In this document: piece by piece, positions 1-62,015 of the stretch
How the letters are laid out: each line of letters starts with the position of its first letter
How positions within the stretch are numbered: position 1 is the stretch's first letter
From: a bacterium
Lineage (GTDB): Bacteria; Patescibacteriota; Patescibacteriia; SG8-24
Reading direction: 5' to 3'
Assembly (NCBI GenBank): GCA_023246225.1
Contig: JAHFIV010000002.1
Span: 1 to 62,015 of the forward strand
DNA length: 62,015 nt
The notes under the pieces: model-generated
What the model was told of the DNA's origin: nothing
The model's database searches: none
Seen by the model: the letters and a program-made list of their open reading frames with translations, nothing else
Translations under genes and position numbers: made by a program

Positions 1-1323
1 CTGGATCTCCTCGGGGGTCGCGCCGTGGTCCTTCCGGAGGTTGAGCATCACGATGGTCAGCGCGATGTCGGCCGCGTTGCCTTCGTCGCCGCCGGTCGCC
101 GTGGTGTCACCCGCGGCTTCCGTCGTCGCGTCCGCCTCGGTCTCGGTGGGCTCGACGTTCGAGTCCACCGCATCCTCGACGACCTCGCTCTCCGTCGAGC
201 TGCTGTGCTTCGCCGCCGCGATCGCGAGCGCCTTCGTCTTCGCCTCGCAGAGCGCTGCGAAGTAGAACGCGCCGTTCTTCGCGAAGAGGAGTGGCAACTT
301 CCCGCTCTTCTTCGCCGGGTCGACGCGGCTGGACTTCTTGTCGAACGCCGCCGTGATCGCCTCCGCGGTGGAGTCGCCGTTCAGGACGACGCGCTCGCCC
401 TGGAGGGTGAGCATCTGGTAGATGTCGATCTTCCTCTCGGCGGGATCCGTGAGATCACGCTCCGAGGTGGGCACCGTGACGCCCGCCTTCGCGGCGACCG
501 ACCTGACGACCACCTCCGTCTGTCCGATGGGGATCTTCTTCCCCGTCGGCTTTCGGAGGGATGCGATGATCGCCTGCTCGTCCGCGGGGATCGGGTAGGC
601 GAGGAGGAAGTTCCTCCTGTCCAGTCGCTCCAACATGCACCGCGTCGGGCGGTCCACCTTGGGCGCCTCCACCCCACGTGCGAGGAACACCACCCAGCCG
701 TTGTGGCGGGCCATGAGCTTCGGCGAGGAACCGTCCTTGCCGGGCGTCATGGTGAAGGTGAGCGTCGCCATCGGGGTGAACGCCGGGGGTTCGTGGTACT
801 CCGCCTCCGTGAGCAGCTCCGGCGCCGCGGGGTACAGCTCGTAGTACGAGCCGTTCTTGTCGCGGAGGAGGTACGCCTCGAGGACGTACATCACGCCGTC
901 GACCGGGTGGAACCAGTCGTCGCCGACGTAGCCCCGGATGGAGCCTTTCGCGGTGACGATCGGCGCGAAGGTCGTCTTCGCACCACCCTTCTCCTCGACG
1001 GTGGCGAAGCGGAGGTTCATCGTGGTCGGCGCGCCGTTGGGGCGGCCGTCGTTCGTGTTCCTCGGGTTGTTCGTCTTCGCCGCCTTCCTCGCCTCGCGAC
1101 GCTTCGCGAAGCAGGGGACGCACCAGCGGTCGAGCGCCGGCTTGTCGGGGTCGATCTTCGGGACCTGCGGGAGCTCCGTGATGGGATCCTTGCACGTCGC
1201 GCAGATCAGGCCGAGGGCGCTGACGTTCACGAGCGTGGTCGCTGCGCACGGCACGGGGTTCGGGTTCGGCGTCTCCGCCTTGCCCTCGTCCGCGGTCGTG
1301 TTCGTGTCGGTGTCGTTGGACAT
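1..1323 (-). CDS. hypothetical protein, strongly G+C-rich, CxxC-x23-CxxC motif near N-terminus; C-terminus runs off the window start
   Basis: Frame missing from the ORF track because it has no stop in the window. ATG at 1323-1321 follows AAGGAGAGG. I read it codon by codon without stops: MSNDTDTNTTADEGKAETPNPNPVPCAATTLVNVSALGLICATCKDP...RWCVPCFAKRREARK. Third positions are almost all G/C. The other long ORFs here translate as Arg/Gly-rich noise. Confidence 0.6.
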   Translation of the reverse strand, partial: MSNDTDTNTTADEGKAETPNPNPVPCAATTLVNVSALGLICATCKDPITELPQVPKIDPDKPALDRWCVPCFAKRREARKAAKTNNPRNTNDGRPNGAPTTMNLRFATVEEKGGAKTTFAPIVTAKGSIRGYVGDDWFHPVDGVMYVLEAYLLRDKNGSYYELYPAAPELLTEAEYHEPPAFTPMATLTFTMTPGKDGSSPKLMARHNGWVVFLARGVEAPKVDRPTRCMLERLDRRNFLLAYPIPADEQAIIASLRKPTGKKIPIGQTEVVVRSVAAKAGVTVPTSERDLTDPAERKIDIYQMLTLQGERVVLNGDSTAEAITAAFDKKSSRVDPAKKSGKLPLLFAKNGAFYFAALCEAKTKALAIAAAKHSSSTESEVVEDAVDSNVEPTETEADATTEAAGDTTATGGDEGNAADIALTIVMLNLRKDHGATPEEIQ

Positions 1324-1431
1324 GATGTCCTCTCCTTCGTTTAGGGCAGAAAAGCCCTGCAGTTGCGGCCCATATGGGCAGTTGACTCACTCGGGACCAT
1401 CCCAAAGCGAGTCGCTCGTTGTCGTGCAGAA

Positions 1432-1460
1432 TGTATACCATAATTACCTTTATTTGTCAA
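1432..1460 (-). promoter_or_regulatory. sigma70-like promoter for the G+C-rich gene
   Basis: Minus strand reads TTGACA-N17-TATACA, about 100 nt upstream of the ATG at 1323. Confidence 0.4.
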
Positions 1461-1481
1461 GTGTTTCTGACATCAATTTTA

Positions 1482-1510
1482 TTGACCCTTCTCCTCAAAA
1501 ATGGTACTTT
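1482..1510 (+). promoter_or_regulatory. sigma70-like promoter for the 1544 CDS
   Basis: TTGACC-N17-TACTTT; divergent from the 1432-1460 promoter. Confidence 0.35.
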
Positions 1511-1543
1511 GCGGACGTTATATGCGATGTATATCTGTTATCT

Positions 1544-3259
1544 ATGTCAAAGGAATCATCTGAATCCCGACGCGAATTTCATCTATCAGATCAGACCGGC
1601 CCCCTCCGAGAACTTATCGCAACACTCGCAGAGGACTATCTCGCCATAGATCAGACTCTTAATCCCGGAGAAATTCTGCAGGATCCGAACTACCTCGATC
1701 TCTCACCTGAAGACCGCAAAACGGTACTCGAGTGGGCGGTAGAAAAAGGCTATTTCAAGAGCGACGTTCTCTCTGGAACAGTCGCTCCGAAAATTGCAGA
1801 GACAGAGACGGCCGAAACACCGACAACGCTCGACGACCTCAAGGCAGTGATCACCTCGAACGTGGAGATGGCTCGGGAGATCGCACTAGAACCAGATCTC
1901 TCTGCGATCTGGACCGATCCCGAATATCTCGCGCTCGATGACGCATCGCGAGCGATGCTGCACGCATGGATGACAGAAAATGACTACGGTGCGCCACCCG
2001 ATGCGCCGGTCTTGGAAGAATCCGCATCACCAGAATCATCACCACCACCGGAATCCGAACGAAAAACTCCTGCACGAAAATTCGTGTGTTATGGTTTTAA
2101 AAAAGATGCGGGAGGACATTGGCATGTCTCTGAAACCTACGAAAAAAGAATCGGGCAAACAAATGACACAGAACATGTCGAGATAAAAACCGCGATCGAC
2201 ATTCCAGACGATCTCGCGAAAGAACTGGAACGAGGCGATTCTTCGGTACTCGGAGATGCATACTTAAATACCTGCGAAACGATTCGCAACGAACTCGATG
2301 CATCAGGAGATGAGGGGCTGAAATTATTTTTTGACGGTTGGGATGCGAAGAGAAAAGGGAAGGTTGATCCGAAGAGTATCAAACCTCGATGGAAATATTT
2401 TCTTCCTGACGTAGACGAGCGACAATCGGATGATGGAGAAGTACCAGAGCACATTTTGCAACTGGTGATCGATCATCCCAAAGACTATTTTACACAAAAG
2501 GAATACAAAGAATGGTACGGAAAATCGTTACAAGAAAAACGCGAGGCGATTATTAACAAGGTGGTCTTGAAGACACCCGATGAGAAACCTGATGCGGCAG
2601 ATGATGCGCCGGTAAGTGCGCCAGAAATACCTGTCGCAGCTTCTGAAAAACCGCCTGTCGTCGAGGAGCAACGAACCACCGAACCGACTGCGGAAGAATT
2701 AGAAAAAAAATTCGGAAAAACGTATCTTGCACTGCGTGCTCGTGCAGAACAAACCGAAGATCTTGCTGCATTTCAAAAAACGCTGAGTATGCAGATCGAC
2801 AATGAAGCGTTTAAAGAACAGCTCGTAAAAAAATTCGGCAAAGACGCGCCACGCGACGCAGCACGGCTGCTCTTGGAGATTGAACGAGGGATGATCGGGG
2901 AGCGATCAGAAACGCTGCTGGACGGTATCGAGCGCACACAAAATGAACGCGACTTTTTTGATGCCCACCCGTCGCTCGATAGACGAAACTTCACCTTGCT
3001 TAACGACGGTACGCTGATCGCACGTCTCGATCCAGTGCATCCTGATGCAACGATACATCGTTCGCTCACTGCACTCGTGAACGATGCGCTCGGGGGATTC
3101 CACACAGACGCACAGGAACAAAATTTACGACAAAAAATCGCCGTAGCGCTTGAAAAAGAATTCGCAGGAAACCAACAGATGCTGATTCGTAATCTCGAAG
3201 CGCTCCTGGAAAAGATCCGCGTGATGCGCAAATACGAAAACATGATGAAATTACCGTGA
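1544..3259 (+). CDS. large acidic hypothetical protein with internal repeats
   Basis: The 938..3259 ORF is trimmed to the first ATG after the A+T-rich intergenic region (MSKESSESRREF...). The upstream 200 codons overlap the G+C-rich minus gene and look spurious. No recognisable domain. Confidence 0.55.
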   Translation: MSKESSESRREFHLSDQTGPLRELIATLAEDYLAIDQTLNPGEILQDPNYLDLSPEDRKTVLEWAVEKGYFKSDVLSGTVAPKIAETETAETPTTLDDLKAVITSNVEMAREIALEPDLSAIWTDPEYLALDDASRAMLHAWMTENDYGAPPDAPVLEESASPESSPPPESERKTPARKFVCYGFKKDAGGHWHVSETYEKRIGQTNDTEHVEIKTAIDIPDDLAKELERGDSSVLGDAYLNTCETIRNELDASGDEGLKLFFDGWDAKRKGKVDPKSIKPRWKYFLPDVDERQSDDGEVPEHILQLVIDHPKDYFTQKEYKEWYGKSLQEKREAIINKVVLKTPDEKPDAADDAPVSAPEIPVAASEKPPVVEEQRTTEPTAEELEKKFGKTYLALRARAEQTEDLAAFQKTLSMQIDNEAFKEQLVKKFGKDAPRDAARLLLEIERGMIGERSETLLDGIERTQNERDFFDAHPSLDRRNFTLLNDGTLIARLDPVHPDATIHRSLTALVNDALGGFHTDAQEQNLRQKIAVALEKEFAGNQQMLIRNLEALLEKIRVMRKYENMMKLP

Positions 3260-3270
3260 TATGATCGATG

Positions 3271-3310
3271 TTCCAAAAAAGGACCGATACTCCAAGGTCC
3301 TTTTTTGGAA
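3271..3310. terminator. symmetric intrinsic terminator
   Basis: TTCCAAAAAAGGACC-loop-GGTCCTTTTTTGGAA, with an A-run and T-run on either side. Confidence 0.7.
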
Positions 3311-3315
3311 CATGC

Positions 3316-3344
3316 TTGACCTTATCGCTGTATAAACGTAAAAT
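3316..3344 (+). promoter_or_regulatory. atp operon promoter
   Basis: TTGACC-N17-TAAAAT, 24 nt upstream of the 3368 start. Confidence 0.5.
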
Positions 3345-3367
3345 CGGACAGTTCCTACTTTATATAT

Positions 3368-3649
3368 ATGGACGTACCGACGCCACCCGATCGCAAGGTC
3401 TCTGCAACCGACCGTGCCTACATCATGCTCGCCCTGCGCATTGCAGGAAGCTTCGGTATCGCGATTGCCGCACCGGTGGTAGTGCTCGCACTTGCGGGAA
3501 AATGGCTCGATGCGCGTTACAGTACCGCTCCACGTTTCCTGATCGCAGGATTCGTGCTCGCTGCAGCGTTCTCTGCAGCACTCGTGTGGCAACGCGCACA
3601 AGAATTCGGGAGAGAATTTGAAGATATAGAAAAGCGTCCAAAAAATTGA
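3368..3649 (+). CDS. small membrane protein, AtpZ/AtpI-like, leading the atp operon
   Basis: 93 aa with two hydrophobic helices, directly upstream of atpB. Confidence 0.6.
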   Translation: MDVPTPPDRKVSATDRAYIMLALRIAGSFGIAIAAPVVVLALAGKWLDARYSTAPRFLIAGFVLAAAFSAALVWQRAQEFGREFEDIEKRPKN

Positions 3650-3655
3650 GGTTTC

Positions 3656-4528
3656 TTGAAAGGTATGTCTGTTCCTGTTGCAGCAGAAAAATTAACCACG
3701 ATCGGTACCCTTCCGGTGACCAACGCACTCGTCACTGCGTGGATCGTTGTTGCTTTGTTTCTTGTGTTTGCCTTTTTGTTGTCACGCAACCGACGCGAAG
3801 TGCCGCGTGGAATACAAAACGCATTCGAAGCGTTCACTGAATACGCACTCAACTTCATGGACCAAGTGACGCATGATCGCGCGCGTTCACGAAAATTTCT
3901 TCCTATCGTTGGTACGCTATTTCCGCTGATCCTGGTGTCGAACTGGATGGGACTTCTTCCTGGTGTGAGCACGATCGGCATTTGGGGACTAGTGCACGGA
4001 GAAAAAGAATTGATCCCACTGATCCGTCCGGCGATGAGCGATCTCAATATGACGCTCGCGCTCGGCATCTCTTCGGTGGTGATCTCGCATATCTTCGGCA
4101 TTATGACGCTCGGTGTCTTGAAACACTGGGGAAAATTTATACAGATCGAAGGGATCGCCCGCGCACTTTTTGCGATCATCAAAAAACCGTCCGGCGCGGC
4201 GGCGATGGGACTCTTCACCGCACTGATCGAGCTCGGAGTGGGATTCATCGAATTGATCTCCGAAGCAGCAAAGATGATTTCTCTTTCACTTCGTCTTTTC
4301 GGGAACATCTTCGCGGGCGAAGTATTATTGCACGTGCTCTCATCGCTCATGGCGTGGCTGATGCCTACGCCGTTCATGTTTATGGAGTTGATCGTTGGCA
4401 TTGTACAGGCGCTCGTGTTTTCGATGTTGACGCTTGTGTATCTCACACTCGCAACCGAAAAACCGCACGGGAGCGAGCATGCAGAGCAGGCGATCGGACA
4501 CAGCGACGCTGTCCACGCGACAGGGTAA
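3656..4528 (+). CDS. atpB: F0F1 ATP synthase subunit a
   Basis: Multi-TM; LSLRLFGNIFAGE motif. The start may be the ATG at 3665 rather than the TTG at 3656. Confidence 0.9.
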   Translation: MKGMSVPVAAEKLTTIGTLPVTNALVTAWIVVALFLVFAFLLSRNRREVPRGIQNAFEAFTEYALNFMDQVTHDRARSRKFLPIVGTLFPLILVSNWMGLLPGVSTIGIWGLVHGEKELIPLIRPAMSDLNMTLALGISSVVISHIFGIMTLGVLKHWGKFIQIEGIARALFAIIKKPSGAAAMGLFTALIELGVGFIELISEAAKMISLSLRLFGNIFAGEVLLHVLSSLMAWLMPTPFMFMELIVGIVQALVFSMLTLVYLTLATEKPHGSEHAEQAIGHSDAVHATG

Positions 4529-4639
4529 GGAAGATGATTCGGCGGCCGTCCTCCGGAGGGACGTCGAATCTCATTCCTCACTGCACGCGACTGTCAGTAG
4601 TGGTGGTCCTCCACCGACTGACACGCGGCACACATTATT

Positions 4640-4882
4640 ATGGCGGATCCGACCGGCCTTATGGCCAACCCAGAGGCGGTGAAAGTATTCACCAAAGGTC
4701 TCACCATGGCGATCGGCGGTATGACCCCGGCGATTGCGATCGGTATGATCGTCTCAAAAGCGATGGAAGCGATCGGCAGGAATCCTGAATCGTCGGGAAA
4801 ACTGTTCGTTCCGATGCTTCTCGGTGCAGCGTTCGCAGAAGCGATCGCAATTTACTCGCTCGTCGTCGTATTTACTCTGTAA
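4640..4882 (+). CDS. atpE: F0F1 ATP synthase subunit c
   Basis: 80 aa hairpin proteolipid, AIGRNPE...AFAEAIAIY. Confidence 0.9.
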   Translation: MADPTGLMANPEAVKVFTKGLTMAIGGMTPAIAIGMIVSKAMEAIGRNPESSGKLFVPMLLGAAFAEAIAIYSLVVVFTL

Positions 4883-4886
4883 GTAC

Positions 4887-4955
4887 AGAGGTAAAGGTCT
4901 AAAGGTTTAAAGATACTGTTTATCTTTAAACCTTTTAACCTCTACACCTTTTAAA
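4887..4955 (+). repeat. heptamer-stutter hairpin spacer (AAAGGT/AGAGGT arm pairing with an AACCTTT/ACCTCT arm)
   Basis: AGAGGTAAAGGTCTAAAGGTTTAAAGATA-ctgt-TATCTTTAAACCTTTTAACCTCT fills the atpE-atpF spacer. Same motif set as 45189-45253 and 56051-56153. Confidence 0.6.
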
Positions 4956-4961
4956 CTTCGT

Positions 4962-5489
4962 ATGATTGAAGAAACAAAACAAGCCGCCGGCATTGCGGGT
5001 GCACTCGGATCGCTCGGTGTCGATGGAAAACTTTTCCTCGCGCAACTCCTAAACTTTGGTGTGGTGCTCTTTGTGATGTGGAAGTGGGTGTACACGCCAC
5101 TTCTCAAAGTGATGGACGAACGTTCGAAAAAAATCGAGCAAGGATTAAAAGATGCAACCGATGCCGCAGCGCTTCGTCGCAGTGCAGACGAAGAACGTGA
5201 CAGGATCGTTCTCGCTGCGCGTGCAGACGCGAAACAGATCGTTGAAGAAGCGGCAGTAAACGCTGAAACAGAGCGCGTTGCAGCAACCGCTCGCACAAAA
5301 ACTGAAGTAGAACGGATCGTCACGCAAGGAAAAGAACGACTGGCAGCAGAAAAACAAACGCTCATGGCATCGGTGCGTGCAGAAGCAGCGGATCTCGTGA
5401 CTGCGGTCGCAGAAAAAGTGCTGCGTGAAAAACTTGACGCCGCAGCCGACAAAAAATTGATCAAAGATGCGCTGAAAGATATCGCGTAG
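4962..5489 (+). CDS. atpF: F0F1 ATP synthase subunit b
   Basis: N-terminal TM helix then a long charged helix; operon position. Confidence 0.85.
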   Translation: MIEETKQAAGIAGALGSLGVDGKLFLAQLLNFGVVLFVMWKWVYTPLLKVMDERSKKIEQGLKDATDAAALRRSADEERDRIVLAARADAKQIVEEAAVNAETERVAATARTKTEVERIVTQGKERLAAEKQTLMASVRAEAADLVTAVAEKVLREKLDAAADKKLIKDALKDIA

Positions 5490-5494
5490 GTTGT

Positions 5495-5896
5495 ATGGCT
5501 GTCACACCAAAAAATTACGCGCGCGCATATTACCTCGCCACGCGAGAGAAACCAAAAGCAGAAATTATTGCGGCTGCTGAGCGGCTACAAAAAATGCTCC
5601 GCAACCACGGTGCGATCCGTTTGCTCCCCCAAATACTCGCCGAACTTCCGGACGCGATAGCAGATGCCGATGCAGACCGACGAGTCACGTTCGAAAGCGC
5701 GACACCGCTCAGCACCGCAACGATTGCTGCACTACTAGAAGCGATCGGTGCAGATCCAAAAGAAACAGAAACAGTACAGAAGATTTCTCCCGAACTGATC
5801 GGTGGAGTGAAGATAAAACGCATGGACAGTGTGATCGACGCAACGGTGCGAGGACAGATCAACAAACTCAAAGAAGCGCTCCGGCGCGGCAAATAA
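5495..5896 (+). CDS. atpH: F0F1 ATP synthase subunit delta (short form)
   Basis: Operon position; C-terminal ELIGGVKIK...VIDATVRGQINKLKEAL resembles OSCP; only 133 aa. Confidence 0.7.
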   Translation: MAVTPKNYARAYYLATREKPKAEIIAAAERLQKMLRNHGAIRLLPQILAELPDAIADADADRRVTFESATPLSTATIAALLEAIGADPKETETVQKISPELIGGVKIKRMDSVIDATVRGQINKLKEALRRGK

Positions 5897-5923
5897 ACAA
5901 GAGACCTTCTTCAAAAGAATCTT

Positions 5924-7429
5924 ATGGCTTCAAAAGAACTGATCATCGAATCACTGAAAAAACAGATCGAGGGACTCGATCTCGGTGCGCGTCTCGAAAA
6001 AACCGGCACTGTCATCGAACTCGCAGACGGTGTTGCGCGCATGGATGGACTGACCGATTGTCTTTCTGCAGAGATGCTCGAATTTCCTGGGGGTACTTTT
6101 GGTGTGGCGCTCAACCTCGAAGAACGTTCCGTTGGTGCGATGATTCTCGGTGACTACGGCCACATTAAAGAAGGGGACACTGTGAAATCGACCGGCCGCG
6201 TGTTGTCGATTCCGGTTTCAGAAAAAATGATCGGCCGCGTGGTCGATCCGCTCGGTCGCGCGATCGATGGTAAAGGTGACCTCACCGGTGGCACCGACAT
6301 GCCGGTCGAAAAAGTTGCGCCAGGCGTTATCGCTCGTGAGTCGGTCGACACACCGCTCCAGACCGGCATCAAAGCGATCGACGCAATGATTCCTATCGGT
6401 CGCGGTCAACGCGAACTGATCATCGGCGATCGTCAAACTGGAAAAACCGCAATCGCAATCGACGCGATCATCAACCAAAAAGGTCAAGATGTCGTGTGTA
6501 TTTACGTTGCGATCGGTCAAAAAGAATCAAAAGTCGCGCAGATCGTTTCGAGACTCGAAGCCGCGGGCGCGATGGATCACACGATCATCGTCGTTGCAGG
6601 CGCGTCTGATCCCGCATCGCTTTCGTACATCGCGCCATACGCAGGCACGGCGATCGCCGAATATTTCATGGCAAAAGGAAAAGACGCGCTCGTGGTGTAC
6701 GACGACTTGTCGAAGCACGCGTGGGCGTACCGCGAAATTTCGCTCATCCTTCGTCGACCACCGGGCCGCGAAGCGTACCCTGGCGACGTGTTCTATCTCC
6801 ACTCCCGCTTGCTCGAACGCGCAGCAAAAATGCACAGCAACTTCGGTGGCGGATCGATCACTGCGCTTCCTATTATTGAAACACAGTCTGGTGACGTGTC
6901 CGCGTACATTCCGACGAACGTGATTTCGATCACTGACGGACAGATCTATCTTGAAACCGATCTCTTTTATAAAGGTATCCGCCCTGCGCTAAACGTCGGT
7001 TTGTCGGTGTCGCGCGTCGGTTCGAAAGCGCAGACCAAAGCGATGAAAAAAGTCGCGGGAAAATTGCGTCTCGATCTTGCGCAGTATCGCGAGCTCGAAG
7101 CGTTCGCGCAATTCGCAACCGATCTTGACGAAGGGACACGAAAACAACTTGAGCGTGGCAAACGTGCAGTGGAACTGCTCAAACAGTTGCAGTACGCGCC
7201 TCTTTCCGTCGCGGCGCAAACATCGGTGCTTTTCGCGCTCACTCGCGGCCATCTCGACGATGTGCCGGTGGAAAAAATGGGCGAGTGGGAACTTGCGTTC
7301 CAAAAATATCTCACGACCGCACGTAAAGATGTGTATGACGCCATCGAGAAAAGCGGCAACATCGATGAAGCGACGGAGGCGAAGCTTGTCGATGCGATCA
7401 CTGAATGTAAAAAGACTTTTGCTGCATAA
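5924..7429 (+). CDS. atpA: F0F1 ATP synthase subunit alpha
   Basis: GDRQTGKT Walker A, typical alpha sequence throughout. Confidence 0.97.
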
Positions 7430-7432
7430 CGT

Positions 7433-9740
<2,308 letters not shown>

Positions 9741-10169
9741 ATGCACACCATTCACTTCGAACTTACTACACCGGAACGTGTCGTACTCCGACGCGAAATT
9801 TCTGGCGTGACGATTCCTACATCCGAAGGAGAGATCACCGTGCTCCCGGATCACATTCCGCTCGTCACAAACCTCCGACCAGGGATGCTCACGGTGTACG
9901 ACGGATCACACGAAGAGTACATCGCGGTCTCTGGTGGATTTATCGAGCTACAACCGGGAAACAAACTGATCGTGCTCGCAGATACCGCAGAACGCGCCGA
10001 AGAATTGGATCTGCAAAAAGTAGAGGAAGCGCGTGCGCGCGCGGAGCAGCTGCTCACCGAAAAACGACACGCGAACGATGTCGCTTCTGCAGGAGCGTTC
10101 GCGACACTTGAACGCGAACTCGCAAGAACAAAAGTCGCGCGCAAACATCGCGAACGACGAAGGGTGTAG
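9741..10169 (+). CDS. atpC: F0F1 ATP synthase subunit epsilon
   Basis: Operon position, beta-sandwich plus helical hairpin pattern. Confidence 0.9.
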   Translation: MHTIHFELTTPERVVLRREISGVTIPTSEGEITVLPDHIPLVTNLRPGMLTVYDGSHEEYIAVSGGFIELQPGNKLIVLADTAERAEELDLQKVEEARARAEQLLTEKRHANDVASAGAFATLERELARTKVARKHRERRRV

Positions 10170-10176
10170 CATCGTT

Positions 10177-10340
10177 GTCATCCTGAACTTGATTCAGGAC
10201 CCAGAAACGTAAAAAAAGCCGAACGGAAATCGTTTGGCCTTTTTAATTTTTCTGGATTCCGGGTCACGGCCCGGAATGACAAAAAAAAGGGGGGTCGGAA
10301 TGACAGAAAGGAGGGGTCGGAATGACAGAAAAAATGACAG
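10177..10340. repeat. REPIN/BIME-like palindromic cassette A (hairpin modules around a terminator core, then GGAATGAC half-site array)
   Basis: GTCATCCTGAA..TTCAGGAC, CCAGAAACG, core AAAAAAAGCCGAACGgaaatCGTTTGGCCTTTTT, TTCTGGATTCCGGGTCACGGCCCGGAATGAC, then GGAATGAC at 10297 and 10319. Confidence 0.85.
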
Positions 10341-10344
10341 AAAA

Positions 10345-10373
10345 TTGACAAAAATAGTATAAAAAGATATTCT
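10345..10373 (+). promoter_or_regulatory. promoter of the 10431 CDS
   Basis: TTGACA-N17-TATTCT. The -35 continues the ATGACA half-site series of cassette A. Confidence 0.45.
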
Positions 10374-10430
10374 CCTGATTCGCTGAGATCGTTACAACCC
10401 AGCGAAGAAACGCCCACACAAGGAGGACGA

Positions 10431-11255
10431 ATGAAAAGTACGACGGAGCTGAGAAAGATCGCGCGAAGCAAACACGCTGCGGTCACAAAAATCGCAGACG
10501 GGTGTTCGATGACCGTCGTCACGGAGTCGGCCGCGACCATCCATCACGACGACATGATCACAAGCGCGCTCACAAGATCGTTCAACTACGACGCGCACTA
10601 CGACCTGCTCGCCGTGCCGAGTCTCAGAGAACTTCTGAAGAGTAACGATCACATCCAGATCCTCGCAAACGATGTGATGACCGCAGTGAGCCTCCATCAC
10701 GTGGAGAGCCTGCTGATCGCGTCGATGTCGACCGGCTGCGCCGCGCAAATCCGACGGCGGATCACGCAGGCGTGCCCAGCGATCAGGAACATGCACATCC
10801 GCGAGACCACACTCGAACGACCACGCAACCTCGAACTCCACGAACCACTGGTGCTCACTTGCATGGACTGGCGGCTACACGGCGCGAACGGTTTCCGGAG
10901 CATGATGCAGGGCGCGTTCGCTGTCGAACGTTTTGCGCTGATGTCTACCGCTGGCGCAGGCAAGGAGCTCGGGCACACCGGCGCGCGCGCAAACATGGTC
11001 CTCTCGCAACTCTCGCGCTTCGCAAACGCTGGATTGGAGCGCGTGATCGTTTTGTCACACACCGACTGCGGCAAGTACGGCGGCAACGCAGCGTTCGCCG
11101 ACGACCACGCGCAGTGCGTCGGTCTCACGAGCGATCTCGGAAATGCGGCAAAACTGCTGAGGGAGAAATTTCCCAAAATCAGATTCGAAACCGGCATCAT
11201 CCGGTGTCATGGTCACGACGTCACTGGTGTCGAGCCAACCACGCATCACCACTGA
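10431..11255 (+). CDS. beta-carbonic-anhydrase-like protein with an unassigned N-terminal region of about 130 aa
   Basis: AGGAGGA SD. LVLTCMDWRLH fits the CxDxR motif and VIVLSHTDCGKYGG fits HxxC, the beta-CA zinc motifs, about 68 aa apart. Confidence 0.5.
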   Translation: MKSTTELRKIARSKHAAVTKIADGCSMTVVTESAATIHHDDMITSALTRSFNYDAHYDLLAVPSLRELLKSNDHIQILANDVMTAVSLHHVESLLIASMSTGCAAQIRRRITQACPAIRNMHIRETTLERPRNLELHEPLVLTCMDWRLHGANGFRSMMQGAFAVERFALMSTAGAGKELGHTGARANMVLSQLSRFANAGLERVIVLSHTDCGKYGGNAAFADDHAQCVGLTSDLGNAAKLLREKFPKIRFETGIIRCHGHDVTGVEPTTHHH

Positions 11256-11273
11256 TCGACCTCTCTTTCTCTT

Positions 11274-11576
11274 GTCATTCCGGGCCGTGGCACGTCGGTC
11301 GCGACCGACGTGCCGTGACCCGGAATCCAGAATCGTAAAGCCAAACGTAATCACGTTTGGCTTTTTTATTTTTTCTGAATTCCGGCCCCTCTTCTGTCAT
11401 TCCAGCCTCTCTATCTTGTCATCCCAGCCTCCTCTTTTTGTCATTCCGGGCCGTGACCCGGAATCCAGAACCGTCAAGCCAAACGATTTTCGTTCGGTCT
11501 TTTTTTTACGTTCTGGATTCCGCCCCGGATCCCGGTCCGGGGTCGGAATGACAATATAAAGAGGGCCCGGAATGAC
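11274..11576. repeat. REPIN/BIME-like cassette B (two tandem units; the first carries the nested 26-bp palindrome)
   Basis: Unit 1 is 11274-11400 with core GCCAAACGtaatcaCGTTTGGC. Half-sites GTCATTCC/GTCATCCC sit at 11396, 11418 and 11440 (22-nt steps). Unit 2 is 11440-11552 with core GCCAAACGattttCGTTCGGTC. Confidence 0.9.
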
Positions 11577-12144
11577 AATGAAAAATGTCGGAATAGGTTA
11601 TCCGTTGACACAACGCGCCAGCGATGTCACGCTCCGAGCAACGCGTTCTTTTCCCGCAGAAACCGCCGAGGTAGTGATGCGACAATTCACCGACCCTGCG
11701 AACTGGGAGGGTGTGCATTTTGAAAGCGTCGATGTCGGTGCGCAGTGCAAAGCGAAACAGTACGTTTTCGCGGGGTATCACTACTGCACCAAAGGCGAAG
11801 CGCAGCTCGCGCAGCTTCTCAGCGAATTCAGCGTCCCGTTTACACAGAACGTACCGTTCGGACTGTTCACGCCCGAGAGCGAGTCGCGACGGTTCGTTCC
11901 GGACTTCGTGTTCGATCGCAAGGCGTACATCTGGCACGGTCGCAATCGTCCGGTGCTGATCCACGGCATCGAAGCAAAGGGTAAAACGAGGAACGGTGAT
12001 TTCTCCCCAAGAGCGCTTGAAAACGTGCGACTACTCCAGGAACAGCGGGGGATTCGCATCCTCCTGCTCTCAAACTCCCAAATTAAACAGTACTTCCACA
12101 ACCATAGGCTCCCCCTCAAACCGCTCGAGCCCACCGACGCATAA
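11572..12144 (+). CDS. PD-(D/E)xK nuclease-superfamily protein (TnsA-N/restriction-endonuclease-like core)
   Basis: RRFVPDFVF...VLIHGIEAKGK fits the PD...(D/E)xK pattern after a GE..LA..L element. The first ATG lies inside the repeat motif GGAATGAC; the second ATG is at 11578. Confidence 0.5.
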   Translation: MTMKNVGIGYPLTQRASDVTLRATRSFPAETAEVVMRQFTDPANWEGVHFESVDVGAQCKAKQYVFAGYHYCTKGEAQLAQLLSEFSVPFTQNVPFGLFTPESESRRFVPDFVFDRKAYIWHGRNRPVLIHGIEAKGKTRNGDFSPRALENVRLLQEQRGIRILLLSNSQIKQYFHNHRLPLKPLEPTDA

Positions 12145-12175
12145 CCCCGCTTTCCTCAAAAAGCGGGGCTTTTTT
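12145..12175 (+). terminator. intrinsic terminator
   Basis: CCCCGCTTT-loop-AAGCGGGG followed by a T-run. Confidence 0.7.
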
Positions 12176-12189
12176 AAAGTCAAATATTA

Positions 12190-12218
12190 TTGACAAAAAG
12201 ACGATAATAAGCTATGCT
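12190..12218 (+). promoter_or_regulatory. promoter of the 12273 CDS
   Basis: TTGACA-N17-TATGCT. Confidence 0.5.
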
Positions 12219-12272
12219 CCTCCCAGCAAGAGTCACCGTCCATTTCAACCCAACAACCAAAGGAGTGATGTC

Positions 12273-12737
12273 GTGCATACCTACCTCTGTCTCGTGGCAG
12301 CAGCTACCATCGTGTGCTTCGTCATTCCAGCGACGTTTCATTTCTTCATTAAGTTGAAATCTAATTTTGTCTCTTCTGTTGGTGGCACCACTGCAGTCCT
12401 CGCCTTGGGAAGTTTGAGCGGTTGTTTCTTCCTCTACAAGCTCGATCTTCCCACCGACTGCTCTCTATGGTTGCTCAACCCCTGCTCCCTGCTCGCTACG
12501 GGGCTGGGCGTCAAGATCTTCGAAACCTACGAGCTCTGCGTCAGGAAGAAGGACCTCCTGAACATGCCGCGCTACATCGCTACCTGGGCGTACTGCGCGA
12601 TGCGTCAACACCCCGAGGATTCGAGAGCAGCGATCGCACAGGTGATCATGCTGCCGAACCCCGCGACACGGCCGTTCCGCGACACCCAGCTGATCCCACA
12701 CATCCACCACCACTGCCGCTGCCGATCGGCGGCGTGA
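12273..12737 (+). CDS. hypothetical membrane protein
   Basis: GTG start 6 nt after AAGGAG; about 3 hydrophobic helices then a His/Cys-rich tail; a GAAGCGCCA..TGGCGCTTC hairpin follows at 12750-12782. Confidence 0.45.
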   Translation: MHTYLCLVAAATIVCFVIPATFHFFIKLKSNFVSSVGGTTAVLALGSLSGCFFLYKLDLPTDCSLWLLNPCSLLATGLGVKIFETYELCVRKKDLLNMPRYIATWAYCAMRQHPEDSRAAIAQVIMLPNPATRPFRDTQLIPHIHHHCRCRSAA

Positions 12738-12840
12738 ACATCGCTTCATCGAAGCGCCATCCTTCACGGGTGGCGCTTCTTCAATTCCATTTGCCTGTCC
12801 CTAAAGTGCCAGGCACCAAAGGGACAGACAGATGATCATG

Positions 12841-12869
12841 TTGACTTCGCGATATTTTGCCGCCATACT
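12841..12869 (+). promoter_or_regulatory. possible promoter of the nuclease gene
   Basis: TTGACT-N17-CATACT (weak -10). Confidence 0.3.
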
Positions 12870-12901
12870 CCCGCTACCATCAAAAATCATACGGAGGTTT
12901 C

Positions 12902-13489
12902 ATGATGAACGGTTCAAAGAGAACACTGAAGATCGTGCTCATCGCAGCGATCGTGCTCGTGATCCTTGGCACTGTGGCCGAGATCATCTACATCCGCGCG
13001 AGTGTGCGCATCGTCGTCCCAGGCCAGGCGAGCAACCTGTACGAAGTCACTCGCGTCGTCGACGGCGACACGATCGTTGTCGCGACGGCTGGCGGCACCG
13101 AAAAAATCCGACTGATCGGGATCAACACGCCGGAGACGGTCGATCCACGCAAACCGGTCGAGTGTTTCGGCAAAGAAGCGTCGCAGCGCACACACGAACT
13201 GATCGAAAGAAAAACCGTGCGAATCGAAGTCGACGCGACGACCGAAAATCGCGACAAGTACGGCCGCCTGCTCCGCTACGTCTACCTCCCGGACGGCACG
13301 TCGGTGAACGAGTCGCTCGTCCGCGACGGCTACGCCAGAGAGAACAGCTACGGCAAAACATACAGCCAGCGCGACCGTTTCCGCGCAGCAGAAGCCGAAG
13401 CGCGCGCTGCACATCGCGGATTGTGGAATCCGTCGAACTGCCCGCAGGACGATCCGCTACCAACGAAATCACGTTACAAAAAAAGATGA
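12902..13489 (+). CDS. membrane-anchored thermonuclease (staphylococcal nuclease/SNase family)
   Basis: GGAGG SD then the ATG at 12902; N-terminal TM helix LKIVLIAAIVLVILG; VVDGDTIVV, IRLIGINTPE, DKYGRLLRYVYL, VNESLVRDGYA. Confidence 0.85.
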   Translation: MMNGSKRTLKIVLIAAIVLVILGTVAEIIYIRASVRIVVPGQASNLYEVTRVVDGDTIVVATAGGTEKIRLIGINTPETVDPRKPVECFGKEASQRTHELIERKTVRIEVDATTENRDKYGRLLRYVYLPDGTSVNESLVRDGYARENSYGKTYSQRDRFRAAEAEARAAHRGLWNPSNCPQDDPLPTKSRYKKR

Positions 13490-13602
13490 ATCCTTCTCTG
13501 AGGTTCTGGCGCTCGCCACGACCTCATTTTTTGTCAGCCACCCTTGACGTGTTGGTCAAAATCTGAAAAAGTGTGGTTACCACAGAAACGGCAGGAGAGA
13601 GC

Positions 13603-14088
13603 ATGGACCAAACGAGCAAGATCACAATCGACCGGATCACCCCATTCAATCCCGTCAGGTTCATCGGCGATGGCTGGTCGATCTGGCGAGGGCCTGCGGA
13701 TGGAAACAGCTTTGATGGCCCGGAGCAGCAGTGCGCAGCAAGCCTCGCACTCACCGAAGTCAACGTCGCGAAGATCACCCTCAAGACATGCCTCATGGGA
13801 GAAGAGACCTCTGTCCATGGCGAGGAGTACCTCCAACGGCTCAAGAAATCAACCCACCTGATCCTCGACGCGAAGGTCGGTCAGATCCTTCTCCAGAACA
13901 AGCACCTCATCCCCGAGGAGTGGAAAAGCAAGTCTGTGTACCTCATGGGCACGGAGCTTCGCGGCCCCGACGGTGATCGTGGCGTCATATTCCTTTTCTT
14001 GCGCAACCGTTTGCGATGGGACTGGAGCTACATGTGGCTCAACGACCGCTTCACACCGCACAACCCCGCGGCGGTCATCATCGATTAA
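13603..14088 (+). CDS. hypothetical protein, IPEEWK...RWDWSY family (paralog of 39446..39865)
   Basis: GGAGAG SD then the ATG at 13603. C-terminal HLIPEEWKSKSVYLMGT...DGD...RWDWSYMWL matches the 39446 protein. Confidence 0.6.
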   Translation: MDQTSKITIDRITPFNPVRFIGDGWSIWRGPADGNSFDGPEQQCAASLALTEVNVAKITLKTCLMGEETSVHGEEYLQRLKKSTHLILDAKVGQILLQNKHLIPEEWKSKSVYLMGTELRGPDGDRGVIFLFLRNRLRWDWSYMWLNDRFTPHNPAAVIID

Positions 14089-14103
14089 CACAACCAACTC
14101 CCC

Positions 14104-14207
14104 GTCATTCCGGGCCGTGACCCGGAATCCAGAATCGTAAAGCCAAACGTATATCACGTTTGGTCTTTTTTTTACGTTCTGGGTCCCGGATCGCGGTCCG
14201 GGATGAC
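14104..14207. repeat. REPIN/BIME-like cassette C
   Basis: GTCATTCCGGGCCGTGACCCGGAATCCAGAATCGTAAAGCCAAACGtatatcaCGTTTGGTCTTTTTTTTACGTTCTGGGTCCCGGATCGCGGTCCGGGATGAC. Confidence 0.9.
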
Positions 14208-14218
14208 AACAGTATGCG

Positions 14219-14247
14219 TTGCCTCAAGACACAGAAAGGCATAGGAT
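14219..14247 (+). promoter_or_regulatory. promoter of the helicase gene
   Basis: TTGCCT-N17-TAGGAT, leaving only about a 12-nt leader before the ATG at 14267. Confidence 0.4.
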
Positions 14248-14266
14248 TTGATGGAACAGTACTCTC

Positions 14267-17254
14267 ATGCTCGCATCACCACTCAAAGAAAAAACCAAAG
14301 AGGTTGCGCAGGAATCAAGCCCACTTCTCGAAGGGCTGAACGCCGAACAACGCGCCGCGGTCACGCACGGTAGCGGACCGTTGCTTATCGTTGCGGGCGC
14401 AGGCACCGGAAAAACAACCGTTGTCTCCAAACGTATCGCGTGGCTGATCGAAACCGGCCGTGCAAAACCCGAGGAAATTCTCGCGCTCACGTTCACCGAA
14501 AAAGCAGCGGGGGAGATGATCGAACGCGTCGATGCACTGCTCCCACTCGGTTACGTCGACCTGTGGATCTCCACGTTCCACGCATTTTGCCGTCGGGTGA
14601 TCGAGGAACGCGGACTCGACATCGGCATCCCAAACGAATTTCGTTTGCTCGATCAAACGGACGCGTATCTTCTCGTGCGTCGTAATCTCGATCGGTTCGC
14701 ACTCGACTACTACCGCCCGCTCGGCAACCCCACAAAATTTCTCCACGCGATGCTGCGACATTTTTCGCGCGCAAAAGATGAAGACATCTCCCCCGAAGAC
14801 TACGTGAAGTACGCAGAGAATCTTCGTCGCGATGAGGATGATCCAGAAGGCATTTCAGAAACATCGCGCGAGAACGAACTCGCGAACGCGTACCACGTGT
14901 ATCAACAGCTGCTGCTCGAGGAGGGGAGCCTGGATCTCGGCGATCTCCAAATGTACGCGATCCGTATTTTCCGCACGCGCCCGCACGTGCTCGCAGAATT
15001 CCGCAAACGTTTTAAATATGTTCTGGTCGATGAATTTCAAGACACCAACTGGGCGCAGTACGAACTGATCAAAATGCTCGTCGGGGGTACCGGAAATCTC
15101 GTCGTCGTCGGTGACGACGACCAATCGATTTATAAATTCCGCGGCGCGAGCGTATCGAACATCCTGCAATTTAAAAATGATTTTTCTGGAGCGAAGGATA
15201 TCGTGCTCACCACGAACTACCGTTCTCTCCAAGGCATCCTCGATCGCTCATACGCGTTCATCCAACGCAACAACCCCAATCGCCTCGAAGCAAAACTCGC
15301 GACCGCGGACGGCAAAGGGATCACGAAACGTCTCACCGGTGCGCGAGAAGGCGACGCAGTGATCGAACATCTCCGCTATACGTCACACGAAGACGAAGTG
15401 CGCGGGGTCGTGGAGCGTATCGTCACTATGCAAACAGAAACCGCCGATCGTTCATGGGCAGACTTCTGCATTCTTGTGCGCTCAAACTCCAGCGCTGATG
15501 AGTACAGTCGTGAGTTGCAACGCCGCGGCGTGCCGTATCAATTTCTTGCGCTGCGTGGTTTGTATGCGAAACCGGTGATCATGGATTGCATCGCGTACTT
15601 CGGATTGCTCGATGATTATCATGAGTCGCGCGCACTGTATCGCATTCTCTCTTCACCGCCGTACGCAGTTCCTGGTGAAGATTTAGTTCGCCTCGCACAC
15701 GAAGCGCGAAAAACGAGCGCGTCGATGTATGAAGTACTCACAAAGCGCGCAGCGCTTTCTTGGCTTTCTCCAGAAGCGAATCACTGTCTCGACCGACTGA
15801 TCGCTGATCTTGCGCGTCATACCGCACTCGCGCGAACAAAAAGTGTGTCGCAAGTACTGATCGCTTTTCTCACCGAGTCCGGGTATCTCAAGCATCTCAA
15901 ATCTGCGGACGATGCAAAAGCGCGCGAGCAATTTAGTTATTTGCATCAATTTCTCGATCGCCTCAAACGATTTGAGCAATCGCACGAAGAACCGACGCTC
16001 CATCGATTTATGGAGGAGTACACGATGGAACGCGAATCTGGTGAGGAAGGTTCGCTTGCCTTCGATCCGGACACCGGCCCAGACATGGTGCGGATCATGA
16101 CCGTGCACGCGGCGAAAGGATTGGAATTTTCCTATGTGTTTATCGTTGATCTCGTCGACAAACGATTCCCCACGATCGCGCGCGGCGAAGAGATCCCTCT
16201 TCCTGATGCGCTCACCAAAGAAATTCTTCCTGATGGGGGAGACGTGCATCTCGAAGAAGAGCGCCGTTTATTTTATGTTGCGATGACGCGCGCAAAAAAT
16301 GGTTTGTTTCTGACGTCGGCGGAGGATTATGGTGGCAAAACAAAAAAGAAACCGTCGCGATTTCTTGGAGAGCTCGGATTTGCCGATGCACCGTCGGTGC
16401 TCCCTTCGGTTGAGCGACTTTCTGAGCCTGCGCCCGCACCAGCGCCGACAGCGCCGCACACCCTTCCTCTTCCTGCGCACTTTAGTTTTTCGCAACTCGC
16501 TGCGTATGATAACTGTCCACTGCAATATAAATTCGCGCACCTGATTCGGATCCCTTCACTCGGCAAAGCATCGCAAAGTTTTGGAAACACTATCCACGGG
16601 GCACTCGAATGGTTTCTGAAAACGCTCACAGAACGTGACGCTGCACCACAAACGACCCTGTTCGGTGACGCGCCAGAAAAATCCGCCAAAGACGGTCTCT
16701 CTGTACGCAAAGAAGAACTGCTCACAAAATACGAAGAAGTGTGGCAGGACGATTGGTACGAAAGCAAAGAAGAAAAAGATCGGTACCGCAAGGAGGGAAG
16801 AGAAGGGCTGTCGTTGTTCTACGATCAGTGCGTGGAGAAACCACCGCGTCCCAAATATCTTGAAAAAGAATTTAGTTTGAAAATTGGTGAACATACGCTA
16901 AAAGGCACGATCGATCGTATCGATGAAACCGAAGACGGTATCGAGATCATCGACTACAAAACCGGCAAACCAAAAACTGAGGACGATCTCGATTCAGATG
17001 CAAAACGTCAGCTGCTTATCTATCAAATCGCTGTCTCGCGGTTGTTCGGACTCACGCCGATGAAACTGACCTATCATTATTTGAAGGACGGTACGACCGC
17101 GAGTTTTATCGGCAATGAAAAACAACTCACAAAACTCGAAGTGGGAATCGAAGAAACGTTCGGTCGTATAAAATCCGGCAACTTTGCACCGACACCAGGG
17201 CGCCATTGCAAATTCTGCGACTTCCGCGAGATCTGTGAATTTCGCGAAGCGTAA
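14267..17254 (+). CDS. UvrD/PcrA-family SF1 helicase fused to a C-terminal Cas4/RecB-like PD-(D/E)xK nuclease with Fe-S cysteines
   Basis: AGAGTGKT Walker A, VDEFQDTN, TVHAAKGLEF. C-terminus has CPLQYKF, IDRID..IEIIDYKTG, QLLIYQ and CKFCDFREIC. Confidence 0.9.
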   Translation: MLASPLKEKTKEVAQESSPLLEGLNAEQRAAVTHGSGPLLIVAGAGTGKTTVVSKRIAWLIETGRAKPEEILALTFTEKAAGEMIERVDALLPLGYVDLWISTFHAFCRRVIEERGLDIGIPNEFRLLDQTDAYLLVRRNLDRFALDYYRPLGNPTKFLHAMLRHFSRAKDEDISPEDYVKYAENLRRDEDDPEGISETSRENELANAYHVYQQLLLEEGSLDLGDLQMYAIRIFRTRPHVLAEFRKRFKYVLVDEFQDTNWAQYELIKMLVGGTGNLVVVGDDDQSIYKFRGASVSNILQFKNDFSGAKDIVLTTNYRSLQGILDRSYAFIQRNNPNRLEAKLATADGKGITKRLTGAREGDAVIEHLRYTSHEDEVRGVVERIVTMQTETADRSWADFCILVRSNSSADEYSRELQRRGVPYQFLALRGLYAKPVIMDCIAYFGLLDDYHESRALYRILSSPPYAVPGEDLVRLAHEARKTSASMYEVLTKRAALSWLSPEANHCLDRLIADLARHTALARTKSVSQVLIAFLTESGYLKHLKSADDAKAREQFSYLHQFLDRLKRFEQSHEEPTLHRFMEEYTMERESGEEGSLAFDPDTGPDMVRIMTVHAAKGLEFSYVFIVDLVDKRFPTIARGEEIPLPDALTKEILPDGGDVHLEEERRLFYVAMTRAKNGLFLTSAEDYGGKTKKKPSRFLGELGFADAPSVLPSVERLSEPAPAPAPTAPHTLPLPAHFSFSQLAAYDNCPLQYKFAHLIRIPSLGKASQSFGNTIHGALEWFLKTLTERDAAPQTTLFGDAPEKSAKDGLSVRKEELLTKYEEVWQDDWYESKEEKDRYRKEGREGLSLFYDQCVEKPPRPKYLEKEFSLKIGEHTLKGTIDRIDETEDGIEIIDYKTGKPKTEDDLDSDAKRQLLIYQIAVSRLFGLTPMKLTYHYLKDGTTASFIGNEKQLTKLEVGIEETFGRIKSGNFAPTPGRHCKFCDFREICEFREA

Positions 17255-17274
17255 ACCTGGTATACTTTTGTTGT

Positions 17275-17664
17275 ATGACCCTCCGTCACTATCTCATCCT
17301 CATGGGAATCGGCACGCTGATTTCCTTCGGTGCAGTTCTTCTCATACTCACCATGGTAAATCCCGAACAAACATCGATTGCGGTGTTCGCGGTGTTCTAT
17401 GCGAGCGTTTTTCTTGCGGTCACGGGTGCCGTTTCCATTATCGGATTTACTCTGCGCGTGTTACTTCTCAAAAAACAGTTATTCCTCTCAAAAGAAGTGG
17501 CGGTGTCTTTTCGTCAGGCGGTGCTCGTCGCCGCACTAGTGATCGGGGCACTGCTTCTCCAAAGCCACAACCTTTTTAGCTGGTGGACAGGACTGCTGAT
17601 GATGCTCGCCATGAGCGTATTCGAAGCGTTTTTTATCTCCACACGAACAGAACGAAGTACGTAA
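17275..17664 (+). CDS. hypothetical membrane protein (4 predicted TM helices)
   Basis: 129 aa, hydrophobic throughout. Confidence 0.55.
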   Translation: MTLRHYLILMGIGTLISFGAVLLILTMVNPEQTSIAVFAVFYASVFLAVTGAVSIIGFTLRVLLLKKQLFLSKEVAVSFRQAVLVAALVIGALLLQSHNLFSWWTGLLMMLAMSVFEAFFISTRTERST

Positions 17665-17694
17665 TCTCTCGCGATCACCCAGGCCTCACTCTTT

Positions 17695-17829
17695 GTCATT
17701 CCGGGCTCCTCTTTTTGTCATTCCGGGCTTGACCCGGAATCCAGAAACGTAAAAAAATCCGAACGAAAATCGTTCGGTCTTTTTGTTGTGTGGATTCCGC
17801 CCCGGATCCCGGTCCGGGGTCGGAATGAC
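17695..17829. repeat. REPIN/BIME-like cassette D
   Basis: Half-site at 17695, full module at 17717, core TCCGAACGaaaatCGTTCGGTC, right arm GGATTCCGCCCCGGATCCCGGTCCGGGGTCGGAATGAC. Confidence 0.9.
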
Positions 17830-17837
17830 AATAAAAC

Positions 17838-17866
17838 TTGCCAGAGGTTGCTGAGACGTCTATACT
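17838..17866 (+). promoter_or_regulatory. mreB operon promoter
   Basis: TTGCCA-N17-TATACT. Confidence 0.5.
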
Positions 17867-17909
17867 TTTTGCGATTCTTAGGCTCGATATGCAACGCTGA
17901 ACAAAAAAT

Positions 17910-18980
17910 ATGTTCAACAATATTTTTGGAAAATTCTCTCGTGATCTTGGGGTAGACCTCGGCACTGCCAACACCCTCGTGTACTGCAAAGATAAGGGGA
18001 TCATCATCAATGAACCATCGGTCGTTGCGGTGAACCAACGTACCGGGCAGATCGTCGCGGTCGGTCATGCAGCAAAAGACATGATCGGTAAAACGCCGCC
18101 ACATATCGCAACAGTGAAACCGCTCGTTGCGGGGATCATCTCAGACTTCGAGGTGACAGAAAAAATGCTCAAATTTTTCATTGAAAAATCGCACAAGGAT
18201 GGTTTCAATATTCTCCCACGCCCGCGCATCGTGATCGGTGTACCGCTCGATCTCACTGAGGTGGAACGCAAAGCGGTCGAAGACGCGTCACTGAACGCCG
18301 GCGCGCGACAAGTGTTCCTGGTTGAAGAACCGATGGCTGCGGCGATCGGTGCTCGTCTCCCGATTACCGAACCGATCGGTAACATGGTAGTTGACATCGG
18401 CGGTGGCACGACAGAGATCGCAGTGATCTCTCTTTCTGGTGTTGTCACCTGGAAATCGCTACCGATCGCCGGCGATGAGATGAATAAAAACGTGATCATG
18501 TTCGCGAAGGAAAATTTTAACCTTCTTCTTGGAGAACGCGTCGCAGAAAATATCAAAATGCGCATCGGTTCTGCGATGCAGCTCGAGGAACCACTCTCCA
18601 TGGAAATGCGCGGGCGCGACATGGTTACCGGTCTCCCGAAAGAGATCATGGTGAACGACAGTCAGGTGCGAGAAGCACTCGCGCGATCCGTACGCGCGAT
18701 CGTTGAAAATATTAAAGCCGCGCTCGAGATCACCCCACCGGAACTGGTGGCGGATATTTATGAACGGGGGATCGTGCTCACTGGTGGCGGCGCACTCCTC
18801 AAAGGACTTGATAAGGTGATCTCGCGCGCCGCGGAAATTCCGGTGCGTGTCGCCGACGACCCGCTCACCTGCGTCGTGCGCGGTACCGGAATTTTGCTTG
18901 AAGAAACCGAACTGTTGAATACGATTGCACTGCCATCTTCGCAGGAAACTGCAGGGGATACACGATCGATGTACGCTTAG
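17910..18980 (+). CDS. mreB: rod-shape protein MreB
   Basis: DLGIDLGTANTLVY, actin-fold motifs throughout. Confidence 0.96.
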   Translation: MFNNIFGKFSRDLGVDLGTANTLVYCKDKGIIINEPSVVAVNQRTGQIVAVGHAAKDMIGKTPPHIATVKPLVAGIISDFEVTEKMLKFFIEKSHKDGFNILPRPRIVIGVPLDLTEVERKAVEDASLNAGARQVFLVEEPMAAAIGARLPITEPIGNMVVDIGGGTTEIAVISLSGVVTWKSLPIAGDEMNKNVIMFAKENFNLLLGERVAENIKMRIGSAMQLEEPLSMEMRGRDMVTGLPKEIMVNDSQVREALARSVRAIVENIKAALEITPPELVADIYERGIVLTGGGALLKGLDKVISRAAEIPVRVADDPLTCVVRGTGILLEETELLNTIALPSSQETAGDTRSMYA

Positions 18981-18992
18981 GAATCTCTGCCT

Positions 18993-19763
18993 ATGTCTCG
19001 ACGTAGAAATGCGCGCACGATCGCGATACTTGCAGCGCTCTTCGTGGTTGTCCTACTCCTCTTGACGTCAGGAACGCTTAGAGGAGTGACAAGTGTTCTC
19101 ACTACAGCAACGAGAAAAATCGCTGCGCCGCTCTATGCGGGAGGAGCGATATTTACCAAAATTTCGGAAGGAAAAATCACCACGATCGATACCGAGATCG
19201 AATCACTCCGAATTGAGAACGCGAAACTGAAAACACTGATCGCAGAAAATGATGCGCTCAAAGCATCGCTCGCATTCAAAGAACGCACGAACGACAACGC
19301 AGTGCTCGTGCGTGTGATCTCCCGTACCAACGAAGATATTTTTCACGGACTGCTCATCGATCGCGGAACAGAAGATGGTATCGCCATCGGTCAACCGGTA
19401 GTGTCGGAGAACGGCGTGATCATCGGAAAAATTTTCGAAGTGCAACCGCGCGTGGCATCGGTACTCCTGCTCACCGACACGCGAAGTAAACTCGCCATAT
19501 CTGTTGAAAACGACACCGAAACTACCGGGGTACTCGAAGGGGATCGCGGGCTCAGTATGATGCTCTCGCTCGTTCCGCAAACAGAGACACTAAAACCTGG
19601 TGACAACATCATTACCTCGGGCATTGAACCGGGTATTCGTCGCGGTCTTGTCGTCGGCACGATTGAAAAAGTAAACAGTGACAGCAAAAATCCTTTTGAG
19701 TCGGCGATTGTCGCACCACTACGAACCGTCTCCGTACCAACATTTTTGCAAGTGCTTCGTTAA
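18993..19763 (+). CDS. mreC: rod-shape protein MreC
   Basis: N-terminal TM helix, coiled coil, beta-barrel region with GQPVV..G..IGKI; position after mreB. Confidence 0.85.
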   Translation: MSRRRNARTIAILAALFVVVLLLLTSGTLRGVTSVLTTATRKIAAPLYAGGAIFTKISEGKITTIDTEIESLRIENAKLKTLIAENDALKASLAFKERTNDNAVLVRVISRTNEDIFHGLLIDRGTEDGIAIGQPVVSENGVIIGKIFEVQPRVASVLLLTDTRSKLAISVENDTETTGVLEGDRGLSMMLSLVPQTETLKPGDNIITSGIEPGIRRGLVVGTIEKVNSDSKNPFESAIVAPLRTVSVPTFLQVLR

Positions 19764-19766
19764 AGT

Positions 19767-20297
19767 ATGCAACGCATCACCGTGGTCATCCTTGCAGCGA
19801 TCGCCGCAGCGCTACTCCACGTGGCTTTTTTTTCTGCACTGCCATGGCCTCTTTCTGTAATTAACCTTCCATTGATCCTCGTGATCACCTACATAGGTGC
19901 ATTTCGTTTTCGTGACGCGTTCATCGCTGCGATCATAACAGGAACAACGATCGACTCGCTATCCATCACACCGTTCGGGATCCACATCGCAGTGCACCTC
20001 GTGGTCACACTACTCATGCTTGTTCTCTTCACCCGTGTGCTCACCAATCATAGTTGGCTAGGACTTTTAGGTATTAACGCCGCTGCGTTCGGACTACTCC
20101 ACACCCTGCTCATGCTCGTTCGGATCGCCCGTACGATGACGCATGGTGTTCCGCTCTTCACCGCATTCGATGACACGACGCTCGTACGCATACTGATCGC
20201 GCTCGGTGTGCAACTCTGTGCAGTGCTCGGTGCGATGACTCTCACGAGCGCAGGAAAGCGGGCGTTCTCTCGTTTCTTTTTCACTCGATATTCATGA
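19767..20297 (+). CDS. mreD: rod-shape protein MreD
   Basis: Polytopic membrane protein in the mreD position. Confidence 0.7.
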   Translation: MQRITVVILAAIAAALLHVAFFSALPWPLSVINLPLILVITYIGAFRFRDAFIAAIITGTTIDSLSITPFGIHIAVHLVVTLLMLVLFTRVLTNHSWLGLLGINAAAFGLLHTLLMLVRIARTMTHGVPLFTAFDDTTLVRILIALGVQLCAVLGAMTLTSAGKRAFSRFFFTRYS

Positions 20298-22270
20298 AGG
20301 ATCCGTTGCTCTCCGAATCACCAAACGATCTCGGCCCGTTCCCCTTAGACGGGCAGGCTTTTGGTACGTTCAGTCGCATTGAATCGTTCGAAAAAAACGC
20401 AGTGATTGAAGATGCGTATACTGGCGACAACACAACGGACGCGGGCGACGTACGCACCGAATACATCGGCCTCGCTGTCGGTACGGTGAAACGTAATACA
20501 TTTTTCATCGCACTTATCTGCCTCCTCTTTGCGATCGTTCTTCGTGCATGGCAAATGCAGATCATGCAACACGCACGTTACGTACGACAAGCAGAAGAAA
20601 ATCGCAGTCGCACTATTCTTGTCCCGGTAGAACGAAGTATTATTTATGACCGAAACGGTGCGCCGCTTGTGAGAAACGTTCCAAACTTCACCGCAACGCT
20701 CATCACAGACGATCTCCCAAAAAATTCTAGGGAACGGATCGCAGCGATCGGTCGTCTCGCAGAAATTCTCGATATCACGCCGATCGACATCGAAACTAAA
20801 CTTGCTGAATTTGCACAATATCCTTCGTCTGCAGTCGCGATCGCAGAAAACCTCACACATGAACAAGCGGTACAAATTCGCGTAGAATCTGCGCGCACTC
20901 CGGCGGTCGCACTACACATCACTACACGTCGTGAGTATCTCGGCACCGATACCACCGAATCGCTTTCGCACGTTCTCGGATTCGAAGGTCGTATCACGAA
21001 ATCCGATTTGGAACAGGATCACACGGGCACGTATGTCCCAAGCGACCTCATCGGAAAAACCGGCATCGAACGAGAATATGATACCATTCTTCGTGGTACT
21101 TACGGCCACACGCGAGTGGAGGTTGATGCGCACGGTCGAGAAAAAAGTGTGATCGCCGAGGAACCAGGGAGGCCGGGACACGATCTTGTGCTCTCTCTCG
21201 ATCTCGATCTGCAAAAACAAGCGGAACTTGCGCTACGTGATGCGCTCCGTAGCACCGGACAAAAACGTGGCAGCGTCATCATCACGAAACCTACGACCGG
21301 TGAGATTCTCGCGCTCGTGAGCGAACCCGCATTCGATGCAAATCTTTTCGCAAAAGGAATCTCGTCTAAAGACTATCGAAATCTCACCGAGGATCCCAAT
21401 CATCCGCTGTTCCCTCGTGCGATCGCCGCATCACTCCCTGCGGGATCGGTATTCAAAATGGTGGTCGCAGCTGCTGCGCTGCAAGAACACGTCATCACGC
21501 CGACCACATCGTTTCTTTCTGTTGGCGGCATTCACGTTGGACAATGGTTTTTTCCTGATTGGAAAGCGGGTGGACACGGCATCACCAACGTCACTAAAGC
21601 ACTCGCGGAATCAGTAAACACCTTTTTCTACATCATCGGTGGCGGGCTTGATAGTTTCCAAGGGCTCGGTGTAGAACGGATCACTGTATATGCAAAAAAA
21701 TTCGGACTCGGATCAACGCTCGGCATCGATCTTCCGGTCGAAGGTACGGGATTTCTTCCGACGAAACAATGGAAAGAACAAACGAAAGGAGAAAAGTGGT
21801 ACATCGGCGACACATATCATTTTGCGATCGGTCAGGGCGACTTGCTCGTGACACCGCTCCAAATCAACTCAGTCACCGCAACGATCGCGAATGGTGGAAC
21901 GCTGATACAACCACATATTCTGAGCGCAGAAACTGCGGATGATGGCACGCGCATCACGCATCCGCCAGTAGTACTGAACCCGCAAGTTGTTGAAAAATCA
22001 GCGATCGAGGAGGTGCGCAAAGGGATGCGAGCAGCGGTCGTTTCTGGTGTCGCGAGATCTCTCAGCGATCTCCCTGTCGCAGTCGCTGCGAAAACCGGGA
22101 CGGCACAGTGGAAAACAAATGCACCAACACACGCCTGGTTCACTTCATTCGCACCGTACGATAACCCGCAGATCGCAGTTACGGTAATGGTGGAAGAAGG
22201 TGGCCAAGGTTCATCCTTTCCCGCCCAGGCGGCGAAGCGCATCTATGCGTGGTATTTTTCGAAACGATAA
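20294..22270 (+). CDS. mrdA: penicillin-binding protein 2 (class B transpeptidase)
   Basis: SVFK (SxxK) and KTGTA motifs; overlaps the mreD stop. Confidence 0.9.
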   Translation: MKDPLLSESPNDLGPFPLDGQAFGTFSRIESFEKNAVIEDAYTGDNTTDAGDVRTEYIGLAVGTVKRNTFFIALICLLFAIVLRAWQMQIMQHARYVRQAEENRSRTILVPVERSIIYDRNGAPLVRNVPNFTATLITDDLPKNSRERIAAIGRLAEILDITPIDIETKLAEFAQYPSSAVAIAENLTHEQAVQIRVESARTPAVALHITTRREYLGTDTTESLSHVLGFEGRITKSDLEQDHTGTYVPSDLIGKTGIEREYDTILRGTYGHTRVEVDAHGREKSVIAEEPGRPGHDLVLSLDLDLQKQAELALRDALRSTGQKRGSVIITKPTTGEILALVSEPAFDANLFAKGISSKDYRNLTEDPNHPLFPRAIAASLPAGSVFKMVVAAAALQEHVITPTTSFLSVGGIHVGQWFFPDWKAGGHGITNVTKALAESVNTFFYIIGGGLDSFQGLGVERITVYAKKFGLGSTLGIDLPVEGTGFLPTKQWKEQTKGEKWYIGDTYHFAIGQGDLLVTPLQINSVTATIANGGTLIQPHILSAETADDGTRITHPPVVLNPQVVEKSAIEEVRKGMRAAVVSGVARSLSDLPVAVAAKTGTAQWKTNAPTHAWFTSFAPYDNPQIAVTVMVEEGGQGSSFPAQAAKRIYAWYFSKR

Positions 22271-22278
22271 ATGTATTG

Positions 22279-22307
22279 TTGACACTCCATGTAAACGGTC
22301 ATATCCT
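22279..22307 (+). promoter_or_regulatory. greA promoter
   Basis: TTGACA-N17-TATCCT. Confidence 0.5.
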
Positions 22308-22346
22308 AGACTGTATGCGACACCAAAAAAATGATGCTTCAGCCTT

Positions 22347-22811
22347 ATGAACGGCAATCCAACGTACATCTCGAAAGAAGGACTTGAAAAGCTCAAAAAA
22401 GAGCTCGATTTTTTGAAAAACGAAAAACGCCGCGAGATCACCGATCGCATTGAAAAAGCGAAAGATCTCGGCGACCTCAAAGAAAATGCGGACTACCACG
22501 ACGCAAAAGATGAGATGGCGTGGGTGAGTAGCCGCATCCTCGAACTCCAGGACGGGATCAACCACGCGGTGATCATCGAAGTGAAGCCATCGGATACGGT
22601 GATGATCGGATGCACCGTGCACATCGCCGACGGAGAAAAAGAAAAAAAATACACGATCGTTGGCGCGACTGAAGCGGACCCGACACAGGGACGCATCTCC
22701 AATGACTCACCGCTCGGCCAAGCGTTTCTTGGCAGAAGAGTAGGGGAGTCGACCGAAGTAAAAGTGCCATCCGGAACTAAAACGTATGTGATCAAGCAGA
22801 TCAGTTGTTGA
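22347..22811 (+). CDS. greA: transcription elongation factor GreA
   Basis: GDLKENADYHDAKDE, C-terminal FKBP-like domain. Confidence 0.95.
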   Translation: MNGNPTYISKEGLEKLKKELDFLKNEKRREITDRIEKAKDLGDLKENADYHDAKDEMAWVSSRILELQDGINHAVIIEVKPSDTVMIGCTVHIADGEKEKKYTIVGATEADPTQGRISNDSPLGQAFLGRRVGESTEVKVPSGTKTYVIKQISC

Positions 22812-22825
22812 TCAGATGAGAAGGT

Positions 22826-24313
22826 ATGCAAGAAAAAGAATCAGTCAATCCAGTTGAAGAACGAGCGGTGCGACTCGAAAAATTACACACCGCAGTGCGC
22901 ATGGGGATCGATCCGTATCCCGCTCGCTCGGAGCGTACGCACACGATCGCTGAAGTGTTGGCACATTTTGAAGCGCTCGAAACAGAAAAAACAAAAGTTA
23001 TAATCGTCGGTCGCGTCCGCGCGGTGCGCGGTCATGGCGGTGCATGCTTCGCTGATCTCGAAGACGGCGCAGGAAAAATGCAGCTCCATCTCAAAAGCGA
23101 CGTCATCGGCGCGGCGTCTTTTGAAACGTTCGAAAAAATTATCGATCTCGGTGATTTTCTTCAGATCACCGGCACACCGTTCATCACGAAGCGTGGAGAA
23201 AAAAGTATCGAGGTAGCGTCGTGGACACTGCTCACAAAATCACTTGAAGGTCTCCCTGATAAATGGCACGGACTCACAGACACAGAAATTCGCTACCGCA
23301 AACGATACCTCGATCTGATCGCAAATCCTGATGTTCGACTCGCGTTCCGCAAACGAAGCTTGGTCGTGCAAACCATTCGAGAATTTTTTACAGAACGAGG
23401 ATTCATGGAAGTCGAGACGCCGATGCTGCAGGCGATCGCTGGCGGTGCATCGGCGCGGCCGTTCAAGACGCATCATAACGCGCTCGACATCGATCTGTTT
23501 CTTCGTGTCGCACCAGAGTTGTATCTCAAGCGACTGATCGTCGGTGGTTTTGAACGAGTGTTCGAGCTCGGTCGCAATTTTAGAAACGAAGGGATCGATC
23601 ATTCGCACAACCCGGAATTCACATCCATCGAGGCGTATCAAGCGTACACCGATTACCGCGAACACATGACGATGACTGAGGAATTGCTCGTGCGGATCGC
23701 CGAACGCGTGAACGGCGCAACTACTCTTGAATACGACGGTATGTCCATCAACTTCGCTGGGCCGTACCCACGTCTCACGTTCCATGATGCGATCAAACAG
23801 TATGCAAATCTTGATATCGAAGACTACTCCGACCGAGACTCACTTGCGAAAGCTGCAGAAAAAATCGGTGTGAAAGTTGAAACGAGAGATGAACGCGGGG
23901 TGATTCTCGACAACCTGTATAAAAAAATGGTCCGACCACATATCGTCGCGCCGACGTTCATTATCGATCACCCCACAGAGATCCTCCCCCTCGCTAAGCG
24001 TAAGGCGAGTGATGGAAAATATGTGGAAAGTTTTCAATTGCTCCTCGCGAAAGGGGAGTACGTAAAAGCGTTCACTGAACTGAACGATCCGATCGATCAA
24101 CGCGCGCGATTTGAAGAACAAGAACGATTGCGTGAAGGTGGTGACGAAGAAGCGCAATCGATGGATGAAGATTTTATCGAGGCGCTCTCGGTTGGTATGC
24201 CGCCGACTGCGGGATGGGCGATCGGCGTTGACCGATTGTGTGCGGTATTTACTGGGGCACACAGTTTAAAGGAAATTATTTTGTTCCCCACGCTTCGTCC
24301 TGAAGAAAAATGA
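22826..24313 (+). CDS. lysS: lysine--tRNA ligase (class II)
   Basis: Typical LysRS sequence: FMEVETPML, NFRNEGID, GLGIDRL-type C-terminus. Confidence 0.97.
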   Translation: MQEKESVNPVEERAVRLEKLHTAVRMGIDPYPARSERTHTIAEVLAHFEALETEKTKVIIVGRVRAVRGHGGACFADLEDGAGKMQLHLKSDVIGAASFETFEKIIDLGDFLQITGTPFITKRGEKSIEVASWTLLTKSLEGLPDKWHGLTDTEIRYRKRYLDLIANPDVRLAFRKRSLVVQTIREFFTERGFMEVETPMLQAIAGGASARPFKTHHNALDIDLFLRVAPELYLKRLIVGGFERVFELGRNFRNEGIDHSHNPEFTSIEAYQAYTDYREHMTMTEELLVRIAERVNGATTLEYDGMSINFAGPYPRLTFHDAIKQYANLDIEDYSDRDSLAKAAEKIGVKVETRDERGVILDNLYKKMVRPHIVAPTFIIDHPTEILPLAKRKASDGKYVESFQLLLAKGEYVKAFTELNDPIDQRARFEEQERLREGGDEEAQSMDEDFIEALSVGMPPTAGWAIGVDRLCAVFTGAHSLKEIILFPTLRPEEK

Positions 24314-24792
24314 GGTTATATCACGGCAGCGCGAAAAAAATTGAAGGACCTCTCGTGCCTGTGCTTCGACACGGATCTGAGGATCACGTACATGAGCGCG
24401 GGGCGGTGTTCGCGACCGATCGACGTGACATCGCATCGCTTTTCATGATCCCTTCTGACACGCTTTCAAGCATCGGATTTGAGAATGACATCGCCTACAT
24501 CTGTATCTGGGGAACGTCGGAAGATTTCGCTACGCGCGACCCTGGCGGATACGTCTACGTGCTTCCTTCTGAGGGATTTGAAAAAATAGGAAAATCCTAT
24601 GAGTGGCAGTGTCTCACATCGGTTTTGCCGATCGAAGTATGTCAGTACGACTCAGTGATCGATGGGATGATCGAGTGTGGTGGAAAGGTATATTTCATCA
24701 ACGACAACGCGGTATTCGACAACATCGTCGCAAATAAATATCACCGCACGCCAATACTACAAAATCTGCGCTCAGAAAATGAGCGACGATAG
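24310..24792 (+). CDS. hypothetical protein, start overlaps the lysS stop (ATGA)
   Basis: 160 aa. N-terminal MRLYHGS...IEGP and ERGAVFATDRRDIASLF are reminiscent of H-Y-E ADP-ribosyltransferase-fold/DUF3990-like proteins. Weak, pattern only. Confidence 0.55.
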   Translation: MRLYHGSAKKIEGPLVPVLRHGSEDHVHERGAVFATDRRDIASLFMIPSDTLSSIGFENDIAYICIWGTSEDFATRDPGGYVYVLPSEGFEKIGKSYEWQCLTSVLPIEVCQYDSVIDGMIECGGKVYFINDNAVFDNIVANKYHRTPILQNLRSENERR

Positions 24793-24797
24793 TCACT

Positions 24798-24982
24798 GTC
24801 ATTCCGACCCCCCCCACATTGTCATTCCGGGCCGTGGCACGTCGGTCGCGACCGACGTGCCGTGACCCGGAATCCAGAACGTAAAAAAAGCCGAACGGAA
24901 ATCGTTCGGTCTTTTTGTTGTGTGGATTCCGCCCCGGATCCCGGTCCGGGGTCGGAATGACAAAGAGAGAGGCTGGGATGAC
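24798..24982. repeat. REPIN/BIME-like cassette E (carries the nested 26-bp palindrome)
   Basis: Half-site at 24798, module at 24821 with the GGCACGTCGGTCGCGACCGACGTGCC insert, core GCCGAACGgaaatCGTTCGGTC, right arm ending GGAATGAC, extra GGGATGAC. Confidence 0.9.
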
Positions 24983-24993
24983 AGTGGAAAATT

Positions 24994-26748
24994 TTACGCA
25001 GACAACGTCTCAGCAGATGTGCCCGTCCCGTGAAGTCCGCCCTGTGCCTTGAGAAGCGCAGCGTACGCACCGCCGGACTTTTTTGCGAGCTGCGTATGCG
25101 TGCCGGTCTCGACGATACGACCGTCCTTCAATACGAGAATGCGATCGGCGTCCATCACCGTACGCAGACGATGTGCGATGACAAAGGTCGTGCGACCTTG
25201 CATCAACATCTCGAGCGATTGCCGCACGTACTCCTCAGTAGTGCTGTCGAGGTGTGCGGTTGGCTCATCGAGAACCAAGATGCTCGGATCGCGCAAAAAC
25301 GCGCGCGCGATTGCGACACGTTGGCGCTCTCCACCTGAGAGCTTCATGCCGCGCTCACCAACGACCGTTTCGTACTTTTCTGGAAGTCCTTCGATAAATG
25401 TGTCGAGGCGCGTGAGACGCGCAGCTTCACGAACATCTTCGTCGGTCGCATCAGGTCGCCCGTAACGAATATTGAACCCGATACTTTCGTGGAATAACGT
25501 GAGATCTTGCGGAACGTACGCCATCTGTGCACGCAGCGAACGGAGATTGATCTCTCTCGCATCACGACCATCGATCAAAATCTCTCCTGATTGCGGGATG
25601 TAGTATCGACCGAGAAGGTCGACCATCGTTGTTTTTCCTTCACCAGACTCACCGACGATCGCCACGCGTTCGCCGCGTCGTACAGTAAAACTCACGTTCT
25701 CCAGTGCGGACTTGTCTTCGCGATAACGAAACCGAACTTCGCGGAACTCCACGTCTCCAGCGATGCGACAGTCCTCACCACTCACAAAATCCTCGGACGG
25801 TTCATCGCGCAACATTTTTACTGCAGCGTACGACTCCACCAGTCGAAGATACGAACGCGCTTGCCACTGACAAAACCGCACGTAGCCAAACACGGTGAAT
25901 GCGTAGGCGACGATTGTGGTGAGGTGCCCCAGCGTAAACGTACCGTTACGAAAATCCATCACACCGATACCGACCGCAACGAACGAACCGAATGCGATGA
26001 TCAAGTTTTGATTGTCGCGTACCCTACGATCGTACGACAAATCTTTTTCTGCCACCGGCTCCATTGCACGAGTGTGTTTTTCCACAAGTTTCCCAACCAT
26101 CTCTTCGTTCGTCGTCGACTTCACCACGAGCACGTTCTTAAGCGCATCCCACGAAACGTTGGCGATCTTTCGATTCGCTTCATTCCACTCCTTCTGATTC
26201 GCGAGAATCTGCGGCGTTGTTTTGAAAGTGTACGCCACAAATGCCGCGATCGATGCGGCGAGAACGAACGCGATTCGCCACTCAATCGTCGAGATGTAAC
26301 AAAGGATCGCGACGGTGCCGATCGCTGCAGGGATAAGATCAAAGACGACCGCACCGATGAGGTTGTCGAGTATGTACCGTAATTGCATCACTTTGTCGGA
26401 GATCTCTGGACCACGTTTGCCGTAATGAAACGCGAGCGGCTTATCGAGAAACACTGCGAGTGTGCGAGAAACGTAGCTTTCACCAACGCTTGTTGCCACA
26501 CGTTCACCCTGGTACGTGATGTACGAGCGAATACGTTCGCCGACCATGCGAAGGCCAAGCCACACGAGAAGCGCACTGCCATACCAAAAGAGCGGCGTAT
26601 GTTTGCTCGCGAGATCGAATCCGCGACCCAAAGCCACCGGCGCAAGAGTATCGAACGCCGCAGCAAGCATCGCGAGCAACGAACAAACGAGGATCGTCCT
26701 GCGATGCGACTTAAGCTCTGTGATGAGAAGTGTGAGTACGTCACGCAT
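24994..26748 (-). CDS. ABC transporter, fused permease/ATP-binding (exporter type)
   Basis: 6-TM N-terminal domain, GESGEGKT Walker A, LSGGERQRVAIARA. Start moved to the ATG at 26748, which follows GGAGG. Confidence 0.9.
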   Translation of the reverse strand: MRDVLTLLITELKSHRRTILVCSLLAMLAAAFDTLAPVALGRGFDLASKHTPLFWYGSALLVWLGLRMVGERIRSYITYQGERVATSVGESYVSRTLAVFLDKPLAFHYGKRGPEISDKVMQLRYILDNLIGAVVFDLIPAAIGTVAILCYISTIEWRIAFVLAASIAAFVAYTFKTTPQILANQKEWNEANRKIANVSWDALKNVLVVKSTTNEEMVGKLVEKHTRAMEPVAEKDLSYDRRVRDNQNLIIAFGSFVAVGIGVMDFRNGTFTLGHLTTIVAYAFTVFGYVRFCQWQARSYLRLVESYAAVKMLRDEPSEDFVSGEDCRIAGDVEFREVRFRYREDKSALENVSFTVRRGERVAIVGESGEGKTTMVDLLGRYYIPQSGEILIDGRDAREINLRSLRAQMAYVPQDLTLFHESIGFNIRYGRPDATDEDVREAARLTRLDTFIEGLPEKYETVVGERGMKLSGGERQRVAIARAFLRDPSILVLDEPTAHLDSTTEEYVRQSLEMLMQGRTTFVIAHRLRTVMDADRILVLKDGRIVETGTHTQLAKKSGGAYAALLKAQGGLHGTGTSAETLSA

Positions 26749-26802
26749 AATTCCTCCATTGTAAAGGCAACAGTCCGAGAAAGCTATCAACAAAATAGCC
26801 TG

Positions 26803-26831
26803 TTGTCAATAAGGCGCGATATGGGTAAACT
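26803..26831 (+). promoter_or_regulatory. serS promoter
   Basis: TTGTCA-N17-TAAACT. Confidence 0.4.
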
Positions 26832-26867
26832 TAAGGCCGGTTCAGCAACCGCTTCTTTTTTGTACTT

Positions 26868-28142
26868 ATGCTCGATCTCAACTTCATCAGAGAAAATCCA
26901 GAGGCTGTGCGCAGTGGTGCGAAAGCAAAAAATATTGACGTTGATGTCGATACGATTCTTGCACTCGATGAAAAACGCCGTACGCTCATCACCGAAAGCG
27001 AAACGCTCAAAGCAGAACAGAATCGCGGGTCAGAAAAAATCGCGGTCGAAAAAGATAAAGACGCGCGACAAAAAATGATCGACGTCGTACGGTTGATCAA
27101 AGAAAAATGTAAAACGCTCACCACGCAACTTGAAGAAACGGAAAGTGCGCTCGATACACTCCTCCGAACCATTCCAAACCTCCCCCGACCCGATGTGGTT
27201 GTCGGAAAAGACGACAGCGAAAATTTTGTCGTGCGCAGTTTTGGCGAACCGACGAAATTCGATTTCGAACCGCGCGACTACATGGCGATAGGGGAGGAGC
27301 ACGATCTGATCGACACCGAACGTGGTGCAAAAGTCGCCGGAGCGCGGTTTGGGTATCTCAAAAACGAAGCAGCGCTTCTTGAATTCGCGCTTGCGCAATA
27401 CGCATTCACCACGCTCACGCCCGAAGGATTTTCTCCGGTGATCCCTCCGGTGCTCGTGAATGAAAAAGTGATGGCGGGAATGGGCTACCTCGATCGCGGC
27501 CGCGACGAAGTGTACCACCTCGCATCTGACGACCTGTTTCTCGCAGGCACCTCTGAGCAATCGCTCGGTGGCATGCATATGGATGAAACGTTCGAAGAAG
27601 AAATGCTCCCGCGTCGCTACGTCGGTTTCTCCACGTGCTTCCGCCGCGAAGCCGGTTCGTACGGCAAAGACGTGCGCGGCATTCTTCGTGTACATCAGTT
27701 CGACAAACTAGAAATGTTTTCTTACACGCTCCCTGAAAATTCTGACAAGGAACACGAGCTGCTTCTGTCGCTCGAAGAAAAATTAATGCAAGGATTGGGA
27801 CTGCCGTATCGCGTACTTGGCATCGTCACGGGCGATCTCGGTGATCCCGCTGCGCGCAAGTACGACATCGAGACATGGCTCCCGTCGCAAGGGACGTACC
27901 GCGAGACACATTCCACATCGACGTGTACCGATTGGCAGGCGCGACGATTGCACATTCGCGTGCGGCGTAAAAATGGCGAAATGCAGTTTGCACACATGTT
28001 GAATGGCACCGCGTTTGCGATTCAACGCACACTGCTCTGTATTCTTGAAAACTTCCAACAAGCCGACGGCACCGTTACGGTTCCCCCAGTACTCGTGCCG
28101 TACATGGGTGGTCGTACAGTAATCGGCAAACCGCGACCATAA
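26868..28142 (+). CDS. serS: serine--tRNA ligase
   Basis: N-terminal coiled-coil arm, class II core FRREAGS, TALAIQRT-like. Confidence 0.97.
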   Translation: MLDLNFIRENPEAVRSGAKAKNIDVDVDTILALDEKRRTLITESETLKAEQNRGSEKIAVEKDKDARQKMIDVVRLIKEKCKTLTTQLEETESALDTLLRTIPNLPRPDVVVGKDDSENFVVRSFGEPTKFDFEPRDYMAIGEEHDLIDTERGAKVAGARFGYLKNEAALLEFALAQYAFTTLTPEGFSPVIPPVLVNEKVMAGMGYLDRGRDEVYHLASDDLFLAGTSEQSLGGMHMDETFEEEMLPRRYVGFSTCFRREAGSYGKDVRGILRVHQFDKLEMFSYTLPENSDKEHELLLSLEEKLMQGLGLPYRVLGIVTGDLGDPAARKYDIETWLPSQGTYRETHSTSTCTDWQARRLHIRVRRKNGEMQFAHMLNGTAFAIQRTLLCILENFQQADGTVTVPPVLVPYMGGRTVIGKPRP

Positions 28143-28152
28143 AACTATCGTT

Positions 28153-29298
28153 ATGCCCACGCCGCACGGAAAAACCTGGGTTGAGGTTTCACGATCAGCG
28201 CTCGCGCAAAACGCCGCGACGCTCGCGCGCGCAATCGGTCAAAAAGTGAAACTGATGGCGGTTGTGAAATCGAACGCGTACGGTCACGGGATCAACGAAA
28301 CAGTGCGCGCGCTCAGCAAGGCTCACGTCGACTGGTTCGGCGTAGATGCACTTCGAGAAGCGAAGATAATTCGTGAAACGGGCAGCAAAAAACCGGTGCT
28401 GATTCTCGGCTACACGCCGCTCGCAGCTCTCAAAGATGCGATGCGTTCCGGATTCAGCCTCACCGTGTATAACCACGAAACCGTCACCGCGCTCGGACGG
28501 ATCGCCTCAGCAAAACATCCTGCAAAAATCCATCTCAAACTAGAAACAGGGACGTCCCGACAAGGACTTCTTGCGAAAGATATCGTCTCATTCGCGAAAA
28601 CGCTCAAAAAAAATCCTCACGTTGTTGTTGAGGGGATGTCTACGCATTACGCGAACATCGAGGATACAACCGACCACGCCTACGCAATGAGTCAGCTGAG
28701 CAGATTCAATGCGATGGTGCGTGCATTCGGTGTTGCAGGTGTCACCGCAAAAGAAAAACACACCGCGTGCAGCGCGGCCGCACTTTTGTATCCACAGACG
28801 CATTTCACGATGGTACGCGCGGGGATCGCGCTGTACGGACTGTGGCCGTCCAAAGAAACGCATGTGTCAGTAGAAAATTCTGGTAAAAAAATGACGCTTC
28901 GACCTGCGCTTGCATGGAAAACGATCGTGGCGCAAGTAAAAATACTGCCAAAGGGTTCATCGGTGAGCTACGGTCTCACAGAAAAACTGACGCGTGATTC
29001 AAAAGTAGCGGTGATCCCTGTGGGGTATTGGGATGGCTTTGATCGCGGATTATCGTCAATCGGGCATGCGCTCGTACGTGGACACCGCGCAAAAATTCTC
29101 GGTCGCGTCTGCATGAACATGTGCGTGATCGATGCCACCGACGTTCCCGGTATACGCATCGAAGATGAAGTAACGTTGATCGGTCGGTCTGGGAAAGAAG
29201 TGATCACCACCGAAGATCTTGCAGGAGCGACAGGGACGATCAACTATGAAATCGTGACGCGAATTAATCCGCTGATACCCCGCGTGTTGGTTGCATAA
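28153..29298 (+). CDS. alr: alanine racemase
   Basis: AVVKSNAYGHG PLP-lysine motif. Confidence 0.93.
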   Translation: MPTPHGKTWVEVSRSALAQNAATLARAIGQKVKLMAVVKSNAYGHGINETVRALSKAHVDWFGVDALREAKIIRETGSKKPVLILGYTPLAALKDAMRSGFSLTVYNHETVTALGRIASAKHPAKIHLKLETGTSRQGLLAKDIVSFAKTLKKNPHVVVEGMSTHYANIEDTTDHAYAMSQLSRFNAMVRAFGVAGVTAKEKHTACSAAALLYPQTHFTMVRAGIALYGLWPSKETHVSVENSGKKMTLRPALAWKTIVAQVKILPKGSSVSYGLTEKLTRDSKVAVIPVGYWDGFDRGLSSIGHALVRGHRAKILGRVCMNMCVIDATDVPGIRIEDEVTLIGRSGKEVITTEDLAGATGTINYEIVTRINPLIPRVLVA

Positions 29299-29301
29299 TC
29301 T

Positions 29302-30306
29302 ATGAAGAAACTCAAAATTGCGGTCATCTACGGTGGTGTTTCTGGGGAACATGAAGTCTCTCTCAAATCTGCAGCAGCGGTGATCGCGGGACTCGACAAA
29401 AAACGATACGACGTTCTGTCGGTTAAAGTAGGAAAAAATGGCCGCGCGCAAAATCCCCGCGATGTACTCGCGTGTGACGTAGCATTTCCACTCATTCACG
29501 GCACTGGTGGGGAGGACGGTTCTTTGCAGGGTGTCCTCGAACTCGGAAACATTCCCTATGTCGGCAGCGGCGTGCTCGGATCGGCGATCGGTATGGATAA
29601 AGTGATCCAAAAACAGATCCTTGAACGCGCAGGATTTCCGATCGCGCGGTACGAATATTTTCTTGCAACCGATTGGCAGCGCGATGCGCAAAGTATCGTT
29701 GCGCGAATCGAAAAACGAATCGGCTATCCATGTTTTGTGAAACCCGCAAACCTCGGATCTTCCGTCGGCATTTCTAAAGCGCATCATCAAAAAGAACTGC
29801 GACGCGGCATTGTCGATGCGCTACGTTACGACCGCAAAATTGTCGTAGAAAAAAGTGTGCCCGAAGCCCGCGAGATCGAATGCGCGGTGCTCGGCAACGA
29901 CGAACCGCAAGCGTCAGTGCTCGGTGAGATCGTTCCATCGAATGAATTCTATGATTACGCCGCGAAATACATCGATGGGGCATCGCGCGAAATCATCCCC
30001 GCCGAACTTTCAAAAACAGTGATAACAAAAATTCGCGATATGGCGACACGAGCGTTCGTGACGCTAAATGCGAGCGGTTTCTCGCGAGTAGATTTTTTTG
30101 TTCGTCGTGATACCGGTGACATCTACTTCAATGAGATCAATACGATTCCAGGATTCACCAAATACAGCATGTTTCCGAAATTGTGGGCGGCGAGCGGCGT
30201 GCCTTTTGCCGTTCTTCTTGATGAATTGATTCGTCTCGCACTCGAACGTGCAGAAGAAAAACACAACCTCACTCGCACGCTTGATCTGCCAAAGAAAAAA
30301 AAGTGA
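29302..30306 (+). CDS. ddl: D-alanine--D-alanine ligase
   Basis: HGTGGEDGSLQG, ATP-grasp, EINTIPG. Confidence 0.95.
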   Translation: MKKLKIAVIYGGVSGEHEVSLKSAAAVIAGLDKKRYDVLSVKVGKNGRAQNPRDVLACDVAFPLIHGTGGEDGSLQGVLELGNIPYVGSGVLGSAIGMDKVIQKQILERAGFPIARYEYFLATDWQRDAQSIVARIEKRIGYPCFVKPANLGSSVGISKAHHQKELRRGIVDALRYDRKIVVEKSVPEAREIECAVLGNDEPQASVLGEIVPSNEFYDYAAKYIDGASREIIPAELSKTVITKIRDMATRAFVTLNASGFSRVDFFVRRDTGDIYFNEINTIPGFTKYSMFPKLWAASGVPFAVLLDELIRLALERAEEKHNLTRTLDLPKKKK

Positions 30307-30319
30307 CAGGGAAACCTCT

Positions 30320-31384
30320 ATGCACAAACCTTGGCGAGCAGCACCACATCCACGAAGATCGATCCGCGATTTTCATCGCGCACATTACGGTAATCCGTTG
30401 TTTAATCGACAAAAAACAACGCATCGCACCGAGCGCAGTGGACCGAGTCGCGCCCCATGGTTTCTCGCATGCCTCGTGGTCGCAGCGCTCATCGGTGGTG
30501 CATGGTACCTCCTTTGGGGGCCGATGTTTCACATCACTACCGTGGAAGTGAGTGGTGTCACAGGACCGTCCGCAGATGCGATTCGTGCAGGGATCGACAG
30601 CCATCGCAATGGGGCGGCGTTGTTTATTTTTCCTCGCTCTAACATTCTCATCTTCAATACCACGAAAGCGCTCACGGATATCGGCGGCAAAGTGTACCTC
30701 GACAGCATCACTCTGCGAAAAAAACTTCCGGACACACTCGAGGTAATCGCGCGCGAAAAAACAACGCATGCGGCGCTCGATTGGAACAGTAGACTTTTTG
30801 CCCTCGACGAAAATGGTTTTATCCTCCGCGAACTGACTGATAAAGAGATTGCACTCATGGGTGATCTTCCGCCGGGGATGGCAGCGGTACCCGTGCTCGG
30901 TCTCGGTGCACAATCGATCGACCTTCCAAAAACGGATACCCCTCCCACAACGACAGACGGCGCAAAAGGAACGGTTGCCGCACCTCCTCCACAACAACCG
31001 ACAAATCCGTTCCCACTCATTCTGATCGATGGTAAGGAAAAAGAGGGAAGCGCGACAGAAAAAAACATGATGCCAGGTAAAGCGATGGTGAGTCCTGCGA
31101 CGATGCGAACGATCCTCCAGGCGCACGCACGACTTCCTGAAGTCGCAGGAAGCGCGGTTCGTTGGTTTCGCGCACAAGAGTCATCAGAGACCGTTGAGGC
31201 AGATATGGTGGGGGATTGGCATATTCTCCTGGCGACCGCCAGTCCGTTTGATGTCCAAGTCGAACGGCTCAGCATCGTTCTCAAAGAAAAAATCGGCGCA
31301 AAAAAATCCGTGCTCGAATACGTCGATCTTCGCTACAATGAGCGGATTTTCTTCCGTTTGAAAGACGGCACCACACCAAAATAA
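30320..31384 (+). CDS. ftsQ: cell division protein FtsQ/DivIB-like (POTRA)
   Basis: Basic N-terminus, one TM helix, ITTVEVSGV POTRA start; position after ddl. ATG at 30320 chosen over the track start inside ddl. Confidence 0.75.
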   Translation: MHKPWRAAPHPRRSIRDFHRAHYGNPLFNRQKTTHRTERSGPSRAPWFLACLVVAALIGGAWYLLWGPMFHITTVEVSGVTGPSADAIRAGIDSHRNGAALFIFPRSNILIFNTTKALTDIGGKVYLDSITLRKKLPDTLEVIAREKTTHAALDWNSRLFALDENGFILRELTDKEIALMGDLPPGMAAVPVLGLGAQSIDLPKTDTPPTTTDGAKGTVAAPPPQQPTNPFPLILIDGKEKEGSATEKNMMPGKAMVSPATMRTILQAHARLPEVAGSAVRWFRAQESSETVEADMVGDWHILLATASPFDVQVERLSIVLKEKIGAKKSVLEYVDLRYNERIFFRLKDGTTPK

Positions 31385-31425
31385 CCTGTCACACCAGCGT
31401 CCGATCGGACTTTAAGCGAGGTTCG

Positions 31426-31536
31426 GTGAGAGTTTATCCTGATCGTCGCGAGACGCCCAAAAATCGCCCTATAATCGGTTGGATGCGATTTTTGGGCAAT
31501 GGACAAGTCTCGCGAGCGATCAGGATAAACTCTCAC
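31426..31536. other. long near-perfect palindrome (29-bp plus 13-bp stems)
   Basis: GTGAGAGTTTATCCTGATCGTCGCGAGAC pairs with GTCTCGCGAGCGATCAGGATAAACTCTCAC (one bulge). Inner GCCCAAAAATCGC pairs with GCGATTTTTGGGC around a 17-nt loop. Confidence 0.6.
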
Positions 31537-31553
31537 GCTGCCGAGCGACCCCC

Positions 31554-31582
31554 TTGCAAAAATCGGTAAATATGGCTAAGGT
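31554..31582 (+). promoter_or_regulatory. ftsH promoter
   Basis: TTGCAA-N17-TAAGGT. Confidence 0.4.
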
Positions 31583-31637
31583 TTTTGTGCCTTAAGAAGA
31601 GGCGATTTGTCCGTTAAAAATACAACCGGAGGCTCCG

Positions 31638-33425
31638 ATGCCGAAACGAATAATCTTGATGTGGATGGGCCTACTCGGCGTCATCTTGTTGGTTTTTGGG
31701 TTCCTGGCTTTCACCCAACAAGCTCGCCAAAACGTAACCGTTCCCGCGAGCGAATTCATCTCCAAGGTGGAAAACGGCGATATCACGCGAGTGACCATCG
31801 CCGGCAACCAGATCCACGGAGAGTCCAAGGGAAGCATCGGCTACAACTCCTACGTCTCCGAAAAAGAAGAACTGGTCCGTGCGCTCCACGACAAACGCGT
31901 ACCGTACGAGGAGAAGGAGCCATCTGACAACAGCTCGTTGGTGGGGTTGATCGTCAAGATTGGGCTCGCGGTGTTCATCGCGTTCCTTCTGCTAAAAATG
32001 ATCAAGGGCGCAGGGGCGAACAACACCATGCTCAAACAACAGACGTCGCACAAAGCGAAACTGTTCGATCAGCTAGAAAAAAAGACGTTCGCAGATGTCG
32101 CGGGCGTGGACGAAGCGGTCGAGGAGTGTCGCGATTTCGTGACATCACTCAAGGATCCGACAAAGTTCGCGAAGCTCGGTGGACGTAGCCCTAAGGGAAT
32201 ACTTCTCGTCGGCCCGCCAGGAAACGGAAAAACATTGCTCGCTCGCGCGATTGCGGGCGAAGCCGGTGTACCGTTCTTCGCAGGAAGCGCATCAGCGTTC
32301 GTCGAGATGTTCGTCGGTGTCGGCGCTTCGCGTGTACGCGACCTGTTCGACCACGCAAAAAAACACATGCCATGCATCGTGTTCATCGATGAGATCGACG
32401 CGGTCGGCAAGACGCGCAGTGGCCACACTGGTCCCGGTGCGCACGAGGAACGCGAGCAAACGCTCAACCAATTGCTCGTCGAGATGGACGGATTCGAACC
32501 GAACAAGGGGATCCTTGTGATCGCCGCCACCAACCGACCAGAGACGCTCGACAAAGCTCTCACACGCTCGGGCCGACTCGACCGCACTGTGGTCGTGCCG
32601 CCACCGGACGTACGTGGCCGCGAGGCGATCCTGCGAGTCCATGCGCGAGACAAGAAGATGGCTCCAAACGTGGACTACACCGCGGTCGCTCTTGGGACCG
32701 CTGGCCTCGTCGGTGCAGATCTCGAAATGCTGCTCAACGAAGCGGCGATCGATGCTGCAAAGCGCGGCCAGAACGAAATTTCCACAGAGGACATCGAACG
32801 CGCCAAAGAGAAGGTGTTCATGGGTCCGGAGCGAAAGAGCGCCGTGCTCTCCGCGAAGACCAAGGAGATCATCGCCTGGCACGAGGCCGGACACGCGATC
32901 GTCGGGTGGTTCACTCACGAAGCGCACACGCCACACCGAGTCACCATCATCCCGCGCGGCATGGCGCTCGGTCTCACTTGGTTCCTCCCCGCCGAGGATG
33001 TGGTGCTCCGAAGTCGCAAAGAGCTGCTCGCAGACATCAAGGTCGCATTCGGCGGTCGCGCTGCAGAGAAACTTCTCTTGCAGGACGATTACACCACAGG
33101 TGCGAGCAATGATCTGGAGCGCGCAAGCGAAATCGCTGAGCGAATGGTGAAGAACTTCGGAATGGGCGATGGTCTGGGCTTCGGCACCTTCGCAAAGAAG
33201 GAGCAGGGCTACGGCTTCGATCCCTCGAAGGGCTTCAGCGAAGAGACTGCTGTGCGCATCGATGCAGAGCAAAAACGAATCCTCGAGGACTGCGAGAGCC
33301 GCGTCCTCACCATGCTGACCGACAAGCTCGACCTTCTCAAACAACTCGCAAACACACTTCTCGCCGAAGAGACGATCGGTGTCGATCGTCTCACCGCCAT
33401 CCTCGGCCCCAGGCCGGTGGCATAA
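31638..33425 (+). CDS. ftsH: ATP-dependent zinc metalloprotease FtsH
   Basis: Two TM helices, [38 protein letters not shown]. Confidence 0.97.
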
Positions 33426-33431
33426 CACCAC

Positions 33432-33466
33432 CACGACCCCCGTTTTCTACGGGGGTCGTTTTATTT
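33432..33466 (+). terminator. ftsH intrinsic terminator
   Basis: ACGACCCCC-loop-GGGGGTCGT followed by TTTATTTT. Confidence 0.75.
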
Positions 33467-33467
33467 T

Positions 33468-33660
33468 CTCATCCTGACCCCGGATCAAGTCCGGGGGATT
33501 CAGGACCCAGTCATTCTTTGTCATTCCGGGCCGTGACCCGGAATCTAGAACGTAAAAAAGAGCCAAACGGAAATCACGTTTGGCTCTTAAGGTTCTGGAT
33601 TCCGGCTCGGAGGCCGGAATGACAATGAATGAGTGGGTTCCGGGTCACGGCCCGGAATGA
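33468..33660. repeat. REPIN/BIME-like cassette F
   Basis: TCATCCTGACCCCGGATCAAGTCCGGGGGATTCAGGAC, GTCATTCCGGGCCGTGACCCGGAATCTAGAA, core GCCAAACGgaaatcaCGTTTGGCTC, and two right-arm modules ending GGAATGAC. Confidence 0.9.
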
Positions 33661-33965
33661 CAAAGGGGGACAAAAGAGCTTAATGTAGCTATTTTGGCTA
33701 ATCTTAGCCAAAATTAAGATATTATGCATACGAACTAAAAATGTACACAAAAAATAAAAAATAATAATAAAACGTGAATATCTACAGGACGGCCAGCCAT
33801 CACAGAGAGAACACCGCGCGCAAAAAAGATGCTCTCTAGAGGCGGAAAAAGAACGATCGATCCTCGTGTGCACCTTGCGCCTCAACGCCGTATTATGTGT
33901 CGCCTAAGATATATTGTACGACACCATTAAGAGGGCTTTTTGACCCCTTCCCCGCCGAATAACCA

Positions 33966-33994
33966 TTGACCAGAAGTAACAGTTTTGCTAGGGT
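33966..33994 (+). promoter_or_regulatory. promoter of the first M41-only gene
   Basis: TTGACC-N17-TAGGGT. Confidence 0.45.
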
Positions 33995-34029
33995 ATCAAG
34001 TTGGTTCTTTTCATGTCTGGAGGTGCATC

Positions 34030-34752
34030 ATGCAATCGATCAAGATAAAAAAGCATTCGTGGTGGACCAGTGTAACGTTGATCGTCATCAGCTTATGGGA
34101 GAAGACACGGCGTTTGATCCCCTTTTTGCGGGAACCGCATGTCCGCGTCTACCTCCCACGACAGTACGATAACGATGGACGAACTCGCACCGCAGTGCAC
34201 GAGGCAGGACATGCCGTGGTTGCGTGGAGTGCAAAAAGTGTACGACATATCACGCGAATCATAATCACTGCCGACAGAGAAGAAGAGGACCTCTTCCTGA
34301 ACGCGGGTCGCACCAAGTACATTAAAAAAGGAACGCCGTGGGGTGAAACGCCACACCGTCTTTGGGAAGATGTGGCGATCGGTCTCGCGGGACTCGCTGC
34401 AGAGTCCAACGTCTACGATTTCTTCCAACCGTCGGGCGCGGAGGAAGATCTCGGTGATGCCTTGTTGGCCGCGAAGCTGATCGTACTCAAAGAACGCAGA
34501 AAGGGGAAAATATTTTCTCCACCGTGGAAAAAGGAAACGCCCATGCGTAACGCCCTCGACCTCGCGTCGGTCTGCTACCACCCAAACGAACTCACTCCAC
34601 GTCTCTCAGAAATTCTGAACTTGTCCTACTATCGTGCGTGCGACATCGTACGTGCGGAGCGGGAACGACTGGATGCGCTCGCTGTGGCAGTGCACAAAAA
34701 AGGGGCACTCCAGAAAAAAGAGATCAAAACAATCCTTGGTAGACGTCGATAA
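34030..34752 (+). CDS. FtsH-type peptidase M41 domain protein lacking the AAA ATPase module (paralog 1)
   Basis: GGAGG SD then the ATG at 34030; one N-terminal TM helix; TAVHEAGHAVVAW, LAGLAAE, GAEEDLGDA, C-terminal helices parallel to the FtsH tail; no Walker motifs. Confidence 0.7.
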   Translation: MQSIKIKKHSWWTSVTLIVISLWEKTRRLIPFLREPHVRVYLPRQYDNDGRTRTAVHEAGHAVVAWSAKSVRHITRIIITADREEEDLFLNAGRTKYIKKGTPWGETPHRLWEDVAIGLAGLAAESNVYDFFQPSGAEEDLGDALLAAKLIVLKERRKGKIFSPPWKKETPMRNALDLASVCYHPNELTPRLSEILNLSYYRACDIVRAERERLDALAVAVHKKGALQKKEIKTILGRRR

Positions 34753-34884
34753 GACTTCGTCGTGTGGTGAACACCACACGACTTTTTTGTTTGCCTTCTC
34801 CATCCCCATCTGTAATCATAAAAAAGGTTCTTTGTAGTCATCAGGAGAGAGCATGATGAACGATGCGCGGTCGGGGAGTGCGCG

Positions 34885-35532
34885 ATGATACCTGTCACCG
34901 TAGCGATCATCCCGTGGAGTGCGGTGAAAAAATTCGCTCGTGAATTGCTGCGAAAGGGAAGTCACCTACTCCCCTTCTCCGGGCGCTCACGAATGGCGAC
35001 ACATGAAGCAGGACACGCGATCGTCGCATGGCACTCTTCGTGCGTCGTTAACATCACAAAGATCACCATCGTCCCCGACCGAACATCTGAGTATGGCGCC
35101 GCCACTTCCTATGAAGTGTTCAATCGCTTAAAACCAGAAGATCTTTGGGAACGTATCGCAATTTCTCTCGCAGGCCTCGCTGCAGAAGCGCTTGTGCGCG
35201 GTGATCTCAGCATCGGTGGGTCCTCGAGTGATCTCGATCGAGCAGGCATCATCGCGGAAAACATTGCAGATCTTCCGTACGATCTCTCGCGATGTCCGTG
35301 GACGGATGTAGAATATGCACCGCAGCGTTTCGACCTCATACCACTCGCGTACAAAAGTCTGACTTCAACGAACACAAAAATTCTGAACATCTGTCTTCAG
35401 CGTGCAGTCATGATTCTCGAAGCGCATCGTGAGCAACTGAACGCACTTACCGCTGCGATCAAGTCACAAGATACCCTCGATTCCGAAGCGGTCAGTGCGG
35501 TTCTCGGCGAGCGTCCCACGTTCACGTTGTAA
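34885..35532 (+). CDS. FtsH-type peptidase M41 domain protein lacking the AAA ATPase module (paralog 2)
   Basis: [30 protein letters not shown]; no Walker motifs. Confidence 0.7.
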   Translation: MIPVTVAIIPWSAVKKFARELLRKGSHLLPFSGRSRMATHEAGHAIVAWHSSCVVNITKITIVPDRTSEYGAATSYEVFNRLKPEDLWERIAISLAGLAAEALVRGDLSIGGSSSDLDRAGIIAENIADLPYDLSRCPWTDVEYAPQRFDLIPLAYKSLTSTNTKILNICLQRAVMILEAHREQLNALTAAIKSQDTLDSEAVSAVLGERPTFTL

Positions 35533-35563
35533 CGCGCCTCACGCCAGAATAATCCCCTTTTTT

Positions 35564-35750
35564 GTCATTCCGGGCCACCTACTTTGTCATTCCGGGCCGT
35601 GACCCGGAATCTAGTCATTTTTTGTCATTCCGGCCTCCGAGCCGGAATCCAGAAAAATACAAAGACCAAACGAGATTCGTTTGGTCTTTTTTTACGTTCT
35701 GGATTCCGGGTCACGGCCCGGAATGACAAAAGAAGAGCCGTGGAGATGAC
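35564..35750. repeat. REPIN/BIME-like cassette G
   Basis: GTCATTCC at 35564, 35586 and 35624; core GACCAAACGagattCGTTTGGTC; right arm GGATTCCGGGTCACGGCCCGGAATGAC; extra GAGATGAC. Confidence 0.9.
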
Positions 35751-35758
35751 AAGAGGTA

Positions 35759-35893
35759 TTATTTCCCTCTCGTTCTCACCACCTCAAAAACACTTCGATG
35801 TGTGTATCCCGCATACACCATGAGCACGCTCATCGTGAACGCGATAATGAGTCCGATACTTGCGAGCAACAAAATTTTTGTAGGTTCTTTCAT
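35759..35893 (-). CDS. possible 44-aa membrane peptide, ATGA-overlapped with the M23 peptidase stop
   Basis: Hand translation: MKEPTKILLLASIGLIIAFTMSVLMVYAGYTHRSVFEVVRTRGK. Below the ORF-track length cutoff. Confidence 0.35.
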   Translation of the reverse strand: MKEPTKILLLASIGLIIAFTMSVLMVYAGYTHRSVFEVVRTRGK

Positions 35894-37128
35894 AGAGTGA
35901 CTAAAAATCGCAATGGGTCGACAGGAATCCCTTTAAGTCTCGTTTCAAAATGAAGATGCGGCCCGGTTGTGAGCGGTCCCGCTCCTGGTGTACCCGGCGA
36001 TCCGCCAGAATAGCCGATCACCTCTCCCCTATCCACAAAAGTATCTTCCTTCGCAACGACACGCGACAAGTGCCCGTACACCGTCGATACATCGTTGTTG
36101 TGAATCAACATCACATAGCTATATCCCATCCCCGCATTTTTCGCGCGCGCAACAACACCTGCTGCGGCAGCGCGCACCGGTGTTCCCTGCCATGCACGAA
36201 TATCGATTCCTGGATGCTCAAACACATAGCGGAAGGGATAACCCGGATCATGGAACATCGTTGAAAGACCTCGACTCGCATCCACCGGCCACGACAGCAC
36301 CGAGTCGACGCCGCGTAATTGATCGGCGATGGTAATCTTTTCACGCAACGCGTTTTCAAGATACGTTATCTCCGAGTCTGCTTGATTCTGTTCTTGTTTG
36401 AGTTCAGCGAGTCGATAGCGATATTCCAATTCTGATGCTTTTGTTTCGGTAAGCAACGAATCTTTGAGCGTACGATTATCTTCAAGTTCGCGTTTCGCAA
36501 CCTCGAGCTGCCGCTCATTTGCTTCCATCGCAAGTCGCTTTTGATCTCGCTCTTTTTTTTCTGCATCGAGCTTTGCTTTTGTATCTCGCACCGATGCAAG
36601 TGTTTTTTGTACACCGGTTTGTAGATCGGTGATCGACTGCAAACGATCAAAAAAATCGGAAAGCGTTTTATTTTCCACTAACACTTCGAACGTACTTTTT
36701 TGGAAACGTGTCGTGTACAGTCGTCGTGCAAGCACACCGAGAAGCTCGCGCTCTTTTGCTATTTGTAATTCTTGTTCACGAACTTTTTCGTCGATCACAC
36801 CGATTTCGAGACGAAGCGCCTTGAGTTCGGTCTGCACAATCTCAATATCAAGCTGCGTTTTTGCAATGCCGTTCTCCGCAAGAATAATTTGATCCTGCAG
36901 CGTTGCGGAGGTTTCTTTTTTTTGCGCGATAAGCGCGCGATACTTTTCTTGTTTTTGCTGGAGGTCCTTGAGCGCCTGTTGTTTACTTTTTACGTTCGCA
37001 TTTAAATCAATGATCTCCTGTTTAATATCAGCAGCAAACGTCACGCAAGGAAAAATGATGAAAGAGGTCGCAAGCAACAGTGCAACGACGAGGAGCGGAG
37101 TACGCAGTGGTGAGAGGATGCTTTTCAT
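35890..37128 (-). CDS. M23 family metallopeptidase with N-terminal coiled coil (EnvC-like)
   Basis: Signal/TM helix, long coiled coil, GIDIRAWQGTPV, HLHFE. Confidence 0.9.
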   Translation of the reverse strand: MKSILSPLRTPLLVVALLLATSFIIFPCVTFAADIKQEIIDLNANVKSKQQALKDLQQKQEKYRALIAQKKETSATLQDQIILAENGIAKTQLDIEIVQTELKALRLEIGVIDEKVREQELQIAKERELLGVLARRLYTTRFQKSTFEVLVENKTLSDFFDRLQSITDLQTGVQKTLASVRDTKAKLDAEKKERDQKRLAMEANERQLEVAKRELEDNRTLKDSLLTETKASELEYRYRLAELKQEQNQADSEITYLENALREKITIADQLRGVDSVLSWPVDASRGLSTMFHDPGYPFRYVFEHPGIDIRAWQGTPVRAAAAGVVARAKNAGMGYSYVMLIHNNDVSTVYGHLSRVVAKEDTFVDRGEVIGYSGGSPGTPGAGPLTTGPHLHFETRLKGIPVDPLRFLVTL

Positions 37129-38597
37129 GCAAGTGTCTGGATCGCCGTAGTGATGCGTGCGATCGTTTTCTCCTTACCGAGCGCCCATGCAACCTCAAAA
37201 GGTCCTGGCGACATCGCACGTCCGGTGAGTGCGACACGAAGCGGCCATAACGACTCACTGTTCGTCCAACCTTGTGCCGCCACCTGAGCGATTGTGAGTG
37301 ATTCGAGCGATTTTGCATCGCTAAAACTTTCATCAGACAACCCTGAAAAAAATGCGAGCAATCCTTCTAGTCGAGATTTCGCGGTTGCGGCGTCAGATTT
37401 TTTCGCCGCAAGTAACGCGGGATCATATTCGAGCCTGTCGGTAAAAAGAAACGCGGTCGCTTCGGGAAATTCTGCGAGGGTAGAGACGCGACGTTGTTCA
37501 AGCGTCACCGCTTTTTCAAGAAGCGCAGCGGGAGCATCGATCCCCTGCTCCACGTAAAATGGTGAAGCACGCTGCACGAGCTCATCCGCAGACATCTCTT
37601 TCAAATATTCACGGTTTAACCAATTCAATTTATCGATCGCGCACACCGCACCACTTTTATTAATTTTTTCGAGCGCAAATTCTGCAGCGAGCTCTCCTTT
37701 CGTATACACTTCGCGGTCCGCCGTGGGATTCCATCCGAGGAGTGCAACAAAATTCACGATAGCTTCAGGAAGATATCCTTTATTTTTATAATCCTCGACC
37801 GCAACATCACCCTGTCGCTTCGATAATTTCGAACGATCGGCGTTTAGAAGCAACGGCAAGTGCGCAAACATCGGCGCTTCCCAACCGAACGCCTGATACA
37901 ACAGCAGATGCTTCGGCGTTGACGGCAACCATTCTTCACCGCGAATGACGTGCGTGATCTGCATCAAATGGTCGTCGACGACGTTTGCGAGATGATACGT
38001 CGGAAAACCGTCGGATTTTACCAGTACCTGATCGTCGATCAGTGCGTTTTGAAAAGAGACTTCACCGCGGATCGCATCAACAAAAGTTGTTGCGCCGTCG
38101 TCAGGAATACGCAGTCGCAAAACCCACGACGCACCGTCCTTCATGCGCGCATCACCATCCTCTACAGAGAGTGATCTGCAATGGCGATCGTACATCACCG
38201 GCATTTTTGCTGCGGCTTGACCTGTCTTCACTTCTTCGAGACGTTCTGGTGTGCAAAAACAACGATACCCGTGTCCACTCGCGAGCAATTTTTCTGCGTA
38301 CTCGCGATACAGATCGAGACGCGCGGACTGCACATACGGACCATACTCCCCTCTTTCGCGCACAACACCAGCCTCATCAAGATACGGACCTTCGGTCGGC
38401 TGCACTCCTGCCCACGCAAGTGTACGCAGCAAATTTTCTACCGCACCCTCAACGTACCGTGCACGATCGGTGTCTTCGATGCGCAACACGAAAACGCCTC
38501 CGTGATGCAAGGCGAACAGTTCGTTATATAATGCGGTGCGCAATCCGCCGATGTGAAGAAAGCCCGTCGGCGATGGGGCGAAACGGACACGGAACAT
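37125..38597 (-). CDS. gltX: glutamate--tRNA ligase
   Basis: RFAPSPTGFLHIGG (HIGH), KLSKR (KMSKS). Confidence 0.95.
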   Translation of the reverse strand: MFRVRFAPSPTGFLHIGGLRTALYNELFALHHGGVFVLRIEDTDRARYVEGAVENLLRTLAWAGVQPTEGPYLDEAGVVRERGEYGPYVQSARLDLYREYAEKLLASGHGYRCFCTPERLEEVKTGQAAAKMPVMYDRHCRSLSVEDGDARMKDGASWVLRLRIPDDGATTFVDAIRGEVSFQNALIDDQVLVKSDGFPTYHLANVVDDHLMQITHVIRGEEWLPSTPKHLLLYQAFGWEAPMFAHLPLLLNADRSKLSKRQGDVAVEDYKNKGYLPEAIVNFVALLGWNPTADREVYTKGELAAEFALEKINKSGAVCAIDKLNWLNREYLKEMSADELVQRASPFYVEQGIDAPAALLEKAVTLEQRRVSTLAEFPEATAFLFTDRLEYDPALLAAKKSDAATAKSRLEGLLAFFSGLSDESFSDAKSLESLTIAQVAAQGWTNSESLWPLRVALTGRAMSPGPFEVAWALGKEKTIARITTAIQTLA

Positions 38598-38610
38598 ATC
38601 TTCTATACTA

Positions 38611-39378
38611 TCAACCTTTCCGCCTTAAAGCCAGATAAGGAAAAACGACCACCGCGTTCCAAATCCGACCGATTCTTCGAGGCTCAAGCGCGAGTCGCCA
38701 CAGCCATTCGAGGCCGAGCGCACGCATGATTCGTGGCGCGCGACGCACGCGACCGGAGAGAAAATCAAAGGCGCCGCCGACACCGATCGCCACACGCACC
38801 GAAGGAAGTCGACCGAGATGCGCAGCGATCCATTTTTCTTGCGTGCTGTGACCGAACGCAACGAACAGTACATCGGGCGCCACAGCGATCAGTCGCGCTT
38901 GCGCACCAGTGTCGATCTGTGGCACCGCACTTTTTTTGTCGACGATCCCACCGCTCTCCGCACCCACGACACGAAGTCCAGGAAATCGTTCCTCAAGCAC
39001 ACGCGCGGTTTTTTTTGCAACACCCTCCCCTCCTCCGAGTAAAAAAATACTTTTGTGTTTTTCTGCGGCGAGACGACAAATATCCAGCAAGCAATCCACA
39101 CCGGTGATCCGTTCTCCAAGCGGTGTCCCGAGCAGTTTCGCGACAGCGATGAGTCCGAATCCGTCCGGCACCGCGAGATCGGCGTTCTGCAAAGCGCGCA
39201 AAAAAGCGGAGTCGCTTGCGGCAGCGACGAGCATCTCTGGATTTGGCGTCGTCACCATATGCGACCCCGACCCATCTAAAAAACCAGCGATCCGATCGAC
39301 CGCTTCCACACGTGTCACGCCATCGACCGGTACGTGAAGTATCTCCCTACGCATATACCTGCATTGTACGGGGATCAT
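38611..39378 (-). CDS. WecG/TagA/CpsF-family glycosyltransferase
   Basis: PDGFGL, IFLLGG, GVGGAFDFLSG...RAP..M...GLEWLWRL. The start may be the ATG at 39354. Confidence 0.85.
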   Translation of the reverse strand: MIPVQCRYMRREILHVPVDGVTRVEAVDRIAGFLDGSGSHMVTTPNPEMLVAAASDSAFLRALQNADLAVPDGFGLIAVAKLLGTPLGERITGVDCLLDICRLAAEKHKSIFLLGGGEGVAKKTARVLEERFPGLRVVGAESGGIVDKKSAVPQIDTGAQARLIAVAPDVLFVAFGHSTQEKWIAAHLGRLPSVRVAIGVGGAFDFLSGRVRRAPRIMRALGLEWLWRLALEPRRIGRIWNAVVVFPYLALRRKG

Positions 39379-39395
39379 CGCTTGAAGTGCAATCT

Positions 39396-39432
39396 ATAAA
39401 AAAGGAACCCCGCGCGAGAATGCACGGGGTTC
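39396..39432 (-). terminator. intrinsic terminator of the 39446 gene
   Basis: Minus strand GAACCCCG-loop-CGGGGTTCC followed by a T-run. Confidence 0.65.
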
Positions 39433-39445
39433 AGAGAATTAGGGT

Positions 39446-39865
39446 CTAGCTCTCGAGAACTACGACCGGGTGGTTTGAGTTCCAACCAACAACGAGCCAA
39501 CGGTAGCTCCAGTCCCACCGCCCATCGATCCAGTAGAGGTGGCGGACGCACGCATCGCCGTCGGAATCGCAGTACATGGTACCCAGGAAGAACACTTGCT
39601 CCGCCTTCCACTCCTCGGGTATAAAGCTCGGGTTGGCCATGTACCAGTCGAGCAGGTTGGCGTTCAGCACCTTCTTGTTCTTCAACTCCTCACAGAGCTT
39701 GTTGAGCTCGATGCGGTCGTTACGCCGGGGGTTCGGGGAGAGGTACAGGCCGATCTTTGCTTTCGCGACGTCGAGCATGCCACCCTTCTTGTGCGACTCG
39801 ACCTTCCACCCAACTGGGCAGCGTGGGTCGGCGTCGAGGTCTGCGATTGTGGTCTCGATTTCCAT
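39446..39865 (-). CDS. hypothetical protein, IPEEWK...RWDWSY family (paralog of 13603..14088)
   Basis: GGAGA SD then the ATG at 39865. SFIPEEWKAEQVFFLGT...DGD...RWDWSYRWL. Confidence 0.6.
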   Translation of the reverse strand: MEIETTIADLDADPRCPVGWKVESHKKGGMLDVAKAKIGLYLSPNPRRNDRIELNKLCEELKNKKVLNANLLDWYMANPSFIPEEWKAEQVFFLGTMYCDSDGDACVRHLYWIDGRWDWSYRWLVVGWNSNHPVVVLES

Positions 39866-40007
39866 CTCTGTTCTCCGACTCTCCGACTTACTCGCTATGC
39901 TACCCCCGTGGTGGCATACCAAGCTTATCGATTACCCTATTGTAGAGAGCTTTTGCCTAAAGTAGCAGCAAACATTGACTTTGTCAATTACAGATGACAC
40001 ATGGTGG

Positions 40008-40035
40008 TTGACAGGTCTTTAAGGGTGTATACAAT
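40008..40035 (+). promoter_or_regulatory. clpB promoter
   Basis: TTGACA-N16-TACAAT. Confidence 0.55.
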
Positions 40036-40039
40036 ACTA

Positions 40040-40066
40040 TTAGCACTCGATAAGTTTGAGTGCTAA
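40040..40066 (+). promoter_or_regulatory. CIRCE element (HrcA operator)
   Basis: TTAGCACTC-gataagttt-GAGTGCTAA is a perfect match to the CIRCE consensus TTAGCACTC-N9-GAGTGCTAA. It starts 5 nt after the -10 box. Confidence 0.85.
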
Positions 40067-40088
40067 TTTCCTCTTAGCATCTTTGACC

Positions 40089-42719
40089 ATGGTACCCAAT
40101 AATTTCACCACAAAATCCCGAGAGGCTATCGACACCGCACAAAACGCCGCTTTTGATGCGGGAAATGATGAACTCCATCCGCTACACTTGCTCACCGGAC
40201 TGCTCACGCAAGACGACGGCGTGATCGTTTCCATTTGTAAAAAAATCGGTGTCGATGTCGACGGTTTTCGAAAAACGGTCAAAGGAGCGATCGGTCGACT
40301 ACCGGCCGCAAATTTTGAAAGCGAAACAACGCAACTTCGTGTGGCGACGTCGCTCATGCGCGTTTTTCGCAACGCAGAAAAAGAAGCGACACGTTTCGGC
40401 GACGAATACATTTCCACAGAACATCTTCTTCTCGGACTTTTGGGTGTTGAATCCCCCGCCAAAGCCGCGCTCGCAGAAGAAGGCGTGACGCATGAAAAAA
40501 CATTGAAGGTGCTCGCAGAGATCCGCGGCAATCAAAAAGTCGACTCACCAGAACCCGAAGCAAAATATCAAGCGCTCGAAAAATATTCGCGCAACCTTAC
40601 AAAACTTGCACGGTCAGAAAAATTAGATCCAGTGATCGGTCGTGACGACGAAATTCGCCGCGTGATGCAGGTGCTTTCACGCCGCACAAAAAATAATCCG
40701 GTGCTGATCGGCGAAGCGGGCACCGGAAAAACTGCGATCGTCGAAGGGCTCGCACAGCGCATCGTCGCGGGCGACGTTCCGGAATCACTCAAAGAAAAAG
40801 AGATTGTGTCCCTCGACATCGGTTCGATGGTCGCTGGTTCAAAATTTCGTGGTGAATTTGAAGAGCGATTGAAGGCGGTGCTCAAAGAAGTGGAACAGTC
40901 CGCAGGCCGCATCATTCTTTTTATCGATGAGTTGCACACCATCGTCGGCGCGGGCGTTGCTGACGGCGGATCGCTCGATGCGTCGAACATGTTAAAGCCA
41001 GCGCTCGCTCGTGGTGAGCTCCGCGCAATCGGTGCAACGACGATCAAAGAATATCAAAAACATATTGAGAAAGATCCTGCGCTTGAACGACGGTTCCAAC
41101 CGGTGTTCGTTGCGGAACCGGCGATCGAAGATGCGATCGCGATTCTTCGCGGTATTAAAGAACGATATGAACTGCATCACGGTGTGCGCATCACCGACCC
41201 CGCAATCGTTGCGGCCGTCGCGCTTTCTTCGCGCTACATTCAAGATCGATTCCTTCCAGATAAGGCGGTTGATGTGATCGACGAGGCTGCCGCGGCGCTG
41301 CGCCTTGAAATCGATTCGGAGCCGGAAGAACTCGATCGCATCAAACGCGATATCATGCGACTTGAAATTGAAAAACGCGCGCTCGCAAAAGAAGCAGACA
41401 AAGACTCTGTCGCACGACTGAAAGCGCTCGAAAAAGAACTTGTTGAACTCAAAGAACGATACGCATCGCTCGAACTTATTTGGAAAAATGAAAAAGACGC
41501 GATCGCAGAGATTCGCAAACACAAAAAAGCGATCGATAAATTGAAACAGGAAGCGGATATTGCAGAACGCAGTGCAGACTTGAACAAAGTTGCGGAGATT
41601 CGTTACGGACGAATCCCCGATGCGCAAAAAGAACTCGAAGCTGCAGGAGAAAAACTCCAAAAAATCCAAAAAGATCATCGCTATCTCAAAGAAGAGATTA
41701 ACGAAGAAGACATCGCGGGCGTTGTCTCCAGGTGGACCGGTATTCCAGTAAATAAAATGCTCGAAGAAGAACAAGCCAAACTCACACGCATGGAAGCGGA
41801 GCTGGCGATGCGTGTGGTCGGCCAAACTGAGGCGGTGAAAGCGGTATCGAACGCGGTCCGTCGCTCGCGTGCGGGAATCGCCGAAGAATCGCGACCGATC
41901 GGATCGTTCTTGTTCCTCGGGCCGACCGGTGTGGGAAAAACCGAACTCGCGCGCGCGCTCGCCGCGTTCTTGTTTAACGATGAGGCTGCAATGATCCGAC
42001 TCGACATGTCTGAGTACGGCGAAAAACACACCGTGTCGCGCATGCTCGGCTCCCCTCCTGGGTACGTCGGCCATGAAGAAGGCGGGCAGCTTACCGAACT
42101 TGTACGACGTCGACCGTACTCAGTGATCCTCTTCGATGAAATTGAGAAAGCGCACCCTGATGTGTGGAACACCTTGCTGCAAATTCTTGATGAGGGCCGA
42201 CTCACCGATGCAAAGGGGCGCAAAGTAAACTTTAAAAATACAGTGATCGTGATGACGTCGAACCTCGGTTCTGATGTGATCTTGGAATCGGGAAAGAAAA
42301 AAGGTACGATCGGATTTTCGAGTGACGATGACACGCAGGATCCCGTACGTGAGCGCGTAATGGCGATGCTTCAGGAACAATTCAAGCCAGAATTTTTGAA
42401 CCGACTCGATGAAATCATCCTGTTCCGTGCGCTCGCAGAAGAACAGATCGCACAAATCGTGGAGTTGCAGGTTGCGCACATCGCTGAACGATTGAAGGCG
42501 AAGCATATCGCACTAAAGGTGACCGAGAAGGCGAAAAAACTTCTCGCAAAAAAAGGATATGACCCTGTGTTTGGCGCACGACCGCTCAAGAGGACGCTCC
42601 AACATGAAATCCTCGATCCGCTCGCGATGCAGATCATCGAGGGGAAGGTGAAAGACGAACAAACTGTCACCGTTGATGCAAAAGAGGAGGTGGTGACGCT
42701 CAAAGTTGGAAAGGTGTAA
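40089..42719 (+). CDS. clpB: ATP-dependent chaperone/disaggregase ClpB
   Basis: Clp N domain, two AAA modules ([16 protein letters not shown]), long middle coiled coil. ATG at 40089 chosen because the track start lies inside CIRCE. Confidence 0.97.
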
Positions 42720-42721
42720 TC

Positions 42722-42755
42722 AAAAACCACCGGCCATAAGCTGGTGGTTTTTTGT
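42722..42755 (+). terminator. clpB intrinsic terminator
   Basis: AAAAACCACC-loop-GGTGGTTTTTT. Confidence 0.7.
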
Positions 42756-42765
42756 TTTATTTCTC

Positions 42766-43176
42766 TCAATTGTCATTCCGACCACGGATCGAACCTGGAG
42801 GATCCAGACCAGCCACACATTGTTTGTCATTCCGACCCCTCTTCATTTTGTCATTCCGGCCTCCGAGCCGGAATCTAGAAAAGACCAAACGTATATCACG
42901 TTTGGTCTTTTCTGGGTTCCGGGTCACGGCCCGGAATGACATACTTAGAAGGCCGGAATGACAGTACTTATACTTTCTCCAAAAAATCAGCAATGGAACC
43001 GAGGAAACGCCTATAAATTGAGCGAATTTTTCTGACTGCCATAGTGTTTTGCCCATGGGAGTGGTATGGTGAACATACCACTCCACGTGGAATGAACGGT
43101 CCGTTAAAGCGGACCTTACTGCGAGAATACTGCACCACTCTCCCAAGAGACGCAGTATTTTCGTTTTCAGGAGCAT
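42766..43176 (-). CDS. doubtful ORF downstream of lexA whose 3-prime half reads through cassette H
   Basis: GAGGAG lies 6 nt before the ATG at 43176. About 70 unique codons, then repeat-encoded SFRAVTRNPE-type sequence. Confidence 0.25.
   Translation of the reverse strand: MLLKTKILRLLGEWCSILAVRSALTDRSFHVEWYVHHTTPMGKTLWQSEKFAQFIGVSSVPLLIFWRKYKYCHSGLLSMSFRAVTRNPEKTKRDIRLVFSRFRLGGRNDKMKRGRNDKQCVAGLDPPGSIRGRNDN
42772..42962. repeat. REPIN/BIME-like cassette H
   Basis: GTCATTCC at 42772, 42826 and 42850; core GACCAAACGtatatcaCGTTTGGTC; right arm GGGTTCCGGGTCACGGCCCGGAATGAC plus GGCCGGAATGAC. Confidence 0.9.
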
Positions 43177-43227
43177 TACGCGCTCCTCATCGACGATGTA
43201 GATCGGTCTCAAAGAACACAAGAACTC

Positions 43228-43854
43228 CTACGCCCGCCGGTAATCGCGTATCACCCCCCGCACGATTCCCTGGACGAGAATGTCCTTCACATACAGAGGT
43301 TTCATCGTGTGGTTGGCAGGTTGAAGGCGGACATGGTCTTGCTCCTTATAGAACCGTTTCAGTGTTGCGTAGGTGTTCTCGAGTAAAGCAACGACCGTAT
43401 CCCCATTTTTTGGCTGAGAAGAGGCAACAACCACGACATAATCACCAGAAAGGATGCCATCCTCGATCATCGAGTCCCCTTTTACCTTTAATACATAGGC
43501 ATCTTCGTCGTCATTCACCATATCGGTTGGCACAGCCATCTTCTCACTGGTTTCGATCGCCTCGATAGGCGCACCGGCAGTAATCAGTCCTTTTAGCGGT
43601 AAAAATAACGCCTTTGCGGCCGCCACAAACCCAGATTCCACCTCAATTGACCGGGCGGTTTCCGGCTCACTGGTCAAAAACCCCTTTCGCTCAAGATTCT
43701 TCACATGCTCATGCACAGTTGCTGTCGAAGAAATACCAAAGTGTGCCCCCACTTCCCGATATGATGGCGCATACCCATTCTCCTGGATGAATCCGGTGAT
43801 GAACTTGAGGATTTCCGCCTGTTTTTTGGTCAATTTTTCTTGTGTCTCTATCAT
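43228..43854 (-). CDS. lexA: LexA repressor
   Basis: wHTH N-terminus (LTKKQAEILKFI...GYAPSYREVG), S24 peptidase GDSM and K (LKRF). Start trimmed to the ATG at 43854. Confidence 0.9.
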   Translation of the reverse strand: MIETQEKLTKKQAEILKFITGFIQENGYAPSYREVGAHFGISSTATVHEHVKNLERKGFLTSEPETARSIEVESGFVAAAKALFLPLKGLITAGAPIEAIETSEKMAVPTDMVNDDEDAYVLKVKGDSMIEDGILSGDYVVVVASSQPKNGDTVVALLENTYATLKRFYKEQDHVRLQPANHTMKPLYVKDILVQGIVRGVIRDYRRA

Positions 43855-44065
43855 ATATTTGAGATGGATCCCGGATCGCCCCAGCAAAGCTTGGGCGTCC
43901 GGGACGACGCACTTCAAGGAAATGTGCGCCACTTATCCACATGAATGCCTGTCTACCTACAGAATACCCGAACAAAAACCGAACGTCAAAGAGCGCCTGT
44001 GGATAACTATGCATTCCTCCCTCGGTCTTCTCAAAAACCTCAAATTATGCTAGGATATCACTGTT

Positions 44066-44860
44066 ATGTCCCTGGTTTTCGCAGGAATCGCCGCCCATAC
44101 TCCCCTGCTTATGCCGACGATCGGCAAGGATGGTTTGGCAGTGATCGAAAAAACCAAAACCGCAATGGAGCAACTCGAACGTGAATTGTTTGCGGCGCAG
44201 CCCGAAACGATCATTGTGATCACACCGCACGGCGATTCCCTCCCCGATGCAATTTCTATCAATCTCAACACAAAATTCGTGACGAACTTTGAAGAGTTCG
44301 GCGATCTTGTGACAAAACTGGAATGGAAGTCAGAAATCATGCTGATCGATCGCATTCGTGAAGACTTCAAAAAAAAACATCTTCCCCTCGTACTCGGTAG
44401 CGCCGAGTATCTTGATTACGGAACCGCGATTCCACTCTATTATCTGACGCAACACCTCCCTGAAATTCGTGTTGTCCCACTCACTGCTTCGCAACTCGAT
44501 ATCAAAACGCACTACGCTGTTGGAAAGGCATTAAAAGATGAGGTTATGGGGTCGACAAAACGTGTGGCAGTGATCGCCTCGGCAGATCTTTCCCATCGTG
44601 TCAGTGAAAACTCACCTGAAGGATTGTCTCCGAAGGGCGTTGCGTTCGATGAAAAAATTATCGACATCATCTCTAAACATAACGCCGTCGGTGTGATGGA
44701 CATCGATGAGTCGTGGATCGCGGAGTCACGCGTGTGCGGCGCAAAAGTGCTCGCAACACTCTGCGGTCTGCTCGACGAGGTCCATCACGAAGCAACGGTG
44801 CTCTCATATGAAAAACCGTTCGGGGTCGGATATCTCGTTGCGCAAATGAAAATTGGGTAG
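44066..44860 (+). CDS. class III extradiol dioxygenase subunit-B-like (LigB/Memo superfamily) protein
   Basis: AAHTPLL, VITPHG, LDYGTAIPL, SADLSHR pattern. Confidence 0.65.
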   Translation: MSLVFAGIAAHTPLLMPTIGKDGLAVIEKTKTAMEQLERELFAAQPETIIVITPHGDSLPDAISINLNTKFVTNFEEFGDLVTKLEWKSEIMLIDRIREDFKKKHLPLVLGSAEYLDYGTAIPLYYLTQHLPEIRVVPLTASQLDIKTHYAVGKALKDEVMGSTKRVAVIASADLSHRVSENSPEGLSPKGVAFDEKIIDIISKHNAVGVMDIDESWIAESRVCGAKVLATLCGLLDEVHHEATVLSYEKPFGVGYLVAQMKIG

Positions 44861-44885
44861 CTGAACCAATTCAAGAAAATCAGAT

Positions 44886-45188
44886 ATGGACGATCTTAAG
44901 AATCTCATCACCAAACGCGCCGAGCACGTCAAACCGAACAAGCGTCTACACTCCGAAGCGCACGTACTCGCCGATGAAATCAGCACGGCCTTCGGTGAAA
45001 AAAAACGGTTTGGTATGTATCTCGGTGTGATCAATCGCGTCGGTGCTGGAAAGGCGCGACAAATTTTTCGACAACTGCAACAAGAAAATAAAGGCGATCT
45101 TGCGAAACTATTTATGTTTCTGTGCCGCAAGACTCCAAAAATAAAGGAAGTGGAGGACGAACCTCGAAAAAAACGCGCAGGTAATTAG
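44886..45188 (+). CDS. hypothetical protein
   Basis: 100-aa ORF with coding-like composition and no recognisable motif. Confidence 0.45.
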   Translation: MDDLKNLITKRAEHVKPNKRLHSEAHVLADEISTAFGEKKRFGMYLGVINRVGAGKARQIFRQLQQENKGDLAKLFMFLCRKTPKIKEVEDEPRKKRAGN

Positions 45189-45253
45189 GGTTAAAGAGCG
45201 TAAAGAGTCTGTAAACCTCTAAATCTTTGCACCTCTAAACCTCTCACACAATC
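45189..45253 (+). repeat. heptamer-stutter spacer (AACCTCTAAA/CACCTCTAAACCTCT arm)
   Basis: Shares the ACCTCT/AAACC motif set with 4887-4955 and 56051-56153 and fills the spacer before def. Less palindromic than the other two. Confidence 0.45.
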
Positions 45254-45715
45254 ATGGCCATTCTCAACATCGTCACTGACGGCGACCCCGTGCTCCGCAA
45301 ACGCGCCGCCGAGGTCGAAATCAAAGAATTATCGACACCGAAATTCAAGAAATTTCTCGAGGATATGCTCGAGACGATGTACGCTGCAAACGGTATCGGC
45401 ATCGCCGCTCCACAAGTCGGTGAAAGCGTTCGCGTGTTCATCGCCGAAAGCGGCAAAGGACCGATCGCGCTTATCAATCCGGTGTTTACAAAAAAATCCT
45501 GGAAACTTTTGAAAGGCGAGGAGGGTTGTCTCTCTGTGCCGGGAAAGTTTGATAAAGTGTTGCGACACAAGTCGCTGTCAGTTGAAGCATTTACTACAAA
45601 CGGTCAGCATATCGCATTCACCGCCGAAGGTTTCTTTGCGCGCGTGCTCCAGCATGAAATGGATCACCTCGATGGGCTCCTCTACGTCGATCGTGTAAAA
45701 GAACAAAAAAAATAA
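45254..45715 (+). CDS. def: peptide deformylase
   Basis: GIGIAAPQ, EGCLSVPG, QHEMDHL. Confidence 0.95.
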   Translation: MAILNIVTDGDPVLRKRAAEVEIKELSTPKFKKFLEDMLETMYAANGIGIAAPQVGESVRVFIAESGKGPIALINPVFTKKSWKLLKGEEGCLSVPGKFDKVLRHKSLSVEAFTTNGQHIAFTAEGFFARVLQHEMDHLDGLLYVDRVKEQKK

Positions 45716-45737
45716 TGGGGTTTTCGAAAAAATTTCT

Positions 45738-46694
45738 ATGAATACCCCGCTTCGCATTGTGTATTTCGGTACCGCACCTTTCGCGGAACCTCCGCTCCAG
45801 GCGCTCCTCGAAGATCCTACGCGTTTTTCGGTGATCGCGGTGGTGAGTCAGCCAGATAAACCGGTGGGTCGAAAAGGAGAGATCACCGCCTCACCGGTCA
45901 CACTACTCGCACGTGCACGCGGCGTTGCCCTCCTCCAACCAAAAACACTCAAAGATGATGCGATTTTTTCATCACTAGAAGCGTACAAAGCAGACGTATA
46001 CATCGTTGCGGCGTACGGAAAAATTATTCCAAAACGTCTGCTCGATCTGCCACGCATCGCTCCACTGAACTTACACGGTTCTCTGCTGCCGAAATACCGC
46101 GGCGCCTCTCCCATTCAAACAGCGATTCTCGAGGGAGAAAAAACTACTGGCGTTTCGCTCATGGTGATGGACGAAGAGGTCGATCACGGACCGGTGATCG
46201 CGACGACGAGCGTGACGATCATAGATGAAGACACGCATGAGACGCTCGAAGCAACGCTCGGTGACGCCGCGGCCGGTCTTCTCACTGATTACTTAGAGTT
46301 GTTCGCGAACGGCGACGTGGAGGCAAAGCCACAGGATCATACGCAAGCAACTTTTACCAAAATCCTCGAACGCGAGGACGGGTTGATTCTTTGGAGTAAA
46401 AAAGACGCAGCAAAAATTTGCCGCCAGATCCGCGCGTACGATCCGTGGCCAGGAGCGTATTTTATTTGGAAAAACAAAGGCACCGATATGCGCGTAAAAA
46501 TTATCGCGGCGGAGCCGGTCGAAGCAACGCTCGCGCCAGGAACGAGTTTTGTGCTTGCGGATGACACACCTGCAGTCGCAACTGTCGCTGGTGGTGTGGC
46601 GCTCATCGAGGTGCAGCCTGAAGGAAAAAAACCGATGCCTGGCAAGGCGTTTGTGAACGGATATAAAAATTTTGTCGGGAGCGTCCTCTCGTAA
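45738..46694 (+). CDS. fmt: methionyl-tRNA formyltransferase
   Basis: HGSLLPKYRGASPIQ, position after def. Confidence 0.95.
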   Translation: MNTPLRIVYFGTAPFAEPPLQALLEDPTRFSVIAVVSQPDKPVGRKGEITASPVTLLARARGVALLQPKTLKDDAIFSSLEAYKADVYIVAAYGKIIPKRLLDLPRIAPLNLHGSLLPKYRGASPIQTAILEGEKTTGVSLMVMDEEVDHGPVIATTSVTIIDEDTHETLEATLGDAAAGLLTDYLELFANGDVEAKPQDHTQATFTKILEREDGLILWSKKDAAKICRQIRAYDPWPGAYFIWKNKGTDMRVKIIAAEPVEATLAPGTSFVLADDTPAVATVAGGVALIEVQPEGKKPMPGKAFVNGYKNFVGSVLS

Positions 46695-46739
46695 AAAAAA
46701 TTATACACTGTTCTTAACTTTTCCAGCCTCACTTCTTTT

Positions 46740-46885
46740 GTTGTTCCGGACTCCCTTTTTTGTCATTCCGGCCTCCGAGCCGGAATCCAGAACCGTAAAG
46801 CCAAACGTATATCACGTTTGGCTTTTTTATTTTTTCTGGATTCCGGATCCTGGTCCGGAATGACAAAGAGTGGGTTGGAATAACA
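46740..46885. repeat. REPIN/BIME-like cassette I
   Basis: GTCATTCCGGCCTCCGAGCCGGAATCCAGAA, core GCCAAACGtatatcaCGTTTGGC, TTCTGGATTCCGGATCCTGGTCCGGAATGAC, extra GGAATAAC. Confidence 0.9.
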
Positions 46886-46891
46886 AAAAAA

Positions 46892-49342
46892 TTAGACCGT
46901 TTTTTCAACATCGAACGCTCCATTCACACCGAGTGCAGCGATGATCATCAGAATGCCGATGCCGAGCGGATGATTGAGATACGGACTAAAAATATTTGTT
47001 GCAAGAAGTGCGATCAACCCCGCGAGTACACCAGTACTGATAATAACGGATTTTTTTCGTACGTCGTTCTCTGTAAAATCAGCGACGCGAAGATCCGCGC
47101 GACCGAAACGTACAACGCGCAGAAGTGGTAGTGCAAGTGCGATGATAAACCAACCGTACACCGCAAGACCGACCAGGCCGATCTTCAACCACAAATCGTG
47201 ATATCCCCATTCAAACGCGTACGTGGTGTACGAAGCGGTGTTGTTTGTCGCGAGCAGACGGGGATCACTTGTGGTGTAGGTGACTGTGGTTCCGTAGCCT
47301 GAACCAAACACCGGATGCGCCATCGCTGCTTGTGTAAGCTTGGGAAGTAACGCCCAACGACTACTCGCCGCAGAGTCGTTTAGCGACATCGCGCGGTCGC
47401 TAAACAACGACGCAAGCGAGAGTGACCCACTTTTATTTGGAAACGGAAAATAATACACCGCAGCGATCGTCGCTATCGCGACGACGATCGAACCGACCCC
47501 GAGAAACGCGAATCGTTTCCAAATACGCATCTCCGCTTTCGCCACAATGAGAATCCCCGTGAGCAGAACGGTCGCAACTGCACCACCAAACCAAAAACTG
47601 CGAGAAAGGGAGAGTAACATGCTCACCATCGACCAACAAAAAAATGCGGCAGACACGCGAGCGAGCGCTCCTTTTCGTTCACGCGCATACATATACAGCA
47701 GCGCTGCGACGAAGCATGACGTAAGGATAAAAATCTGCGATTGAAAAAAAATGCGATAAAAATCCGCGGCCATGATCGTGATTTCGCCGACGCGCGTATC
47801 GCGAATCCAGAGATACATCGTTGCCGCGACGCTGTACACACGATGCGAAAAGAAAAAGAGAACGAGTAACGCCTTCGCGACTGAAGTAGTCACCGCAGCG
47901 GTGAGCACCGCCGCAGTACGTCGTCGCATCGCAGGGATCGAAAACGCAACGACAAGCGCAGGGAAAAGTCCGTAATACAACGAACGGTCTACATCAAAAA
48001 AAATGACGTTGTAAGCATTACCACGTAAAATGCCGCGCAGTATACCAAGTCCAAGTACAGCGATAAGCGATATATAAGGAAAAAGAACACCATGCGCACG
48101 GAGACGACGCAGCCACGCCCACGCGTCTTCACGACGGCGACTGGGAGCGATCGAAGCGGCGACCATCTCTGCAAGCCACACACCGACGACTGCGAGAAAC
48201 AGCCCCTGCCGAAGCGAAAGACCCAATCCTTGCGCTGCACCGAGCGTCACGAGATATCCACCTTGCGAACCGACGAACAATTCAGCAAGCAGTATCAACA
48301 CCGCAAGATCAAATCGTTTGAGCGCGAGTAGAGTGGTCGCACCGACAATAATGATCCACACAAAAGATGAAGCGTTCGATGACAGCAAGTAGGCACCGAA
48401 AGATAACAACTCGAAGAGGATGATCAACAAAATCGTGAGGCGGTACGTCGCATAAAAATCAGATATCGGGTCTCGTGGCGCAGTCCCCTTTTGCGACTTC
48501 CTCAGCGCAACGCACCACGCAAGCGCTTTCGAAAATGGATCGAGAATCGTCAGTGCGAGCCAAGCCAGTACACCAAAGTGTTTTAAAAAGTATTTACGCA
48601 AACTATCATTAAACATCTGCTGCTTTTTTGGCCCAAACACCTGGCCAAATGACTCGCCGCCGTGATGCGTGACGCTCGCACACGGTACATACCACACTTC
48701 GAGCCCCGCGTCCTTGGCACGCTTGCAATAATCTACCTCCTCAAACCAAATAAAAAACCGCTCATCGAGAAGTCCGATCTGCTCAAGTACGCTACGCCGA
48801 ATCATAAACGCCGCACCCATCACTTGGTCAACGATCTCTGATTTCCTATAATCAAAATCTTTTGCAAAATATTTTTTTAGTGCAGAAACTTTTGGAAAAA
48901 CATGATGCAATTTCAGCATGATAAGCGCTTGCGATACGATCGTCGGGAAGGCGCGCACGGATTCCTGCAGCGTTCCGTCAGTATTTTGTAATCGTGGTCC
49001 CATGATTGCTGCATGAGGATTTTTACGCATCCACGTAACCATTTTTGTGATCGCATCTTCTTGGAGCTCGGTATCGGGGTTCAGAAGCAAAATAAAACTT
49101 CCCTGCGCGCGTGCGATCGCAGGATTATTTCCCGCAGCAAAACCGATATTTCGATTGTTCACAATAAGCGTGGCTTGTGGAAATTCTCGCGCGATCATCT
49201 CCACGCTCCCATCAGCGGAATCGTTATCCACGACCAACACTTCAAACTGCACGCCTTTTGTATGTGCGTATACCGAAGCGAGACATCTCCGCAGAAGATC
49301 CTTCACTTTCCAATTTAATATGACGATCGAAACATCCAACAT
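46892..49342 (-). CDS. fusion of a family-2 glycosyltransferase with a polytopic O-antigen polymerase/ligase-like membrane domain
   Basis: N-terminal VSIVILNW...VVDNDSADGS (GT2), followed by about 500 aa with a dozen or more hydrophobic helices. Confidence 0.8.
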   Translation of the reverse strand: MLDVSIVILNWKVKDLLRRCLASVYAHTKGVQFEVLVVDNDSADGSVEMIAREFPQATLIVNNRNIGFAAGNNPAIARAQGSFILLLNPDTELQEDAITKMVTWMRKNPHAAIMGPRLQNTDGTLQESVRAFPTIVSQALIMLKLHHVFPKVSALKKYFAKDFDYRKSEIVDQVMGAAFMIRRSVLEQIGLLDERFFIWFEEVDYCKRAKDAGLEVWYVPCASVTHHGGESFGQVFGPKKQQMFNDSLRKYFLKHFGVLAWLALTILDPFSKALAWCVALRKSQKGTAPRDPISDFYATYRLTILLIILFELLSFGAYLLSSNASSFVWIIIVGATTLLALKRFDLAVLILLAELFVGSQGGYLVTLGAAQGLGLSLRQGLFLAVVGVWLAEMVAASIAPSRRREDAWAWLRRLRAHGVLFPYISLIAVLGLGILRGILRGNAYNVIFFDVDRSLYYGLFPALVVAFSIPAMRRRTAAVLTAAVTTSVAKALLVLFFFSHRVYSVAATMYLWIRDTRVGEITIMAADFYRIFFQSQIFILTSCFVAALLYMYARERKGALARVSAAFFCWSMVSMLLSLSRSFWFGGAVATVLLTGILIVAKAEMRIWKRFAFLGVGSIVVAIATIAAVYYFPFPNKSGSLSLASLFSDRAMSLNDSAASSRWALLPKLTQAAMAHPVFGSGYGTTVTYTTSDPRLLATNNTASYTTYAFEWGYHDLWLKIGLVGLAVYGWFIIALALPLLRVVRFGRADLRVADFTENDVRKKSVIISTGVLAGLIALLATNIFSPYLNHPLGIGILMIIAALGVNGAFDVEKTV

Positions 49343-49348
49343 ACGAGA

Positions 49349-49783
49349 TTATTTTCCACTGATGCTCACAAGCGCAGCCCCAATAAAAATGAACGCGCCA
49401 CCGATAAATGTCTGGCTACTGAATTGTTTTTCGCCGAAGATAAAAAATGCAGCAAGAGCGGTAAAGAACGGATAAGCGATTTCAACGATCGCTGCGACCG
49501 TTGCGTTTCGTTCAAAAATAGCGTAACTGATAGCAGTATTTGCAAGAATATACGTTACGAGGCTGACCGCAAGGAGCACGAGCAGACCCCGGGAAGCCAC
49601 TAGCGTACGCATGTCGAGCGCGAGTCGCTTAGAAACGACAGCAACGATGAACATCACAACTGTTGATGCGGCCGATGATAAAAAAAGCAACGTCGGTATC
49701 GAAATACTACGAAACAAGCGTTCACTAACCGCGTAAGAAATTCCCCAAAGTATCGCCGCAGCGACAGCAAACGTGAACCACAT
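49349..49783 (-). CDS. small EamA/DMT-superfamily membrane protein
   Basis: 144 aa, 4-5 TM helices, single EamA-like half. Confidence 0.65.
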   Translation of the reverse strand: MWFTFAVAAAILWGISYAVSERLFRSISIPTLLFLSSAASTVVMFIVAVVSKRLALDMRTLVASRGLLVLLAVSLVTYILANTAISYAIFERNATVAAIVEIAYPFFTALAAFFIFGEKQFSSQTFIGGAFIFIGAALVSISGK

Positions 49784-49784
49784 A

Positions 49785-51632
49785 TTAAGAAAGTCTATGC
49801 TTCTTGTGAAGCACTTTCCGTGCCTCTTCTAGTCTTTCCATATTTTTCATCTTGATGCCAAGTTTTCGCCATGGAATGACGTTAAAAATCTTCGGCACCC
49901 ACAAACTGATCCCGCCTTTGTGCGGCAAACATTGAAATAAACATTTGGGGATCCATACACCGCGATGACCCTGCTCGAGCATAGTGAGCCAGAGATCCCA
50001 ATCTTGCAGCCGAACGATCTTTTCGTCAAAACCAGGAAAATGTTCGCGACGGATCAATGACGTCGTGTGGATGTAATTCATTTTTCGTAAAATCTCCGGA
50101 TCAAACGCCCACAACCGAAACAATTTCCATCCGAAACGAAATGAAGAATACGCGTAGGAGACTTCTGGGTGTGCGTGAAGCGTAGCGACCATCTTCGTGA
50201 GCATCCCAGGCTGCATGATCGCATCAGCATCGCAAAACAAGAGGAGCTCCCCTTTCGCTTCACGATAGCCACGGTTCCGTGCCGCGTTGCCTCCGTGATT
50301 TTCCTGAGTGATCAGCGTTATTCGCGAAAGGTACGGCTGAAGCACCTCTGTGGTGCTGTCTGTTGAACCGTCGTTCACCACAATAATTTCGTAGTTCGTG
50401 TAGGTTTGCTGAAAAATACTTTCTAGACACAGCCGAATCTCCCGTGCGTGTTGGTACGTCGGTATCACAATGCTCACGAGCGGCGTCGGAGTTTTGTCTG
50501 TTAAAAAATCGATGAGTGGTTGCATCTGCAACTCTGGATCAAACTCGGTGATCGCCCGTAGTCGACCCGCTACGCCAAGATTCGCAGCAAGCGCAGGATC
50601 GTTTTTGAGACGCACGATCGCATCCGCGAGCGCCGCAGGATCATCTGATGGTACGAGCAAGCCCGTCTTGCCGTCGAGCACCGCATCCGGAATACCACCG
50701 GTTCGCGAACCGATCACCGGCTTGCCCATGAGGCCCGCTTCGAGATACACGATCCCGAATCCTTCCACGTCAGGACCGATACTCCGCGGCACCATCGCGA
50801 ACGTATCACATGACGCATAGAGCGCCGGCAGTTCTGCGTCAGTCACCGCGCCCGCAAATCGCACGTTCTCTGTGACACCGTGTTCCCACGCCAAATGTTC
50901 GAGATTTTTTTTCTCTGGCCCATCGCCAACAATAAAAAGTGTCACCTCTTCGCCACGTTTTCTGAGCACCGCGATCGCTTCGATTAATGTATCGAATCCT
51001 TTGCGCGTGACAAGACGGCCGAGCGACAGCACAACGAATCCGAAGCCGAGTCCGTAATGCGCGCGTAATTCCTTGACGTGCACCGGTGTCACTGTCGTTT
51101 CTGGTGAAATCCCCGGCGAAGGTCGCACGATCATCATGCGATCCTTCGAAACGCCCGCGCGCGCAGCGAGCCCCGCAGTGTACTCGCTGTTTGCAACAAC
51201 AAGCTCGGCGTCTGCAAGAATATTTTTTGTATCAAAAAGTTTTTTTCCTTTTGCATCAAGCGCGAGTGCGATATCAAAGCCGTGCAAAATAACCACGTAC
51301 GGCAAACCAAACAACCGACGAAGAATACGCGCGATTTTTCCCATCGGAAGAACGTGGCTCACTATGAGCATCGACGGCTTTTCTTTTCGTCGCAACCAGT
51401 TTGTCCAATACAGCGCAGCGAGCCACCTTGGACGAAAAAAACGTAAGAGAAGATGACGACGATAGATCGGCGCATCTTCACGCATATCGAACTCATGCGT
51501 GTCACCATCTTTTGATGCAAGTATATGCATCGATCCCTTCGGCATAGCACGAACGAGATGCGCAAGATACGTCGCGACACCACCTTTTCGTGGAGGATAG
51601 TCAAGCGTCGCAAGAATCACCGTCCCCTTCAT
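49785..51632 (-). CDS. bifunctional glycosyltransferase (GT4 N-terminal, GT2 C-terminal)
   Basis: GT4 EX7E region GFGIVYLEAGLMGKPVIGSRTGGIPD, then VSIVIPTYQ...VVNDGSTD. Confidence 0.85.
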   Translation of the reverse strand: MKGTVILATLDYPPRKGGVATYLAHLVRAMPKGSMHILASKDGDTHEFDMREDAPIYRRHLLLRFFRPRWLAALYWTNWLRRKEKPSMLIVSHVLPMGKIARILRRLFGLPYVVILHGFDIALALDAKGKKLFDTKNILADAELVVANSEYTAGLAARAGVSKDRMMIVRPSPGISPETTVTPVHVKELRAHYGLGFGFVVLSLGRLVTRKGFDTLIEAIAVLRKRGEEVTLFIVGDGPEKKNLEHLAWEHGVTENVRFAGAVTDAELPALYASCDTFAMVPRSIGPDVEGFGIVYLEAGLMGKPVIGSRTGGIPDAVLDGKTGLLVPSDDPAALADAIVRLKNDPALAANLGVAGRLRAITEFDPELQMQPLIDFLTDKTPTPLVSIVIPTYQHAREIRLCLESIFQQTYTNYEIIVVNDGSTDSTTEVLQPYLSRITLITQENHGGNAARNRGYREAKGELLLFCDADAIMQPGMLTKMVATLHAHPEVSYAYSSFRFGWKLFRLWAFDPEILRKMNYIHTTSLIRREHFPGFDEKIVRLQDWDLWLTMLEQGHRGVWIPKCLFQCLPHKGGISLWVPKIFNVIPWRKLGIKMKNMERLEEARKVLHKKHRLS

Positions 51633-53110
51633 ACTTTATTCCCATTAGCCATGACATCAGAAATTTTTTTTCTACGCTGCAAAAATACTGCAATGAAATC
51701 TTGTATTTCATTCACAGTGACTCCCCCTATGCCAGTGAGCACAGCAGCATATATCACCACTCCTGACGGTATAAGCAGCATGAGAGGCGCAAACGGACGG
51801 AGCAACGAAAGAGAAAGCGCCATAAACGATCCAGAAAAGAACACTTTGCCCGCAGTGACCACCAATCTTCGCGCACTAAACATCGCAAGACCATGCGACT
51901 GTAGCATTGCCCCACTCCACAGCACGATATTTCCCACAAGCGCAGAGATCGCTGCGCCGATCGCACCAAATCGTGGAATTAAAAATATGTTCATAATGAT
52001 ATTTACGACCATGGTCACACCGAGTACGGTGGTGTTGCGCACCTGACGATCACATGCGTTCATGAGTGATCCCGCAGGCCAATATAAAAATGCAAAAATC
52101 AATGAAAAAATAAGAATCTGCAGCGGCCGCACCGCGCCCAGAAATGCGCTGCCGTAAACGGTATGCACGATCGGTCCCGCAAGCGTCGCGATACCGAACG
52201 CAAGCGGCACTACGACGATCAACAAATATTTTAATGATGTAGAGAACACTGTTCCTAGTTTTTTTCGATCGTGTACATAATAGTCTGCCATCGCAGGGTA
52301 CACTGCCGCAGCGAACGCCATCGGAAGAAATTGAAAGGCGAACGTGAGTTTGTACGCGACACCATAGACACCGAGTTCAGCGGTCGTGGCGAGTCGAGAC
52401 AACATTACCGCATCAATATAGGAGTACACGCGAGAAAAAATTCCGGCGAGTGCAAACGGAAGCGCCACGCTCGCAAGAAACTTCACAAGTACCGGATCAA
52501 AGGCGAGTGAAATTTTTATAGGGAATCGTCGTGACACCGCCCACGACGACCAAAGCACGTTCCATGTGCTCCCCATGAGCAACGCAACGATCAAAAACGG
52601 CAAACCGAGATGCAACGCAAAAATAAAAAGCGATCCAGAGAGAATTGTGACGAGTTGTCCGGTAACCACCCCAATCGCTTCGAAACGAAGATCCTGATAT
52701 CCACGAATGACGGCGTAAAAAATAAGATGGATCGAGTCGAGTACCATCACCGCGCTCGCAATCACGATCATCAAAAATGTTTCTTCTGGATATCCGAGTA
52801 GCCTGGCAACAACGATCGTGGCGATCACGGTGACAGTGCCGAGTATTGTTTTTATTCCGAGCACGTTCGAAAGCAGCGTGGTCGCCTTCTCCGGAAACTT
52901 CGCGGTTTCACGAACGAGTACGTTCGCGAGTCCGAGATCGATAAAAATCGAAAAGATGGTCGTGAAAGCGGTCGCAGCGACGTACTTCCCCGCCCCATCC
53001 ACACCAACAGCGCGCACCGCGAGCGTAAAATACACGAAGGACAGCAATTTTTGCCCAACGAACGCCGCCACGAGATACGCGGTATTTTTTGCCACTCGGT
53101 CGCCGGTCAT
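51629..53110 (-). CDS. Wzx-like polysaccharide flippase (MOP superfamily)
   Basis: 493 aa, about 14 TM helices, typical N-terminus KNTAYLVAAFVGQKLLSF. Confidence 0.85.
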   Translation of the reverse strand: MTGDRVAKNTAYLVAAFVGQKLLSFVYFTLAVRAVGVDGAGKYVAATAFTTIFSIFIDLGLANVLVRETAKFPEKATTLLSNVLGIKTILGTVTVIATIVVARLLGYPEETFLMIVIASAVMVLDSIHLIFYAVIRGYQDLRFEAIGVVTGQLVTILSGSLFIFALHLGLPFLIVALLMGSTWNVLWSSWAVSRRFPIKISLAFDPVLVKFLASVALPFALAGIFSRVYSYIDAVMLSRLATTAELGVYGVAYKLTFAFQFLPMAFAAAVYPAMADYYVHDRKKLGTVFSTSLKYLLIVVVPLAFGIATLAGPIVHTVYGSAFLGAVRPLQILIFSLIFAFLYWPAGSLMNACDRQVRNTTVLGVTMVVNIIMNIFLIPRFGAIGAAISALVGNIVLWSGAMLQSHGLAMFSARRLVVTAGKVFFSGSFMALSLSLLRPFAPLMLLIPSGVVIYAAVLTGIGGVTVNEIQDFIAVFLQRRKKISDVMANGNKV

Positions 53111-53184
53111 ACCGACATAGTGTACGCGGTTTTATGGCTACTCGCAACGACCTTAAATAAGCTTATTTTAGCTTAAAAAAAGCT

Positions 53185-53709
53185 TCACTCACTTACAAAT
53201 CCGAAGCTTCGCAGAAAACGTGCATCATTTGTGTCGTTAAATCGTGACTCGATCGAAAAAAGATATCCACCGTGCACTACGTACGTTGTCTTCTGCCACC
53301 GACTCGGATCTATGACTGGCATCTCGTATGCATTCGCCATGTAAGTGATGACCGCTGCTTCACCGTCGATACTTCTCTCGGCAAGAGCGATGATCGGTAC
53401 TTTTGGATCCCCTTTTTTGTTTTCATGATCGATCCACTCCGTTGCGGTTTTCGCGTCGGTGGGCACTACCCGAACCCCCGCAAGCCCCCAACCGTTCTCT
53501 TTTTGTGCGCAGCCGAACGCATGTGCAAAAATCACCACACGAGAACTCGCAGGACAAGAAAAATGGATGCCGATCGTATGATCTTCAACATCAAACCACG
53601 GGACGCTCGACACAAATCTTTTTTGAAAATGCGCGTGTACCATATACAAAACAACCAATACCACGATCACAAGTGCCATAGCTCTACTACGATATTTCTG
53701 CATACACAA
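53185..53709 (-). CDS. hypothetical membrane-anchored protein
   Basis: N-terminal TM helix MALVIVVLVVLYMV, no recognisable motif. Confidence 0.5.
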   Translation of the reverse strand: MCMQKYRSRAMALVIVVLVVLYMVHAHFQKRFVSSVPWFDVEDHTIGIHFSCPASSRVVIFAHAFGCAQKENGWGLAGVRVVPTDAKTATEWIDHENKKGDPKVPIIALAERSIDGEAAVITYMANAYEMPVIDPSRWQKTTYVVHGGYLFSIESRFNDTNDARFLRSFGFVSE

Positions 53710-53759
53710 ACGTTCCCAAGAAAAAGTGGGGAGATGAAAACTCCCCTGAAAGATCGAGG

Positions 53760-54377
53760 CTATCCGCCGCTCACGTAATACATCGAATAGCGGTATGTGC
53801 CGTAGATGAACGTCGCATGCTCGAAGTCAGTGAACGATTCGGAGTGCAGACGCACCACGTTGTCGGGAACGACAGCGTAATTGCTATCGACCCAGTAGAG
53901 ACCGTACGATGAGCGACCGACGACGATCGCAGTGTGCGGGGTGACGCCACCGCTCGTGTTCCAACGATTCATCTGCACGATCCAGCCTGGCTGAACGGTG
54001 CGAATATCCGCGTACACGCGTACGGCGTAGGGGCTGTAATTCCACGTCCACCCATAGGCGTCGGGATACGTCGTTGGTACGGACACGACACCGCGTGACG
54101 CCTCTGCAACCACGCGCTGCGTCCAAAGCTTGCAGTTCACTCCCACATACACACCGATGTCGCGCGAGGTTCTGTCGAGAATCACCTGATTGCGCTCCAT
54201 CTGTGACAGATTGCGCCACCACGCCTGATCGGCGAGCGTGAACGACTGCTGATCAGTCTCGGTGTTTTCGTGCGGTACGTCGGTCTCCTCTTCTGAGAAG
54301 TCCTGATACCCACAGCTAATCGGCGCGGTCGCCACCATACTGATGAAAACGACTCGAACGAACATCTTTCTCTTCAT
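53760..54377 (-). CDS. lipoprotein with CHAP/NlpC-P60-like cysteine peptidase domain
   Basis: Signal peptide with lipobox-like APISC; GVNCKLWTQRVV (catalytic Cys context) and TPHTAIVVG (His context). Confidence 0.6.
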   Translation of the reverse strand: MKRKMFVRVVFISMVATAPISCGYQDFSEEETDVPHENTETDQQSFTLADQAWWRNLSQMERNQVILDRTSRDIGVYVGVNCKLWTQRVVAEASRGVVSVPTTYPDAYGWTWNYSPYAVRVYADIRTVQPGWIVQMNRWNTSGGVTPHTAIVVGRSSYGLYWVDSNYAVVPDNVVRLHSESFTDFEHATFIYGTYRYSMYYVSGG

Positions 54378-54467
54378 GCTCTTCTCTCCTTTTTGTAAAG
54401 AGCCGCCGTTCTTTTATCGGTGATCGAACATTGCGTCAAGCGCTAGTTATCCACAGTTTTTTACATT

Positions 54468-54755
54468 GTCATCCTGAACTTGATTCAGGACCCAGACATG
54501 TGTTCTCGTTCCGACCCTGTCCTCTGTCATTCCGGCCTTGAGCCGGAATCCAGAATCGTAAAGCCAAACGTAATCACGTTTGTTTTTTTACGTTCTGGAT
54601 TCCGGGTCACGGCCCGGAATGACAAAAAGAGGTGGCTGGAATGACAGAGAGAGGATGGAATCCAGAAAAATAAAAAAGACCGAACGGAAATCGTTCGGTC
54701 TTTTTTACGTTCTGAGTCCTGAATCCCCCGGACTAAGGTCCAGGGGTCAGGATGG
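54468..54755. repeat. REPIN/BIME-like cassette J (two units, both module types)
   Basis: GTCATCCTGAACTTGATTCAGGAC; GTCATTCCGGCCTTGAGCCGGAATCCAGAA with core GCCAAACGtaatcaCGTTTG; a second core GACCGAACGgaaatCGTTCGGTC flanked by GGAATCCAGAA and CTGAGTCCTGAATCCCCCGGACTAAGGTCCAGGGGTCAGGATG. Confidence 0.9.
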
Positions 54756-54778
54756 CAGAAGTGGAAAATATTTTGGTT

Positions 54779-55327
54779 CTAACGCTTCGCCCACTGTGAG
54801 CCTTTGCGCGCTTTTTTAAGACCGTACTTCTTGCGTTCCTTTTCGCGAGGATCGCGCATCAAATACCCAAGTTTCTTCAAAGATTGGCGGTAGTTGGGGT
54901 TGAGTTCGATAAGTGCACGAGAGATGCCGAGACGCGCCGCCTCTGCTTGACCGCGCTGGCCTCCACCCATCGTTTCGATGGCGATGGTCACTTTACCGTC
55001 CTGACCGACCGTGCGCAGCGCATCGATCAGCGTCTCCTGCAACTGATACACCGGAAAATATGCAGTGTATGCACGGCCGTTCACGGTGATTTCGCCTTTA
55101 CCACCGGTCCAAAGCTTGGTTTTTGCAACCGCGCTCTTCCTACGACCGATCGCATAGATGAACTCCCCCGCAGCCAACACTTTTGCGTCAGGTGATGCAA
55201 TTGCCGGAGCGGTTTCGCCGACGACAACCACCTCTGGCTTCGGCACAGCTTTCTTCACGACGGCTTTTTTCACCGGCTTCTCCTCAGATTTTGGAGTTGT
55301 TTTTTTAGTCGGTGTCATACTAATCAT
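54779..55327 (-). CDS. rpsI: 30S ribosomal protein S9 with a lysine-rich N-terminal extension of about 50 aa
   Basis: YAIGRRKSAVA...GGGQRGQAEA...ARKGSQWAKR. Confidence 0.95.
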   Translation of the reverse strand: MISMTPTKKTTPKSEEKPVKKAVVKKAVPKPEVVVVGETAPAIASPDAKVLAAGEFIYAIGRRKSAVAKTKLWTGGKGEITVNGRAYTAYFPVYQLQETLIDALRTVGQDGKVTIAIETMGGGQRGQAEAARLGISRALIELNPNYRQSLKKLGYLMRDPREKERKKYGLKKARKGSQWAKR

Positions 55328-55685
55328 TATGGATCTTGAGCCGTTTCATCCGTTCCTTACGCTGACGATTTTTCGGAAGCATCGAGTACACCGCGTTTTC
55401 GATCGCCTTCGAAGGGTTCGTCGCCATCACCGTCTTGAGCTGCGTCTTGCGCATACCACCAGGGTAGCCGGAGTACGCGTAGTACATTTTGTTGTCGAGT
55501 TTGTTGTTGCCGATAATCTTCACTTTTGCAGCGTTGCGGATCTCGACGTTATCACCGTGATCAACGTGCGCTTCATACGCAACCTTATGTTTGCCCTGCA
55601 AAAATTTTGCCGCTTCGGTTGCGATGCGGCCGATGGCTTTGCCCTCGGCATCGATCTTCAAATGTTCCCGTTTTACAGTCTTCAT
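55320..55685 (-). CDS. rplM: 50S ribosomal protein L13
   Basis: GRIATEAAKFLQGKHK..., YSGYPGG. Confidence 0.95.
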   Translation of the reverse strand: MKTVKREHLKIDAEGKAIGRIATEAAKFLQGKHKVAYEAHVDHGDNVEIRNAAKVKIIGNNKLDNKMYYAYSGYPGGMRKTQLKTVMATNPSKAIENAVYSMLPKNRQRKERMKRLKIHND

Positions 55686-55696
55686 ATACGATGTGG

Positions 55697-56050
55697 TCAG
55701 ACCAGTTCGATCTGCACCATTTCAGCACCATCACCTTGGCGACGAAGCATTTTGGTCATGCGTGTATAACCACCGTTTCGTGTTTTGTAGCGAGGACCGA
55801 GCACCTCCATCACTTTCTTCGCCGCAGATTCGTTGCCACGCAAAAACGCACTGATTTTTCGGCGGCTTGCGAGTGTGCCGGTCCGCCCCGCAGTGATCGC
55901 GCGCTCAACAAGTGGACGAACGGCCTGTGCCTTCGCTTTGGTGGTCTTTATTTTTTCATACAGGATCACACTGGTTGCGAGATTCGCAAGAAGCGACTCG
56001 CGTGGGCCTTTCTTCCTGTCCAAGATTTTTCCGGAATTGCGATGGCGCAT
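55697..56050 (-). CDS. rplQ: 50S ribosomal protein L17
   Basis: MRHRNSGKILDRKKGPR... Confidence 0.95.
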   Translation of the reverse strand: MRHRNSGKILDRKKGPRESLLANLATSVILYEKIKTTKAKAQAVRPLVERAITAGRTGTLASRRKISAFLRGNESAAKKVMEVLGPRYKTRNGGYTRMTKMLRRQGDGAEMVQIELV

Positions 56051-56153
56051 AGGGAGGTGTAAAGGTTTAGAGGTTAGAGGTTAGAGGTTAGAGGTTTAGA
56101 GGTTCGGACCTTTTAACCTTTACACCTTTTTACCTCTACACCTTTTAACCTCA
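56051..56153 (-). repeat. heptamer-stutter hairpin filling the whole rpoA-rplQ spacer
   Basis: Plus strand GGTGTAAAGGTTTAGAGGTTAGAGGTTAGAGGTTAGAGGTTTAGAGGTTCGG opposite ACCTTTTAACCTTTACACCTTTTTACCTCTACACCTTTTAACCTC. Confidence 0.65.
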
Positions 56154-56990
56154 TTATGATTTCTTCTCTTTTTTTGCCTTCTTCACCTTCTTCGGTTCCT
56201 CGTCTGCAGCATCGACGATCGCCGCAGGTTCCGCATCTTCGTCTTGCACCGGCGGAGCATCGTTCGCTGCTGCACCGCTCTCTTCAGAAGCCGTGGGCAT
56301 CACACCGCGATGCATTACCAGCGAGAAGTGGTCGAGAAGAATCTTCACTGATTGATCGACGGCTGCCTCTGGGGTGATCGTACCGTCGGTTTCAATGGTC
56401 ATCACGAGCTTGTCGAAGTTTGTGATCTGTCCGACACGGACGTTGTCGATGCGATACCCGACGTCGCGAACCGGTGAGAACACCGAATCGATCGCGATCA
56501 TACCAAGTTCATTTTTCTCCTTTGACCGCTCTTCGACCGGCACATAGCCGCGGCCTTTGCCGACGAAAATTTCCATCTCAAGCTCTGCCTTTTTATCGGT
56601 GAGCGTGGCGATGTGCAGGTCCGGATTGGCGATTTCTACATCGCTGGTCGTTTCGATATCTGCCGCAGTGACCGCTTTGTCACCTTTCACGGAGAGATGC
56701 AAACGCACCGTTTCATCACTGAACACCCGCATGCGAAGCGACTTCAAGTTGAGCAACACTTCGAGCACATCTTCCTTCACGCCAGGGATCGCCGCAAACT
56801 CATGCGTCACTCCTTTGATCTTCACCGCGGTGACCGCCGCACCAGGAAGCGACGACAACATCACGCGACGAAGCGCGTTGCCGAGCGTGGTCCCGTACCC
56901 GTGAAAACACGGTTCGATTGTGAGGGTCGCCTTGCTGGCATCCTCACCGGGAGTAAGTTCGATTTTTGACGGAAGTAAGATGTCTTCCAT
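56154..56990 (-). CDS. rpoA: DNA-directed RNA polymerase subunit alpha, N-terminal domain only (no alpha-CTD)
   Basis: NTD is conserved (LGNALRRVMLSSLPGAAV...). After DHFSLV the protein ends in a low-complexity acidic then KKVKKAKKEKKS tail of about 45 aa. 278 aa in total. Confidence 0.92.
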   Translation of the reverse strand: MEDILLPSKIELTPGEDASKATLTIEPCFHGYGTTLGNALRRVMLSSLPGAAVTAVKIKGVTHEFAAIPGVKEDVLEVLLNLKSLRMRVFSDETVRLHLSVKGDKAVTAADIETTSDVEIANPDLHIATLTDKKAELEMEIFVGKGRGYVPVEERSKEKNELGMIAIDSVFSPVRDVGYRIDNVRVGQITNFDKLVMTIETDGTITPEAAVDQSVKILLDHFSLVMHRGVMPTASEESGAAANDAPPVQDEDAEPAAIVDAADEEPKKVKKAKKEKKS

Positions 56991-57021
56991 AGTGTTTTTT
57001 CCTCCTAAAGAATGATTCGTA

Positions 57022-57651
57022 TTATCTGGAGTAGAACTCGACGATCAGTTTTGGATCAAAGTTCTGCTTCAGTTCATCGCCTTCTGGTTTCGATGTCACC
57101 TTCGCCGATTTCGCTGCGGCTTCGAGGTGAATCCAGGTCGGCGCTTGATACTTTGCGAGGCGCTCCGCATCATCAGCGAACAACTTGCTCTTCGCGATGC
57201 TTGCAGAAAGCGAGATGACGTCGCCCGGCTTCACCTGAAACGACGGGATATTGACTTTTTTGCCGTTCACTCGCACGCTGCCGTGACCGACAAGCTGACG
57301 TGCGCTCGCGCGAGACTTGGTGAGCCCGGCGCGGAACACCACGTTGTCGAGGCGAAGCTCGAGCATCTGCACAAGGAAACTTCCGGTGTTACCGACCTTG
57401 CGCGTGGCTTTTTCGAAATAGTTGCGGAATTGCTTTTCCATCAATCCGTACGTGTTCTTCGCTTTCTGTTTTTCGCGCAACTGAATACCGTATGGTGTCG
57501 GACGGGTGCGGGAAGTCGGACCGTGCATACCCGGCTTAAAAGGACGACGCGTCACCGCGCATTTTGGCGTGAAGCATCGATCACCCTTGAGGTAGAGTTT
57601 CTCCCCCTCGCGGCGACACTGTTTGCATTTTGACTCAAGTCTTCGTCCCAT
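57022..57651 (-). CDS. rpsD: 30S ribosomal protein S4
   Basis: CKQCRREGEKL...C..PKC zinc ribbon, S4 domain. Confidence 0.95.
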   Translation of the reverse strand: MGRRLESKCKQCRREGEKLYLKGDRCFTPKCAVTRRPFKPGMHGPTSRTRPTPYGIQLREKQKAKNTYGLMEKQFRNYFEKATRKVGNTGSFLVQMLELRLDNVVFRAGLTKSRASARQLVGHGSVRVNGKKVNIPSFQVKPGDVISLSASIAKSKLFADDAERLAKYQAPTWIHLEAAAKSAKVTSKPEGDELKQNFDPKLIVEFYSR

Positions 57652-57662
57652 AGGTGCAAATA

Positions 57663-58121
57663 CTAGACGCGGCGCGGCTTAGGAGCGCGGCAACCGTTGT
57701 GTGGAATCGGAGTGACGTCTTTAATGGAGGTCACATTGAGGCCGTTCGCGTGCAACGCACGCACCGCAGCTTCTCGGCCTGAGCCGACGCCGCAGACAAA
57801 CGCGCTCACTTCGCGGAGACCGACATCTTTTACCTTATCACAAACGTCCTTCACAATGAGGCCCGCTGCGTATGGTGTGGATTTCTTCGGACCCTTGAAC
57901 CCCACGACGCCCGCGCTCGACCAGCCGAGCACGTTGCCGTTCGGATCGGTAAGCGTGACGATGGTGTTGTTATAGGACGCCTGCACATACACGCGGCCCA
58001 CACTCACCTGTCGAGTAGCCTTCTTCTTACCGCGCGTGCGCGCTGAAGCCGCGGGCTTTTTTGCGCCAGCATCTGCAGCCACCTCGGTGGTCTCGCTAGT
58101 TTTGGTCGTTTCCTCGGCCAT
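57663..58121 (-). CDS. rpsK: 30S ribosomal protein S11 with a basic/alanine-rich N-terminal extension
   Basis: GRVYVQASYNNTIVTLTD...GSGREAAVRAL. Confidence 0.95.
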   Translation of the reverse strand: MAEETTKTSETTEVAADAGAKKPAASARTRGKKKATRQVSVGRVYVQASYNNTIVTLTDPNGNVLGWSSAGVVGFKGPKKSTPYAAGLIVKDVCDKVKDVGLREVSAFVCGVGSGREAAVRALHANGLNVTSIKDVTPIPHNGCRAPKPRRV

Positions 58122-58140
58122 ACATCCCTAGATCTTTATA

Positions 58141-58524
58141 TTACTTCTTCTCGACCTTCGTACGACCGGATCCCATCGTCTTTCTGGTGTTGCCGCGCAC
58201 GGTGCGGGAGTTGGTCTTGGTGCGCTGACCACGAGCAGGGAGTCCTTTTGCGTGGCGGGAACCGCGGTAGCTACCGATCTCCTTGAGCCGCTTCACGTGG
58301 GCCTGGACATCGCGGCGAAGTTCGCCTTCTACCTTATGGCCTTTCTCGATCTCGTCGCGGAGCAGTTTTTCTTCTGCGGCGGTGAGGTCGGCGGCGCGAG
58401 TATTTTTATCGATTTTCGTTTTTGTCAAAATGTCGTTCGCGGTGCTGCGACCGATGCCATAGACATAGGTGAGCGCGATCTCCATGCGTTTATTCGGAAG
58501 GGTGATACCTGCAATACGTGCCAT
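58141..58524 (-). CDS. rpsM: 30S ribosomal protein S13
   Basis: [10 protein letters not shown]...[17 protein letters not shown]. Confidence 0.95.
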
Positions 58525-58538
58525 AGTCTGTGTGAAAA

Positions 58539-58652
58539 TTAACCTTGCCGCTGCTTATGCTTCGGGGTCTTGCAAATAACATGCAGTCTGCCGTGACGGC
58601 GGATCACTTTGCAATTTCGACAAATTGATTTTACGGAAGCTCTGACTTTCAT
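58539..58652 (-). CDS. rpmJ: 50S ribosomal protein L36
   Basis: Hand translation [37 protein letters not shown]. Below the ORF-track cutoff. Confidence 0.9.
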
Positions 58653-58764
58653 GATCGTGTGTGAGTACGCGGCGCGGATTAAAAAGATATCCGCCTTCTT
58701 TTATGAAGAGCGGTGGCAGTGTACAGGGTACTCTGTATCCTGTCTACTGCCATTCTGTTGGAGC

Positions 58765-59049
58765 CTAATATCGGTAGACGATCCGACCTTTGGTCAGATC
58801 GTACGGGGTCATCTCGAGCTTCACCTCGTCACCAGGAAGCAAACGGATGCGGTTCATACGCATCTTCCCTGAAAGGTGGGCAAGAATGAGCTGCCCGTTG
58901 TCGAGCTTGACGCGAAACGAAGCGGCCGGAAGACATTCCTCGACCACGCCATTGAACTCGATAAACCCTTTTGAGACCGCCTGTGCGCCCTCAACCGGTT
59001 TCTCTTGCCCTATTTTCTTCTTCTTTCGCTTTGGTCTGCGGACAGCCAT
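58765..59049 (-). CDS. infA: translation initiation factor IF-1 with a basic N-terminal extension of about 22 aa
   Basis: S1-like core [35 protein letters not shown]... Confidence 0.9.
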
Positions 59050-59106
59050 AGACGGGGATAAGAGTACCGGAACAAGTAAAAAACCGCAAGATCGATACTC
59101 TTAGGA

Positions 59107-59266
59107 GGGTCTCTGCAAAAGTATGTTCCGAAGCTGAAAACGACAGATTTTTTTCGCACGGCGCGAGGACGCGCCACAAACGATATGGAGTATCGTTGAG
59201 GACGCGACATCGTGGCGTGCGAAAAAAATATGCGTTTTCAGCCGGAAGAGACTTTTGCAGAGACCC
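59107..59266. ncRNA. candidate structured RNA / long interrupted palindrome (strand undetermined)
   Basis: GGGTCTCTGCAAAAGT (59107-59122) pairs with ACTTTTGCAGAGACCC (59251-59266). Then TTCCG/CGGAA, CTGAAAACG/CGTTTTCAG and TTTTTTTCGCACG/CGTGCGAAAAAAA. The 55-nt centre holds the GGCGCGaggaCGCGCC and AACGATAtggagTATCGTT hairpins. Confidence 0.4.
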
Positions 59267-59369
59267 GAGCAGAAAATAGCTCCGAAAGTGTAGCAAATTG
59301 GAGGGGGGTGTCAAGGGCCAGATGATTCTGTGGATATTAAGGGTATTTCTGGCTTAACCCGGGCTATAA

Positions 59370-59399
59370 TTGACAAAACCTGCGGCGTCATGCCAAGGT
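59370..59399 (+). promoter_or_regulatory. promoter of tandem paralog 1
   Basis: ATAATTGACA-N18-CAAGGT. The same ATAATTGACAAAA context occurs at 60435. Confidence 0.45.
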
Positions 59400-59462
59400 T
59401 TGCTGTTCTTCGCAGTGAAGAAGGTTCTTTACAGAGACAACTTCGAAGGAGGTAATGGCATC

Positions 59463-60152
59463 ATGGCATACCGCGTACAGAACATCGCGCTAGTGAACTT
59501 TAGTGCTCAGGACGCAAGAAAGACGTTTTCAAGAAGATGGCCTCTTGTCGGCATATTTGGACTGGCAGGCCTAGCTGCTGGAATGCTCGGTGTATCGGCG
59601 GTCCTGCTCGCCCACAACCATCCGAGCGATGGTTCCTGTCATCGCTATAACGACCTGATGGCAGCCATACTGATCGGCTCACCGCTGCTTTTCGTTGTCG
59701 GTGCGATCATCGGTATCCAGATACACCTCTGGCGCATGCCAAAAATGGAACGCGAGCGGCACGAATACGATATCGCTCTCGAAAAAAAGATCACACTGTT
59801 CAACCAGCGTCTCGAAGCACTCCAGGAACTCGCAAAATTGACGGAGTACACCGATAGCGATTTCCAGGAAACCGTATTCGAGGACTACGAAACCGAACGC
59901 AAACAACTCGAGCGCGAAAAACGCGCACGTCTCCGCAAGGAAGCGATCCGCAAGTTTGACGCGGCGATCGCCAAAGAAACGACCGGCAAGTTCAAGGATA
60001 CCCGCGACGTTGCATCGCATCTCCTCGTCGCGCGCATCCGCCTCGCAGACGAGACGATCGCAGTCGCAACAGTGGAAGAAGACGAACGGTTCACTGCGCT
60101 CGAAGAACCGGAGCAGCCCACCAAGAGAGTTGCGTCGACCACCGACGCATGA
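59463..60152 (+). CDS. membrane coiled-coil protein, tandem paralog 1
   Basis: AGGAGG SD; two TM helices; then LFNQRLEALQEL...KDTRDVASHL and an acidic tail. The track start at 59370 coincides with the -35 box, so the ORF was trimmed. Confidence 0.6.
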   Translation: MAYRVQNIALVNFSAQDARKTFSRRWPLVGIFGLAGLAAGMLGVSAVLLAHNHPSDGSCHRYNDLMAAILIGSPLLFVVGAIIGIQIHLWRMPKMERERHEYDIALEKKITLFNQRLEALQELAKLTEYTDSDFQETVFEDYETERKQLEREKRARLRKEAIRKFDAAIAKETTGKFKDTRDVASHLLVARIRLADETIAVATVEEDERFTALEEPEQPTKRVASTTDA

Positions 60153-60195
60153 TCGTCCCGCCTCGCACTATCTCGTGCGGGGTTTTTTAATTATG

Positions 60196-60400
60196 GTCTC
60201 ATTCCGGCCCCTCTCTTTGTCATTCCGACCCCGGACCGGGATCCGGGGCGGAATCCAGAAAAAAAAATACCAAACAATTTCCGTTTGGTCTTTTTTTACG
60301 TTCTGGATTCCGGGTCACGGCACGTCGGTCGCGACCGACGTGCCACGGCCCGGAATGACAGAAGTGGGGCCGGCATGACAAAGGAGTGGCCACGAATGAC
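60196..60400. repeat. REPIN/BIME-like cassette K (carries the nested 26-bp palindrome in the right arm)
   Basis: GTCTCATTCC, GTCATTCCGACCCCGGACCGGGATCCGGGGCGGAATCCAGAA, core TACCAAACAatttcCGTTTGGTC, right arm with the GGCACGTCGGTCGCGACCGACGTGCC insert, then GGCATGAC and CGAATGAC. Confidence 0.9.
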
Positions 60401-60438
60401 GTGAGCAAATTTAAGACGAAAAGGGATGCGCGGCATAA

Positions 60439-60467
60439 TTGACAAAAAATCCTGTTTCGGCTAAGGT
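60439..60467 (+). promoter_or_regulatory. promoter of tandem paralog 2
   Basis: ATAATTGACA-N17-TAAGGT. Confidence 0.5.
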
Positions 60468-60514
60468 GTCCGGTCAGTTCATTTCATCATCACGGTATCG
60501 AAAGGAGATCAACG

Positions 60515-61195
60515 ATGATCGACATACAAGAAATCGCCGTACTGCCGTCTCCAGAAGTCTCAGAAAAACAACGAGCGGAGTGGGAAAAGCATCGCGTAGA
60601 TCCAGACATAAAGTTTTCGTGCCTTATTTTCTTGATCCCGATGGCCTACCTACTCCTGCTCACGTACCTCGAACCAAACATCACGTACCTCGACCCACGA
60701 AATCCTTTTACGGTGCTCAACATCGTAGCATTCGCCCTCTGCCTCACCAACGCGATCTTGGCGATACGCCAACACTATCGTCTCGCACGTATTCCGGCAG
60801 CAGAGAAGGCTCGCCGACAGGAATTCGAAGCGCTCGCCGACCGCATCGCGCGGTTCAACGTGCGACTTACAGCGCTCCAGGAGATCGCCGCGAGTGTGAC
60901 AAAAAAGGAGCGTCCCGGTCTCGATGTCGTCGCAAAATACGCAACCGAGAGGGAGGAACTTTCGATGCTCCTGCAGCCCTACGCATCCACCATTCGCACA
61001 GAAAAGTTGCTCAAGCTCGGACGCGCCATCGCGGACAACGACGAGCCTCGCTACCGCGCGACACGCGACGTGTCCGACCACGTGTACGTGCACGGCCTTC
61101 GCTTCCCCGACGAGACCGGAGAGCTGCCCGAGGATGACGAACTGCTCGAGGAAGATGCGACCGCCCCAACCAGCGCACAACAGCGCCGCGCATAA
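60515..61195 (+). CDS. membrane coiled-coil protein, tandem paralog 2
   Basis: AAAGGAG SD; two TM helices; IPAAEKARRQEFEALADRIARFNVRLTALQEI...RATRDVSDHV; acidic tail. Confidence 0.65.
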   Translation: MIDIQEIAVLPSPEVSEKQRAEWEKHRVDPDIKFSCLIFLIPMAYLLLLTYLEPNITYLDPRNPFTVLNIVAFALCLTNAILAIRQHYRLARIPAAEKARRQEFEALADRIARFNVRLTALQEIAASVTKKERPGLDVVAKYATEREELSMLLQPYASTIRTEKLLKLGRAIADNDEPRYRATRDVSDHVYVHGLRFPDETGELPEDDELLEEDATAPTSAQQRRA

Positions 61196-61242
61196 AACGA
61201 ACGAGGAGACTCCCGCAGCTTGCGAGGGTCTTTTTTTATTTA

Positions 61243-61270
61243 TTGACAGTTGGTGTCCTGGTGTTACTCT
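61243..61270 (+). promoter_or_regulatory. promoter of tandem paralog 3
   Basis: TTGACA-N16-TACTCT, after a GACTCCCGCA..TGCGAGGGTC plus T-run terminator. Confidence 0.4.
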
Positions 61271-61326
61271 CAGGCGAGAAACTGATCTTTACACAGACGA
61301 TCAGACGCAGACACGGAGGATTGCGC

Positions 61327-62015
61327 ATGCACAAAGACATCCGGTACGTCTCGGAAATCGAACTCCGAAACCAGGAGGAGATACGCTATGGCAATCGGAG
61401 TTGGTTCGACGTCACACGAGACGAGTGGCTTAGAGACCGCCGCATCAACCCGTGGCGATACGAGAGTTGCATGGGTGCGTACTTCGGAATGTTCACGTCG
61501 ATCATCGTCGCTGTCATAACGGTCATCGTTATCGTGGTGAACAGCTACAGCCTCACGACAGGGCCGATCAGCGCACTCACGATTTGCTTCGTCATCGCCG
61601 CGGCCTGCCGTCTCTGGGTCGCACAACTTCGTCAAAAGGAAAAGGCACGTATCGCCGCCATCCCCGCCGCAGAACGAGACTGGAAAGAACAGCTCGATCA
61701 GTTCGTGCCACGCATCGAACGGTTCAATAAACGTCTGAGAGCTTTCAAAGTGTACGCAGAGAACGCGGAACCGGGCCCAGGCCTCGATCAGGCCGTCGTT
61801 GAAAAGTACTCCGCGGAGTACGACGAACTCACGAGGCTGATGCGGAAAATCAAACGAGATTACGCGCTCACGGAGTTCGAAGCGGCCGCCCAGAACGACC
61901 AGGACGGTTTTCGGGAGACGCGCAACCTCGCCGACGCGATCTTCATGAACAAGGTTCGGATCGAGGAGGCCGGCGTGGACGTACGCATCGCTGACGCGTC
62001 CCCGAACGAAGCGCA
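61327..62015 (+). CDS. membrane coiled-coil protein, tandem paralog 3 (3-prime end off window)
   Basis: Hand-read frame from the ATG at 61327 after GGAGGA: MHKDIRYVSEIELRNQEE..., two TM helices, IPAAERDWKEQLDQFVPRIERFNKRLRAF...RETRNLADAI. Not in the track because it has no stop. Confidence 0.6.
   Translation, partial: MHKDIRYVSEIELRNQEEIRYGNRSWFDVTRDEWLRDRRINPWRYESCMGAYFGMFTSIIVAVITVIVIVVNSYSLTTGPISALTICFVIAAACRLWVAQLRQKEKARIAAIPAAERDWKEQLDQFVPRIERFNKRLRAFKVYAENAEPGPGLDQAVVEKYSAEYDELTRLMRKIKRDYALTEFEAAAQNDQDGFRETRNLADAIFMNKVRIEEAGVDVRIADASPNEA

Follow-up and report, generated by a model that had tools for sequence, protein, structure and literature searches.

Composite hairpin cassettes at gene ends

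The 62,015-nt stretch of DNA analysed here, referred to as the window, carries 11 intergenic cassettes (A to K) with 13 core hairpins, and every cassette adjoins at least one gene 3' end according to a crude ORF map (Table 1). Altogether, the cassettes cover 2101 bp (3.4% of the window), and direct-repeat families connect the loci. These findings bear out the original prediction, made from the sequence alone, which had counted 12–13 copies of a single element at eleven loci and had placed all of them between genes, at 3' ends: all 11 loci hold modules. Divergent (5'-5') intergenic regions contained cassettes more rarely, which is the expected direction, with a rough P of about 0.1 on few such regions. 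No match to Rfam at gathering thresholds, nor in a tRNA scan, was obtained in the window.

In searches with up to one mismatch, the 10-mer GTCATTCCGG was matched 40 times, compared to 5.1 ± 2.6 times in shuffled sequence, and none of 100 shuffles reached 40; only about 3 of the 40 matches fell outside the 11 loci. Such over-representation relative to shuffled sequence is a property of the Ssn-related motifs (SRMs) considered below. The expression CCRAACR-N4-8-CGTTYGK retrieved 13 cores in the window, each with an A-rich run on its 5' side and a T-rich run on its 3' side. Furthermore, a covariance model of the core (R1, from alignment A1, trained on the 13 window units and 11 metagenome units), a check proposed with the original prediction, returned precisely the same 13 sites when both strands of the window were scanned, with E values from 3e-12 to 4e-6, and no additional window match below E=0.85. 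An automatic split, which gives rough numbers, counted around 29 complete hairpins and 15–20 half-sites.

One unit is a near-perfect to imperfect palindrome of approximately 100 nt, consisting of an outer hairpin (TGTCATTCCGG-loop-CCGGAATCYAGAA), an A-run, the core stem (CCRAACG/CGTTYGG), a T-run and an inverted hairpin. In the layout typified by cassette C, it reads GTCATTCCGG-loop-CCGGAATCCAGAA / A-run / (G/A)CCRAACG-loop-CGTTYGG(C/T) / T-run / TTCTGGATTCCGG-loop-CCGGAATGAC. The three successive modules described earlier for each unit are thus present, but the whole unit is better read as one long imperfect palindrome, in which the forward and reverse hairpins enclose a 40–60-nt spacer. When the units were folded as single-stranded DNA, minimum free energies of -35 to -41 kcal/mol and z-scores of -7.6 to -12.5 were obtained, so that an inverted doublet of palindromic repeats forms one long hairpin, as in a REPIN. 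The core alone, folded as RNA, reached -13.6 to -23.4 kcal/mol; its stem was paired at 89.5% and showed 22 double-sided changes, compared to 10.2 ± 3.4 in shuffles.

Within the common frame GTCAT...A(T/C)CYAG, hairpin subtypes with the stems TCCGG(N), CCTGA(A/C) and CCCGG as well as a nested CCGACCCCGG form were distinguished, and the loop variants were those listed before. Similarly, the second module type (type-ii), GTCATCCTGA..TCAGGAC, was found by sequence in cassettes A, F and J, as anticipated. No flanking direct duplication was present at clean units, neither in the window nor in the cassette-bearing metagenome loci (L245-L262); the flanks prolong the palindrome instead (CCTCT/GTCAT...ATGAC/AGAGG, with slashes at the hairpin borders). 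Nested insertion into a resident hairpin was considered as the origin of the half-site arrays and rejected, the arrays being asymmetric between the two sides.

Table 1. Cassettes, conventional terminators and promoter-like sequences in the window (SRM, Ssn-related motif).
Feature	Position	Strand	Description
Cassette A	10177..10340		Type-ii hairpin 10177-10204, core 10218-10238, inverted SRM hairpin 10252-10280
Cassette A, half-sites			2-3 copies after the inverted hairpin, reaching 10340
Cassette A, context			Begins 7 nt past the atpC stop codon; no second terminator
Cassette B (two units)	11274..11576		Cores 11340-11361 and 11478-11498
Cassette B, hairpins			11274-11330 (nested palindrome 11291-11312 inside), 11440-11468, 11513-11552
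Cassette B, half-sites			11396, 11418, 11576
Cassette C (clean single unit)	14104..14207		Core 14142-14164; right hairpin 14179-14207
Cassette D	17695..17829		Core 17758-17778; preceded by the stop codon of a 129-aa gene, followed by the conserved mreB promoter
Cassette E	24798..24982		Core 24890-24910; genes on both sides convergent
Cassette F	33468..33660		Core 33562-33584; + strand T-run weak; directly past the native ftsH terminator
Cassette G	35564..35750		Core 35665-35685; A- and T-runs strong; flanking genes convergent
Cassette H	42772..42962		Core 42884-42906; T-runs short; downstream of the native clpB terminator
Cassette I	46740..46885		Core 46800-46822; between convergent fmt and glycosyltransferase gene; T-run strong on + only
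Cassette J (two units)	54468..54755		Cores 54563-54584 and 54679-54699; downstream of rpsI (- strand)
Cassette J, unit J2			Strong U-run in the rpsI (- strand) direction
Cassette K	60196..60400		Core 60269-60289; right hairpin holds nested palindrome 60321-60342; past a native terminator
Conventional intrinsic terminator, ftsH	33435..33467	+	Upstream of cassette F; folded gap -29.8 kcal/mol
Conventional intrinsic terminator, clpB	42722..42762	+	Before cassette H; folded gap -23.4 kcal/mol
Conventional intrinsic terminator	60160..60188	+	Before cassette K; folded gap -23.5 kcal/mol
Promoter-like TTGACA-17-TATTCT	10345..10373	+	Directly past cassette A; kept in the cassette-less sister species
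Promoter-like TTGCCA-17-TATACT (mreB)	17838..17866	+	Directly past cassette D; kept in the cassette-less sister species

Relationship of the hairpins to Ssn-related motifs

The Neisseria Transformation Sequence (NTS), CGTCATTCCCGCGMAVGCGGGAATCYRG, encloses the repeat dRS3 and is the single-stranded DNA target of SsnA, a GIY-YIG nuclease of 94 aa (Nat Commun 2025, PMC11893778). Cutting by SsnA depends on the three bases that precede the palindrome and binding on the C that directly follows it, and the generalised form of the NTS, the SRM, occurs beside ssn genes in many phyla (PMC11893778). An SRM system typically also comprises an ssn gene (cd10448 GIY-YIG, about 95 aa) with copies of the motif on its flanks, and its Ssn cuts single-stranded DNA in a strand-specific manner, a few nt 5' of the motif. 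The window hairpin and the published NTS have GTCATTCC...GGAATCYAG in common, and both features critical for SsnA are retained. In particular, the approximately 29 window hairpins read GTCAT-stem-loop-stem-A(T/C)CYAG, and the post-palindrome C is kept in all variants; they thereby show the size range (20–50 nt), the oriented 5' flank (GTCAT/GTCWY) and the C directly past the palindrome that characterise an SRM. Judged by this sequence frame, the hairpin modules belong with the SRMs of the NTS/dRS3 type.

However, the published SRM pattern, HGTCWYN(0-2)YYVSBRHN(0-5)WNVSBRGN(0-2)RNCYNB, matched just one of these approximately 29 hairpins (14179-14208, - strand), namely, the right hairpin of cassette C. 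The main CCGG-stem variant misses that pattern at one R and one G position, and this subtype is therefore largely invisible to the published search. A pattern of our own, GTCATTCC-N7-37-GGAATCYAGAA, recovered on viral contigs both the Neisseria form (GTCATTCCCGCGCAGGCGGGAATCCAGAA, 52 matches) and the CCGG form.

Among species-representative genomes, at least 119 stretches contained the exact CCGG form; they come from many phyla, including Dehalococcoidia, Patescibacteria, Bacteroidota, Fibrobacter, Omnitrophica, Elusimicrobia, Nitrospinota, Desulfobacterota, Alpha-, Beta- and Gammaproteobacteria, and others. An inverted partner lay within 150 nt in 57 of the 115 hairpin copies that could be tested. 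The first stem pair inside the CCGG covaries (G-C, C-G, A-T and T-A) and is intact in 148 of 157 copies.

The core behaved differently. It followed none of 126 hairpins in the genome loci, and model R1 detected no core in around 0.8 Mb of loci from other phyla. The composite pattern was not found on viral contigs, and a whole unit had no BLAST match among plasmid or phage records. It was recovered from 18 stretches (around 12 distinct loci) of the metagenome assemblies SXGR, SXGS and SXGT, so that the element is not confined to the window. Those contigs have only the cassette in common with the window, at 85–89% identity over 83–111 nt; homologues of window proteins encoded on them were at most 25–36% identical and non-orthologous. 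The terminator-like core is thus lineage-restricted, being present only in the window genome and in about 12 metagenome loci. Of the two features regarded as distinctive in the original prediction, this one stands as specific to the lineage, whereas the arrays of half-sites (around 20–22 nt) also adjoin the hairpin in Chloroflexota, Dehalococcoidia and Nitrospinota loci. Literature searches by sequence strings or accession numbers yielded nothing relevant.

With regard to mobilising enzymes, an HMM and regular-expression scan of all fetched loci revealed three single-domain GIY-YIG genes of 96–98 aa, all with PF01541. Each of these ssn genes is bracketed by an upstream forward and a downstream reverse hairpin: those in L236 (Rhodospirillales MAG) and L180 (Gammaproteobacteria MAG) by the window hairpin subtype, and that in L040 by hairpins of the Neisseria type. 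The window cassettes show the same forward/reverse bracket, but with the 40–60-nt spacer in the place of the gene, and for this reason they look like ssn-less derivatives of a REPIN- or NIME-like kind.

In the window itself, neither the comparison of about 55 ORFs with Pfam or NCBIfam nor an HMM and regular-expression scan of all six-frame ORFs detected transposase, integrase, HUH or GIY-YIG domains; there was also no RAYT or IS200/IS605-like ORF, and hence no gene of a REP-RAYT system, in accordance with the absence of transposase, RAYT-like and integrase genes noted at the outset. No ssn or other GIY-YIG gene was found in the 62-kb window or in approximately 170 kb of cassette-bearing metagenome loci (L245-L262), apart from L257. 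There, a GIY-YIG protein of 84 aa is encoded near a cassette. It was rejected as the cognate enzyme: we take it, by eye, to be YhbQ/UPF0213-like, its gene lies between tRNA genes, and no hairpins flank it. A profile of three ssn proteins gave a saturated hit list (at least 7998 matches), which says little about Patescibacterial members; none of the best 120 carried the label Patescibacteria.

Sister species, strains and the terminator-like core

The MAG GCA_023246215.1 encodes an identical MreB protein, as do several ENA and Logan metagenome assemblies, and the nearest named homologues of AtpC were annotated as "Patescibacteria group", "Candidatus Uhrbacteria" and "Candidatus Parcubacteria". 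The greA-aaRS gene order is also common to the window and to a Patescibacteria MAG locus (L126). Homologue names and synteny together point to an uncultured Patescibacterium as the host. A sister species, represented by three loci (L277, L278 and L279), is collinear with the window between the atp operon and pbp2, with identities of 92% for AtpD, 88% for UvrD, 96% for MreB and 82% for AtpC.

No hairpin or core was present in the sister species over the 10–20 kb in which the window has cassettes A to D; a more distant relative, L281 (AtpC 73%), likewise had no cassettes at these four sites, and model R1 detected no core in the syntenic relatives. Site D of the sister consists of 84 nt with the conserved mreB promoter only, while at site B a conventional terminator (-21.6 kcal/mol) lies between the same two genes. 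In addition, L281 and L280 have conventional terminators past their carbonic-anhydrase-like genes. Upstream of uvrD, a conventional terminator was seen in L277 and L281 and cassette C in the window, but the upstream gene there is a different one. As far as these alignments tell, the cassettes have been gained or lost recently between species. The view that they are copies of one repeated element, and not independent terminators, was thus upheld both by the empty orthologous sites and by the identity of 85–89% to unrelated metagenome contigs.

Strains with identical flanking proteins differed by whole modules. In cassette D, 22-nt half-site units and a type-ii hairpin were gained or lost; in cassette E of strain L268, the left hairpin was swapped; in cassette I of strain L274, the right hairpin was tandemly duplicated; and cassette A did not vary. 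Neither a target-site duplication nor a transposition intermediate was visible, and slippage or recombination alone could suffice for the strain differences. Many short contigs stop inside cassettes, as is usual with repeats, and the cassettes account for assembly breaks at gene ends.

A terminator scan of the region placed the cores among the top terminator-like sites, and they combine a GC-containing stem-loop with a U-tract at a gene 3' end, as intrinsic terminators do. On the + strand, T-runs of 9–12 of 14 were counted in 10 of the 13 cores. At loci A, B, C, D, E, G, I and J, the 5–45 nt that separate the stop codon of the tandem or + strand upstream gene from the cassette contained no other fold, and the T-run toward that gene was 9–12 of 14; in cassette I, the U-tract read on the - strand is poor. 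In cassettes F, H and K, by contrast, the gap past the stop codon holds a strong ordinary terminator, and T-runs are degraded (6 and 7 of 14) in two of these three cores. Hence, eight of the 11 cassettes are the sole terminator candidate at their site, and the statement that the cassettes carry the operon terminators may hold for these eight but not for F, H and K. This pattern of gaps and T-runs, together with the sister-species comparison, fits a scenario in which cassettes land at gene ends and would become the working terminator where none other remains. From the A-run/stem/T-run form, which had been recognised as that of a bidirectional terminator and has a conventional counterpart at site B of the sister, we infer that the cores would terminate transcription in both directions.

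Origin of the cassettes and comparison with known repeat systems

Taken as a whole, the data are probably best explained by doublets of SRM hairpins that have no ssn gene of their own, whose spread is linked to Ssn and whose spacer has turned into a bidirectional terminator. The cassettes would then be a non-autonomous family of palindromic repeats, made up of inverted pairs of NTS/dRS3-type hairpins in what is presumably an uncultured Patescibacterium. With the spacer in the position of the ssn gene inside the forward/reverse bracket, each unit is a REPIN/NIME-like doublet. The hairpins, formed on single-stranded DNA, would be recognised by a putative Ssn-type nuclease whose gene lies elsewhere in the genome or in the community, and both spread and remodelling may proceed through putative Ssn chemistry and recombination between the many direct repeats. 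In this lineage, the spacer would have become the conserved A-run, GC stem and T-run of an intrinsic terminator. At most sites, the gene or operon upstream may now have no terminator but this unit, which at site B stands where the sister has a conventional one.

An alternative that shares the SRM identity of the hairpins holds them to be inert here: inherited or imported, they would be kept only for RNA-level roles of the palindrome (termination or 3'-end protection), and replication slippage and homologous recombination would remodel them with no dedicated nuclease. The missing ssn in the window and in the cassette-bearing metagenome loci speaks for it, as does the location of the strain differences between direct repeats; moreover, 19% of the genomes with more than 200 SRMs have no ssn (PMC11893778). 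We nevertheless regard it as unlikely, since it explains neither the gain at new sites relative to the sister species nor the whole-unit identity across otherwise unrelated contigs. The hairpins could also be attachment or target sites of a site-specific recombinase or phage, with the cassettes as scars. dRS3 has been reported as the target of a recombinase of Neisseria filamentous phages (PMC11893778), and viral contigs often carry the general hairpin pattern. Against this, none of the 11 cassettes adjoins an integrase or prophage, the composite is absent from the viral contigs and the conserved core would be left unexplained, which makes such an origin quite improbable.

Mobilisation as REP/REPIN elements by a RAYT (HUH Y1 transposase) would account for inverted doublets of small palindromes that form one long hairpin at intergenic gene ends with no target duplication. 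This is very unlikely, however, as no RAYT or IS200/IS605-like ORF lies in the window, the conserved 5' motif is GTCAT where REPs have GTAG, and elsewhere the identical hairpin encloses GIY-YIG ssn genes and no RAYTs. A conventional MITE of an IS with a DDE transposase would likewise be short, palindromic, non-coding, multi-copy and polymorphic for presence or absence; we consider this reading highly improbable, because the ends are structured hairpins with strand-specific flanks, clean units have no target-site duplication next to them, and the window holds no transposase, nor is the composite matched among plasmids or phages. Finally, ordinary intrinsic terminators that resemble each other through host-specific constraints, with no repeat family involved, would have the terminator shape and gene-end location of the cores. 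This can hardly be the explanation: around 100 nt, including arms that are no part of a terminator, are conserved across loci and unrelated contigs, the arms are a hairpin found across phyla, the orthologous sites of the sister species are devoid of cassettes, and three copies stand behind a terminator that looks functional.

A bolder extension of the preferred reading of Ssn-linked doublets is a terminator that spreads by itself: a doublet with a bidirectional core that displaced ancestral intrinsic terminators and entails cutting at operon boundaries. We judge this doubtful, though not far-fetched. If true, a selfish repeat would supply most operon ends and be retained for that service, a strand-specific cleavage site for single-stranded DNA would mark every operon boundary, and incoming or replicating single strands would be cut into operon-sized recombination units in a lineage that supposedly relies on DNA uptake. 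More generally, the Ssn/SRM system is a recent finding, first described in 2025. The window supplies a hairpin subtype that the published pattern mostly misses, yet one that spans many phyla and lies beside ssn genes. REPIN-like doublets of SRMs lend support to a view of hairpin-ssn-hairpin units as IS-like entities that give rise to non-autonomous derivatives, and the core-bearing lineage offers a test case for whether a mobile repeat can take over transcription termination in a reduced genome.

As regards known systems, the original comparison with BIMEs and REPINs was justified for the inverted-doublet architecture, but the closest family is that of the Neisseria NTS/dRS3 SRMs with their GIY-YIG Ssn and not RAYT/REP. 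With NTS and SRMs, the window copies share the 28–31-nt hairpin, the oriented flanks and SsnA-critical positions, the high copy number and the intergenic location, and the identical subtype encloses ssn genes in other genomes. They differ from the NTS in the stem, which is CCGG(N) instead of CCCGCG, and from both in being doublets around a conserved terminator-like core. The host differs too, since Patescibacteria are unmentioned among SRM hosts in the text of PMC11893778. Like REPINs and BIMEs, they are non-autonomous inverted doublets of palindromes that fold into one long hairpin, occur at gene ends, generate no target duplication and are linked to a single-copy nuclease gene bracketed by identical repeats. 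The enzyme on the SRM side is a GIY-YIG Ssn, in contrast to the HUH Y1 RAYT, and the conserved motif is not the 5' GTAG of REPs. An analogy with IS and REP-BIME was also drawn by the authors of the Ssn study (PMC11893778).

Resemblance to NIMEs, in which repeat units are flanked by dRS3 inverted repeats in Neisseria, extends to mosaic intergenic arrays, to inverted dRS3-type hairpins around short repeat units and to modular variation between strains. However, the interior in the window is one conserved bidirectional-terminator hairpin, compared to the diverse 50–150-bp RS units of NIMEs, and the sequence ATTCCGG-N5-9-CCGGAAT departs from the dRS3 consensus ATTCCC-N8-GGGAAT, so that the architecture is analogous only. 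Correia repeat-enclosed elements have TA duplications and different inverted repeats of their own. Inverted DUS pairs form terminators in Neisseria (ref. 25 in PMC11893778). The window repeats share with Correia elements and DUS pairs a palindrome at gene ends whose hairpin is able to terminate or process transcripts, but no sequence similarity, and DUS pairs are uptake signals, unlike SRM hairpins. The cassette is thus a REPIN- or NIME-like doublet outside both the RAYT/REP and the dRS3 definitions, and not a MITE with terminal inverted repeats and target-site duplications; it represents a local form of a known repeat class and no new kind of system. What appears to be new is the CCGG-stem subtype with its breadth across phyla, the dense doublet form in a Patescibacterium and the conserved bidirectional-terminator core where a relative has an ordinary terminator.

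Half-site arrays and nested palindromes in the hairpin family

In four comparison loci from other phyla (L167, L199, L242 and L172; Chloroflexota, Dehalococcoidia, Nitrospinota), tandem units of ~20 nt were observed immediately upstream of a full hairpin, as are the half-site arrays of the window; each unit reproduces the hairpin's 5' arm alone. Tandem 5'-arm half-site arrays are a general trait of the hairpin family. Solo hairpins were also recorded on contigs classed as viral (L076, L087, L107 and others), where they are intergenic and correspond exactly to variants found in the window, e.g., GTCATTCCGGCCTCCGAGCCGGAATCCAGAA.

Three window hairpins hold a further palindrome nested in their loops, the perfect 22-nt sequence CACGTCGGTCGCGACCGACGTG. 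At the position of cassette E, one of the palindromic repeat loci of the window, one strain carries a plain hairpin without the nested palindrome, and a cousin of this palindrome, likewise nested, was found around position 2440 of L249, an unrelated cassette-bearing metagenome contig.

Positions of the additional repeats and genes
Feature	Locus	Position	Strand	Location
Nested 22-nt palindrome	Window	11291-11312, 24838-24859, 60321-60342		Hairpin loops
CT-rich repeat copy	Window	4916-4967		Between atpE and atpF
CT-rich repeat copy	Window	56094-56161		Just past rpoA
CT-rich repeat, palindromic form	L277 (sister species)	18436-18505		Between mreB and mreC
Palindromic repeats of other families	L280	890-977, 2228-2300, further sites		3' of atpC and 3' of the next gene
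ORFs matching only the C-terminal part of FtsH	Window	33985-34752, 34885-35532
rpoA ORF, 278 aa	Window	56154-56990	-
Single-domain GIY-YIG protein (PF01541), 84 aa	L257	7703-7954	-

Other repeat families and gene features of the window

A second repeat family, made up of CT-rich units (CCTTTTAACCTYTACACCTTTT), is present in the window, and its palindromic form was located in the sister species. Other palindromic repeat families, GGGATCAGGATTTGGGATTCAGGGG... among them, were observed in L280 (GCA_023246175.1), a related Patescibacterium. Since the families that follow atpC and the next gene in L280 differ from those of the window, gene-end palindromes vary between relatives.

The two ORFs with partial FtsH matches directly follow a full-length ftsH, between cassettes F and G. 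In the short rpoA ORF, the domain search matched just two domains, the N-terminal one and the insert domain; the alpha C-terminal domain gave no match. The first 2000 nt of the window have a G+C content of 62%, compared with about 52% elsewhere, and contain long overlapping ORFs with no Pfam match; no cassettes were present in the first 10 kb.

A GIY-YIG gene in the vicinity of a cassette

In L257, a cassette-bearing metagenome locus, a gene encoding a single-domain GIY-YIG protein lies ~900 nt away from a cassette. No hairpins flank this gene, which is bordered by two apparent tRNA genes, as judged from reading of the sequence. When compared by eye, the encoded protein appears to be YhbQ/UPF0213-like.

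Follow-up and report, generated by a model that had tools for sequence, protein, structure and literature searches.

This locus raises the question of what two short genes, A and B, which resemble only the protease domain of FtsH, represent behind a complete ftsH gene. FtsH is the textbook protease that owes its specificity and safety to a fused unfoldase, and it is to our knowledge the only essential membrane protease in bacteria. In the window (the whole stretch of DNA analysed, 62,015 nt), the ftsH region contained the following features.

31638-33425, + strand: ftsH, 595 aa, with FtsH_ext, AAA, AAA_lid_3 and Peptidase_M41 domains and intact catalytic motifs (TIGR01241, 668 bits)
33433-33469, + strand: terminator-like hairpin and T-run directly 3' of ftsH
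33505-33665, no strand: first REP/BIME-like cluster, with palindromic units GTCATTCCGG..CCGGAAT around a CCAAACG..CGTTTGG hairpin
34030-34752, + strand: gene A, M41-only, 240 aa, ATG start, Shine-Dalgarno (SD) sequence GGAGG at 34019-34023
34198-34212, 34402-34404 and 34447-34449, + strand: HEAGH, Glu125 and Asp140 of gene A
34759-34792, + strand: terminator-like hairpin and T-run 3' of gene A
34885-35532, + strand: gene B, M41-only, 215 aa, SD sequence GGGGAG at 34873-34878
35002-35016, 35185-35187 and 35230-35232, + strand: HEAGH, Glu101 and Asp116 of gene B
35556-35736, no strand: second REP/BIME-like cluster, inverted relative to the first
35661-35689: bidirectional terminator-like hairpin inside the second cluster
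35890-37128, - strand: convergent M23 peptidase gene, the conserved downstream border of the M41-only slot

Gene A has an alternative TTG start at 33985 (33985-34752, 255 aa); the ATG at 34030, preceded by the GGAGG, is more likely the start. Since ftsH, A and B each possess their own terminator-like hairpin on the 3' side, the three genes are probably not one operon. The GC3 of ftsH was 0.71 versus about 0.53 in the neighbouring genes, and A and B agree with the host in GC content and codon usage; the groundwater origin of the host is taken from sequencing runs X1-X4. The three metatranscriptomes X5-X7 of the same study did not cover the organism, and their only matches, of 30 nt each, came from conserved AAA motifs of other taxa.

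The initial annotation had noted a repeat cassette after ftsH. The repeat is present but not specific to this locus: the unit at 33505-33665 occurred 14 times in the window, and the REP/BIME-like element between ftsH and gene A is a generic intergenic element. The two clusters share two inverted copies (I1, 73 nt, 93%; I2, 53 nt, 92%). Excision of the REP-flanked cassette, considered from Logan joints between the two clusters, was rejected; the anchors were only 20-30 nt and the repeat depth was thousand-fold. Rfam and tRNA scans of the whole window gave no match.

Through Pfam comparison, we confirmed that the two genes encode the FtsH protease domain only, as first annotated. PF01434 was the sole match in both A (8.5e-12, 45.8 bits) and B (5.8e-18, 65.9 bits; cut-off 29.9), while the neighbouring FtsH showed FtsH_ext, AAA, AAA_lid and M41. 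No AAA module (PF00004 or PF17862) was matched in A or B, consistent with the reported lack of Walker A/B and SRH motifs, and no periplasmic FtsH_ext (PF06480), the N-terminal part being a single short helix. TIGR01241 gave only 39 and 59 bits against its cut-off of 600, and covered model positions 410-598 only. A and B thus do not count as FtsH proper, which has a fused AAA+ module and two TM helices flanking FtsH_ext; their profile match, the HExxH, Asp and GxAAE Glu, and the predicted fold place them among M41 domains.

The metal-binding motifs are intact, as noted at the outset. HEAGH, the Glu of LAGLAAE and the Asp of (E/S)DL were invariant in the family alignments (A1, A2, A4 and A6), and the residues H, E, G, H, G, E and D were invariant across 122 and 86 aligned family members. 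The Asp is presumably the third zinc ligand, as taken from published FtsH structures. The AlphaFold models were confident (pLDDT 87.0 for A and 89.4 for B), and AlphaFold and Foldseek show the protease-domain fold complete in both proteins, C-terminal helices included. All 50 PDB matches listed by Foldseek were protease domains of FtsH, AFG3L2, YME1 or FtsHi, with a best E value of 4e-8 and a TM score, normalised to the target, of 0.69 against the isolated domain 2di4. The family profile matched the FtsH structure 2ce7 at 1e-24.

An N-terminal TM helix had been assigned to A. A helix was modelled at residues 11-29, followed by a low-confidence linker, but a membrane span is doubtful: in both A and B the hydrophobic N-terminal stretch is short (13-14 residues), and the Kyte-Doolittle value of A over 19 residues was 0.99. 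The helix of A is at best a weak anchor, because its hydrophobic stretch has only 13-14 residues. Such anchors are common in the family, in which a strongly hydrophobic N-terminal 18-mer was found in 83 of 152 members.

Short ORFs that match only PF01434 and resemble C-terminal pieces of FtsH occur elsewhere (e.g. P0005-P0007), and A and B might likewise be pieces of a disrupted second ftsH, or a sequencing or assembly artefact, as the initial annotation had allowed. The independent assembly of run X1, which covers 33636-35555, showed 0 differences and 0 gaps to the window, and the assembly from the separate sequencing run X3 was also identical here. A tblastn search with FtsH residues 1-400 against 33426-35900 revealed no AAA remnant with E < 1. 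Each of the two genes has a separate SD site, start codon and terminator, the architecture is kept in at least six related contigs, and A and B fall outside the FtsH clade. Gene B is under purifying selection: its dN/dS was 0.23 with a dS of 0.24, whereas ftsH, ddl and alr gave dN/dS values of 0.10-0.13. The fragment or artefact reading, extremely improbable in our judgement, is effectively refuted, and the earlier view that these are not pseudogene fragments stands. We are highly confident that A and B are genuine genes under selection, that they encode M41 proteins without AAA module, and that they form part of a distinct family.

The members of this family are proteins of about 180-280 aa without AAA module, with HExGH about 30-60 residues from the N-terminus, a Trp 7 residues before L-[AG]-G-x-A-A-E and a Pro-Trp motif after the Asp helix. 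A and B have all these characters and were the top matches of the family profile. With this profile in HMMER, the best 150 of 1.84 billion representatives were all 178-284 aa long, and the family comprises at least 150 clusters at 50% identity. HExxH is kept in 151 of 152 members, W88 is invariant in the family alignment, and W49, P138 and W139 are 87-91% conserved. Some metagenome loci carried fusion-like ORFs of 400-556 aa, which were rejected: the ORF calls were over-extended, and the proteins within them measure about 240-260 aa. The pattern [VT]HEAGHA[VI] is common to ordinary FtsH, and the genome-contig matches listed for it are FtsH genes of unrelated phyla.

In a neighbour-joining tree, which carries no bootstrap values, the protease domains of 22 FtsH proteins, the cognate FtsH among them, formed one clade that excluded all 154 M41-only proteins; in the same tree, again without bootstrap values, eleven ftsH-linked proteins formed one clade with A-type and B-type sub-branches. 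A and B are only 24-28% identical to the cognate FtsH protease domain. The two genes had been described as ftsH paralogs, of which the shared M41 domain holds and the recent kinship to the adjacent ftsH does not. On these sequence comparisons, A and B have no recent common origin with the adjacent ftsH and belong to an old, distinct and uncharacterised family; they never carried an AAA+ module in this lineage.

The arrangement of ftsH with M41-only genes, for which a survey of related genomes had been suggested, was found there in the same slot, bordered by ftsH on one side and the M23 peptidase gene on the other, with one copy in contig L140, two in the window and L005, and three in L003. Contig L001 has a single clade member 4 kb from ftsH, and its FtsH is only 45% identical to that of the window; L143 has an unrelated family member about 4 kb from ftsH. 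The proximity to ftsH persists among genomes whose FtsH proteins are 45-92% identical. One monophyletic branch of the family, from uncultivated groundwater bacteria, adjoins ftsH or lies at most 4 kb from it in one to three tandem copies, and comprises two long-lived types, A-like and B-like. Between strains that are otherwise nearly identical, gene A showed dS of 1.37 and 41% amino-acid identity, compared with dS of 0.24-0.47 in its flanks; the strains thus carry alternative alleles of A that diverged long ago. The ftsH linkage has so far been seen in one lineage and one other contig (L143), and may partly be inherited synteny and not functional coupling.

Distant members have other surroundings. 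All seven that were looked up lay on virus-like contigs (up to 469 kb) with no ftsH nearby, in arrays of small co-directional ORFans together with DNA methyltransferase, NinI-like phosphatase, nucleotidases, DHFR, DNA ligase, HSP20 and similar proteins; the virus-like status is inferred. At 15 further metagenome loci, the neighbours were mostly ORFans and HNH endonucleases, methyltransferase and RuvC-like resolvase. No capsid or terminase hallmark was found in the flanks examined around the distant members. BFVD contained a 214-aa "Peptidase M41 domain-containing protein" of an uncultured Caudovirales phage. The cultured phages of INPHARED gave no close family member, and the IMG/VR scan revealed mostly full-length AAA+M41 proteins; its short ORFs L108 and L138 were rejected as family members, the family motifs being absent. 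Short M41 proteins are not represented in PHROGs, where only phrog_30773, a model of full-length FtsH, was found. The defence models of PADLOC-DB v2 gave no match for A, B and five relatives.

The initial annotation knew of no described system of this kind, and our literature search on stand-alone or AAA-less M41 proteins likewise found no paper on the family. The eLife 2020 "FtsH ternary systems" were considered and set aside, since their subject is double-AAA FtsH-like ATPases, different from this family. With FtsH itself (MEROPS M41; TIGR01241), A and B share the protease-domain fold, the HExxH helix, the C-terminal helical bundle, the Glu (in G-G-R-A-A-E of FtsH and L-A-G-L-A-A-E of A and B) and the zinc-ligand Asp of (S/N)DL. 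They differ from it in lacking the periplasmic or double-TM N-terminal regions, the AAA+ module and the lid, in their size (about 215-240 aa versus about 600), in their separate clade, and in carrying the family W and PW motifs and having lost the "PRG" strand motif.

Among viral proteins, the short "Peptidase M41 domain-containing protein" entries of uncultured phages (A0A6J5RJ76, 214 aa; I4AZJ7, 230 aa) are also AAA-less with an M41-like fold; entries of this type show about 15% identity to B, carry automatic names only and are unstudied. The jumbo-phage FtsH-like proteins, such as gp107 of Pseudomonas phage MIJ3 and IMG/VR L089-L137, are likewise virus-borne M41 proteases, and the L089-L137 ORFs differ from A and B in the presence of Walker A and their length of 476-745 aa. 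MIJ3 gp107 is described as "FtsH-like" in PMC6892783.

Plastid FtsHi and the Ycf2-FtsHi complex, which were among the structural matches, resemble A and B in having divergent M41 domains, and form heteromeric rings. In the FtsHi proteins the zinc site is lost and the AAA module retained, whereas A and B keep the zinc site, have no AAA module and do not qualify as pseudo-proteases of the FtsHi type. FtsHi proteins are reported to be presumably proteolytically inactive (PMC6460958, PMC8197885). As the FtsHi subunits of Ycf2-FtsHi show that pseudo-protease M41 domains exist, A and B could by analogy be catalytically silent scaffolds, a reading that we consider very improbable: the zinc ligands and catalytic Glu are invariant family-wide, the reverse of FtsHi.

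The neighbouring ftsH suggests another role, in which M41-only proteins would become part of the FtsH protease ring or stack against it, giving hexamers with fewer motors and an FtsH that is altered, capped or inhibited; phage-borne members would then disable or retarget the host FtsH. The persistence of ftsH proximity at 45-92% FtsH identity, also for the unrelated member in L143, is consistent with this, as is the complete protease-domain fold with its C-terminal helices. Heteromeric rings that mix active and inactive FtsH-type subunits are known, e.g. Ycf2-FtsHi, and phage lambda CIII, which targets FtsH, offers a precedent. However, the separate terminators make co-transcription with ftsH improbable, A and B share no more than 24-28% of residues with the cognate protease domain and carry motifs specific to the family, and ftsH was absent nearby in all seven virus-like contexts. 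We regard partnership with the FtsH ring as rather unlikely. The same seven contexts, the 15 metagenome loci and the Caudovirales protein are in keeping with a conflict gene of viral origin. The family would then be primarily a host-takeover or anti-defence protease of phages that cuts specific host targets, and its bacterial copies would have been domesticated for phage-host conflict as defence, decoy or exclusion factors. This would explain the flux in copy number (1-3) and the allele replacement seen in gene A (dS 1.37 and 41% identity versus flank dS of 0.24-0.47). Yet the window locus contains no integrase or phage gene and is surrounded by housekeeping genes, PADLOC gave no match, A and B are host-like in composition, and the slot is kept across deep divergence; the flanks examined around distant members contain no capsid or terminase hallmark, and cultured phages have no close member. 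A viral origin is likewise unlikely in our view.

The explanation that we prefer is that A and B would each be an ATP-independent zinc endopeptidase. The short N-terminal helix and flexible linker would keep the protein at or near the cytoplasmic membrane face. Because no unfoldase is covalently attached, only already unfolded or exposed segments would be cut, for instance peptides and membrane-protein tails or loops, or else a few specific targets. HtpX (M48) is an ATP-independent membrane zinc protease that works alongside FtsH, and YlbL of B. subtilis is a motor-less Lon-domain protein, a protease half without AAA+ partner. Both may resemble A and B in the proposed mode only, in which a membrane-tethered protease works on exposed or unfolded segments without the help of an unfoldase; neither is related to A and B in sequence or fold, and the analogy is functional only.

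The persistence of A-type and B-type side by side suggests that A and B may further assemble together by protease-ring contacts of the FtsH kind, in the manner of type A/B FtsH isoforms. Such a heteromer cannot be obligatory because L140 and L001 carry one copy. The isolated E. coli FtsH protease domain is reported to be well folded alone, and since soluble constructs of it are mainly monomeric (bioRxiv 10.64898/2026.05.06.723347), ring formation should not be assumed. The specific mechanism, an ATP-independent membrane-proximal zinc peptidase with A/B assembly, is put forward tentatively; the explanation as a whole, identity and inferred mechanism of A and B together, has in our view an even chance of being right.

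Here is a large conserved family of small proteins (about 220 aa) with confident predicted folds, with all M41 catalytic residues and no motor, and it asks how an uncaged FtsH protease chooses its substrates and spares the cell. Apart from the ftsH-linked branch, its members occur mostly on virus-like DNA, and the family seems abundant both in uncultivated large phages and in one lineage of groundwater bacteria. In that lineage it adjoins ftsH, with changing copy number and exchange of ancient alleles, and it could therefore reveal a new route to regulate or subvert the essential membrane protease FtsH. We might speculate, although it is quite improbable, that the family is a new functional class of motor-less FtsH-type rings or subunits that co-assemble with or antagonise the essential host FtsH, that large phages use them to gain control of membrane proteostasis, and that the ftsH-linked, rapidly changing tandem arrays of groundwater bacteria, possibly of CPR type, are a counter-measure or regulator. 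If true, this class would be an unrecognised protease versus anti-protease axis of phage-host conflict.

By gene content the window is an ordinary segment of a bacterial chromosome (F-type ATP synthase alpha and beta, AddA-like helicase-nuclease, MreB, PBP2, SerRS, Alr, Ddl, an ORF in the FtsQ position, FtsH, M23 peptidase, GltX, WecG, ClpB, Fmt and RpoA), and four groundwater metagenome runs contained DNA identical to it. The first 1 kb has a GC content of 0.675 vs ~0.52 elsewhere, and two large ORFs, 25-1344 (439 aa) and 938-3259 (773 aa), had no Pfam match. The genes A and B, encoding FtsH-type (M41) peptidases, were located as follows.

31638-33425, + strand: canonical ftsH, 595 aa, with FtsH_ext, AAA, AAA_lid_3 and Peptidase_M41 (TIGR01241, 668 bits)
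33433-33459: terminator-like hairpin 3' of ftsH
33505-33665: first palindromic repeat cluster, between ftsH and A
between the first repeat cluster and gene A: AT-rich stretch
ATG 34030 (longest ORF from TTG 33985), + strand: gene A, 240 aa, GGAGG preceding the ATG
34759-34782: second terminator-like hairpin, between A and B
ATG 34885, + strand: gene B, 215 aa, GGGGAG preceding the ATG
35556-35736: second repeat cluster, 3' of B, including a bidirectional hairpin
after the second repeat cluster, convergent to A and B: M23 peptidase gene
10256-10280, 11440-11464, 14104-14128, 17717-17740, 33520-33623, 35586-35727, 42850-42874, 46762-46864 and 54526-54623: REP/BIME-like sites

The GC content of ftsH is 0.58 and its GC3 0.71 vs GC3 of 0.46-0.58 in nine other housekeeping genes of the window; codon bias linked to expression or a foreign origin could account for this. 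The repeat cassette after ftsH in the initial annotation is present, and its palindromic unit (GTCATTCCGG-N-CCGGAAT) occurs in 14 copies across the window, often as inverted pairs around a hairpin, with six copies of the hairpin core CCAAACG..CGTTTGG with a T-run. The repeats flanking A and B are thus a generic REP/BIME-like intergenic element, not particular to this locus. Its depth in groundwater metagenomes exceeded that of flanking DNA by factors of hundreds to thousands, so the element is common to many genomes.

A and B contain the intact M41 catalytic set and, in the models, its fold, without an ATPase. PF01434 was the sole Pfam match of A (8.5e-12) and B (5.8e-18), and both aligned to TIGR01241, the FtsH equivalog, at model positions 410-598 only (39-59 bits vs a cut-off of 600), which agrees with the initial reading that the similarity is confined to the FtsH protease domain and that the AAA domain is absent. 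Both keep HEAGH, the LAGLAAE Glu and the (E/S)DL Asp, none of which varied in three alignments of relatives (10, 122 and 86 sequences), so the metal-binding motifs are indeed intact. The two proteins are 32% identical; B shares 28% identity with the protease domain of the FtsH encoded in the window, and BLASTP of A against that domain gave no significant match. AlphaFold2 modelled B with pLDDT 89.4 and pTM 0.82 and A with 87.0 and 0.78, with an N-terminal helix (11-29) and a low-confidence linker of ~20 residues before the protease domain of A. In Foldseek against PDB, all 50 matches listed for model B were protease domains (FtsH, AFG3L2, YME1 and FtsHi chains); in sequence comparison the family profile recovered T. 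maritima FtsH at 1e-24.

An assembly artefact or a pseudogene was considered and rejected. A Logan contig of run X1 spans 33636-35555 with zero differences, and the separately sequenced run X3 matches the window across both genes. Codon usage and GC content of A and B resemble the host, and no AAA or N-terminal FtsH remnant was found within 33426-35900. Between the window and the related strain L005, dN/dS of B was 0.23 at dS 0.24 (ftsH, ddl, alr and the gene in the ftsQ position: 0.10-0.13); B is under purifying selection. The genes are therefore not pseudogene fragments, in agreement with the initial reading.

An HMMER profile search, exhaustive over 1.84 billion representatives, revealed 106 proteins at E <1e-30 and 1,924 at E <1e-10, and every one of the best 150 matches had 178-284 aa. 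HExxH was kept in 151 of 152 members (median length 228 aa), and 83 of the 152 had a strongly hydrophobic N-terminal 18-mer. Conservation beyond the catalytic residues (B numbering) included W49, the invariant W88, P138-W139, G208-x-R210 and a Tyr aligned with position 171. In a neighbor-joining tree without bootstrap, 22 FtsH protease domains, including that of the window, formed one clade with all 154 M41-only proteins outside, so A and B are not recent derivatives of the adjacent gene. In locus L192 (813-1463), the M41-only gene P0110, whose clade is sister to the ftsH-linked one, is followed immediately by a 216-aa ORF without Pfam match.

In related genomes, the slot from ftsH to the M23 peptidase/gltX genes holds a variable number of M41-only genes: one in L140-L142 (L140 8001-8708; FtsH 67% identical to that of the window), two in the window and L005 (FtsH 92% identical), and three in tandem in L003 (2-2059). 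A clade member also occurs in L001, 4 kb away from an ftsH whose product is only 45% identical to that of the window. The eleven ftsH-linked proteins formed one clade in the tree without bootstrap. Its B-type branch comprises window B, P0001, P0002 and L003-Z, one of the tandem copies, and the A-type members fall into several branches: window A with L003-X; L003-Y; P0015 with L005-A; and P0011. M41-only genes have been retained long-term beside ftsH, and the arrangement is not confined to the window. In L143, an unrelated family member is located ~4 kb away from an ftsH, in a cellular context (TsaD, SLT, PilB).

The window and L005 share 88-96% DNA identity on either side of gene A, whereas window 34075-34905 and L005 7070-7870 are unalignable. 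Alignment starts to fail at about codon 15 of A, is lost altogether at the HEAGH codons and does not return until codon 8 of B, with breakpoints near the latter two positions. Across this stretch A has 41% amino acid identity and dS 1.37, vs dS 0.24-0.47 in neighbouring genes, and both alleles keep all family-conserved residues. Given these values and the similar flanks, the slot carries different ancient paralogs in the two genomes, which favours recombination between tandem copies over rapid point-mutation divergence.

The remaining family looks viral. All seven distant members looked up (P0012, P0013, P0014, P0017, P0019, P0141, P0162) lay within extended series of small ORFs that share one direction and have no family assignment, on contigs up to 218 kb and 469 kb, interspersed with genes for DNA methyltransferase, NinI-like phosphatase, 5'-nucleotidases, DHFR, PTH2, SNF2 helicase, DNA ligase, Thg1, NAD synthase, HSP20 and ADP-ribosyl glycohydrolase. 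At 15 further metagenome loci the neighbours were mainly ORFans with HNH endonucleases, methyltransferase, RuvC-like resolvase and GTP cyclohydrolase I, and BFVD contains a 214-aa "Peptidase M41 domain-containing protein" of an uncultured Caudovirales phage. No recurrent partner or AAA gene stood beside family members in the metagenome loci examined. Since the flanks read of the distant members contained no capsid or terminase gene, few neighbour genes matched PHROGs and no close member was found in cultured phages, "virus-like" is inferred from gene architecture. IMG/VR contigs (L089-L137, to ~460 kb) encode many full-length AAA+M41 FtsH-like proteins (476-745 aa; e.g. L101 4444-6657, L134 4495-6732), and the N-terminal region of several is not that of FtsH; two further AAA-less M41-like ORFs, L108 (274 aa) and L138 (210 aa), are more distant.

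From motifs and models, A and B are predicted to be ATP-independent zinc endopeptidases, which would be held near the cytoplasmic membrane face and would cleave only exposed or unfolded segments, or a few specific targets. Soluble constructs of the E. coli FtsH protease domain fold autonomously and are mostly monomeric (bioRxiv 10.64898/2026.05.06.723347), which supports stand-alone folding of the M41 domain and means that a ring should not be assumed. The coexistence of anciently diverged A and B types in two mutually diverged genomes suggests that A and B may form a hetero-oligomer through FtsH-like ring contacts; the single-copy genomes show that it would not be obligatory. Co-assembly of A and B with FtsH appears rather unlikely. 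A role in phage-host conflict, which we consider unlikely, would fit the replaced allele, the flux in copy number and the family's viral distribution. Both are compatible with the peptidase model.

The databases hold M41-only proteins under automatic names only, and no study of AAA-less M41 proteins turned up in the literature searched, in line with the initial remark that no such system was described. The nearest published item is a full-length gene of jumbo phage MIJ3, FtsH-like by its description and listed there with function unknown (PMC6892783). A and B showed each testable feature of an M41 peptidase domain; they differ from FtsH proper in having no AAA module, FtsH_ext or double TM, and from FtsHi in their intact zinc site, and so belong to neither. 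The finding is real: A and B represent a branch of the FtsH proteases that lacks the motor, and their function can be tested.
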